Origin: Kudoa neothunni
Lineage: Eukaryota; Animalia; Cnidaria
Assembly: GCA_964304625.1 (NCBI GenBank)
Contig: OZ199838.1
Location: 6,242,144-6,306,143, forward strand
Length of the DNA stretch: 64,000 nt
Direction: 5' to 3'
The position numbers and the translations under genes were made by a program. The notes beneath the pieces are model-generated. The model was not told where the DNA came from and made no database searches. It saw only the letters and a program-made list of their open reading frames with translations. This document shows, piece by piece, positions 1 to 64,000 of the stretch (its first letter is position 1; every line of letters starts with the position of its first letter).

Positions 1-2912
1 AAACTAAAACGTATGCAATGGCTGGGAATGTTTACCAAAACGTGACCCACAGTATTTAAAAAATCACGTGTATTGCTCGGATTTTCATTAAAAACACAAT
101 TCACGTATTATTCAAGATTAGATTTAATATGACCGAATCAGCAGTGGTTCGTCTGACAGAGAAATAAATAATTTGTGTTAGAACGGATTAGAAAATTTAG
201 CTAATGCGCCTGCTCAACATCGACAGATTTACCAACTACAGCATGGTTGGATTTAATTTTTCCGGTCAAATTCCCAAATTCACCAGACATTTCAATAAGG
301 CAACATTAATTATTCCATCCAAATAATTTGAAATTTTATTTTTTAGAGTGCTAGATATACATCTAATCTTAACAACTTGCATTTTAAAGCCTGTCGAAGT
401 GGCTCCACTTTCTTCAAATTTAAAAAGTGCTTCCTCATATTATAATATATGAATTAACGCATTTATAGAAATATTGTTTCTTTCAACAAAAATGACACTT
501 CTTCTCCTTTGATTGGTGTAAATATTTTGAATAATGTTATGAATGGGCATTATGTCGTTGGAATATCTGGCATGTATGAGCTTTCTTCTGACGATTCCGC
601 CAACAGCAAAGATGCGGTTTCAACGCTTGCTCTACTGTGTTGGTTGAAGCAGATAATGGCGCCATCTTCTATTCATCTTTAATTTCTTTTATTGTCTTTG
701 CCTTTCTTAGGTGTTGTGATTTTAAGTTGCATTCTTCTATTATATTCATTGCATCAAAGTTTTTTTAATTTTTGCTTAGATTTGAGTAATGGTAATTTGA
801 GATATTGTCGGTTTTATTAAATTCTGTCGAATTATTACAACCATGAGGTTTTAGGCACATAGCTGAGTTGTGTTACTGAGCGAAGGTTGTTTTGATTTTA
901 CGGAATTTACTTTCGTTACTAATGGTTTTTATGTATCCTATCGGAGATCTTTTCCCAGCTTGGAAGGATATTAGTTAATTGAGTTGTTGTGATTTCAGTC
1001 ATTATACAATTGAATCGCGTTGAAATTGTTTTCGCGCTCAATAAATTTTACAATTAACATTTATTTTAACTATTCAACGGATAAACTTTTAAATTTTAAC
1101 AAAGGTTTTATCTTTATTATCTAACTGATTTCACCTTTTTTCTGCAGCGTGAACATTTGAGGTTGGAATAAACAAAAATTCGGCCATAATAATATCAATT
1201 ATGATATTTTATTCATCTATGTGTTTTTTCATTAAGAAATACATTAAAATAATTTTTATTTAGCAAAAAACAACATGCCGTGCATCTTTTACACGCGGAC
1301 TGTGATTTTCATTAGAAACTACAATAGCTCCCTTCCACCGATACAATCTCTGAAAACTACTGACCTAATCCTATCATGTAGATTCGTCTAGGTCATAAAA
1401 TTAATTGTTTATTTTGAGGTTCACTTTTAATTGTCTACATTTTAGATTTATTTAATGAAGATTTACGTAACAATTGTTAAAGGCCGTTTCTTTTGAACAT
1501 ATATGCAGAAATAGTGATAATTTCAGAGGTTTATTCTAGTAACATAGATAATGCGGCATTCTAGCAATTTCTATCCATCTTATTATTCAAATAGACTTCG
1601 TAATATCTACAATATTCGTAAAAAATTTAAAGATAACTAAAAGAGGGTTTGATTTACTTAGTATCAATAAAGTCAGATGCGGATTAAAGAAAAAAGTGAC
1701 TTAATCCGGACATCCATAAAACCTATCGATCTTATTAAATTACTCTTCACCCTTAATAGTATCTGTTAATACAAGAAAATAAAAATTCTCGGCTCTTTTT
1801 AATCAGTATATCGAATTCTATATTTAGAGTAATAAAAGTGAAATGAGAATAGAAAATTTGCTATTAAGTCATGTTGATTGTAATAATTTGAACGTCAACA
1901 AAATTGTTGACCCTCGGAATATCACTCTCTGTATATGACAACCATTACCGCAAAAATTTATTCATTTTAAAATGTCTAGAAACAAAAATAAATATCTATC
2001 GTGTTCCAAAATATTGGTGGCAATAACGTGTTTTGGTAATTTAAATTTTTTTATACTAATTTCCAAATAACATATATGACGCCTAATAGCCTAAGTTCTA
2101 ATGTTTTCCAGCAGCACAAAAATATACCAAATATTGTTTTTATTGATAAAATAATTTTTTATAACCAGCACCAATTAAACGCAAATTCTCGCTAATGATT
2201 ATACATTTTATCTGTTGATGTAAAATAAATCATAACAAAATACAAAATTAACCGTTATAAATCAAAAAAATTCTTATCACTATAGCAAAATTAGTTATTT
2301 TATCCAAAAGTAATCTGTATTTACTTATATTGATGTATAACAAGAATGTTTGACCAATATTACACTTGTACATTTTTAAATACTCACGTACACAAATAAA
2401 TAAGATGGCTTTGATTGACAGTAAATAGGCGGGATGAGGTTACTGTACGATACCGAGGTTTAACAGGCGCTTATAGCCATAAAAATATCCAAATCACAAA
2501 AATGAATACTCTCCTCGCAGGTCTAGGTTAAGGGAATAAATATTCTTAAATTTCATTAATTAAAAAAATTCTTAATTCGTCATATGCAACTTCGCATACA
2601 TACTCTCCTAGTCTGCCAACATCACTTATGGAGTCCATGAACATTAACATGGGAGTTAACCGGTTTTTTATGAAAAATTATAACAATAAATTAGCTCATC
2701 ACCTCATTTAATTGAAATTCAATTATTAAATATAACTCGTAAACATGGTAATAATTGCAAATATGGTACATCCATAGATTTCGTCATTTAAAATTTAAAA
2801 TCAATATTGGAATATCAAGAAATTTGTGAAAAATTTGGATCAAGAGGTATTTAAAAATATTCTAGAAAGTAATCTATAATATTCCTGACGTTATACAAAA
2901 TTCGCGAAACAG

Positions 2913-3693
2913 CTAATTGAGCTCTTCTCCAACAGGCATAGTTTCTTTGATTTTTCCAACAAAAATAACACGAATTTCTGTGGAATCATCACCATTGAGA
3001 ATATCCTTGACGAAAAAGACATCTGTTTTGAGTTGTACCTAATCATGTAATAAAAATAATTTTATTCAGGGAAGATGAGCCGAGGAGCAATAAAACGAAC
3101 CATTTCGAGACATCCTCTTATGATACCACAAATGGCATTCGAATACCACAAACCGGCGTGAAGTATTGGATCGAGCTCGACGTTTTCAGCAAGTGGATTG
3201 TTATCAAGTATAATAGAAAATTCGGTATTTGTGCTATTCCAATTGGCGATTTTCGGAGTAACGCCGGTGTATTGTTTGAATCCAACCTACGTGAGTTGGT
3301 TTGGCAACAATTAGAAAATATGTTCCACAACAATAATGACTTTACATTCGCTATGGCGTTGGCCGTATCATTCATGTTTTTGCATCTTCCAATGTTGGTT
3401 TTAACCTGTAAATCTTCAATTAGACGAATTCCAATATTGTATCCCCTTAAGGAAAGATACAATTACAAAAAATCATGAAAAAAATAAAACACATTTGATC
3501 TAGCTTTTTGTTTATTTCTTCAACCTTTGAACCATTTTCTTTAAGAATTTTATTAACAAATACTCCATAAGTTAAACTGAACAATTCCCAACACTTCAAA
3601 TGGCACAAAATGAACTTCTATCGAGAATAAACAAAGAAAATGTACAATAAATTTTCTGTTCTCATTGGATTTATTTATTAATTTGTTTGACAT
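2913..3693 (-). CDS. TRAPPC3: TRAPP complex subunit 3 (Bet3), 5 exons
   Basis: Manual splicing of 4 short GT-AG introns gives MSNKLINKSNENRKFI-CWELFSLTYGVFVNKILKE...KKLDQMGYNIGIRLIEDLQVKTNIGRC...NNPLAENVEL...CGIIRGCLEM...DILNGDDSTEIRVIFVGKIKETMPVGEELN*. This matches Bet3 motifs (ELF.LTYG, GYNIG.RLIED, NPL..VEL). Confidence 0.95.
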
Positions 3694-4901
3694 TCTGTTA
3701 ACAAGACGAAATAAATTTCCGACAACTGAACTCGTCACGACTCGTATTGAAATGGCATTTTTCTATCCGTACCCTTGTCGAATGAAGCATGTCCATCTTT
3801 TTATTCAAATTCTTTTACTCAACGATTTTTTATTATTCCCAAACTAGTGCTTAAATAAAAATATTTTCAAAAACAATCTTTACTGTTCAGGTTCATGAAA
3901 TAAGTTACTATCGATAAAGTATATTACGAAACTCAATGAGCTATTTTATTTACTGGTATTTTTTTATATTTTATTTTATGAAGCCAATTTAATTACTTTT
4001 TAGGAATAGTTTAAAATGTTATTTTTCAAATCGAAAAATTATTTATCGCTAAAATAATTAACTCCCTTATTTCAAATTTGTGGGTTCAAAAAAAGCCTTT
4101 ATAAGTAACCCGTGATGAGGTGCTGTGTAGATTAAGATGAGACTGTGCACGTATGTGTCAATGTTTAAGATTAATTTGCGTGGGCCACTTGGGTAAGTTT
4201 TAAGTTAAATACTGATTTGAACAATGTTTTTTACTCATTGAAATCATCCTTTCCTTCTATCTCAATTAGTTTATTATTTGAATGTTTTCGTTTTAAAAAA
4301 TAAACAGAAATAATTTTTTTATCTTTTAAATTTTAAATAAATTTTTTGTTCATTTTCTAAGAAATCTATATTTTGAAAATTTTCAAATAATTGAACACTA
4401 TCGCACTTCATAATCTTTATCAAGAAATTAAATTCAGGAATTCAATGTTTTCATTTTAAGTTCCCCAATATATTCATGATAATTTTTCAATAAAAAATTA
4501 TGTTATTATGATAATATAGACTAACCATGTTAAAATATAAAATTCGACTTAAACAATAGCACGACCATCGTTTGATCAGCAAAAAGCTACTTCTAATTGG
4601 CTATATTTAATTCAAATGACTATAAAAATTTTGAATAACTTGGATTGTATGAATAAACACCCCGATAAATTAAGTAAATAAAATACAGTGGGTGACGGAT
4701 AGTTCGTAATTTCTAAGGTTGCACGCACGACGATATGGAGGAAAAAATGATTCAAATCAACTATAATGATAAATTATTTTAAAAGAGATCACTCAGTTAC
4801 AATAATATTTTTAAGTTTTCTGACAATTAAATTGTGTACTTCTCGTTAAATATCCGTTTGATGTTTATAACTATTTAAACCATGATGTTTCGAGTAATGT
4901 C

Positions 4902-5560
4902 TTAACACTGGTACGTACGCACAAAAAGATTACACTACTGCACAACAGGATCCAATGGACCCTGTTCGTAAAATGAGATTTTATGTTTGCTAGTGTTTTT
5001 TAAATATTCTAGAAACCAACAAAAATTTATTTTTAGCTTTTATAAATATATAATATAATAATTTACAGTGAGCCTGCAGAAATATGAAGAAAAACACAAC
5101 GCCATTACTAAAACAACGACAGCATTGAAGAACTCATGCAAATCATTGGATTTATAATAAACACAAATAATTGGTTACAACTGTAACATAAAACTAAGTA
5201 ATATTGTTCGCACACGTTCTTCCCGCATTAAAAGCAATTTTCTTTGTTTTTACATGCTTCGAGTATGGGCAAAAATGGCATCTTTTCTTGTCATCCCTCC
5301 TATCATACTTCGGAAATAATGCAAGTGGAAGATCAATTTTTTAACTATTAACGTCTTTTTCGGTTTTTGTATTTTAGTTTAAATCCATTGTATTTATCTA
5401 AGTACACAATCGTTGAGTTGTAACCAGCAATATCAAGATGGCGCAGTACGTCTTCGCAGCTGCTAATGAGGTGTTGGACCATGTAGAGGATAAAACCAAA
5501 GTATTTCCAAAGCGGTAGTTTAGATTATTCAAGAATACTATCCTTATTGATTGAATATCT
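4902..5560 (-). mobile_element. piggyBac relic (terminus plus decayed transposase Cys-rich C-terminus)
   Basis: TTAA-CAC terminus at 4902 with a subterminal GGATCCAATGGACCC palindrome. The minus strand at ~5195-5300 reads KKRCHFCPYSKHVKTKK/NCF*CGKNVCEQY (piggyBac-type Cys-rich domain) with a frameshift and a stop. Confidence 0.6.
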
Positions 5561-7047
5561 CCTACATGATTTATAATTATATTGAAAATCATCACCTGTC
5601 TTTTTTGCTGTAATGCTCATTGACGCGCCACACACATTTTCGATGGCTTCTTAAGAGACCAAGGTTTGTAAGGGTTTTGAGAGTATAATCTATATCGTCT
5701 CTAGAATTAGACATCGCGGTTAATTTCTGATCGGGATTAAGGGAATCTGCTAGTAGATGGATCTAAATATTCATCGTGTTTGCAAATTTTTAATATAAAA
5801 TTATTCACGATTGTTTTTATCATAAATTAATAACACTAAATAACTAAAATTCTTTTACTTATTGTGTTTTAACGAAGTTATTTATATAAAATACTCCAAT
5901 AATTTATTTATAATGAATAACAGAGATTTATCGGATCAGATAATTCATTGGTTTCCACGTCTTATATTTTAGTACATGTTAAAAAATTAAAGCCAATCCA
6001 TGTAATATTAATGTCTTCTATCTTGAAACATACATTACCTCTATGATTGACTTGTCTTTAACTACTACAAAATCGTAAATGTGGATTTGTGACAGTTACT
6101 TTACTTTTAAATTAATTATAAATGGAAAATACTCGTTTAATATTTTGTATACGAGCTAACAAATGTATATAAATGAAAATATAACTAAATTAAATAAATT
6201 AAAAGTTTTAATGTTTGAATTTTGGAACAAATATTGTCATATGTTTTTTTAACAAGAATAAACTACCAAAAAAAAAATATCACAAACTAAAATATTTATT
6301 AGAAAATATTATCTTTAAATTTAAAAATCTTCGTTCTATGTGTGAATAGAATAAATCAGAAAGTTCTGTTTATAAAATACGAAATCACACGATTGAACAT
6401 TTACAAACTCATTACTAACAGATACAAATAAAAAAATTCATTGAACAATCAACGACTTCGAATTTGTTAAAATTATAGAGAAATAATAATTTTTTTGATG
6501 TATTTATCAACAACATAGAGCTTCCACGTGAATCCGAATGTGCTCGACTTAAGATTTATTTCCGGTTTACAATTCTTATTGTCGAAAAATTAGTATGGCT
6601 CATTTTTTTGTGATACAAATAATAACGAAAAAATTTTCGAAAAAGAAATGTGTTAACAGGACGAATTGTACGAAACGACTTTATTTCCGATTACGTGCCC
6701 GGTGCCGCCCGAAGTCCATACACAGATACTGTAGTTTAGCCTATTTTAGCAGCATAAATAAAGAAATATACAATAAAATTAATACCGCAGTATTCAGATT
6801 AACGTTATTCTTCGGACCTCATGCTCTATTATTGTCGTCATGTCACTCCCGAGTTTTGCGTCCTAAACACGTTTTAACATTATTATTTTTTATCCTGTTG
6901 CTATAGACTCTAGTATATTTTAATGCACTTGACAATAATTTATTTTACACATGTCGTATTTGTTCGTATGCACGTGACACTTATTCCAGGGGTTTATTAT
7001 ATTTTTTATGTTAAATAAATATCTTTCAGCATGAAATAATTGAAATA

Positions 7048-7846
7048 CAGTGGGTGACCGATTTTACGTACCAAACGAGTGCATGAGTAAAAAAACTGAT
7101 TTTTATTTGTTAAAACTATTTCACGGACTTTAAAAATTACGTAAATAAACTGAATAAACTGAATAAACTTTATTAACTTATATTTATATGTGCATAATAG
7201 TAGTGAATTTCTAATTTGGTTTCTAAAACATGGATAAACTTCTGTTATTTTCAGTTGTCGAATATTCTTCATTGGCATATCATAAATACCTTTTTCAATT
7301 TCACACAATCGATTTCTTCCTTTTATGGAATTTTATAGGTATTATTTTAACCTCCTCCTGTTCAATATCCTTCATAGTTGATTATACAACGTCCCTATTT
7401 TCGTTAATACCAACCATTTAATCTTTCATGATCTCCCACTCGAGAATCATTTCGTCAATTTCATCCTCTTTTTTATTTCATAAAAAGAATATAATATGGA
7501 AATCTCGAATTGACGAATGGTAATTGTTTTTTCATTTTTAGGAGAAAGAGTTTCAAAGAACTTCAATATTCCATATTTTTCTTTAAATGTTCAACGCCTC
7601 TGGCTATCAATGATCATAGTTAGTGATTGCGTAAAATCCGCAAGTGGTATAGAAATCGGAATAAAGATGTACATAGAATTGGTCACTACGGATTTTACGT
7701 ACCTTGGCATTATTTGATATTAAATGAAGATTTTATATTTGTAAAATGGGAAATATTAATTACAATAAACCATAGAATAAACACATTTAATATGGGAACC
7801 ACAAAGTTGTTTTTTAAAAAAGATGCGTAAAATCGGTTGTCGACTG
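7048..7846. mobile_element. Non-autonomous TIR element, Tc1/mariner-like ends
   Basis: TA-CAGTGGGTGACCGATTTTACG at 7046 and an imperfect inverted copy CGTAAAATCGGTTGTCGACTG ending at 7846. A related end lies at ~4686. Confidence 0.5.
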
Positions 7847-7920
7847 TTCTACATTTTAAACGTATTAATTGTAATTATGAGATTTCATACGCAAAGTCGC
7901 AAAAATAGGCTAAAATTGCT

Positions 7921-7985
7921 GGGGTCAACAATGACCCCTACCGTTCCCGGTGGAATTATTACGAGCACCGTCCTTCGAGGGTTAA
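7921..7985. mobile_element. piggyBac-like terminus
   Basis: GGGGTCAACAATGACCCC palindrome followed by ...GTCCTTCGAGGG-TTAA. The reverse complement resembles TTAA-CCGTCGAAGGAC at 36392. Confidence 0.5.
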
Positions 7986-8526
7986 TATACTAATAAATAG
8001 AAAACAGTAGATTGAGTACGATTAGCGCATGACGTACTTTTGAAAAATATTCCGATTGCTTAGAATCAGTATGTTATGTACGAAGTATGTTCAGCCGTTG
8101 AATTTTTTCGTTGACTGGAGTATAAGTTTGGGGCCCCCAATCGGGAAGCCCTGGTATAAAGTCACGCGGAGGTTAATTATGTTCTTTCCATCTTATTTCG
8201 AATCAAACCATCAATTTTAAAAGATAATGATAATATCTGCTTTATAAAATTTTAATAATTTAAAATTTTTTTATCATATAATAGATAATGAATCATTCTA
8301 TTTTATTTATATTTTTCAATATTTTTATATTATGTCTATTCGGTGGATTATATTCATCCTTTCGTTAATTCTTCAAATAAGCCTAAAAGTTCCAATGAAC
8401 TTTTTTTATTGTGATAATTGACTTCGAATACAAAATCTATGCATAATTTAACTAAAATATAATTTTCTCTAATGCAGAGAATAAGATTATCCATTTATCA
8501 AACTGTGCGTAGAAATTTATGGAAGT

Positions 8527-8721
8527 GGCTATTGACACTGATCATAATATCCAGGTAGGTATAGTTTTGACTGCATTTAATTATTTTTGGTCCCTAGGAG
8601 TGGTAGCGAAGGACCGACAATAATTAAATGCAGAAAATTCTAAAAAATAAACTTTATAGGTCAATTATAAATAGGAGTTACTGGGATTAAAATTGGATTA
8701 AAAACTTCCGCGTCAATAGCC
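8527..8721. mobile_element. MITE with GGCTATTGAC terminal inverted repeats
   Basis: GGCTATTGAC at 8527 and GTCAATAGCC ending at 8721. Related pieces lie at ~12587, ~20180, ~29660-29760 and ~47180. Confidence 0.7.
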
Positions 8722-9981
8722 TGTGCCGAAATTTATTCTAATATTCGACTAATCTATATCAAAAATTCGTAGGAATTTTAAAAACCCTATCTCCTACTAT
8801 CAGATGAAGCTGGGATTTTGCGCTAGTTATATTGAATTCGACGGCTAATAATGAAGCCGTCTTAGGCAAAAATAAATAAAAATTCCACATTCATATGTTA
8901 TGATTGTATAAAACGATGTAATTCAATTTGAGTTAAGTGGAAATTGTTACATCTTTATTATGTGTAATATCTCAACAGGTTGTATTTTTGTAACCACCAA
9001 TGTATTAATAGCAAAGTGATTCTGCACGAAATAATCGATTTAAGCCATCATCTACTGCTATATTGTGATTGTTTTTTAAAGCAGTGATACAAATAATGCA
9101 CTTTAATTAAAACTATCAATGTCGATGTTATTTGATAGGTGAATCAGACAAAAATTGGTTCACGGTGATGAATAAGTATAAAGTGGAATGATATCAGCAT
9201 ATGCGGCTGATGACACCAAGTTAGGATATATAATCAGCAATAGACAGTCATTATGATTAGGCTGGTTAATCTGCGATTCGGCTGTGATGGGTGATCGATT
9301 TGCAATAGCTGAGTCGATGCAGTTGCCAAGGTATGACGACCGCCTTCAGATAGACAGACAGACATACAGGTCTCACACTCAACTTCCATAGTTTCTATCC
9401 CCAATAAATGTATTGTTGTGGTCATGGAATCAATAGATCAGCTACATCGTTTGTGTAAGAGTGAATCGTAAACTATTACATTCTGACGCACCAGATCAAC
9501 ATAGCGGCAGATTGCCGATCCAAGGGTAAATTTGTCATTGTATCCATTCAACCCTTGTGTTGTATAAATAAGAGAAATAATATTTGGGTCGGAATCACAC
9601 AAAACAACCAACCAATATATGGTTATCATATAATATTTGCGGTTTTCAAATAGGTCCAACAATATTATAATAAACATGCAATAACATCAACATAATAATC
9701 GTGGTATAATCGTTATTGGAGTTTTGGACTGGTTATTGTGTTCACAACAACAGTGGGATCAGTAGTTAATTGAAGTTGTCTCAAATCACAAAAGATCTCA
9801 GTTCAATACAAATTATTTCTAATAGCGCAACAATTAATCTATTCAATTAATCAGACATCAGTACAGATCATATCAACCTTGAAACTGGAAGCGACGATAA
9901 TAATCACAATAGTAATCGTTTGGACAAGTAATAATCTGTGTGTGTAGTTTGTTGGTGGCACATATATTATCATAAAGTTAT

Positions 9982-11179
9982 ATGCAAATGAATACGTTGA
10001 TTGATACCAAAATTGTTCCCATATATTATCCAATCACGGTGTATCCCCGAAGTTCTACTGCCACCTATGGACACTGTATTCCTTCTCATCCGCCGGCCGC
10101 TCCAAATACTACTCTCAGTAGAACATCGACTATGCTGGATCCGACCCAATTGATGGTTGCACCTGTGGTTGGTATAGTTGGAGCGAATCCAGCCACCTAT
10201 TTGATAGCAGCAGCAAATAGGAACAATTTGATGTCACCTCCTCACAACAACGAAACCTACTCATTAATGGAAAGTTTTCGAACAATGTTGGATGGGTATT
10301 GTTGTGGAGGAGGTCACGATCAGCATTCTCAAGATAATATTCTCACAAACAGACCAACAAATTATAGTTGCCGTTTTCATCACCGCCACAGCAACAGCAT
10401 CAATAGCATCAACAGCATCAACAATAGCCGAAACTGTTGTGATAGAAATGAGGATATTCTGTTAAACTCATTACCCAACCAACTTACTAGCTTTTTGGGT
10501 GAGGAGTCAAATGATGAAAAATCAATGAATCCTTCGTAATTAATTCATTCGGAAAATTTAATAATATATATATATATATATATATGAATGACAACTAATT
10601 AAATATTTCCTATGTTTGTTATCAGATCTGATATTGGTCATTAGATTGCATAAAGCTGGAAACACAACAAACGATCACCATCATTCACAACAATGCGAAA
10701 CCTTGATTAAAAATCCAAATAGTGTATCTAAGCGCAAAATGGTACCGCCTAAAAAACTAAAAAAACAAAAAGATATTAAACATGGGATCCTTTTTAAAAT
10801 GAAACCATTGTTTACAAACGCCAACAGTCTCAAATCTTCAATATTGGTTTACAATCTGAAAAACGTGCATCAAAAAGACACCACTAAATTTTGTATTAGT
10901 TGCGGCTCGATTGATACGCCCCTTTGGAGGGATGTACCTCAGATTGTCAAAGCAAAATACAATAATCAATATCAACATTCAACCATCTCCACAAATACTA
11001 CTTCGAAGTACAATACAAACAATAAAACCCCAGCTCTATGCAATGCTTGTGGTATTCGATGGAAAAAATATTCGACCAAATGCACATTGTGTGATCATAT
11101 ACCGAAAAAATATCAAAGAAACTTGAGATATTGTTACAAATGCAACCAACCTTCCATCCAAAAATACTATTTCCATTAG
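9982..11179 (+). CDS. ZGLP1: ZGLP1-like (GATA-like protein 1) double zinc-finger transcription factor, 2 exons
   Basis: A phase-2 intron at 10536-10644 joins the two ORFs. The C-terminus CISC..TPLWRD...LCNACGIRWKKYSTKCTLCDHIPKK..RYCYKC matches the ZGLP1 pattern (TPLWRD..LCNACGIRYKKY..RC..C..VP.K...C..C). The start could be 9982 or 9988. Confidence 0.8.
10564..10585. repeat. (TA)n microsatellite in the ZGLP1-like intron
   Basis: Visible TA run; similar runs at ~19285 and ~47900. Confidence 0.9.
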
Positions 11180-11302
11180 ATTCCTCCAAACAACACAAAT
11201 ACTATCCTATCTACTTTGCACTAGTATTAACACTTGTTAATGATAATAAGAATATCAAATACACACGTTAATATCTAATTAATCACTCGTTTTGTTTTTT
11301 AC

Positions 11303-11314
11303 TGCGCTTGCGCA
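11303..11314 (+). promoter_or_regulatory. NRF1-like GC palindrome upstream of VBP1
   Basis: TGCGCTTGCGCA, 21 nt before the ATG at 11336. Confidence 0.6.
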
Positions 11315-11335
11315 TTTGAGAGATAGTTTAGTGTC

Positions 11336-12052
11336 ATGGAATCCGACAAATCCACATATCGAAACGGCATACCTAAAGCCGTTTTCATTGTAGGATCGAC
11401 TTTAGATTCTATAATAGTAATTTGTTGGTTTGTAGCAAAACGAGCAAGAATACTTCAAAAACTACACCAACAAAGAAATACAACAATTTTTAACCACTCT
11501 AAATAATCTACTCCAAAAATATTCTATTCTTGAATCAAGTTTGAGTGTTAAAAAAATGAAAATGGAAAGCCGTCTTCCATCAGTTGAACAATCTTTAGAT
11601 TATATCAAGTTGAAACAGAATAAAGTTAGTTTTTTTGAGAAAAAATCGTGACACAATTTTTTGGTGTTTTTAGGATGATACTACAAACAAGTCCAAGTTT
11701 CTCCTTCATAAAAATGTCTATGGCTCGGTGGAAACGGCCGATGTTGACAAATTTTACATATGGAGAGGAGTATTGAAATTTTTTGCATCGATTGAGTGAG
11801 ATTTTTCACATAGATCAATGTGATGATCGAATACAATATGGAAGAAGCTATTCAGGTGCTAAACCAGATGAGCGACTCTATACAATCAACTATCAAAAGC
11901 ACAGCAGATGATCTCGAATTCATTAAAGAACAACTTACTGTCACCCAAGTCAGTATGTGTTCTTATTTGATCTTAGGATTAATCTAATGCTTATTTATTT
12001 AGATATATCTAGATCGCATAATTATCTAGTGGATATTAACAGGCAGAAATAA
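11336..12052 (+). CDS. VBP1: Prefoldin subunit 3 (VBP1), 5 exons; absent from the ORF track
   Basis: Spliced product MESDKSTYRNGIPKAVFI...KFYIWRGINVMIEYNMEEA...DDLEFIKEQLTVTQVNISRSHNY...*. This matches PFDN3 motifs GIP.AVF, W.G.NVM.EY...EA and DL.F.(R/K).Q.T...VN..R..N. Confidence 0.93.
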
Positions 12053-12632
12053 TTTCGAACTTTATGTTTGACGTGTTTTTCAGATTTTATTTATCAGTTG
12101 CTGTTGTGATCATGTTTATTTTCTAATGTAATCAGATGATCATCATACTACTTGAACGGTTGTTATAATTTTGAAATTTACTGATTAAATACGGTGGATA
12201 ATTTATTTTTCGCATATTTTTTGGAATGATATTGTGGGTGCGCGCTCGTGGAAAATATCTGAAACATTTATTCATTCAGGCCATCTTTGACGTGGTATTT
12301 TTGTGGATAAAATAAAATAGATTTTTCATATAATGATGAGTAATTTATTGTGAACATTATAGATATTAATATCTTAAAGCTGGATACATATAATAATTTT
12401 TGGTATAATTTGAATTATTTTTTATTAAATAAATCAATTAACTTTAGAAATGCGATAAGCGATATAACATAAATATAATTTATAATATAGCATAATGATA
12501 TAAACTTGCATCCAATTTCTGTCAATATTTTTATTAAACGATGTATTTATAAAATGGAATCATAAACATAATTAATTTAAGGCGCTGGCTATTGACACGG
12601 AAGTTTTTAATCCCAGTAACTCCTATTTATAA

Positions 12633-14557
12633 TCTACTGTATACATAAAGTTCTTATGTCTGCCTGTCAGTGTGTGTGTTTGCAGCAGCACGCATGTGCC
12701 ATGGAGAAACATTTTTTAAATACAGATTTAAATTTGCATTTGAAGAGATGATACCATTAATAAAAATCATTCATTTACTTAGAAGTATAAATATAATCAA
12801 TGCCGCAGTCAGAAGTAAGGAATTTTCTGGTTGTCTACATCAATTAACAGATTAAAAAATGCCTGAATAATATTGATGTTTGTTTACTTCAGGGTGATAA
12901 TCAATTAGAATGAACTTTTACTTACTATATTATATACAAAAATAATCTACTGATTATGGTATAGAATATTTTAAAAGTGGTATGTATGCCGTTTAGAGTA
13001 ATTTTAACACAAATATAACCATTAACGTCATATTTACAAGAGATGTAGCATTTCCCTTAAAATTTTAAAGATAACCAAATTATTTAGGATGTATTTTCAA
13101 TTTTCAAATGTTACGGATATAGTTAAGCGAAAAAGATTATGATCATTTTAAATAAAACACGTAATTTGAGATTAAAGTTGTTGCCACGTTGGAATAATTT
13201 CGGTCTCTACACGCATTCTAAAAACAACGCAAGATGTGTGTAGTGTTTCCAAATAATTAAATTTTTGTGATAACTTCTTAAATGAAAATTTCATTTTATA
13301 ATATATATCGATTGCGATCGAAACTATATTCGTCCTTTCGAAAAGTTTTTACTCATTTTTTGGTTTTCCTAAACTTACTTGAAAAAATGCTGGCATAACT
13401 AATTCGATAAGTTTCTATATTTGATGAGATAATTTTTTAAATAATGTTTAAGTTCTTATTAACTTAATTATTCCTAACTCCTAGACCTTAAGGTTAATAT
13501 TCAAATCAATATACTGTTTTCTTTAGGCTCGCATTAATTCATTACGATAGAAAAGCTTCATGAAAATATGCGACACCGCATTCTATACGTAGTTTAAGAA
13601 TTTATGTTCACAATTACTTTTGCACAAAATACATTCCCCTCTCAATACGTGTCATGTAAGTTAATAAGAAATTATTGGTCTATTCGATCTAACCGATATT
13701 TTCACAAAGTTTTAGTTAATCTAAGAGTAGTTCAATACAAAGAAATTATTTTAGGGCAATCAAACAGTACGTTATTTTTAAAAGGGTGTATTCCTTGGAG
13801 AAAACAAGTTGATATTTAAATATTTAAGCACTACTATAATTTTTCATACCAAAACACCTTTACATTTTAGATTTAATCGAATTTTGTTAGTAAAATTTGT
13901 TTATTTTTGAACCAGCAAGTATTTTTTTTAAAATAAGGTTGACATTTATGTAAGAACCTAAAAATTGTTCTAAAATGACGAATGTATAATTTTTCGCTCA
14001 CAGCTTTTTAAAACATCATTAACATCCTTTATAAAATTGCAAAAAAGAGTAACGATTAATATTTATACTTCTGACGCACCATAGGTCGATTTTATTTTTT
14101 CATCGTTTTTAGATTAATAATAAATTTTATAACTAGAAGGATTAATTTTTATCGTAAAATTTTGAAAAGAACTGAAAGTCCTATTTAAGTTTCTTAATGA
14201 TTTAGTTTAGCGAATAAATTAACTTTAATCGTTAATTAAAGCGCTCATAAAATTAAGGTCATTATATTTTTGGTCATAATTTGTAAAATAAACCTAAAAA
14301 TACTCATTAATTTCCCTCGATGCCCCTAATAATATTTGAATGGAAAATGCTGGCATAATTTTGTTTATCTAAATCATCACATTGCAAAAATAATGATAAG
14401 TTTTAAAATGTATCAATTAAAATATAAAAATAAAATTTACAGAGTTTAACGTGTTAATTAGATTAAATCTTCCGTAGAATTTCTCCATTCAAAAATAAAA
14501 CTAAAAGTTACAGTTTGCCGTCACATAGTACCAGGCAAAGCTGGGCATTAGCGCTAG
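12633..14557 (+). mobile_element. Non-autonomous Helitron, copy 1
   Basis: A|TC 5' end, subterminal hairpin CCAGGCAAAGCTGGG, CTAG|T 3' end and no TSD. It interrupts a GGCTATTGAC MITE at TTTATAA|TTGACC, and the uninterrupted site is visible (reverse strand) in the 8527-8721 copy. It is colinear with 27379-29327. Confidence 0.88.
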
Positions 14558-16065
14558 TTGACCTATAAAGTGTATTTTTAGAATCTTCTGTATTTAATTA
14601 TTTTCTCGGGGAAGGCAAATTAGGGTTGTTATGTTTGATACATTAAAATGCCTCATAGTAATTATCTTAACGGGTTTTAATGGAAAATTTTCAAAGTATT
14701 TTATGATTTTATGTTTTCCATCTAATATTGTTTAGTTTTCACCTTAAAATATTGCAATATTTCTAATTTAGGGGGAATAATTCTAAATTAATCAACAGAG
14801 TGGCCGGAAAAGTGTGCAAAATCGTTGCATCACGTGATTTTCGGAATATATTTTGCATCATTTACAGCCAATTATTTGAACCAACATTACAGTAAAGTTG
14901 AATATATTCGTTTATATAAACATCGAAAACATTTAGATTTAAAATTATATAACTTCACAAAAATTGTACAGAATCGATTATCGATTGTATATGAAGATTG
15001 GAATTTGGCTGAACTTTAATGTAGAGCCACTAATCCATTATCACATATTAGAAATTAAACGTTATGCGGTTATTAACCCCTAATTCGACACAAAAACCAG
15101 AAAATATATTTATAGAATATTGGTGGAATTTAAATTCTACCATTCATTATCAAACCAACGAGAACTGAAAGTTCAATTCAACTTAAAGCACAACTGAAAG
15201 TATTCCATTCTGGGTTTCTGCATTATTTAGTAGTTCTAAGCTTGAAAGAATCAATAGGCATCCTGTCATTATACCATTATACATTTATATATTGAATCTT
15301 ATATGCATTTTAATCACTTTTATGTACAATTCGACAAATATGCGCTTCTTTAATTGCACTAATTTGGATTGTGTACGCTTGGAATTAGGGAGACTTTACT
15401 AAATGTGATCCCTGGAAATTTAATCGAAAATTCAAAACCATAATTGAACAATGCCTCTTAATATTCTTTTCTAGAAACACGTGAAAGCTCAACTATCGAG
15501 CAGAAGAAGAACTTTTCTGTTTGGAAAATTGCCAGTTAATTTCCCCAATTTCATAGAGCATAATTATAGATTTTAATCCATTGTTCGTCATACTTTAATA
15601 GCGTGCATATTTAAGATTATTACGATTACGCAGGTACCGCTCTCGTGAATGAGTGCTCTACAACGATTGTCTTAGATTAGACGGCCAAATAAACGTCTAA
15701 TTTCGTTAATGGTCATCAGTTTAAATTTATTTCATTATCAAAGAATAAACTCCAGTTAGAATTTCTTTACATAACTATGAAAGATAACAATCCATTAATT
15801 CTGTAAGTGAACATTCAATATACAGGGTATAAATGGAGAATAAGACCTGCCGTCCGCCGGGTGACTTCGCCGATCTTCGGGGCACGTCGCCATGGCTATA
15901 AAATTCACATTTCATTCATTATATTAACATTTTAACAAACACAGCTAATTAATAAAACGCTTACTATGATAACAAAACGATATCTGAACCAATAAAACAC
16001 TTAACAAGTTGTTCTTCTGTGCCAACATTAGTCACATTGTGCGCGGTCACCTCACGCTGTGCCAA

Positions 16066-18832
<2,767 letters not shown>

Positions 18833-19041
18833 GCCTAATCCAATTCTCGACTATGTATATCAATAGTTAGATGGCTTACACCTTGTCTTATTCTTTCTTG
18901 TGGTTCTTGTGTAGCTTATAGCTTATCGCTTATTTTGTGCATTGCAAAATTTTTGAATGTTTTCGGTGTTAATCTTCATTAGTTTTGAGATTTTGTTCGT
19001 AACAAATGAGAACTGGCGTGCGGTTGTGATACGATTAAGGT

Positions 19042-19994
19042 CAGTTACGTTCAACCATCGGATCCGCATGTCCCCAGGGATTCGCGAAGTTTGCCTAGGG
19101 TATCCGCAGCACTAAAATAAAATAGAAACTACTGATAGGTATTTATTTACAAATTTAAGTTGTCTGAGCCCTTGATGTTGTCGAATTAATTTCAAGAATA
19201 ATGTATTTTAGTATTTTTTTACATAAATTCATAATAATTTTTTGTGAACCCTGTATATTATTTGTTTATAAGCTATTTGATATAAATATATATATATATA
19301 TATAGTCGAACCTCTGTTATCCGGAATTCGCGCTGTCCGGAAGATATTTTAAATTTTGTATGAATTTCATCGACATTACGTGTCGATAAATGTTCGATTA
19401 TCCGGAAACCGGAAGAACTATTTAATCATATTTCCGGATAAAAGTGCCACCCATCATCGTACGACATATACGATTATAGCATATATACCAATGCAATATT
19501 TAAATGAATCATAATTCTAGGTTATCTATTAATAAATTTTTCTTGTAAAACTTAAGTTAAGCATTCAGTTCTTATATAAATTTGTACTATATCTGAACAC
19601 ATGTCAATGTGTAAATTAAACAAACATTAATTATCGATTATTTAAAAAAGTAGGTTACTCCTCTGTAGACATGTCGAAACTGCCATAATTATGTCCTGTT
19701 TTTCCATTAAGTCTCCGTATTCTCAGTTAATAGATATGCCCATATTTTTAAATGGAGTTACAGAAGATATAATATTCTACTTAATAAATAGTAAAAAATT
19801 GCTGATAAATCAAATATACAACCTTATAAGGAGAAAAATTTTAGAAGCGCGCGCGCATGGCATTGTTTATGTTCGATTAACCAGAGGCTCGTTATCCGGA
19901 CCAGGAAGAAAATCGCTAGCCCAAATTTTCCGGATGATCGAGGTTTGGCAGTAGATATGTGGATCCGCAATTCCAAGAGAGTTGAAAACCACTG
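19042..19994. mobile_element. hAT-like MITE containing a nested pogo/Tigger-like MITE (19303-19951)
   Basis: Outer ends CAGTTACGTTCAAC.../...GTTGAAAACCACTG. Inner ends TAGTCGAACCTCTGTTATCCGGAA / TTCCGGATGATCGAGGTTTGGCAG-TA, inserted in a TA run. Confidence 0.65.
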
Positions 19995-20948
19995 ATCAAA
20001 ATGATCTAAAAGCCTAGAATTTGGATTATAGATTGTAGAAGGGTTTAATTTTGCAACTTTGGGTTTCTGCCAAAAATTATAAACTCAGTAAACTTCTCAA
20101 ATTTGACATGAATTCCAAATATTAAAACTTAGAATTTATTTTCTGAGTAATTATTCTTAACAGTTTAAATTTGTGGCTGCGGCTATTGGCACAGAAATTT
20201 TTAATCCCATCAACTTTTACTCAAAATTTTGTATAGATTTAATTTTATAGAGTCTGTTATATTTAGCCCTCCAAAGATTTTGGGGTAAATTCACCCACCA
20301 TAATTTATCCTTAATTATTCATCCAAGAAATGTGTTAATCGTTCGAAATAAATTTTAACTCATCATATTACAAAAACAAATTAAGTTAAAAATTAAAACA
20401 AAATACGTCGTAGTTATATTTTCTATCTTTAAATAAATTGTGTTACTTTTGTGCGTTACCGAAGAATTGGCGACGTATGCCGTATAAGGTTTTATGAGGA
20501 TTGGTAATGTGAGTAATGACGCTTTTTCTCTGTATTTAGCCCACAAAACTATATAATATTTTACGAATAAATTTATTACACTTTTTTGTTTAAATATAAT
20601 TAAAAAAAACCTTGAGGTGAATTTCACACTAAAATTTGGGAGGTAGTTCATTTTTTGATACATTAGAGCAGGGTTTCTCAACCGGGGGTAAATTTTAAAT
20701 GACAGGGCGTAAATTAAATAACATCAAAATTGGATGAGGGAAATTATTTCATGATGAAGTTTGTGACGTACCTAAAGATTTCTAAGGAATTATATTTTTC
20801 AGGGCTATTAAACTCAATAATAAGTTGGCAGAAATGATCCAAATTTTTTTAGGAATGAATATTAAATATTTATAAAACTATGAAAATTCTATTTCTTTTA
20901 TTGTTCATTTATTTTTTAGTGATTTAGCCTAATAATAATAATACAGTA

Positions 20949-22515
20949 ATGGACCGGCCGTACGTGGCACCACTCATACGTACGTTAGTTACTTTATATA
21001 TTAAAAGGTTCACTCATTTGAGATGATTTCAAAAATTATATAATGTTAGAATTACATGAATTAAATAATAATTTATAAGCATAGTTACTACCAAAGTGGC
21101 ACAGGGTCCAATAAAATTTGTCAGACCCGACACTCGTCCTACGTATTATTTGAAAAAATTGCTTGCCCCGACCCTAGATAATCCATATAGAAACAGTTGA
21201 ACGTGTGCGCACAGTCTTTAAAAAACCCTCGTAGATTTAATTTTCTTCAGAAACTATTATAATGATCTAGAGGAGTTATAATCTCTGAGGAAAACTAACT
21301 TTGAAAAATGGCATAGCTTTAAGCGATTACGGATCTTTTGCAACGATAATTAAGCCCTTGAGGCATGTCTTTTACATTCCACAGGTCTCACTAGGATAGA
21401 ATAAATCGATCTCGCAAGATGTTTGAGGTTAGAATGGCTAGAATGAGCGCGATAAATTAGAGGATCATCGTATATTTTGGGAACAGATTCGTTTAAATAA
21501 TTTCGTATTTCTTCCCTATACATTTGATGTTCGACGATAGCAAAAAAGTATCAATAGTAACCGTGAGTCTTCTTTTTTGACAAAGCTTAGGTTAACTTAG
21601 AATGGAATCAGCGAAGGCATTATTAACTAATTTGTGCATTCAAATGTTTAATTTCGAAAAAATCTAAAATTGTGGAAAATATAGTTATAACTGCATTTTT
21701 AACTTCATCATTATGTGTAATCCACTTTAAACATTCAAACTTTTATAATTAGGATGAAAGACAGGTCCAATCACATGTACCGTTGTTAATTTAGGAACGA
21801 ATTTGTGCTATAAACCCTCTAAATAATTTAACAAAAACTCCTTTACTTCGATCGGTAAAGAATATGCCAAATAAATAATTTCAGTACACCGTGGCATAGC
21901 CATCCTTTCACTTCATGCCTCATAAACATCAATTTTTTGATAGAGTGATCCATATTCCACTCCCAAGTAAAATATTTCTTTTAATCCAAGTTAATCTGCG
22001 TTTCGTGAAGAATGCTAATCATTTACCATAAAATCTGTAATCGTATCTTTCAAATGGTTCTTGTAGTCAGTGCTATGTTTAACTTTAGGCTTCGTAACCT
22101 GTCGTCCAACACTTATCTGTCTGTTTAAAATTTGACGTTTACGAAATTTTGAATTATTTACATCAATTTAGAATTCTTCAGAGTTTCTAAGGGCGAAAGT
22201 TTGATAGCATATTTAAATATAATGTGAGATTTGTAAATGCAATCGTTCTATTTAATGGGTGAGATGTTTTCCCAACGATGGAGATCGGCAGCATTTGTGT
22301 CCTCAGCTAACCCAATATTACTTTCAGCAAGAAAATTCTGTACATTTTTTAAATGGCATTATTTTGAATTTTAATCTGAATAATCGGAACACTTAGGGCT
22401 GGCATTATTTCCGCGTGTCCTAATGTCCGCTCGGACACATTAACAAAGCTTGTCCGACTAGCTTTTGTCCTAATCCAATCTAATGTTGTCCGGCGCCGGA
22501 CAATGTACCACCCTG
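20949..22515 (-). mobile_element. Decayed hAT transposon relic
   Basis: Minus-strand fragments VFHPNYKSL and HSNLKHLARSIYSI resemble hAT C-terminal/dimerisation segments. The ends are GC-rich. Boundaries are approximate. Confidence 0.4.
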
Positions 22516-22659
22516 GTTACTACGAATAAACGAAAAATAAGAGGTCACGCGAGGATCGGTCATACGGACCTTTTTTTGCTTAATCGCGCGATTAAATTAA
22601 GCGTTTTCTTTGTTTTCTACCGGATTTAAACAATTAATAAGTTTTTATAGTTACATCAA

Positions 22660-23660
22660 TGTGGCAGCTAGTTAAAAATGAAGGATAAACATAGGCTCAT
22701 GTTGTAAATATATAGTAGATGTAATTTATAATAGTGTCCTCCATAATTCATGGTAATAACAATAGCGCAATGATAGCCCCTCCCCAAAAATTCAGAAACG
22801 GAATATGATTTTATTGTATAACGCAAGTAGACAATTGCAATCTTAAACCAAGATAGCGTGAGCGGGATTAACATTAGATAAACAATGTTAATTCGCCACA
22901 TATACCTCCCCTTAAGTTTGAGGGTTAGATTGATAAACATTTGGTTGTTTAATTAGTCGGTCATATCAGGATCTTGTAGGTTGTTTGTTGCAGGAAGCGT
23001 AGCTTGACGATGTACTCACGTGAGGAAGGTTTTCGTTTTGTTCGAGATAAGTGGGTTGTAGCCTATCAATCGATACATTGACAGTTTCGTTTTCTACCTG
23101 AACTTTAAAGGTTTTATCTCCTGTAGAAAAAACTTTGAAGGAACCATCGTACGGAGGTTGCAGGGGCGATCTTTGTCCATCTCTCTGTATGCAGACATAC
23201 CGGCTGTTCGTTAGGTTCCTTGTAATGTATGGTGTTTGTTTAATGTGTTTTGAGGTATCAAATGGACAGTATTGTTTGATGGTTTGTTTTAAATGTTGCA
23301 CAAAGACAGTAGGGTCGGTAAGGTCAATTTTAGGAAGGGTTTCACCGGATAGTTTGACCGAGTATCATATCTGAGGAGAGAGTCCAATATCCTCCTTAAT
23401 GGTGCTCCTAATGCCAAGCAAAGCCCAAGGAAGTTGATCTGTCCAAGTGGAATCGCTGAGTCTTGTGGTAATAGAAATTTTCATGTGGGTAATATGCAGT
23501 TTTACGGCATAATCTTATTTCCAGTAGATTCGAACTATTCTCCCATATTTTGGATATGGATTGTACGCCATTGTTGGAAGTTTTGATATCCGGTATTCCG
23601 AATCTAGAGATCCAGTTGCTGATAAGCACTCTGGTGCCACTAAGTTATGATGTATCCACA
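22660..23660 (-). mobile_element. Decayed Ty3/Gypsy 3' fragment: integrase remnant, PPT and 241-bp LTR (22660-22900)
   Basis: Fragments WISRFGIPD, TAYYPH, PLQPPYDGSFKV and VSIDRLQP. A purine tract AAGGGGAGG precedes an LTR with TGTGGC...GCCACA termini. Confidence 0.8.
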
Positions 23661-23687
23661 ATAGGAATTGTTTCTGGCCATCTAGTG

Positions 23688-24412
23688 CAGTGGTTTTCAG
23701 CCGAGGTTCCACGGCAGGAATACATATGAAAATTTTTTATTGACAGCTAAATTTAAATAATGTGGTCGAAATGTTTGGCGATGTCGAATATGAACAATTT
23801 GGTGCATTTTAATTAATTATTATTCTCATAACAAGTACCTCAATTTAGAATAATTGTAATAATAAAGATTTAAAACCTATTAATTTGTTAAAACCCCACT
23901 GAATACTGGTAGCGGTGCTCCAAGAATTTGAGTTTGTTTTTAAATGCAAGAGCCCGAATCTCATCAAATTTGTTATCGTTTCTTCTTTTTTCCTTTAAAA
24001 ATTTTCTGCATAGCAAGCATTTTGCGATACCAAGGATCGTGTTATTCTGTCGCAATTGAAACAACAGAAAGTGAATGACCCATGCTTGCTTTCACTTATA
24101 AACAATATCCAAAAAGTTATCGCTTTTGATTCAACGCTTCAACGTAGAGACGAAAATTATCCAAATATTGTAGCTGTAATACGAAGTCAACAACCACAAC
24201 CACAAATATCATTAGTTTTTATTTATTTTTAATACAAAATAAAATTTGAAAATATCTGTTGTTTCTTTTTATTTATTTTTTTTTTGTGAACGCGCGTGCA
24301 AATTTAAAAGCTTGTATTTTCATCATTTGGGTTTAATTTTATGTGTGGTGATCCGCGACAAAATTTTAATCTCTTTGGGGTTCCGCGGTTCCGAAAAGGT
24401 TGAAAACCACTG
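23688..24412. mobile_element. hAT-like MITE
   Basis: TIRs CAGTGGTTTTCAGCC / GGTTGAAAACCACTG. Confidence 0.7.
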
Positions 24413-24420
24413 AATTAGAT

Positions 24421-24882
24421 AAAAATGCCGAGGACAGATAGCACATCGGTGTGACACTCGGATTCGAGCCTTGAGGTAATGAGTTCGAATCCGCCGGTGG
24501 TCAGACTACTGCTTCCGTGTCGGTGGGTCCCTATCCCATATTTGGGAATTGTGGTTAAAGTGTACGCTCGCTGTGGAGTGGGGTGTACTAGCAGCCTAAT
24601 TCGCGTGAATAGGAGTTGGAATCTCCGGAACCCATCGAAAGGCAAATAATTTGCAGTCCCCACAGAGCCAACATCCTGAAAGGGATAGGGTTTGGGATGA
24701 TGGTCACCCTAAGATGAGGGTGTTTAATGGGTTAAAGTTCCACATTATTATCGCATAAAGATAAGGGACGGAGTTTCATGTTACGTCCTGCGGTGCCTAA
24801 ATCGTTAATGGAAGAGGTCTGACCAATCAGAATTCCACAACCTAATAAGTTGCGCTAGGGGTTTTACCTTGTAAACAAAAAA
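24421..24882 (+). mobile_element. tRNA-derived SINE with a large structured body
   Basis: Pol III A-box-like TAGCACATCGG (24439-24449), B-box GAGTTCGAATCC (24481-24492), A-rich tail, and a perfect 12-bp TSD ACTGAATTAGAT (24409-24420 and 24883-24894). Confidence 0.88.
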
Positions 24883-27378
24883 ACTGAATTAGATTCTATT
24901 ACGGTTGAAGAACATAATAAAATATTTTTATAAAAAACGGGTTTAAAAATGTTACTTTTTAATTGTGACGAAAAAAACACGATAATTAAATCTAAAACAT
25001 GCAATTTGTTCCAATATATTATTCGCTTTTAATACTTATCATTTATAATTATAGGCATTTTTCGGTATTTAAAAACAATTTTAATTACACTATTAAAATT
25101 TTTACAATTAAACATCATTTTTAATGGTGATGTTTTAGTTTCTAAATTTTTTAGCGGTTTTCTCTTGCAAAATTTAAAAGGTGTTTAATTAATAACGGAA
25201 GATATTTACTACCGGATTTTTTAAACTGTTGTTTCCCACATAACAGTAATAATAATACAAATGTATACGTCATTTATAATAAAAAATACAACACCTATAA
25301 CAGATTTATTTAAAAAATGTTTAATATAATTATTTAACTTTTACTCTTTATTTATTAATAATTTAATTCATTGACGAAATTCTTATTCTCAAGGATAAAT
25401 TTTATATTAAAGTTACATAAAATTAAAATATTATAGATTTCAGAAATACAAAATAAAATATTTTTTTGTAGAAGAGCAAAACAATATGAATTTGTGGAAT
25501 TATAACAAAATCTTTCGTCTCCTATAATAATTTTCTTCTTTTGTGTGTAAAGATTCATTTAAACAGCAAAAAGCATCCATATAACGCTAGTACGCACTTT
25601 TTGGAGAATTAAAAATGTAACAAAATAAAATTCTACTCCATATAACCGTTAGATTGCGCATACATAAAACAAAACTTAGTAATGTTTCGAGATTAATGCA
25701 GTGTATGATTATTTTCAATTATGTTATTCGTGCCAATTATTTGTTTATTACATCATTTTAATACTTCATACAAGATTTAATGAATGAGTTAATCCATCCT
25801 AACAATTATATACGTTTCTCGCAAAGTTTAGATATAGACATTTTAGTTTAGTATTAATCAATAATTATTGATTTTAATTGATTCATTAAACCGAATAAAG
25901 TAAAATTTAATTATCTTGTTATAATTGATTGTCGTTGGTCGGGTTCCTCCAAGATTCTATCGGATCATGTATATTTGATTTATCATCAATTTGATCATTG
26001 CTATTAGGCTCTCAGGAGTATATGTATATGTATAAAAGAAATCAATTTGGATTTAGTAATTAAGTTCACAGTTTTTTATAAAAAAAATATATGAATGCCA
26101 TCCACATTGTTTTCATTATCCATTTATCATAGTTACATTATTTACATTAAATATAATAAAAATACTTTCTCGATTGTTTTTAAAAAATTTCTAAATTTGA
26201 TCATTGATTAAACTACGCTTTAATGAGGAAATTATTTCCCTAGGTTTATCATCTATTTTATAGAAAATTTTGGAGTTGATTTAACCCTAAAACAACCTAA
26301 TAATGAAAGCGTACAAAACTTTTTATTATTAACTTTTTTTTATTTATGTAGAATGACCACACATGTAGTTTAAAATCAACGAATCTATTCAGTTTTAAAG
26401 AACAACATGCAATCCTGTAATAAAACAAATTTACTAATAACTTTATGCACGTGGATAAAATTTATAATTATAAAATATCTCTGTTTTTCCGCATTGACTA
26501 TTAGTTCAGCTTTTGTTGTTTAATGAATTAACCCTGAATCATTTTTATTAATATAAAAATAGAAAAACGTTTAAATCAACGTTTAATCTCGTTCTACTTC
26601 TTTAAAATAAAAATCACCAAATAATGACAATACACTTTGATTTGGAGATACTGTTAAATTTCATGGTGACTAAAATTAGTGCTCAATATCCATCGAAAAA
26701 CCTCATATGGGAATTGAATTTCAGTGAGCAATAAAAATGAAGTGCGCAATATCCATTTTCTAGTATTTGTAAAAAAATTTCTTAAATAAATAATTCTGAA
26801 TATTTCCTTAACAGCTTAAAAGACTTAGGAGATAGAATTACACTTTATAAAACGATAAAATAATGACACAACGAAAAATGCGCGATGTCCACCTACGTAA
26901 TAGCCGCTGTTGACTGTAATCTTCAACTTATTATTATTATCTTTGATCCCCAATAACTAATCTCCTTAGAAAAACTAATAATCAATATTGTAAATAGGAA
27001 ACTTACATTAAAAAACTAATGTTGTGATAAAATACCCCAAAACCGTTAAAAAAATAAAAGTGACGAATCGACATAGGTGTAGCTTGATAGTTTAATAATA
27101 TTCATTTAAATTGCAATATTAACGCTTGAAATGTTCAGTAAAATTAGTGCTAAATTGTATTTTTAAATTAACAGAGTCAAAATAATTGCGAAAAAAAGTA
27201 TACATTTTCAATTATTATGTATAATATTGGACATAAACATTAACAAAATCAAATTTTAATTCGAGTAAACATTTTGGGTGTTTATGTAGGTCACCGGATA
27301 TTTTTTTGAAAAAATATGGGTCACGACTGAAAAAGGTTAGGAAAGACTGCTCTAGATGGAAGGAAAGCACAGAAATAA

Positions 27379-29420
27379 TCCATATCTATATACATAATAA
27401 GGTTCTTATGTCTCTTAGTGTGTGCGTGTGTATCAGTTTTCAGCAGTACGCATGTGCCACGGAGAAACTTTCTTTAAATATAGCTGTAAGTTTGTATTTG
27501 AATAGATAAAACTATTAATAAAAATCGATAATTCACTTCAAAGTATAAATATAATCAATAACACAGTCCGAAGCAAGGAATTTTCTGGTTGTCTTCACAA
27601 ATAGCAGATTAAAAAGTACCTGCATAATATTGATATTTGTTTACTTCTGATTGGTAGCCAATTAAAATGAACTTTTACTCATGATATAGAAAAAGGGTTG
27701 CTTAATTATGGTATGGAATGTTCTAAAAATTTTACATATGCCTGTTCGAAGTACTTTTAAGTCAAATAAAACTATTAACGTCGCATATACAAGAGTTGTC
27801 ACAATTCCCTTAAAATTTGAAGTATAAACAAGTTATTCGGTATGTGTTTTCTCTTTTCGAGCGTTATGGATATAGTTAAGAAAAATAGATTATGATCATT
27901 TTAAATAAAACACATAATTCGAGATAACAAGTTGTTGCCACGTTGAATAATTTGAGTCTCTATAAGTATCCTAAAAACGAGATGAAGTGTGTGTAGAGCT
28001 TTTAAATATTAACATTTTTATGGTAACCAAAATGAAAATTATGCTCAATTGGAATTCCTGGGATGTGAACATTTCTTTTTATCAAAAATATCGGTTGAGA
28101 TTGAAACTATATTCATCTTTTCGATAAGTTTTTACTCATTTTTTTGTTTTCCTAAACTTTCTTGAAAAATAGCGGGCATCACTAATTCGATAAGTTTTTA
28201 TATTTGATGGGACAATTTTTAAAATAATGTTTAAGTTTTTAGTAACCTAATTATTCCTTACTCCAGACCTTAGATTTAATATTCAAATCAATATATAATT
28301 ATTTTCGTTAAAAATAATTCATTATGAAATAAAAGCTGAATGAAACTATGCGACACCATATTCTATACGTAGTTTAAGAATTTATATTCACGATTACTTT
28401 TTCACAAAATAAAGTCCCCTCTCAATCTCAATACGTGTCATGTAAGTTAATAAGAAATTATTGGTCTATTCGATCTAACCAATATTTTCACATAGTTTTC
28501 ATTAATCCAAGAATAGTTCAATACGAAGAAATTTTTTTAGGGCAATCAAACAGTACGTTTATTTTTAAAAGGGTGCATTCCTTCAAGAAAACCAGTTGAT
28601 ATTTAAGCATTACTGTAATTTTTCAAACCAAAAATTGCTTTACATTTTTAACTTAATCGTATTTTGTTAATTAAATGTGTATATTTTTGATAAAAAGCAA
28701 GGTTGGATTTATTTATAAATCGGGAAATTTTGTTACAATAATGAATACGTAAGTTACCACTCACAGCTTTTCAAAACATCGTTGGCATCATTATAAAATT
28801 GCGAAAAAGGAGTAAAAATTAATATTTATATTTCGGAGGCATCTTAGGTTGATTTTATTTTTTTTGTCGTTTGTAGCCTAATAATAAATTTTATAACTAG
28901 AAGGATTAATTTTTATCGCAAAATTTTGAAAAGAACTGAAAGTCCTATTTAAGTTACTTAATGATTTTGTTTCATAAATAACTGAACTTTAATCGCTAAT
29001 TCCATTTCTCTTAAAATTAAGCTCATCATAGTTTTGGTCAATAATTTGTAAAATAAACCTAAAATTACTCATTAATTTCTCGCCATACCTCTATTTATAT
29101 TTGAACGGAAAGTGTGCGCATAATTGCGTTTATCTAAATCATCACATTGCAAATGTGATGACAAGCTTTAAAATGAATAAATTAAAACAGAAAAATAAAA
29201 TTTACAGGGTTTAAACTGCTAATTAGATTAACTCTTCCGTAAAACTTCCCCATTCAAAAATATAATTAAGAGTTAAAATTTTCCGTCACGCTGTACCGTA
29301 CCAGGCAAAACTGGGCATTAGCGCTACTTACTTAAAAATCAAAAAGGCTTTAGCCTGCGCCAGGTGTTAGCCTATTTGGCTGGGCAAGGAAGCCTTCTCG
29401 AAGCGGGGCTTTTGTGCTAG
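27379..29420 (+). mobile_element. Non-autonomous Helitron, copy 2, with an extra 3' terminus
   Basis: Colinear with 12633-14557 (roughly 80% identical by eye). The first end reads CTAC at 29324-29327 instead of CTAG. A second hairpin (GCCTTCTCGAAGCGGGGC) and CTAG|T follow at 29417-29420. Confidence 0.85.
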
Positions 29421-29971
29421 TTTATTATAGAATAATTTAAAAAGATTAAATCCGTGGACAGCTTGTGAGTTAGAGTTGATGAGAATAAAAATTGTTGTTA
29501 CACAAGCGTGCATGCCTTTTAGGATTAGAATTTACCATATAATTAGTCTTTATCTTAGCTAAACCAACATAAAACCTCAAAGTTAATATAAATTTGGTGT
29601 CCAAGGTAAGGGGAGTAAATTTAAAAAAACGTTTGAGCGAGCACCCTGCTTTAGAGAGTTAATTATTTTTGGCCCGCAGCTTCGCTCTTAGGGTCCAGAA
29701 ATAATTGAATGTAATCTCAAAACTAATGACACCTGAATATTAATTACCATAACAATAGCAATTTTCCTTATTTAATGTCTTTTCTGAGACAACCACCACA
29801 CTTAGGTTAACAAACATCGATTTCTTTTGAATGTAAAATTCAACTAATACAGTGATTTATGAGCTAATGCGAATGCAACCGCATATATAAAATAAAAACA
29901 CAATAAACCAAAAGGATACATACATCATTAAAAATTATAATTTTAATATTTGATATGAAAATTGTTCATAT

Positions 29972-32002
29972 TCAACATTCATTGGTATCTTTACATTCTG
30001 CTGAGCCTGACGTTTGGTTTTGTCCGGATTTATCCTGAGTTTCTTGGTTTTGAGAAAATCGTTGTTCTCTCACCTTTTTCATCATAGATTCTATGGCTTT
30101 TTGACGCAGAATCGACTCGGAATCTAGTGAAACAGAAGTCTTGGGGCTGTTGTACGGCTGACGATCATGAGGGGGAGTTATAGTTTTGTGTTTGTTCTAT
30201 TGAATAAAAAAATACGACTTAAGTAGAGAGGCAAATCACAACGAAAAAACCAACTTTGCTAGATGAATATCTATTAGGTTCACCTGTGCGGGATGGCTTT
30301 CCGCGTTTCATATTCGAAGCATGACCTTCGCTACTAGCTGAGCGATGTCGTTTTCTGGATCTACTATTCTCGTATTTATTTGTACTTAAAAAGTACAATA
30401 AATGAAAAAACAAATATTAATTATTTACTTGTGCCGATCACGAGATGGAGCTCTCGAATGTCGTTTGCGGTCACCAGAAGATGACAATCGACGTCGGGTC
30501 CACTTTGCAGGGCTAACTCTTCGAGTGTCTCTATAACGACGAGTATCGTTATTACGACTTCGCCTAGCGTGTGAAGTGACATCCCTTCGATCATTTCTAC
30601 GGTAACGATCCCCACTGTCAGAACTATGTGAACGGGAAGGACGACGTCTATGCCGTGAATCTATGTTGCGACGACCATTGTGATAAGGTCTCCGGTCATT
30701 AGAAACATTTCTCCTAAAAGCAACACGAGAACGATGATGTGATCGATCTCTGCTGCTGGGTGAATCGCTGGAGCGTTTGTCCCGCCTGCGAATGTGACGA
30801 GGTTTTCTTTCGCTGCTTCGACTATTTGATGAAGATCGTCGTCTTATTGGCGATTTTTTTCTATTTTGAGATGATTTACGTCGATAATCGTCGCTAACAG
30901 AACGGTCACTCTTTGAGCTACTACTTGATCGTCTGTTTTGAGGAGAGCTGGATGATCGCTCACGACGACGTCGACGTCGTCGTTTGTAGTCATCGCTTCC
31001 ACTTTCAGTGGAAGAACGAGAAGAGGATGAGGAGGAAGAGCGTGATCTCTCCTCTTGTTTGGGTTTCAGTTGTGGTGCTTTGTCGCCGTTTAATTTGGCT
31101 TCATTCGATTGATCAACATTAACAGTTTTCGATTCACTCACCTCATTCTCATCATCATCGCCACCATTGGAACTGTTATTGTTGTTATCGATACTAGAAT
31201 TTTATTTACGAGAAATAATTAAAATATGGCAAACACACTTTAACAATAATTTTGATCTCAAGGTGTTGTGTTTGGGGGTGGGAGGAGAATCGGAGGGGTT
31301 GGTGGTTTTTACTTGTGGTACCATTTTAGCTACTCTATTGGATATTGCTTGAATATCTTCCACGGAAACCTCTCGATCTCCCTGCTGAGCCTTCATATAT
31401 ATATTAAAGAAACCATTCGATCTCACACTATTCAAATACTTGTAGACGTAAAAGTTCATCCTTTTTCTGTTTGATGAAAATATCTGGAATACCGGAGGAA
31501 TTGTTTTGGGCGCTAACTAACAACGTCCATAACTCTTTCATAAAAATACGCGCGTTATAGGCTTGAAGAAAGGCTGCGATTTGCATTTGCATTTTTTGTG
31601 GGTTTGGAGACTATTCAATGATAAAATAAATTACAGCTGACCTGCTTATATACTTTATCTGTTTCTAACAACTCATAAATATACTGTATCACAACTTCAT
31701 CTTCAAATCCTAAAATTTCGCAAATCTTCTTTGAGATCCAGGGCTTGATTGTGTTAAAATTGACCTTGGTCATATTCACCTACAGTGGGAATATTTTTTA
31801 TAACTTTTATCGACCAAATGTGCATAGATCGTTATACAAATACCTTGGTAGAGAGAATGGGTTCAAAGATGAGTGTTTTCATTAGTTTTTTTTCTTTGTC
31901 TGAAAACCTCCCATCCTGATCAACACTAGTCCCCTAGAGATAAGTTATTTGGAGTTGGTCACTTCAAATCAGGTAAGATACCCTGAAGAATCCAGCATCC
32001 AT
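29972..32002 (-). CDS. SRRM1: Serine/arginine repetitive matrix protein 1 (SRm160), multi-exon
   Basis: MDAGFFRGTSVDQDGRFSDKEKKLMK...IKPWISKKICEILGFEDEVV (PWI domain), an RS-rich exon, and C-terminal ESILRQKAIESM. Confidence 0.95.
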
Positions 32003-32007
32003 TAACT

Positions 32008-32021
32008 TGCGTACGCACGCG
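32008..32021 (-). promoter_or_regulatory. NRF1-like element upstream of SRRM1
   Basis: TGCGTACGCACGCG, 5 nt from the ATG at 32002. Confidence 0.55.
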
Positions 32022-35000
32022 ACTGAGTAATCATGAGAAGCAGATAAGGATCCCCGGTCACCTATGGCAACAAATCACACTTATGTGTTCTATTAGCTTT
32101 GGTGGCAACAAATTAAAACAACAAAATCTAAGGAATATTACTAGCTGTTGTAATTTCCAATTTAACCAATTTTTCTGCTTTAATTCGTCAAATATTCAAA
32201 TAATGACGTTGAATACAATAACACGTAACACGTGATTCTAATAGATAGATTATTCGTTACATTGCATCATGATATTTATAGTTTATATATCGTATAAAAT
32301 ATTGCATTCATAATAAAATGCTACAATAAACACGATTACATTAAGTCCTCAATTATCTTAGGAAAAATTTTTCGAAAATTGTGATTCAAAAAATGTACCA
32401 ACCAAAATTATACATAATATCTCTCAGTTGAATACGTATTAACAAAATTCCACACATTTATTGGATTCAACTGTACTAAATAAATTTCTATACTGAATAT
32501 TTTTATTATCATAACTTATAATATATATTGTTGTAATGGGCTGTCTAACATTACAACGAAATTCATGATTCATCATTTTTTTGTAATTTTCAAGTAAAGT
32601 CAAAATATTTTATTGCGCACTTTTCTCCACTCCCAAAAGAAATATAGATTAAATGCGCGACGCGTGCGCGATTGAATTAGAAACATTAAATATTTGGATT
32701 ATCATTGTTTATTATATATTAAAACAATAAATTTTGGTTAAAATGTGGATTGGTGGTCGTAATCCAAATCAGCGCCCACGATAAAAATCGAACCTGTTGA
32801 TTATTTTGATTTTTTGTATTTATCATTGTTTCACCGCTAATATGTTATTTTCAGCACTGTATTTGTTATCGATAACAGTTGCTGTAATCTATCATACAAA
32901 TAACTGCTAGCCTCTCGCAGCTATTTCCATAGGCCATATCATTTAATAGATCGAGTAAAGATTGCTTTATTTATCCTAAAAGTTGAGTGTGACAATTATG
33001 ATTTTTCATCGATTGTCATATTTCATCCTTAGCAATTGCCTATTATTAATTCTATGTCTATAAGAATAAGAAATTCATATTCTCTGCAAGCATTAGGTGT
33101 TAAATTTTATCAAATGCATAACGTTAATATCTAACATTATTTATTATAATTAATCCAGTCATTCCTATCACTAAATGTTCAACAAATTTCATAATAATTT
33201 ATTTTAAAAAATTCCGAATTAATGTCCGAACTAATTATAATCTTGATCGGAAAATGCGGCCACTATTTATATTTTAACCTAAATTTTTACTTCAATTATT
33301 CACGTATCATATAATTAGGGATCGTAGTTTTCGACTTTTATTTTGTTTGATAACGACATAAAGTCGCCATAACAGTTTACATTCTTTGCAATTTAACCCA
33401 AATGCATCGTAAATTCTAAGCATAAATCCTTATTTGATTACAAATAATTGATAAAAAATATATTAATGTCTTCTGAGTTATTGGTACTAATTTCTGGTAG
33501 TAAAACAACTACATTCATTTTGCGGCGTGCCAATTATTAATCCTATTATAGCTACAAATATTATTCACTCGCGCATTTGTGCTAAACTCCACTTTAGCCT
33601 TTTGGACGTAATCGAAGATTTATTATTTAAACGGAAGATTAATTCACATTGAAAAATTATTTAATTTACGTGTTTAATTTGAGATAAAGAGTTTTTATTA
33701 TTTTTTCTATGAATTTAAATTCAATATAACACATTTACATCATGTACGCGTATGTAAACAAGTTTTTTGATTAGTGGGTTCATCGATGGGTTCGTTGATG
33801 CGATTAATGTATCACAAGATTGAAGGAATCTTTGGTTACTAAATGAAAATAAAGTTCATACAGGGAAAATGAAACTGATCGGGTTATTGCTAATTATTTC
33901 GAATAGCGCCGTCGTCAAAAGAACGACATTGTGATTAAAATTTGCATGTAATATTATAATCGACGAGTTCGTTGAAAGATAAGGGTTATTTTTAGAGATA
34001 TTAATTTCCTATGAAATTTCCACCGCCTGAATTAAATTAGTTGTGTTGATATTGCCACAATTTGTGGGTATTTGTGATAAAAGCGCATTAAAGTTTATGC
34101 CGGACCAAAGGATATTTATTTGAGCGATAAAAATTCCATTCAAAATAATTAAAACGCGAGAATATCACGAACATCATTAAAAACCTAATGTGATAAGATA
34201 AGTCAAGTCAAGTCGATAAAGGAGTATCTTGATGGTTTAATAATAGTGGTTTCAAGTGAAATATTATTACTTCAAAAGTTCAGTGAAATTAATGCCAAAT
34301 AATATTTTTAGATTAACAGAGTAAAAATAATTATAAATTATATAATTTAAATTATCATATACAATACTGGATATAAATATAATTTAAAAAATAACTTTAA
34401 TTCTACAAAAACTCACAATATATACGTGCGTCACCGGATATTTGTTTGAAAAAATATGGGCCACGGCTAAAAAAGGTTGGGAAATACTAGGTTAGAGGAT
34501 ATTCTTTAGGAAGACTATTACACAATCGTATAGTACAATGTATGCTTTCATCATCCCAATATCGCATTTTACCATGATTATATCGTGAAAACATTATTTA
34601 CCAAGACATGGTCCCTCTTCAACCCCAGTGAAGTGGATTTTTCATTAATTAAATCAAAGATTTGTTGAAACGCTCCTCTGGCGAGACGAGAAAAACTTAT
34701 AAGGTGATTAGAAGAAGCTTCAAATTCTGTTTGATAGAAACATTCGAAAAACTATCATCAGCAACCTGAAATATTCATTGGAAAATGCAATTTGCTCTTT
34801 TATATAGAACTTAACTAAACTTAAGCTCAATGATCATTTATAAGGAATCGATTATTTGAATTTTTTATAAATTGACGGGCACAATGAACATTTTGTACGA
34901 TAATAAGGTTAGTCGATATTTGTAAATAAATACTTTGACCTTAAATGTAAAACCCGATAAATAATTAAATTGCTGAAGAAAGTCAAAAATAAAAACTTTA

Positions 35001-35085
35001 TTCACAAGAAACTATAATTAACCAATTGTCCAAAAACAAAGAACTGTGTTTGAGCCAAGACTATGACAGTATTTATTCGGATTAA

Positions 35086-36104
35086 TCATCGTCTTGATCT
35101 GCTTCCTCTATCATAGTGGTCAGAGTCACGATTTCTATCGTCGTCTCGGTGAATAGCTCTTGAATATCTCACAGGACTGCGACGAGATCTGGAATATCTA
35201 TCTCTAAAGGTGGAATCAAATTAAATAAATATCCCCAATGTTTAGTTTAACCTTCCAAATCGTTTATCGAGTTTTTCCCTAGAATGATCAAATAGTATAA
35301 CACAGCTGAGTAATAAACAGAAAATACTGAAGAGCCCTGGAGATAGGTTTCAAATGCATAAAATTACAAAATCCACCACGATTACATTCGCTAAATAGAT
35401 GCAAAACTATATCACACTCAAGAAAATAACAATTACCCCACTTCAAACTGACGACAACAGGCTTCTCTGAAATCAGTTACAGGTGACAATTCGGCGTAGA
35501 TTGGCTGCCCGTTGTACCACCTATTATTCATTGATTCCACAAGACGTGCAGCATCCTCTTCATATCTCATTTTGATGTAGACATTTCCAATGAGATGATC
35601 ACCAAGGTTACCACTAACATTTAATTCTTCAACGGGACCAAACTATACATAAACAATCATCGCGTTGATAAGTTAGAGTTTGTATATTACGTTGTATTGT
35701 ATCTCGCAATATATATCATCATAAAAACGGTCGAAATCCTCTTGAGCAGCGGCATCAATCAACACATTCCCTGTATACTATTGACTAAAAACCTCCAACC
35801 AACAAAATGTACCCTCATTATCATATTCAGCTTGCATCGAACCTGCGTATGGTGATTGATACATATTTTTAAGAATTAGACTCTATTATAAATTATGAGA
35901 ATTAAACTAAATGTGATACTTGACTAAATGTAGGTTTATGATGCAATCGTGTGCAACGATCCCCATGTCTACATGCACCAATTTTGAAATAGAAGGCACA
36001 ATTCACCCTTAATAACACTTAATTTTGTCAATTTTATGTGAAGGAATATACTTGTCCTTTTCTGTGCCGAAAATTTCAGCTAATTCAGCCGCTCCTCCAG
36101 ACAT
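35086..36104 (-). CDS. U2AF1: U2AF small subunit (U2AF35), multi-exon; absent from the ORF track
   Basis: [47 protein letters not shown]...[13 protein letters not shown]...[41 protein letters not shown], followed by a short RS tail. Confidence 0.97.
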
Positions 36105-36123
36105 TTGATAGTGTGTTTTAAGC

Positions 36124-36135
36124 TGCGCACGCGTG
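36124..36135 (-). promoter_or_regulatory. NRF1-like element upstream of U2AF1
   Basis: TGCGCACGCGTG, 19 nt from the ATG at 36104. Confidence 0.6.
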
Positions 36136-36391
36136 CCAGTGTTAATTTATATGCTTAATTCTTAAGTACTGATCAAATATGTTTTTGTGCATGAAAGATT
36201 TTTTAAAGTTTTTAGATTTAGCATTTTTATTATTTATGGCCAATAATTTAAAAATGTTTTTTCTGATTGAACCTTGATTTTAAGTTTGATTAAAAAGCGA
36301 AAATTTATCTTCTCGTGACAATCAATTTGTCAATTTATCTATCCAACTCTATTTTAGAATTTATAAAATACACTGATTAAATTTTCATTAC

Positions 36392-36460
36392 TTAACCGTC
36401 GAAGGACCGCGTGTCGAAAACTTCAGTATGTTTGATGGGGGTCGTTTTTGACCCCATCAT
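36392..36460. mobile_element. piggyBac-like terminus
   Basis: TTAA-CCGTCGAAGGAC followed by a GGGGTCGTTTTTGACCCC palindrome. Confidence 0.5.
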
Positions 36461-39400
36461 TATTTACTGACTTTATCGCGAAATTGAATCAAAAAGTTAT
36501 TATTGTAATTATTACTCATAACGCAAAAATATTATTCGTTTAGAACTTTGCTTTAGAGAGAATAAATTTGAAAAAAATGTATTTAATTCTTCGATTAAAT
36601 ATTATAAACATCTGCGACAGAACGCATGTTATTGTATGTTTCAATAATTATATTTACATTCTTTAAAGTTTCTGGAATTATAATAACGGCGTTCAATCAA
36701 ATATCAATAAGAAATGCACACAAGCGACCATAAGAGAAATCAGGCATGATTTCCTGAAAAAGTCGTTAATCACAAAATTGAAACTAAGGTTAAATCTGAA
36801 TCACGGTTGTAAGTATTAGAGTATGTTTATACATTCAAATAAAAAAATTAAATACGAGGTTCCTTAAAGAGAGAACAATTTTTTCAAATATAACATCACT
36901 CGGATTCTAAACTACATGTTCGACAATATAAAATGTTTTTTTTGAATCTGTGATACGAGCGAATCGGGTTTTTGTAGTTATTACACTGTACAGGGGTGGT
37001 CAAAAATTAATTTTAATTGTAGATTTTCAAAATCAGTAATTGCAATTAATTGCAATTTTTGGAAAATTATTGGCGTTAATCCAATATCACTGGAGATCAT
37101 TTATATATCTCGTCATAAAATTTCCCATCAGTTATTTCGGTAGCAAATAAAAAAAGAAGAAATTTATCATCTTTTTAAACATTAATATAAAGTTAAAGCC
37201 ACAAAATTTAATTATTGAGTATAATGTTTTAATAATTATATTTGAAATCTCATATGGGGAGTTTAATAATTTAGTAACTAAACTTATCTTTATTGAAAGC
37301 ATCTAAAATTTAAACCATATATTAATAGACGTTAGAATAGATATAAAGAAACTGCTTATATCCAAATGAGTCAGATTTTTAATATTTATAAAAGTTTTAA
37401 TTTTAGTCAAATAAACCTTCTAATATAACATTATTTAAGGACTAATTAATCAGAAATCGCGCGCGCACACGATTTAAATTCTACTACTATGACGTGATTG
37501 GAAAATCATGCGATATTACAAACCAACTTTTTTTAATCATTTAAATCGTCAATAGGTTATTTACAGCTTTATTTCTCATTTCAACAATAAGTGGCTAGTG
37601 TGAAATTAATCTTTTTGAATTTTAAACTATACGATTGGTTTTAGAAAATACTGATTTATGGGGAATGAATCAGACAACGGCAGATGTGCCCAATATAAAT
37701 ATTTTATTAACTGCTCCAAATTAAATTTGGAATTAACTAATTCCATTTTTTATTTCATTAGCAACAATTTTAGATACTTAGTGGGATACAGGAATAAAAA
37801 AATATATAGTAATATAGAAATTCACTATCACTTTATTTTTTGTATTATCGTCTCATTGGAATAGTATTGTTAAAATTAGATTTATTTAAATATATTAATT
37901 TTCATTTTCTTCTACCTAGAGAAATATATTTTTAGGAGCTCTATTAAAACATTAATCAAATGAAAACGGAAAAAATGAAAATTAAGTGTAAATTTCCATA
38001 AATTCAAAGAGGTAAATTTATTTAGTATCTTATGAGCTCTTAATAATTAATTTTTATTCGAATATTTGTTGATCGTTTTCACGTCTTACGGAAAGATTAA
38101 ATCTTAATATTTTCCTTGTCGAGAGTTTCAGTTACTTAATGTAAAAAAACGGGTTTTAATCAATTTATAATTAATTAAATACCCTCGTATCACAATATTA
38201 GGTACGTATTTACTATGTTTGGGTGTATGACACCGCTAAGTCGGTGTTATCGGCGCCGTCAGTAATTACCAACATACTTTTTACGATCTGCAAAAAACCT
38301 GCCAATCCAAATCGGAAAAATCAGATTTTTTTAAACAGAACTAATATTTAATTATATGTATAAATACTATTATGTTAACTTATAATTAACTTGGAAACTT
38401 CAAATTTATGACATCATTTTGTCAATATGTTGAAAAAATCCCTCATTAGAACAAGATAATCTAGTGTAGAGCACAAAATTCTATTTCTTCTGATTGTTTC
38501 GTTAGTTCCAGATGAGAAAATGCTATCTCCGGAGAAGCGTTAATCAGAGCTAGAGGAAGTAAAGATGTGCAGTATTTTCCGATAGAATTATAATTTATTT
38601 GCCAATAAAAAATGACCGAAAAGGCGACTGTTAATAATTTAGTCAAACAAACTTTGTTTTTGAGCCTATTCAATTCCTTTAATTTCAAACAATTCTATTA
38701 CAGTCTATCGTTCGACTTTTGAATTTCGCGTAACAACTATAACTAGATGAGGTTTTATTTTTATGTGCGACCATTCATTCATTAAAATTAAGAAAAATTA
38801 ATCAAGCGAATAATATTTAGTTAAATTTTAATTTGTTTAGGTAATATCTATAATTAGGATTTTTTGACAATTGATAACAAACACTTGTAATGATAACTTA
38901 GCATTGGATATCACCAACATCAGAGTCTTTTTTTAATTCAAGCATTCAGAATTCAAATACAAAAATCTCTTCGTAATAATTTCAAAATGGTTCATGGTCA
39001 TGATAAAACTGTGTGTTGTTGCTAATAATGATAATGATAAAAAATCCTAAATGTTGGTTTTAACATGAGCATAAAATTTAAAAATGTGTTCATTTTTCCA
39101 AATTTTTGGCATGGTTTTCTAAGCTCAATTTTTGTATTACGCAGGCTTCAAAAATTATTAAAATTCCTAATTGTATCTCGTTTTTGGTGAACTTCTATTG
39201 CAGACATTTTAATTTGAAATAAAGCATTGATCCAAATATAAAATTTTCTATTGGATGATTTCTCGTAATGAAATCGGAAACAACTAAATTTCATTTTTTG
39301 CAAATTTTCAAAAACTCCGTATCTTTGAAACTTTGTTTTGCGATTATTCGTCTTACGAAGAACAAGAATAAAAATCGGACACGGTTGGCAACACTGGTCA

Positions 39401-39898
39401 TCCACATGACTCATATGACCTGAGTTTGAGAAACATTGACTTAGATGTTTATATAAATTTCGATTTCTAATTTTGATCCACAAAGTCATGAATGATCATT
39501 AAATATTAGGATCAAGAATATAATCTTTTTGGATAATCAGCCAGATTGTGTATGTTCAAAAAATGTAAATAAATAAACATGATGTGGTAATTTTATGAAT
39601 ACATTAACTTATGGGTCGTGCGTAATCAAAAGGGAAAATAAAATCCTTACGCACGACACAGAAAATGCATAAAAACCATTGATAACGTAAATTTTTTTAG
39701 GACAACCTGAATTAATATGTTAGTAATGTTACCAAGTTTATATTGTGTGAGTTAGATTTTCTAGATATTGGTTAATTTGTGTTTTATTACGATATTACGT
39801 ACGACCCATAAATTACTGTATATACGCATAATAATTTTGCATTGAATCGAAGAATTTATAAAAAATACAAAATTAACAATATTAGAGTTTGGACACTT

Positions 39899-40694
39899 TC
39901 AGTTGGTAAAACCGTCACGAACGAGGATTTCGGTTGTATCATTGATTACTTTGACAACATTTTCGGTAGTCGTCTCGTCAAATATAAACTAATATATAAA
40001 ATAAGGAAAATCCGACATAAAAATTGGTTACCCATTTTGCAAATCTGACAGCTTTATTATAAGAATGTATTCTAATATAGTTGGATAATAGTTCATCGTT
40101 GGTTCTCAAATATTCCATAAAATGTGTTGGTGGAGAGGGATTATCAAGATTGATATGGTATTTCTCTTCTAAATTAGTAAAATATTAATTTTCCTATATT
40201 TTGTATCTAAGTTACCAAATTTACGCAGCATACTGTAACACTTTAAACGATTAATATAATCTTTCACCACTTTAATAAATCCAATTAGTATACGACTTCA
40301 AAAAATTCGATTAGAGCAAGGAATTGGGCTTACAATATTGCGATTCAGGAGAATAATTAAATGTTTCAAATTTATAGGAAGGAATACGCATGGGTTTTAG
40401 ATTGATTTCGTTCATTTGATCAATGGTTTCATCGACCATTTTTGAGTATTTCTATAAGAAAAATAACTTTTCAATTAGATAAGGACGTATCTCACTTTAG
40501 GAGCATTCATATAATCAACGGTATCCATCGAAAATCGATTATATTTTCGACGCAAAAATCTCATTAATAGAATCGTTAATAGTAAAATTATCTACAAACA
40601 AGAGAATAAGGTTTTATAGAAAGGCCATAGGTGATACTGTGATGAACCCAATGACGGTTTCTATGATCAAATAGCTTTCATTATTTTCAATCAT
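39899..40694 (-). CDS. NICE-3 / C1orf43 family protein, paralogue A, 6 exons; absent from the ORF track
   Basis: Spliced product MIENNESYLIIETVIGFITIILLLTILLMRFLRRKYNRFSMDTVDYMNAPKKYSKMVDETIDQMNEINLKP...DYINRLKCYSMLRKFE...FMEYL...AVRFAKW...*. It has an N-terminal TM helix, then R..RF.M and NAPK...I...P and Y..R.K, as in NICE-3. Confidence 0.75.
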
Positions 40695-40960
40695 AATGGA
40701 TCAGCAGAATTTTGGTTTCAGTTTGATCAAACACAACAACTTATAATACTGCAGTCAGAGCTTATTTGCTGAAGTTAATCATAATCCTCTTATTTTCAAA
40801 TAGATGTATTTTTCGTAGGATATTGATAAAATTAAAATACATTGCACTACATTTAATTTATATAGATTTTTAAATTTCATCCTTATTATGTTTATATTTT
40901 TCCGATTCTAAATTAGCCAATAACCTAATAAAACATTTATTATAGTTTCATTTAAATCCT

Positions 40961-41868
40961 TTACATAGTTTTAGTTTCATTTATCAAATCAATCATTATT
41001 AGACCTTGTTTTTCAATGATTACCTATATATAAGTATAATTAATATTTGTATGACTTCTGAATAAATTACATATAATGGACGCTTGATGATTATTTCGTA
41101 TTGGATAATTTGATTCATATTTGATAAAATACTTGTAATTGTTTCATTTTTATTGTGCGAATATGTATTGCGCAACTCATCACTAATATCATAAATTGAT
41201 TTGCCCATAGATTGCTCTGTAAAATCCCAAAGATATCATTACAGTTTAGGGACACCCAGCATACCTAAAGTTTTGATGGCGTTATATACTCTGCATCTAA
41301 TTGAATAATCTTGAAGACCTAAAAATTGATTTATTGATTATACTTTTCATTTCAATAAAAAATATCTCAATTGAGTTATGAATTCATGAAAAAAAACCGC
41401 GAAAAATAATAAGTACTTGATTCGGGAACATGATTTGTAGCTAGCTTTTTGGTTACAATTTTGTAGTTGATAAAACGTGGATTTAAATTAGTATTCTGTA
41501 TTGCCGTAAAATCATGATCTACCTCCTCAGAAAACGCCTAACAGTATTATATATGTATATATATTAATCGAACAATAACATTAATAAAATAAATAGCTCT
41601 ATAGAGATACTCGAGGAGAACCCCAGTAGGCCTGTAGCTCAGGTTTTCTGTTGAGGCCGCTAACATATTTCAATATAGATCGTTTTGCATAGATAATAAA
41701 ACCCAGTAAAATCTATAACCAAATGTTTGAATTCGACAATTACTTACAAACTATTCAATTAGGTACCGTGATAAATGCTACAGTAACGTTAATAGAAGTT
41801 ACAAGCCCAAGTTGGTTTATGATATTAGTAACAGAACTTTTATTGTCTACTGAGGTATTGTTGTTCAT
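40961..41868 (-). CDS. NICE-3 / C1orf43 family protein, paralogue B, 6 exons
   Basis: Spliced product MNNNTSVDNK...VAFITILLGFIIYAKRSILKYVSGLNRKPELQAYWGSPRAFSEEVDHDFTAIQNTNLNPRF...DYSIRCRVYNAIKTLE...*. The intron phases (0,0,1,1,0) and positions are the same as in paralogue A. Confidence 0.7.
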
Positions 41869-42478
41869 TTTTCCCCATTTAGCACTATCGGTAATGACAG
41901 ATTTCGATCCGATTCCATCGGGTTTCAATGAATAGAATATGTCAATTAAGTTGATTCATCTCGATTAGGAATACAATATTAAACAGAGGATTATCCCTCT
42001 AGTTTATTAGTGTAAGCATTTTCGATGCTATAACAGTTCTTAGAAATACAATCGATAACAATACCTAGCCAATAATTTATTCAAAATGGCCCGTTTCCTA
42101 CTAAAGTTTGAAGAGGGTTAACTGCGCTAGATACTTGAAAAGTGGTTCCACAGTCGTAACAGAAATAGATTATTGTGCAAAACAGATTGTTTTAAATCCA
42201 AATGTGTTTAATTTATTTTTATTGAATAAAAGTTTTATTTCTTTCTCTAATCAAGATTACTAAATTAAGATCTATTAAGAGGATCGAATAGATATTCATC
42301 GATTTAAAAACTTCAATTAAAATTAAACATCTGAGTAATGTTTGACATTAATAATTCTTATTATATTAGTTTTAATAAATCAATAAAACTAATAAATAAT
42401 TAGATCGTTACAAATAATAAATTAAGCTTACTAGGTTTAATCCTTAAAAAATTCATGTAGGCAATATAAAGTTTTCGA

Positions 42479-43260
42479 TTAACTCTCCGAAGACTTTGGG
42501 GTCAAATTGACCGCAAAGTATAATTAAAACCAATATTACTATTTGTGTACCCTTTAAAATTTCTCTATTTTTTCGATTTTCCTAAATTTTTGTATAGTAT
42601 ATAATAATAAAAAATGGGGAAAATAATCATAAAAATAATATGGAAAAGAATTTATATTTTCGGAGGACTTTTGGGGTCAAATTGACCCCAAATTTTTATT
42701 TTACGATTATACTATAAAAATGTTTACAAAAGTAAAGAAGGGATATTTTATGAATTCTATAGACTCATTCTTGGGTAAAATGGTGATTAATATATCATCT
42801 GATCTGTGTTAATATCTTACTAATAATCTCGGATCCTGTTCGCAAATGATCGTACGAGGAATGATACTTCGCGTTCATTGTTTTCGTTGATAAGTTGAAT
42901 ATTATATACTCCTCACGCAACAAAACGATTATATAAATTTTTAAAAATTCGATCCAAATTATCTAATTATTTGAACAATTCTTACATTTCTTCGACGAGT
43001 GAACTGAGCAATGGTGTTTATTGCAATATGAGCATGTGGTTTGAGCTTTTTATCGGTTCCTCGAGAACATTATTCACATCGACGTCTTTTGGCCATTCGG
43101 AAACTGTTAGTCTGGGTCCCATGAGAGGTTGATAGAGAACTTGTGGGATTTCCATTAAAAATACTTTAGTTTCGTCCTTTCGATGAATTAACTGAGAGTA
43201 TAAGTGTATTTTTTAAATGATTTTAAAGGAATTCTTCAACTCCAAATATTTGTGTAACCT
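42479..43260 (-). mobile_element. piggyBac relic
   Basis: TTAA-CTCTCCGAAGACTTTGGGGTCAAATTGACC terminus with an internal repeat at ~42661. The minus strand reads KRRRCE*CSRGTDKK/TTCSYCNKHHCSVH..KCKNC (Cys-rich domain with a stop and a frameshift). Confidence 0.65.
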
Positions 43261-44530
43261 GACAAAGGCGGGGTTTTGCGCTAGATGAAAAAGTATTACT
43301 GTCTACGTGAAAATAAATAATAATCGTTATTTTAGGTTATGTATTAAATTATTATTCTAAACAATAAATTAGCCATTAAACAATGGCTTACATTTTACGA
43401 TCATTCCCTACCAGCTTACGAATAATTGAGTAAAAGATTTAACAGGATTAATTGTTATATTTCACATTGTTTTTTAGCGACTTTACAAGGATAAGAAAAT
43501 ATTTTTGTTATAAAAATTAGCAGGTTTTCGACAAATATGTTTCAAAATATATTTTTATTATTCGAATGTATTAAGGGCGCTGTATCAAACCGATTTATCC
43601 CTAGATTTTTATCTTGATCTTAATTGCAATGGGTAACTATGCAACCATTTTAGATAAAAAAATTCTTCTCTGTACTTAACTCAATAAAATAATTTAAAAT
43701 TTATCATGTTTATTTCATATCAAAAGATTATTTGGTAAATTAAACATTAAGATTAACAGTATGCCTTATTCGAATATCGATCTTATTCTCCGTCATGAAA
43801 AATATCATACAAAATTATATTTAATGGTAAAAGACTCATTAATCAAGCATATTCTTTGATTTGATTATCACGTTATCTTCATTTTTCAAGCAAAAAATAA
43901 ACATTTTCATCAAAAATAATATTTTGTCTATTTAAAAAAATTATTTTAAAAATTCTGTTATATGAGCTAAATAACACATAGAAAATTTTATCTGATACAA
44001 ATATAAGACATAATATCCCTCCTTAAACCAAAAAGATAATATAAGACCCGCCTTATAATCGGGGGAACAAGGTATCATTATTATATGAAGGGATTTATAG
44101 TTTATAATAAAGTGAAAGCAAATCTCAAAATATCAACTAAAATAATAAATTAGGCTAATGACAAATTTTATGATTATAATTATACAATTACAACAGATTC
44201 TTTAATCATTTTATCATATTGAGGCATATTTAATTTAGTTGTCTCTTGTGTCAAATTTCGAATTAAAAACAATTTCAGATGGAGCTATATTTTGTTCCTT
44301 AAGCTAAATTACATAGTCCATTTCTGTTCTTAATAATTATTTTTTGAGATTTTAATATTATTAAAAAAATTTTTCCGTCAAAAGCAAAAAACAGGGATAT
44401 ATATAAGATTAAAAATATGCGAGGCAATAAAAACTCTTAGTAGTGGCTCTATACGAGACACCTCGAAATCACCTCTCAGGGTTTTCTATATGTCAGACAG
44501 TGAATGATTGGTGAATATATTTCAATTTAA

Positions 44531-45110
44531 TTTTTCTTTTTTTGTTTACGAGGCAAACCTCAACTTGTCACTTATTTTAATTAATTGGTCGAATTTTGGA
44601 TGGCAATAACGCCTTCTTCAGCACTGTAGGCACCGCCGAACAGAGGCACACAGTACCAATCCCTTACCGTTCTACAATAGTGTGGGAGCTTAAATCCACT
44701 GAATATCTCACCTTGAAGTTGGATTCCAACCATTTAAGGACGCCACATTTGATAGAGGACTAACTTGGTAATAGTTTCATTTTCCCGTGAACATCTAGTC
44801 CGGCACCTCCTAAATGGGGGTGCGAGATTCGACCACAATAGAAGATTATTTTTGATTCAGCCATGCCCTATCGTATGCATAGAGGATGCGGATTTCGATT
44901 TTTCATCAAAAGGAGTGCAAATCCAATTTAGTTGAGAAGCGCTGATCTAAGCGGAAATTGTGAGCTGGTCCAGAGAAGGATCAAGCCTGATGTGAACAGA
45001 TCACGGGCCAAATGCCCTACAACTTGTTAAATCATTGAAACTAAAAGCTGAAGAACAGACTATTCAGCTAACGAACTCTGGTTTTCTCGCCTCAGCAATA
45101 ACTAAATGAC
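44531..45110 (-). mobile_element. Diverged second member of the structured SINE family
   Basis: It shares ordered blocks with 24421-24882: TTGTGGT, AGTCC, TT(C/T)A(G/A)TGG..TAAG.T.CCACA.TATT, TAAGGGA, GCGGTGCCTA, and the 3' end GGTTT(T)RCCTYGTAAACAAAAAAA. It has a degenerate B-box GAGTTCG. The 5' boundary and TSD were not resolved. Confidence 0.7.
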
Positions 45111-45261
45111 AACCCTCCCAAATAATTTACCCCACCCTAGGATAAATCTCGAATAATAGATAGCAACGTTTTTCATTAATCAATTATTTAATAATATTGT
45201 AAGACAAAAATACTCATTGTTTGGTATTTTAGAGTCAAAAAAACAAATCAAATCAAAGGAT

Positions 45262-47019
45262 TTACACAGCTGAAATAAAAATAATACAATTAATCTGATA
45301 AATTATTTATACATCCTCTCGAAATATCATAACCATCTCTAATGACATCCTTTTCGTCAAACGTAACACTCACCTGGTTGAATAATACAGATAATCATAA
45401 AATCGATAAATTTTTACCTCATTGGATGTTTCTCGTTCGTTAACGTTGAACGTGAATGATGATTTTTGATTATTTTTGTTGGAATCCACTTTTTCAGCAT
45501 CCTCATCCTGGAGAAAAACATCGAAATTATGTAAGAAATGGAAAATGATTTCAATGTAATTTTACATTATTGCAATGTCGAAGAAACAACTTGATACACT
45601 TATCATTGTAACTGTAGGTTGGAGAGCCGTGCAATGATGGTGCTGACAATGGAAATGGAGGCTCTTCACTTTCTCCATCATCATCGCACACGTAAGGACA
45701 CTCTTCAAAGGCGGTAGCAGTTGCCAACTGTTCAAATTTGCCAATCGACGGACAATACGATCCCCGTTTGAATACACTTAGCATGAGAGTTGATTTTTTT
45801 CGAGAAAAGTTGTATGTGGAGATAACTCCATATTGGTCATCGCCGAGTTGAACAACAGCAAACATATCCTCCATTTTCAGGCTGCCGAATAATAAAATCT
45901 CAAATTGTGGATGCTGGTCAGCGGGATCATCAGTGCTTGCTGATTGATGATCAATGAAAATGTTAAGGTTGGAATCACTGGAGTTTGTGTGAGTTGATGT
46001 AGTGTTACTTTCTACACAACGTTCCCCATCAATGTTTAATATAACATATTTTTGTGCAATGGGTGGCATTGGGAAATCCACCACATCGATAAAACCGATT
46101 ACGCTGGCCTGTAGCAATCGCGCGTTATTGTTGTACTCCTTCCAACCAACTATATTATTAGTATAGATATCAACTTTGATCGCATACACACTGATAAAGT
46201 TCAAATACTTCTGTGGTGCAGTAATTTTGGATATACATAACATATAGAACTCTGAAGTTTTCCGCAGGATATTATGAGTTTATCTTCATTCAATATATTC
46301 ATATGTTTTTCAAGTTTAGTCTTGATATCATTGTATATCTGGTTAAATAATAGTTGTTTATTAGAGCTATGGCCATTGTCGTGATTATCGGGTCTTAAAA
46401 TAAGAAATCGATTTCCAAAGCAGTAAAATGCATTAGAATTATGTTCATTGTATCTTCGGTCAGCTGAGATATTTGATGGTTCCAATTCAATCATTGTCAA
46501 ATGAACGTTATTTGTGATAGGTTTATCATTCAAAGAATAACAATCACCATCTGACTCCATACTGTAAGACACTATTTTGCTTTGCATATCATCCAACACG
46601 TCCCCAACTGCTATGATTGACACCGAGGACATGGTTCCATAGACTTGAAATGCATATTGCGATGCGTTAATAATTAGATCTGCTATATCATCGTTGTCAT
46701 ATTCAAGTGGTGTAGAACGCAGCTGAAGAATCTCTCTTCTTAACTGGTTAATATCTGATGTGAATGGAACCAAAAGCTGATTTTTTCCTCTCCCAATAAT
46801 CACACCAATTGTATCAATAAAATCATTTCTTCCTTTTTCAGGTCGGGATTGAACCAACTCTTCAATCAGGTTTTCTAAAATGTACAGTGCCAAATTGAAA
46901 TAAGTTTTGCTCTGTTTAGTGTTAATTTGTAAATCTTCATTATTTATTTGGAGCAGACACTGACTTCCATATTCACGATGCATTGATAAACTTGCATCAA
47001 CAACAAAAAGAGTAGGCAT
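45262..47019 (-). CDS. INTS14: Integrator complex subunit 14 (VWA9); 3' exons uncertain
   Basis: N-terminus MPTLFVVDASLSM (human MPTVVVMDVSLSM), then LVPFTSD, CGKL, VIGFIDVVDFPMPPI, LLFGSLKMEDMFAVVQLG and LMLSVF. A phase-1 intron at 46150-46208 joins the two ORFs. Exons below ~45550 are ambiguous and may extend to ~44190. Confidence 0.88.
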
Positions 47020-47032
47020 AATTTTATAATTG

Positions 47033-47044
47033 TGCGCACGCGCA
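47033..47044 (-). promoter_or_regulatory. NRF1 consensus element upstream of INTS14
   Basis: TGCGCACGCGCA (fits YGCGCAYGCGCR), 13 nt from the ATG at 47019. Confidence 0.7.
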
Positions 47045-48763
47045 AAATTATTAATATTAAAAAGAACGTGGTTATTTTCATGGTGAATAATATTCAAATG
47101 TCACTAAATTTAATTATATTTGATTGATTCCCGCCAATTTCTTCTCTCATAAAGTTACAAATAATTAAGTATAATTGATTCTAAAAAATAAACTTTATAG
47201 ATCTACTATAAATAAGAGTTACCGGGATTTAAAATGAACATTGCCCCCTGCTAATTAGCTATTTAAGATTAAAAATTTATTGTGCTAGTAGCCTTTGAAA
47301 TCACTAAAACACTCACACCAACGCAGTTTATGATTAATCTCCTAAGAGCCACTTATAGGGGTGCCATTTTCGAATAATAAGTATCAAAATAAATATATTC
47401 TTTCATTTAATGAACAATTTTAATTGTACAAAATTTTTTGAATCAAAATCATATAATTTTAGCGCTAAAAATGAAAATTAAAATATTTTCGAGCAATTTT
47501 TTAATCTCAAATTATTCAAACAATTCGATTTTACTATATTTTTATCAATAATATGAATAAAAAATAAAAAAAAAGATGCAAGTCATATTCAATCAAATAT
47601 TAACTAGAAGTTTAGTAATGAATCAAAGATAGTTGCTATGAAAATGATAAACGTTAGTTTTACGTTAAGCAGAAATTAACTCTTAAAGGATGGACTTGGG
47701 ATCCAAAAGCACACCTTTATATCATTTTGTTTATAAATTTTGTTGTTAAATGTGTTATATTTTGTGCATATTTGCCAGGATTTCATTTACTTTTGTAAAA
47801 AAGTATTATCTATCGAATGACAATATAATTGGTTAAACTTGGGACGGAATTACGCAAAATATAATCAGTTTATTACATCTAATAAAACTAAAAAGTAATT
47901 ATATATATATATATATATATATCATCCATATTGATTTTAATATGATTTTAAAATAATCACGCTTTAGTACGTATTTATTCAATTTTAGAATTTATTATCT
48001 TGATAATTATAAAGTTTGAAACATCTGAAAACACTCTTTGCGCAGATTTTTGGTCGCTAATTTTTTACGATTCTTATTAACAAGATAAATAAATATGGAG
48101 TGCAAAAATTCAGTTTTAAAAAATAACATCTAAATTTTACCCAAATCCCACTTCGAGAAACATCGTTCCCATGTGTAATCTCCCTTTTGTTTACAAAAAC
48201 TTTCCATTTTCATTATTCGTCACATATTTTAATACATCCGTTATGTTAAATCGCTTAAATTATTTTTTTACATCAAGAAATAAACAGATTAACTATGTCT
48301 TCGTTTTTGTTTATCATGTTCTATTCCGAATTGGATTTTCTACGTTTTAAAGGAGAAAATAACTTTTTTTGTTCGTTATTGATTATGAAATATTTGTTCA
48401 TACAATTTTTTCTAAAGGTTAATGCACAGAGCTCAAAATCGCTGCATAAATTGCAGAAATCCCAATTGTTTGATCCCAAAAAATCGGAATAGAAATAAAT
48501 GTTATCAGTCTGATTACTAAATAGTCTGCGTGTGACACAAGTAATGTGGATCATTCTTTCATATATTTAAGTAAAAAGTAAAAATTTGTCTAAGCTTACT
48601 GCTACTAAAAACAATGGGCATAAAACTAATTTCCCCCAAATATGAAACCTTTTTTTCAAACCCTGTGTAGCGCGAGAGAAACACCAGTCTCAATTCTACA
48701 ATAATCCGCCGTGCGTACCCATCGCTGACGTGGCTTCGCCACATATGCCCCCCTTTTATTTTG

Positions 48764-51463
48764 TTATATATAATAATCATTTAGCCACTTGGGTGCTTTA
48801 GAAATGCGGCAGCTGCGCTTCTTAACTCTTGCGTCTGGGTCCATATACGGAAGGGTATTGTTCTGATGTGTTTTCCTTACATTTCCATTATCATCATAGG
48901 TCATAGTGGTACCATTTTTGGACAGTACTTTGAAGGGGCCTAAGAAACGTTTTGACAAGGCGCTTTTACCTGACTGACTTTTAGTTAAAATTAGATTTGG
49001 CGTTTTCTCTTTTGCGATTGTTTTCCTATCATAACCACTTTTTTGTTTGCGTTGCGCTTTTCGAATATTGGAATGCGTCATTCTCATCATTTTCCTCATT
49101 GAATTTTGTAGTTCTATGGCATAGGTTTCATACTTTTGGCTGTATTTATTCTCTAGAGGTTGGAGAAAGGTATCTGTGATTGAGCTTAGGTTTCTCCCGT
49201 ACGTGAGCATGGCTGGAGTGTAAGCAGTACTGGCGCTAACGGTATTACGAAGTGTAAACAAGCATAATGGAAGAGCATCGTCCCATTGAAGAGATTTGGA
49301 ATTGCACATTATTCTTATTTTTTCTTTGAGGCTTTTCACGTATCTCTCAGCCAATCCATTCCCTTCTGGGTGATATGGGGTGGAACTAGTATGAGAAATA
49401 CCTAATCTTCTGCAGGTCGCGTTAAACAACTCAGATTCGAATTGGGTGCCACAATCCGTATGAATTGACTTGGGTATACCGTGGCGTGTCACAACCAAAT
49501 TCAACAACTCTTTTGTAGTGGAGAGGGCGGACATATTGGGTAAGGCAGCAGCTTCCAGCCATTTTGTGAATCTATCAACAAAAATATGTATGTATTTATT
49601 ACCTGAGCTAGATTCAGGGAAGGGTCCAATGAAATCTGCATGCCAATCGGTAGCAGGACCGTTGCATCTTATCGGCGTCAGTGGTTGCTTTTTCTCATTC
49701 ATCCCATATTTGTTTTGCTTACAGATTAAGCAGTTACCAACAAACGCCTTAACATCATCGGTGAGTGTTAACCAAAAAAAATTCCGTCTGATCCTTTCTT
49801 CTGTGTTCCGCTGACCACCATGGATAGTGTCTTCCTCATGAATTTTCCTAATGATCGGAATTTGAAGTTCCTTTGGCAATACCAGTAGCTTTCCACGTCG
49901 AGAATTGTCATATAACACGTCATTTTCCACCTCTAATTTCGCAATACGGTGATACAATTTATTGGGTTTATTCACTTTTTGATTGGCGTTGCCGTCTTTC
50001 CTGAGGAAAGATTTGATTTCCAGCACATCCGAATCCCGATTCTGAGCTTCCACAAAGTGTTCGTTTGAAGTTAATAATGAAACGGAGTTGACGCTCCTGG
50101 AAATGGCATCCGCAATCACATTATCGTCTCCTGGTAAGTATTTTATGTCGTAATCGAATTCTTCTAATTCTAGAAGCCAGCGGCTTCGTCTTCCACGAGT
50201 GTCTTTAATTTTCAAGATGTTTGCTAAGGGGTTGTGATCCGTCCAAAATGTAAACTTTTTACCAAGAAGGTAATGTCTGAACTTTCGAACTGCTACCAAC
50301 ATCGCCATGAGTTCTTTGTCAGTAGTGCAGTAGTTCCTCTGTGCATTATTAAATTTTTTACTTGTGTAGGCTATGACATTTTTCTTATTTCCATGATTTT
50401 GATATAATACAGCACCAATTCCAGCATTAGACGCGTCACATTCCACAACAAATGGTAGTTTGGGATTTGGGAACGATAGTGTTTGTGTATTTCTTATCTC
50501 TTGTTTTAATTTAGTAAAGCTATGCTGGGCGTCTGCAGTCCATTGAAACCTATCATTTTGGTTCGATAGCTTGAAGAGTGGTGAGGCGATGGCTGCCATA
50601 TCTTTGGCAAATTTATGTAGGAAGTTGCATGTGCCTAGAAACATTCTTAATTCCTTTGCTGAAGTGGGAGATTTCCAATCCATTATCGTTTTGACTTTTT
50701 CGGGATCTGGTGAAATACCATCGGGTGACACGATAAATCCAAGGAATTTAATTTCCTTGCTACCAAACACACATTTTTCTTTGTTCATTTTCAAGTTGTT
50801 TTCACGTAGTATGGTGAATACCTGTTTGAGGTGATTTAGGTGTTCTTCGCGTGACGTGGAATATATGATTATATCGTCGAGATATACTAATACAAAAGGT
50901 AATTCTCCTAAGAGAGCATCCATCATCCTTTGGAAGGTTGCGGGTGCGTTCACCAAACCAAACGGCATTTTGTTGTATTCATATAGCCCAAAGCCAGGAC
51001 CCAACGTGAACGCAGTTTTCTTCTTGTCTTCTCCTGCCAATGGGATTTGCCAGTAACCTGATTGTAAATCAATCGATGAAAAGTATTTTGCGCCATTCAG
51101 GTTGTCTAGGCATTCCTCAATTAGCGGCAGAGGATATTCGTCCTTTATTGTCAGTTCGTTTACCCGACGTAGATCAATACAAAATCTATACGAACCATTT
51201 TTCTTTTTTGTGAATACCACTGGAGACCTCCAAGGGCTCATCGACGGTCTTATCACACCTGCTTGTAATTGCTCGTTCAATAATTTCCGCACTTCCGTTT
51301 GTAAGTGTAACGGAACTCTGTATGCTCTTGACACGACAGGTGTAGAGTCTTTCAATTGGATCTTATGCACAAACCCTTTCGCTTCGCCCAGTTCAAGGTT
51401 AGAGTTTGCGAAAGTGTCGCAAAATTCGTCCAATAGTTGATCGATGGAAACAATTTTATCCAC
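48764..51463 (-). CDS. Gypsy pol (RT, RNase H, integrase)
   Basis: YLDD RT motif, CDAS/KEL/TDH RNase H, HHCC zinc finger, DFIGP...TDCG...GLAER integrase and GPF motif. The ORF has no ATG start and is presumably expressed as a fusion with gag-pro. Confidence 0.95.
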   Translation of the reverse strand: MDKIVSIDQLLDEFCDTFANSNLELGEAKGFVHKIQLKDSTPVVSRAYRVPLHLQTEVRKLLNEQLQAGVIRPSMSPWRSPVVFTKKKNGSYRFCIDLRRVNELTIKDEYPLPLIEECLDNLNGAKYFSSIDLQSGYWQIPLAGEDKKKTAFTLGPGFGLYEYNKMPFGLVNAPATFQRMMDALLGELPFVLVYLDDIIIYSTSREEHLNHLKQVFTILRENNLKMNKEKCVFGSKEIKFLGFIVSPDGISPDPEKVKTIMDWKSPTSAKELRMFLGTCNFLHKFAKDMAAIASPLFKLSNQNDRFQWTADAQHSFTKLKQEIRNTQTLSFPNPKLPFVVECDASNAGIGAVLYQNHGNKKNVIAYTSKKFNNAQRNYCTTDKELMAMLVAVRKFRHYLLGKKFTFWTDHNPLANILKIKDTRGRRSRWLLELEEFDYDIKYLPGDDNVIADAISRSVNSVSLLTSNEHFVEAQNRDSDVLEIKSFLRKDGNANQKVNKPNKLYHRIAKLEVENDVLYDNSRRGKLLVLPKELQIPIIRKIHEEDTIHGGQRNTEERIRRNFFWLTLTDDVKAFVGNCLICKQNKYGMNEKKQPLTPIRCNGPATDWHADFIGPFPESSSGNKYIHIFVDRFTKWLEAAALPNMSALSTTKELLNLVVTRHGIPKSIHTDCGTQFESELFNATCRRLGISHTSSTPYHPEGNGLAERYVKSLKEKIRIMCNSKSLQWDDALPLCLFTLRNTVSASTAYTPAMLTYGRNLSSITDTFLQPLENKYSQKYETYAIELQNSMRKMMRMTHSNIRKAQRKQKSGYDRKTIAKEKTPNLILTKSQSGKSALSKRFLGPFKVLSKNGTTMTYDDNGNVRKTHQNNTLPYMDPDARVKKRSCRISKAPKWLNDYYI

Positions 51464-51471
51464 AGTTTCAA

Positions 51472-52566
51472 TTATTTAACGTGTCCACTCATTGGCGACA
51501 ACTTAAAGTGTTTGGACAATGTTTCGCGACCAATGATTGCATTATGGGCGAGGCTTTTTGTCACATTAGCCCAAACTTTTACTTCGCGGCCACCCACGTT
51601 GATGTACATTTCAGTTATTCCGGTAGTTTCGAGATTGGAGCCATTGGCAGTAGTGAACTTCTTTTGCCCAAATACCACATTTTCATGCCTTACCAGATTT
51701 TGATTTACAAAGTTACAGCAAGCGCCCGTGTCGATCAATGCCTCAAATGTGATGAAATTACCAGGAATGCGCGCTTTTGTAAAAAAACAAGAATAATGAT
51801 CTCGACTCTCACTCACAACACTATGAATTTTTTTAAATTTGTAACAGATTCTCTGAAGGTGTCCTCGCTGACCACATTTATTGCAGATAGCGGTTCCTCT
51901 ACATGTCGTCGCAGTGTGTTTTGTGCCTCCACATTTGGTGCAACCGTATTTTGTGTAGTTAGATAGGCTTTTTGTATTGTTCACAGTTGTTCTTGCCGAG
52001 ATAGATGCTAACTCATCAGCATGGCGGTCTGTAATATCTAGTGGTTGGGTATTGTTCAAGAATGATTGGGTTTTTTCAATTAGTTGGAAAATATCAGCGC
52101 TATCCACCAGTTTAAGATATGCTCGGGTCTGTTTAGGAACGCATTCATATATTTTCGGTTTTATGAAAAATTCGGCATCATCAACCGTGGCATTTGGTCT
52201 TGTGGCTCTGAACAAGTGGAGGATTCGTTGATAGAAATCTAGCACACTTTCATTTAGTTTAATGGAAGCACGGCTGAATTCATCAAAGTAGGCTTCTTTC
52301 GATTTTAATCTGCTAGCGTAGGATTTGACGTTATTGTTCAATATCAACAGCATTTGGCTGTAGTACGTAATGGTAATGTCGACTCCAGTAGGTGGTTTTA
52401 GTGTTTCTCTTGAGTGACGTGGCAACGCGAGTAATGTTGCGGCATAAAGTTGTCTCTCATTCCAACCTTTGGAAATTGCATAGAGTTGTAATTCCTCCAA
52501 TTGTTGGTCAATGTTCCCATCAAAGTTTATTTTTAGAGGTACTTCGTTGTTTACCTCTGACACCAT
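51472..52566 (-). CDS. Gypsy gag-protease
   Basis: Two CX2CX4HX4C knuckles (CTKCGGTKHTATTC, CNKCGQRGHLQRIC) and aspartic protease motifs ALIDTGA...IIGRE. Confidence 0.92.
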   Translation of the reverse strand: MVSEVNNEVPLKINFDGNIDQQLEELQLYAISKGWNERQLYAATLLALPRHSRETLKPPTGVDITITYYSQMLLILNNNVKSYASRLKSKEAYFDEFSRASIKLNESVLDFYQRILHLFRATRPNATVDDAEFFIKPKIYECVPKQTRAYLKLVDSADIFQLIEKTQSFLNNTQPLDITDRHADELASISARTTVNNTKSLSNYTKYGCTKCGGTKHTATTCRGTAICNKCGQRGHLQRICYKFKKIHSVVSESRDHYSCFFTKARIPGNFITFEALIDTGACCNFVNQNLVRHENVVFGQKKFTTANGSNLETTGITEMYINVGGREVKVWANVTKSLAHNAIIGRETLSKHFKLSPMSGHVK

Positions 52567-52689
52567 TGTAGCGCGAGAGAAACACCAGTCTCAATTCTAC
52601 AATAATCCGCCGTGCGTACCCATCGCTGACGTGGCTTCGCCACACCTTGTTATGAGTGGTCCGTCTCAAAACTTAACACAAAAATTTTT

Positions 52690-53737
52690 GGCGATTCTTT
52701 ACAAAACGGGACTGCAGTCGGAAAATTTCGGAGGAAATCGCGAAAAAACAACACAATAAATTATATTAAATAATTATTCATAATTTCTTTAAAGAAAGTG
52801 CTAAGTTCGATGCCTCTATATTTTTTACAGAATATATAATCCGAAATGAAGTCATATAATGACTCTTCATTTTTATTTGTAATATTTCGGTACTTCCTTT
52901 TAAATCCTCCCCACGTAGCTTCGATCTTATTTGTGTGTACACCAGTACCAGAAATAAACGAATATTTGTGATAGAATGTATCGTGAAAAAATCCTAAATC
53001 GTTCAGGTGATTATAGCCTCTCCATTCATCAGTCCAGATAACAGAATTCTCTTCAACATTATCGAGAATAATTTTTTCCAATACAGAGCTGCTTCCTCTC
53101 TTCGTCAGTTCAAAAAAACATTCACCTTCCTCATCTATACTACCAACAATCCAATATTTCTGGGGTTTTAACAGTCTACCAACATTATATTTTCGTTTAG
53201 TCACCGCAGTTTCATCGATCTGGACAACGACATTTGCACCGCCAATTTTTTTTCTCTCGTCAGTAATCTTCAATGTGATAATACTCCTTAATAATTCAGA
53301 CCAATCACATATTGTTTTTGAAGAGAGGATTCCGACGTGTCTTTGTATTTCTTCGTAGGTAACCTTGCTGAATTGAATTTTTACGAGGAAAAATATAAAT
53401 AGTTTCCACAGTGGCAGTTTAGAATGCTGAAATATTGATCCAACTCGTAGGTTTTGCTTCTTCAAACAACCCGGGCATCGGAAGAAAAACAGATCTTGGC
53501 AACTTTTATTTGATATGAGATGCATCATCGTCCCACAAATGCACGTTTTCTCTGATGAAATTAGACCAAGATCCTGCAATATTTTGATGGTATAAATTGT
53601 GTCAATCCTAAAAAATGCATATTCCATCATATTGATGGAATCAATATTCTCCAAATCAAAATCTCTCCTGAAGTTTTCCATTTTCCGGGCGCGCGACGAA
53701 AGTTTCCGACTGCAGTCTCGTTTTGTAAAGAATAGCC
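52690..53737 (-). mobile_element. Autonomous-looking Merlin (IS1595/ISXO2-like) DNA transposon, 1,048 bp
   Basis: ~38-bp TIRs GGC(G/T)ATTCTTTACAAAACG(G/A)GACTGCAGTCGGAAA(A/C)TTTCG and a perfect 8-bp TSD AAATTTTT (52682-52689 and 53738-53745). Confidence 0.93.
52761..53681 (-). CDS. Merlin/ISXO2-like DDE transposase, 306 aa
   Basis: N-terminal CICG...CPGC, then VVQIDET, RKYNVGR, IWTDEWRGY and HTNKIEATW. The first ATG inside the TIR is at 53681; the ORF-track start at 53780 lies outside the element. Confidence 0.92.
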   Translation of the reverse strand: MENFRRDFDLENIDSINMMEYAFFRIDTIYTIKILQDLGLISSEKTCICGTMMHLISNKSCQDLFFFRCPGCLKKQNLRVGSIFQHSKLPLWKLFIFFLVKIQFSKVTYEEIQRHVGILSSKTICDWSELLRSIITLKITDERKKIGGANVVVQIDETAVTKRKYNVGRLLKPQKYWIVGSIDEEGECFFELTKRGSSSVLEKIILDNVEENSVIWTDEWRGYNHLNDLGFFHDTFYHKYSFISGTGVHTNKIEATWGGFKRKYRNITNKNEESLYDFISDYIFCKKYRGIELSTFFKEIMNNYLI

Positions 53738-54900
53738 AAATTTTTTTAAATATTATATCTTTTGTGTATGAATGAAACAATTTTAACTAACAACAAAAAT
53801 AATAAAATTGTCAATAGTTTTAACACAACATTTTCTTTTAAATTCATTAACATGGGCGTTTTGAAGTCGGATAAAGATTATTTGGCGAAAAATTCAAAAC
53901 ATTATATAGTTCATTTGTGTCAAATGAATAATTCTATATTCATATTCTAGACATAATGTTATATTTACATAAAATCAGTTATTAAAAAATATTAAACAAT
54001 GTTTATTTCAACATTGTAGATTTTTTACATTTACTTAAATAGAGTAGTACAGAAAATTTTGTATGATACGCTTTTTTCTTTATTGGATTTATCTACAAAA
54101 CCTCAAAAATCGTCTATTTTATATATTGATAATTTCTGTATTATATTTATTATTTTATGACAAAAATATCAGTTTATAATTTTTTTAGAAGATAATGGAC
54201 ATATTAAAATGCAAACTTTCAAATTTAAACAATATTTTTATTTTTCATAATTGTACTTTCAAAGAAATTCAGTCATATAACTTTATCCAGTGAATATAAA
54301 TTTACCAAAAAAATTATAAACTATGCATCTTGTTTTAACATAAGAAATCGCAATGAGATTTACATTTTATCGATTTGATATGAACAAATGGATTTGCTCA
54401 GTTTATAAAATGTAACACCATTATATAGAACGCTCAAATTCCCTTTTTGGTCAAATAATCATCTTAAACATAATTTAAGTGATTTAATATAACGAATGTG
54501 TTAAAATATGTGACAAATAATGAAATAGACAAATTTTTGTATACAAAAGGGAGATTACACATGGGGACGATGTTTCTCGAAGTGGAATTTGGTTAAAATT
54601 TAGAAGTTATTTTTTAAAGCTGAATTTTTGCACATCATATTTATTTATTTTGTTAATAAGAATCGTAGAAAATCGGCGATAAAAAAAATACGCAAAATTA
54701 TGTTTTTAGGTGTCACAGGCTTTAGAATTACCATTATCTTTCTAATAAAAATTCACAATTTTATTTAAACTTTAAACTTTACTTAATTTATAATATAAAA
54801 TGATTTGAAATTTGTTTTGTATTGTAAATCCAGTTTTCCATAAAATTAGAAAATTCAGACTTGCTTAAAAAAATTGATTAGTACGCATGCTCAACAAATT

Positions 54901-57393
54901 ATGAGAATTTTTAGTGAAAGTTTTAAGGTTTAATATCACTTTCGCGGCTAATTTTTAAAATGAGGAAATTTTTTAGTCTTGGGATTGTGCAAAAAACAAC
55001 ATTAACGTTTTAGTAATTGGAGCAGGAGGTATTGGCTGTGAAATTATACGCTGTTTGGTATTACTTCACTAAAATTAATGTCGGTCAGATAAAACATTTA
55101 TGTGTTTTTAGGCTTCTACAGGTATCAGTAACATGGATATTATAGACATGGATACTATAGAATTATCAAATTTAAATAGACAGCTCCTCTATTCGTTAGT
55201 TTCTTTTGTTATGAACTCAAATTGTTCATTGATATAAAACAGTGATCAAGATGTGGGTAAATCTAAGGCAGAAGTGGCTTCTAATAGAATTCTGGCCTCG
55301 TTTCCTTATTATAAAGTGAATGGGTAGGGTTTTGATTAAAGAACACGTGTTTGTTATATATGTGTAGTTACTTTAAAAGGATAGAAGATTTTGATATTTT
55401 ATTTTACGAAAAATACGACGCATTTTTGTGTGGCCTGGACTCAATTGAAGCTAGACGTTTTATTAACAATATATCGGCCTCATTTATGGAATATAATGAT
55501 AATGGGCGCGTTAAATTGGAATCTATCATTCCAGTGATAGATGCGGGGACTGAAGGTAAATTAAATTGTGTTGAAGTGATTCGATTTTTTACTTTTTTAA
55601 GGATTAAGAGGTCATTGCCGTGTGATTATTCCAGGATTTACCAGTTGTATTGATTGCAATTTAGATATTTTCACCCCACAGGTATTATTATTCATTCTCT
55701 TGTGTTATATTTTCAATCAAGACAAAATATGCTATGTGCTCATTCGCCAACAATCCGAGGCAACCCCACCATTGTGTGGAATATGCCAAAAGTTTAAGTT
55801 GGAATAGTTTGAGACCTTTTGGAGGTAATTATTTATATTTATTCGCGCATTTATTGCATACTTTTAATTAATTAAATAATTATTCTCTTATAATTATTAA
55901 TTTAATGAAGAAATTGATTTCGATGTAACCAATCAACAACACCTTCAATGGATTTACGAGAAAGCCAAAGAAATTGCTAACAAACACCAAATTGATGGTG
56001 TCACTATTCATCTTATAACAAGTACTTCCGTCGACTATTTTTAGCGAGTATAAATCATAATTTTCCAGGCTACTTGAAAAATATTGTGCCAGCAGTTATA
56101 TCAATGCAAACAATAGTTGCATGTGGTTATGTATATTGTGGCGATCGATACTAATTGATAATATAGCTAAAGTTGTTGCTGAATTAAGAAAACTAATTCT
56201 ACACAAGTTTGGATATTTTTATGATATTATCTAAATTCGGTTAGAATTGATGACATCGTTGGCGCTAATTTTACCTATTACAATCTTTCCAATGGTTTCT
56301 ATAGTATAAGTGTGGAAAATAAAAGGAACGTATAGTTATTATACTTATAATTATAGCACATTAATAAATAACCATAATTTTATTTTTAGAATAATTGTGT
56401 CACGTGTAGTTCTTCAGTGGTTATACTTACCTTGGATGGCAACCAGACATTGTCGCAACTAATTCAACATCTTAGCCACCATCCAAAATAGTAATGAAAT
56501 AATTTTTAATCAATTATTTAATTAAAAAATGAGATAATGATTCATCACTTAAGTGATGCTATTCGAATCAAACTTGTTTTTAGAATATTCGATTAATATG
56601 AATTTTGCATTAGACTACTAATTATATGTAATAATAAATCATAATGAATCTGTAAATAAAAAATTTATGCTCAAGTAAACGATATGATCTAGTTTTAATG
56701 AAATAAAAGCAATGAATTACATTTGGAAAATTTAGATTAGCCGAATTTTTGTATTGTTAATCCCTAACTCTCTATTTGAGAAAAATTGCTGTTGTCTTGG
56801 CGACCTATGTTGCCTTGTATGGTGTAATTAAATTAGTAAGTATTAAATTAACTTTACACATTCAAAAGTATCAATTCAAAATATTAATTAATTAGCATTA
56901 TTTAGTTAAAATTAGTCAATGAAGTAATTGATTACTTAATTGTATTAATAAATTAATTACAGAGTAACAACAATAATTAATTATAAACAATTATGAATAT
57001 TTTTCTAAATTTCAACTGTGATACAAAAATAGTCAACTTAAAGATCCCCACATGACCTACGAAAAGAATGGTTCTCTGGTCCTATTATATATGCCTGTAA
57101 ACATATTTAATAACATCCACCAAAAATTCAATACACATTCACTTAGCCCCCTCATTGTCTCCATGAACAAACCCTATGTAATCTGACAAAAACGTTGAAA
57201 GGTACCTTTTGATTTTAGTAATAGTATCGTTTTAGCCGACTACTACATTAAACTAATGCAACCCCTAGAATTACAAATAGAAAACACCAATCTCATTGTG
57301 TACAGTAAATCCACTTGCAAAGAAAGAGACATCGAATTTTACGTCGAATTTGAAAAAGTATACAAAATAAACATTTATTTGTTGTTATGTTGA
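54901..57393 (+). CDS. UBA3: NEDD8-activating enzyme E1 catalytic subunit, multi-exon
   Basis: VLVIGAGGIGCEI, IIDMDTIELSNLNRQ, GLDSIEARR, IPVIDAGTEG, catalytic AMCSFANNPRQPHHCVEY, KNIVPAV and CVTC. The stop is at 57393, or at 57427 if a last intron 57358-57421 is used. Confidence 0.95.
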
Positions 57394-58211
57394 TATCTAT
57401 GAATTAAATCTATCAACATAGGAATAGGAAATGGAGTGGATTGTAGTTTTTCCACATCGAGAGGCTGTTGTTGCGATCCAAAAAACAAATATTTTATTTT
57501 AAAACTACCGTCGTCATCTTTGGTGAGCACACATTTGAGGGGTATGTTGCTCAACTGGGGATCATTAGTCGCCACCGCACCAATATACATCACAAAATAA
57601 ATCAAGGAATCGGAGAATGATTTCAGCTCAAATCTAATATCATTTTGGAAAGCTTTTTTCAATGATTTCTCTATAGTACTGACAATATCATCACTAGAAT
57701 ATTTATTTTCGTTATCATTTGGGGCGGCGGTGTTTCGAAGTTGGTCTGTGAGGTTTCTAATTCTAGAATCAGCCTGCGCGAGCTGTAATTTTAGGTCCTC
57801 ATTTCTTGATTGCATGCCTTCCAACATTTTATTCCTACCATTATACAGCTGCATGGTTTGAGTTAACACTTTGCGCATAGTTTCAACAATAGTTTCTTTT
57901 CGGTGAATCACATTTTCCAACTCAATAATCGCGCTATCCGACTTGATTGAGCGTTGATCCATTTCTCGACACACGTGCTGAAGCAGTTGATTCTTCTCGA
58001 GTTCTACTTTGATGGAGTTAAGTTCACATTGTAGAAGGATAGCTTGGTCGTCGGTGAGCAGTTTGTTTTCATCTATCGAGTGTCTCATTTGTTCGCTGAT
58101 GCCGTTGAACATTTGTGTTTCACCTAGGTGATGAACTTCCCTAAGCAGATCATTGTATTCCCTTAGTAGGATTGAACCGGCTTCATTATTCAAACTCACG
58201 CTCTCTTCCAT
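57375..58211 (-). CDS. Intronless coiled-coil protein with an RWD-like C-terminus, SPC25-like kinetochore candidate
   Basis: A long heptad-rich region is followed by IRFELKSFSDSLIYFVM..NDPQ..LKCVLTKDDDGSFKI, which resembles the Spc25 globular domain pattern by eye. First ATG at 58211. Confidence 0.55.
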   Translation of the reverse strand: MEESVSLNNEAGSILLREYNDLLREVHHLGETQMFNGISEQMRHSIDENKLLTDDQAILLQCELNSIKVELEKNQLLQHVCREMDQRSIKSDSAIIELENVIHRKETIVETMRKVLTQTMQLYNGRNKMLEGMQSRNEDLKLQLAQADSRIRNLTDQLRNTAAPNDNENKYSSDDIVSTIEKSLKKAFQNDIRFELKSFSDSLIYFVMYIGAVATNDPQLSNIPLKCVLTKDDDGSFKIKYLFFGSQQQPLDVEKLQSTPFPIPMLIDLIHRYQHNNK

Positions 58212-58223
58212 TTTTACTAGATT

Positions 58224-58235
58224 AGCGCAAGCGCG
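58224..58235 (-). promoter_or_regulatory. NRF1-like element upstream of the SPC25-like gene
   Basis: AGCGCAAGCGCG, 12 nt from the ATG at 58211. Confidence 0.55.
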
Positions 58236-58726
58236 AAAAATATGAGAATAGGGCATCTTATGTAGACTAACTTATACAGTATTTTGAGGTCAAAACACAC
58301 CCTACCGAATCAAAATTGAATTAACACAAATCCAGAACGGAAATATTTAACGATTAGGTGAATTTTAAGGCGAAACCAAGAGGCATTTGTTCGGTCAGTA
58401 AAAAGGTAACGACTGCCGATCAAAACTTCTAATGTACAAAAATCATTCATTCAAAGTTTAGTAGATAATGCTTGCATAACAAGTTTTGCGAGAATTTTCT
58501 CAGAGCAGTTGATCCTACCATGTTATGGCCCCTTTTTTAAATCCAAGTAAGATATTGTCCATTATTTGATGAGTTGTAAGAAATATAAATCCTACTGACA
58601 ATAAAAATTATTGAATGCTATTATGGATGGGTGAACTAAAATTACGCCTAAACAATATTTAAACTCAGAAAATATTGATAGCTGGAAATATGTCTTATCT
58701 TATGAATGTTGCATTTTGTTCTAGAC

Positions 58727-60019
58727 CAGTGGTGGGCACAACTTGTAGGGGTGCGAGTCAAATTAGCGCGTTACAGAAGCTTGGAGGGCCGCGTTGTTGA
58801 CTGCGCGTTTTTTTGAGAATTTAAATACCAGTTGGTGGCTTTTCTAACATTTTTGGTACAATTAAAAAAGTGAGTATATAAATTAATTTAAAAACGCTCC
58901 CAATTAGTAAAACATAATAAGGAATTAAATAGATTTTTTAAATATAGAAATTTTATGATTGACGTACTATTGTAATCTAGGATTGGAACAATAGGCTTCA
59001 TTTATACTTAATAAACTTTTATTTTAACTGAATTTATGAAAATTTAATAATACTCATTAAGTAAACATGAAATATTTAAACAATGACTCTGATAGAATTA
59101 TTTCTCTCAATTTCACTTATATACGTCAATAAATAAAAGTAATATTTATCATAAGAGTTTAACTCTTGATTGATTGGATTTGCTTATTATAACTTTCAAA
59201 GTATTTGAAGGCCGTTTGTTCTCTATTGTTATCGTTGATTTTGTCATTGAATTCTCCAGGTTTCATTTGGTGCTGCCGCATCAAGTTATATTCCCTTAAT
59301 ACAGGAACTGATTCGAGACAAAGCCAACAGACCGCTTTATCCACTGAATGTGTGAAGAAATATTTTTGAGTCCAATCATCACTAAAACTATGGTTTTCAT
59401 TAATAAATGTACTAAAATGTGATGCCAACAAACAACGAATAATAGGGGAAGTTTGAGCGCATTATCACTTGGGAAAATAAAGATGAATAGAAAACTATTC
59501 CTACATTAAGCTGATAAATTTGGATACTCCTGTATTATAAACATATATTGTTGAAAATCTGAGGATATCTAAAAAATTATAGATTACATCGTCTTCATGA
59601 CTTTTAAACATAGTAATAAATAATTTTGTTGCTAATGCATCTCTTGTAATGAAAGATATGATAATGGTTCCTATTGCGTTAAACTTACTATTTAGATATG
59701 AGTATCGCATGCTCATGTTTTTTAACATTTAGTTAATTTTAGATTTATTTTGTTTTAAGCGCGTATTAGATCTTACTTTGATCCCTATTACATACGATAA
59801 TCATACGTAGGGTGCAAGCGTAGACAAAATATCAACTCGGATAATTGAATCGCGTAGAATTAACATTTATAAATCTAAAATATTCGCCAAAAAGTAACTT
59901 TTTAATTGGCTCATGAAAGAGAAACGCTATTTTGATGTTATTAGATTGTGAAAATAGTGTATGTTGAGAAAATTTACAGTCTTCTAAACTCGTCTGCTGG
60001 CCGCAACTGCTCACCATTC
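58727..60019 (-). mobile_element. Decayed hAT (Charlie/Buster/SPIN-like) element
   Basis: The left end CAGTGGTGGGCA follows TTCTAGAC, and a degenerate inverted end TGCTCACCATT is present. The fragment FSDDWTQKYFF..KAVCWLC..VLREYNLMRQH matches the N-terminal zinc finger of this transposase group. Confidence 0.7.
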
Positions 60020-61117
60020 ATTTAGTCAAGTTAACGATCGCGTGCGCGGGTCGCTTTTTGATATTGACAAGCTGCATTTTGATCCTGAAATACTGTATGA
60101 AAGAGGTTAAATTTTTCAAATCCAACAAATACTTCGTTAGATTTCTTTAGACCAATGTTTACGAATCCGGAATCCTCGCACTGGTTTCGGGAGGTCCGTG
60201 ATAAGGCTTTTACTCTTAAAAAATAAATTATTTGTAAATTCTTGGTTATAATAAAGGCCGACTTAAAAACATGATTTTGAACAATAATATTTTAAATAAA
60301 TGTACGTAATTAATATATTTATGATTTTTTATTCGATTAGTTTAGATAATGGAGAATTCATGAATCAAAAAGATTGTGAAACATTGGTAGAGATGATATA
60401 AAACCATTAAAAATTTTCTTTGAATTTTCTATAAATTTATTAATAGCTCTATTCTAATATAATCCATATTGAATATAGATAAAGTTTTATCATGCTTGTT
60501 CATGTGAGTATTAAACTAGTGATTACTTTTTATTTTAAAATAACATTTAACTATATATAACTGAAGGAGAAAATAACATAAAGGTACGTTATAGTTATAG
60601 CATCTAAAATACACCTAGGGGAGGGAACAAATTTTTGTCAAATATTTCTTTTCTTCAACAAAATCGCGGCCATAATCATAATCACATTGTTACGTTTTAT
60701 GATATTAAATATGTCATAAATTAAAAATATTTAACAAGCAATGTCTACTCAGGTGCAACGTAAAATGTTTAATCTACGAAACGCATACAATTCCAGTTAA
60801 TTCTATTCTAAAAATGAACTTATCAAATTAATATCACCAAACTATGATAAATATTATTTTAAAAATTATCTGGAATCATTATCTAAAATTTATAACTGGA
60901 AATTAAAATGATTTCAAATCATAATGTTATTTAGCTATGAAACTTGCTCTCGTTATTAGTTTTGCGTGGTAAGCTATACCGTAACTACATTATAGCTTGG
61001 TAGGGTTTAATTTTTTGTTCTTTCTTTCCCTCTATAGATATGTATATAAATATAAATAAGTATATATAAATATTAATTTTATGTTTCTTAATTTAAATTT
61101 AAAACATAATTTTTATT

Positions 61118-61983
61118 TCAAATGAACTTAAGGAATATTGAAATTTTATGGCCAGAATATTTTCTCCGATACATAAAACCGGTCACATAATGTGGAAGAG
61201 TTTGGGTTTTTATTTGTTGCGTTCCGATATTTACGCTTAAAAGCCCCCTAGTTAGCTTCAATTTTGTTAAGTGTATTCCCTCAGTGGAAAAAAACTTCCT
61301 TCGGTGAATAACTACCCCATGCACAAAACCCAACTCTGCCAAGCTATTATATCCTTTCCAACCGTCCGTCCAAACGATTGACTCCTCTTCGACGTTGTCA
61401 AGAATAATTCTTTCAAGAATGTTTTTATTTCTTCGCTGAGTTAAGCGCAAAAAACAATTTCCATTCTCGTCGATATCACCAACCATCCAATATTGTTGAT
61501 TACGAAGAATCCTTCCCACGTTGTATTTTCTTTTAGATATGGAGGTCTCATCAATTTGAACGATAACTCCCCGTCCGTCAATTTTTGAAGATTCCTCATC
61601 AAATTTAGAGGTCATAAAATCATATATTACATTTTTCCATTCACATATGATGGAAGTGGATGATATTACAACATGCTTTCGAATTTTCCCATAAGTCATG
61701 GATGGGTGCTGAATTATAGAAACGATAAATATGAAGATCTTCCACAACAAAAGTCTAGATATTTCAAAAGTTGTTCCCTCTCGAATCGATGTCGTTCATC
61801 TTCAGTATCTTCTTTTAGCAAAAAACTTTTGACCTTCACACAAACCTTTAGAATAACTTGGTATCAATCCAAGATTTTGTACTGTCTTAATTGTATAATC
61901 TAAATCATCACGGAAATAACCATAATACAAATCAATGATGTCGTCAACATTCTTAAAAGTATATTTTCTTGTTAAGATTCATC
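61118..61983 (-). pseudogene. Frameshifted Merlin/ISXO2-like transposase
   Basis: IVQIDET, RKYNVGR and VWTDGWKGY are present. Frameshifts lie near the N-terminus and before the catalytic Glu. It is a clear relative of 52761-53681. A GGCTAAA-type end lies at ~62048. Confidence 0.85.
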
Positions 61984-62485
61984 GCGCCACAAATATAACG
62001 AGCAGCTACGAATATTATCGAAGCGAGTCACAGTCACTCTAATTTAGCCGATTTTATATATTAGCAATCTATATTGCTACTCGATCTTCAAAAAACATAT
62101 TTCAAATAGACGTATCGTTCACATACGACACAACATAAAGAGGGGAAAAATAATATTAATATCTTTATTTATCAATAAATTATAAAAAATATGAATATTT
62201 AAATGTTAATATCTGCTAAGCTTTACCTTTTCAAATAAATAAATAAACAAACTCCAAATTAAGGATGAAGTCCATGCAGTTGATAGCTTTTAATTTATTC
62301 GCAGCAACGTACCGTAGGAACCGAGTGTTACGAAATAACAAAATCACTATTAGAAATTAACCATTTTTATTTCAATCGATTCAAAAACTAATCGCACTCA
62401 ACGACTGGGTGTGAAAATAGCAGCTGCCATGCTTCCTACCGTTTCCTTGGTAATCCTGTTTCCGAATTAGCACGAAAATAGAATT

Positions 62486-64000
62486 ATGGAGAGCCTCAAG
62501 GATAAACTCATCAAAAACGCTTTCTCGGACGATATTACAATAGATTGGAATTCTATCGTCAAAGCTGATTCGAAATCGAACCTCAAGTCAGACAACTTTG
62601 ATTCCAATGTGCCAGATTATTCAAGAAGAATATGGAAAGTATAATCATTGCCTTTTCAGTTGCACAGCGCAGCTGAGAATAGAATATATTTGTAAAATAA
62701 TCGAATTTTAGGTGGCCGATTGGCTTTCTAGCGGAACGGACCAACTGAATAAAACTGATGATAGTGACGTAGAAAATGATGATAAAGATTTTTTGTCATT
62801 AATTACACCACAATCCAATTCAACCAAATCTTCAAAGTCTCATTCTTCGAGATATCGTTTTCCCAAATATAACGTAGAAATATTTATGATGTTAGTTGTG
62901 AACCGAATTTCTCGTGACTTTAGAAATTCTCAACCAACAACAACTATAACAGATATCGTGGTCAAACCAATAATACCAGCAATTGTATTTGAATTTAAAT
63001 CAATTATTATCGATTGTTTATATTTATTTTTAATAGATACAAATCAACCTAAAAAGAATACTGTTGTTTCTACCCATAGAAACAAAACGATGAATTATAA
63101 TCGATGTCAGGTAGATGTTTAATTTTTTTCCCCAGAATGTGATATTATTGATCAAATTTTTACTAACTATAATAGTACAAATGGTTCCTTAAACCATCTA
63201 TCCAACTGAAAGAAACTTGGGAAGAGGTAGTAGCATTTGACTTTGCTAAAATATCCAAAATCAAAAACACTAAATTACCCACTGTGAATGATGTGTATGG
63301 TTTCAATGGTTATGTGAATTTTTAAGCATAATTTATTTTAGGATGTGGTGTGGTAAGCTGAATCGATACAATACCAATTTCGATTCCACCAGAAGAAATC
63401 CTGCCCCATTAAAAGCTCACGAATCTACGCAATTTTCGGTTGCCGCCTCAGAAGATCCTGTTATTCGAAATGTAAACTCTCTTAAATGATCTGTAGCTAG
63501 TATAAATTAATGTCGATATGTTTTTGTATATAGCAAGTGGACAGTGCCGAGATTTTCGCTACTGACATTGTCATTTCCACGTTGATGACTTGTGTTAAGT
63601 CGTTAGCGTCGTGGCATATAGCAGTTGTGGTAATTCGAGGTAGATTTTAATGATTCTATAGTTTTTTAATGGGTAGAAAATTGGCAATTTCATTTTTCTT
63701 GATAAAAGACATGAATCCGGAGTTGGTATGTTATTGTTGTTTTTTCTTACGACTCTCTTTCGTCAACCAACACTAACCAATATTTTTTTAAAGATTTGTC
63801 GTATGTGTGTGAAAATGCTAGGGATCCACCTTTTGATATGGACATCAATTCACCACTTGAATTGGCGCTTGAAGCCACACGCACTCATCAGAAATATCTC
63901 ACTCAATGTACTATTCATTCTGATGTGCTAACTATGGACAACGCCGATCCTTTCCTATCGCAGTCTGCCATCGAAAACAGCAGTCAATCAAAAAATAAAT
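62486..64000 (+). CDS. EIF3D: Translation initiation factor 3 subunit D, 5' part (runs off the window)
   Basis: Spliced motifs RIWKVADW, SIQLKETWEEVVAFDF, CGKL..Y, EDPVIR, IFATDIVISTLMTC..S..SW, FLDKR and INSPLELALEAT. Confidence 0.92.

Follow-up and report, generated by a model that had tools for sequence, protein, structure and literature searches.

Structure of the element and its insertion site

The window, that is, the whole stretch of 64,000 nucleotides of Kudoa neothunni DNA that was analysed, harbours a SINE on the plus strand. Its exact bounds (24421-24882, 462 bp) are set by the flanking copies of the target-site duplication (TSD). The first-pass annotation described a perfect 12-bp TSD, and this was confirmed: ACTGAATTAGAT is identical at 24409-24420 (left copy) and at 24883-24894 (right copy), both read on the plus strand, as are all of the following features of this element. 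Six A-rich extra bases (AAAAAT, 24421-24426) lie between the left TSD and the conserved 5′ end GCCG. Other copies of the family carry 0-12 extra bases at this junction, and the six bases look like 5′-junction filler from target-primed reverse transcription.

The filler is followed by a tRNA-like RNA polymerase III head (24427-24498), with an A-box-like site at 24439-24449 (TAGCACATCGG) and a B box at 24481-24492 (GAGTTCGAATCC); in the consensus of the family (fam1), the B box is a perfect GGTTCGAATCC. ARAGORN called no tRNA in the head under default settings, and Rfam gave no tRNA match to it. Relaxed ARAGORN runs on the heads gave inconsistent Leu, Ser and Val calls.

The body (approximately 380 nt) has two parts. 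The 5′ half (24499-24682) aligns collinearly with related lineages but shows little conservation; it holds the 5′ arm of a long-range duplex (24499-24518). The 3′ region of approximately 190 nt (24683-24876) is conserved and common to five SINE lineages, and it holds the 3′ arm of the same duplex (24808-24824). A terminal stem-loop, UAGGG-GUUUUA-CCUUG (24856-24871; helix 4, paired in 84% of cells), stands directly 5′ of GTAAAC. The element ends in ...GGTTTTACCTTGTAAAC and a short tail of six A (24877-24882; 6-10 A in other copies). Its G+C content is 48%, compared to 31% in the 40.26-Mb genome assembly. The A and B boxes, the TSD, the A tail and at least 340 candidate copies bear out the initial identification as a tRNA-headed SINE.

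The right flank (24887-25050) is itself repetitive: contigs cover it at a depth of 140-280, compared to approximately 50 for the left flank, and several of them show 15-21 differences from it.

Copy number, divergence and decay

A DNA search of the assembly found at least 340 fam1 candidates; all of the 40 that were scored were near full length, with 84-89% identity. The exact tail pattern GGTTTKNCCNYGTAAAMAAAA occurs at 96 genome sites (0 for the reversed control). With up to two mismatches it occurs at 342 sites vs. 28 for the control, approximately 314 net. TSDs of approximately 11-16 bp were visible in most of the 30 fam1 copies examined. These TSDs, together with the A tails and the extra 5′ bases of some copies, are what target-primed reverse transcription at unspecific sites leaves behind.

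The window copy diverges by 7.8% from the fam1 majority consensus, and the copies span 3.6-11.2%. The insertion had been called fairly recent on the strength of the perfect TSD; the copy is recent in relative terms only and moderately old. Divergence is nearly uniform along fam1 (7.5% in the head, 6.6% in the 5′ body, 5.3% in the 3′ region and 4.7% in the tail). At least three length subfamilies exist, one with 17 additional nt, one lacking approximately 17 nt and one plain. The private changes of the window copy are mostly G>A or C>T, which fits neutral decay in a genome with 31% G+C.

In the alignment of 30 copies, CpG positions of the fam1 consensus have diverged by 10.1%, compared to 5.6% elsewhere. 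To our knowledge, myxosporeans have been reported to be without cytosine methylation. The CpG excess may reflect a general GC-to-AT bias instead of methylation.

Two SINE copies (C2:8027118-8027588 and C2:8076703-8077173, in loci L010 and L011) have identical flanks and lie approximately 50 kb apart, indicating a SINE inside a segmental duplication. The same pattern of duplicated flanks was seen for the copies at C2:2479944 and C2:2552039.

Two metagenome pattern scans for relatives elsewhere returned one chance match only. Three metatranscriptomic runs with the same species label contained no reads of this organism and none that matched the stretch. Fam1 appears to be an undescribed SINE family belonging to a small group of related lineages.

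Related lineages and the conserved 3′ region

Four further lineages were linked to fam1 by nhmmer, using the window copy as query and then a profile: famB (L059:884-1382), famC (L050, approximately 1037-1430, minus strand), famD (L038:2638-3128, minus strand, and L058:1992-2487) and fam2. The last is an old, strongly diverged relative in the same window (44544-45110, minus strand; E-value 2.6e-8 for the single query sequence, 3.2e-48 for the profile), interrupted by an unrelated repeat of approximately 130 nt.

This nested repeat (44815-44944 of the window) occurs with 70-77% identity at 29 or more other loci, among them approximately positions 1500-1640 of L032-L060. In L032 it lies within a longer repeat with a short inverted repeat nearby. 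At four of its loci, a non-fam1 SINE is found no more than 1.5 kb away, a number above our chance expectation. The body of the famB copy contains an expanded (GT)n microsatellite and an expanded G run (L059:1000-1030).

The five lineages align collinearly from head to tail. Modular swapping of bodies between the lineages examined was considered and rejected, as the alignments are collinear throughout. The last 190 nt or so are the best conserved (77% mean column identity in alignment A1). At the 3′ terminus of each of the five lineages, a short stem-loop precedes GTAAA(C)(A)n, and the stem sequences differ at the same place (GAGG-TTTG-CCTC in fam2 vs. CAGGG-GTTTTA-CCTTG in fam1).

Summed contig depth in the window's sample climbed from approximately 50 in the left flank to 300-1,350 in the body and 3,000-3,700 in the last 100 nt or so, a rise of approximately 3- to 10-fold from body to tail. 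Loose contig ends at 24836 read famD-like sequence. Both observations indicate that the tail is common to more elements than the body. Moreover, many copies carry the tail variant GGTTTTACC, and many carry GGTTTGACC. This excess of tail sharers over body sharers would be expected if the whole body were a captured LINE 3′ UTR, or the element a deletion derivative of a LINE, with an autonomous parent that is extinct or too rare to show up in the searches and a long-range duplex inherited from the UTR. We consider this origin unlikely. A covariance model of the 3′ region (R1) gave full-length, SINE-type elements in all of the 150 best genome matches that were scored (150-237 bits), and no ORF-bearing element with the SINE tail was present in the approximately 275 kb of sequence examined. 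The other SINE lineages and 5′-truncated copies, such as those behind the loose end at 24836, can also account for the additional depth over the tail.

Complementary motifs and the long-range duplex

Every complementary motif listed in the first-pass annotation was found at its position. The long-range arms are GGTCAGAC (24499) with GTCTGACC (24817), and CTTCCGT (24512) with ATGGAAG (24808). The proposed alternative fold also has its pairing, CCCTATCCC (24529) with GGGATAGGG (24682). The local hairpins TCCCA/TGGGA, GTACGCTC/GGGTGTAC, CCTAATTC/GAATAGG, GCAAA/TTTGC, ATCCTGAAAGGGAT (24673), CACCCT/AGGGTG, TTATC/GATAA and GGGACG/CGTCCT are all present.

Presence in the window copy was seldom matched by conservation. 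The body had been described as rich in hairpins, and so it is, but related lineages mostly lack a hairpin at the homologous site: TCCCA/TGGGA, CCTAATTC/GAATAGG, GCAAA/TTTGC, ATCCT/GGGAT, CACCCT/AGGGTG, TTATC/GATAA and GGGACG/CGTCCT are mostly unstable there (Fisher p 0.09-0.92). The best-kept hairpins are at consensus positions 135-165 (Fisher p 0.003) and 365-380 (p 0.007), neither of which is significant after correction for approximately 25 tests. The hairpin at 135-165 is kept stable in lineages with only 30-58% identity. The GAAA tetraloop reported as a GNRA loop does exist at 24678-24681; it is a private mutation of this copy, as the consensus reads TAAA, and T, not G, makes up 98% of the contig depth at 24678. 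The body hairpins are mostly what a sequence of this length with 48% G+C forms.

The helix said to close the whole body fared better in fam1. A perfect long-range complement of at least 8 bp occurred in 55% of 500 shuffles of the element, and the 8-bp perfect match is thus at chance level. By contrast, the extended duplex, in which the 35 nt that follow the head pair with the region at approximately 24800-24830, is above chance. Its energy is -27.6 kcal/mol in the window copy and -29.2 kcal/mol in the fam1 consensus, and it beats 300 of 300 shuffled partner segments and every other segment of the element. In the other lineages, the closing duplex was not significant (p 0.11-0.72; famB 0.30, famC 0.11, famD 0.11 and 0.15). 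Inspected by eye, famD and famC keep it partly, with a few swapped pairs (combined evidence approximately p 0.08). The long-range duplex is above chance in fam1 and weakly so in the relatives, and it is treated here as a fam1 feature.

A closing helix of different sequence in fam2 was also considered and rejected. It was not significant, and the 5′ arm of fam2 aligns so poorly that its duplex test is unusable.

Fold energy, covariation and Rfam searches

The window copy folds at -154.1 kcal/mol (minimum free energy), with a z-score of -4.15 on the plus strand (0 of 100 shuffles as good) and -1.70 on the minus strand. When the A tail was left out of a repeat test, z was -2.26. The fam1 consensus gave -1.69 (plus strand) and -1.01 (minus strand), its body alone -2.5 and its 3′ 200 nt alone +0.7. 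Among 29 fam1 copies the mean z was -1.0 (sd 0.93, range -4.07 to +0.73), and 26 of them were negative; the window copy lies near the favourable end of this distribution. The other lineages scored +0.48 (famB), +0.8 (famC), +0.09 and -0.69 (famD) and +0.57 (fam2). The SINE group therefore folds about like dinucleotide shuffles, and the expectation of a fold better than shuffled controls does not hold for the family or its relatives.

Covariation in favour of a fold was absent in three tests. Four plausible helices of the 3′ region were paired in 82.6% of cells vs. 81.6% in partner shuffles (79 of 500 shuffles reached the observed value), and their covariation score was below the shuffled mean; among them, H1, H2 and the terminal hairpin were paired in 76-87% of cells. 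RNAalifold compared to column-shuffled alignments gave a z of -0.94 for the 3′ region and approximately 0 for the rest. Pairs that had changed across lineages stayed pairable in 29-40% of cases, equal to random re-partnering (p 0.32-0.98; consensus and window copy, each in its minimum free energy and centroid folds). These tests used sequence-based MAFFT alignments with single decayed copies of the four lineages, and their power is limited accordingly.

A cmscan of the window copy against Rfam, on both strands, gave 0 matches at E-values up to 1. In seven other loci, at E-values up to 5, the only match was a chance tmRNA match outside the element. The search for a ribozyme or a known RNA family was thus negative in all of the loci scanned.

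These results bear on the proposal that the approximately 330-nt body is an undescribed, highly structured RNA module, a ribozyme or other functional cargo kept by selection, closed by the long-range helix and mobilised by the polymerase III head. Several observations agree with it: the z-score of the window copy and its difference between strands, the fam1 duplex (-29 kcal/mol, 0 of 300 shuffles as good), the negative z in 26 of the 29 copies, the hairpin at 135-165 kept in diverged lineages, and a few changes that look compensatory by eye (G-C to A-U at columns 20/73 of A1, in two sequences). We nevertheless judge it very improbable. No Rfam ribozyme or RNA family matched at permissive thresholds, the favourable energy of the window copy is shared neither by the consensus nor by the lineages nor by the 3′ region alone, and the three covariation tests were null. 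The closing duplex was at p 0.11-0.72 outside fam1, most of the listed hairpins are unconserved, the GNRA loop is private and 8-bp complements are at chance. Lack of covariation and folding no better than shuffles were the outcomes on which the first-pass annotation itself was prepared to give up the ribozyme-like reading. They are the outcomes obtained, and the reading is rejected.

Search for a partner LINE and its reverse transcriptase

The RVT_1 search gave 150 listed matches, most of them in LTR-type spans; approximately 22 spans were LINE-like, with ORFs of up to 2,243 aa. The LINE-like reverse transcriptase ORFs are very long (1,775-2,243 aa), and several stand in tandem arrays on C2 (approximately 1.01-1.04 Mb and 7.57-7.60 Mb). 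Partial RVT_1 matches (profile positions 30-201 or 55-184) near contig ends, at C1:17029233-17097710 and C3:12084-32622, may be telomere-associated retroelements.

One LINE was characterised further (L061:2190-4600, corresponding to G000:C3:8337190-8339600, minus strand). It encodes a reverse transcriptase, then a CCHC motif and then KPD...E.K, which fits a restriction-like endonuclease (RLE). Its 3′ end is the 3′ half of a tRNA (GGTCCCTGGTTCGATCCCGGG...) followed by a T run. No similarity between this LINE and the SINE was detected by nhmmer, with a single sequence or with a profile, or by comparison of the 3′ ends.

The APE domain PF03372 had one weak genome-wide match, with 10 stop codons (C3:1069361), and PF14529 had none. 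Consequently, no APE-type LINE is detectable in this genome. In a cross-check of coordinates by eye, the 10 kb downstream of each of the approximately 22 LINE-like reverse transcriptase matches contained no exact tail (96 sites compared), and the ORFs in the copy loci examined were DNA transposases or unassigned, with no LINE among them. A LINE sharing the SINE 3′ end, which the first-pass annotation had proposed to look for, was found neither in the sequence examined nor by the coordinate cross-check.

Mobile-element genes were seen near SINE copies at 48767-51475 and 52764-53786 of the window (both minus strand), L006:259-1038, L010:488-1054 and L043:405-1457. They comprise a 903-aa ORF with a reverse transcriptase in the window (LTR element), ISXO2/IS1595-like DDE transposase domains, a DDE_1 (pogo-like) fragment and a FAR1/ZSWIM-type (MULE-like) ORF.

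The R2 reverse transcriptase binds a large structured 3′ UTR. By analogy, the conserved 190-nt region of the SINE could be a protein-binding RNA scaffold for an RLE (R2-like) LINE that inserts at dispersed sites. We regard this as unlikely. APE domains were not found genome-wide, LINE-like reverse transcriptases with long ORFs are present, and RLE is the only LINE type confirmed in the genome, in one copy (L061); conservation across the five lineages is highest in the 3′ region, the two helices and terminal hairpin of which are largely paired. Against it, L061 ends unlike the SINE, none of the exact tails lies close downstream of a LINE-like reverse transcriptase, and the 3′ region has a z of +0.7 and no covariation. 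Moreover, APE LINEs are the more typical source of dispersed insertions with 11-16-bp TSDs and A tails.

An extension of this idea, which we hold to be quite unlikely, is that the 3′ region, together with the fam1 duplex, is a recognition scaffold by which the whole group of SINE lineages exploits a LINE of non-APE (RLE) type, the APE LINEs of this genome having been lost. If true, such hijacking would give dispersed insertions with 11-16-bp TSDs. We know of no description of a SINE/RLE-LINE partnership of this kind.

Discussion

The element at 24421-24882 is probably a fixed, moderately old copy of a tRNA-derived SINE, the 3′ end of which is under selection and the body of which has neither a conserved fold nor a ribozyme. 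To judge by the motifs, RNA polymerase III would initiate transcription from the A and B boxes inside the degenerate tRNA-like head. The resulting RNA of approximately 455 nt would then be copied into new sites by a LINE reverse transcriptase via target-primed reverse transcription, a step shown by its products, namely the dispersed copies, the 11-16-bp TSDs, the short A tails and the occasional 5′ filler bases. The 3′ end, comprising the approximately 190 nt up to the stem-loop and GTAAAC(A)n, would be selected in the source genes, and it most likely serves recognition by the LINE reverse transcriptase. The role in LINE recognition that was first assigned to the whole body is accordingly plausible for its 3′ part, which five lineages share; a structured scaffold running through the whole body is not supported.

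Several observations count against this explanation. No partner LINE with the SINE tail was found and no APE domain is detectable, which is odd for a SINE leaving TSDs of 11-16 bp. The fam1 duplex is clearly above chance, the mean z of fam1 is mildly negative and the hairpin at 135-165 is kept.

By description, the Kudoa SINE resembles the UnaSINE1/UnaL2 (eel) and MIR/L2 pairs. It shares with UnaSINE1 and MIR a tRNA-like head with A and B boxes, a body unrelated to tRNA, a 3′ stem-loop before a simple tail, and hundreds of dispersed copies flanked by TSDs; the 3′ end is likewise common to several lineages. In contrast to these pairs, our search for its partner LINE was negative, and the host genome contains no detectable APE domain. 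Moreover, the Kudoa SINE is long (approximately 455 nt), and approximately 190 nt of its 3′ end are conserved rather than approximately 50-70 nt.

Short non-autonomous retroelements are able to carry structured RNA. Sm-alpha of Schistosoma carries a hammerhead, R2-derived SIDE elements carry an HDV-like ribozyme, and retrozymes are ribozyme-bearing. The Kudoa SINE is an element of the same general kind, but it has no hammerhead, HDV-like, twister, pistol, hatchet or other Rfam match (both strands, seven copies or lineages, E-values up to 5). The CORE, V, Deu, Ceph and Meta superfamilies, again by description, likewise have an internal sequence, their central domain, conserved across SINE lineages. 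Unlike them, the Kudoa lineages, all from a single genome, remain collinear from end to end, a pattern that fits simple common descent.

In a paper on myxozoan genomes, SINEs are given only as a RepeatMasker total (PMC8855578), and myxozoan SINEs have been reported as nearly absent (bioRxiv 10.64898/2026.02.11.705288). Our literature search found no description of any myxozoan SINE family.

A mildly interesting point is which reverse transcriptase moved several hundred TSD-flanked copies in a genome without a detectable APE domain. The finding matters little as it stands. It adds an apparently undescribed SINE group to the repeat catalogue of myxozoans and is useful for repeat-masking the Kudoa neothunni genome.
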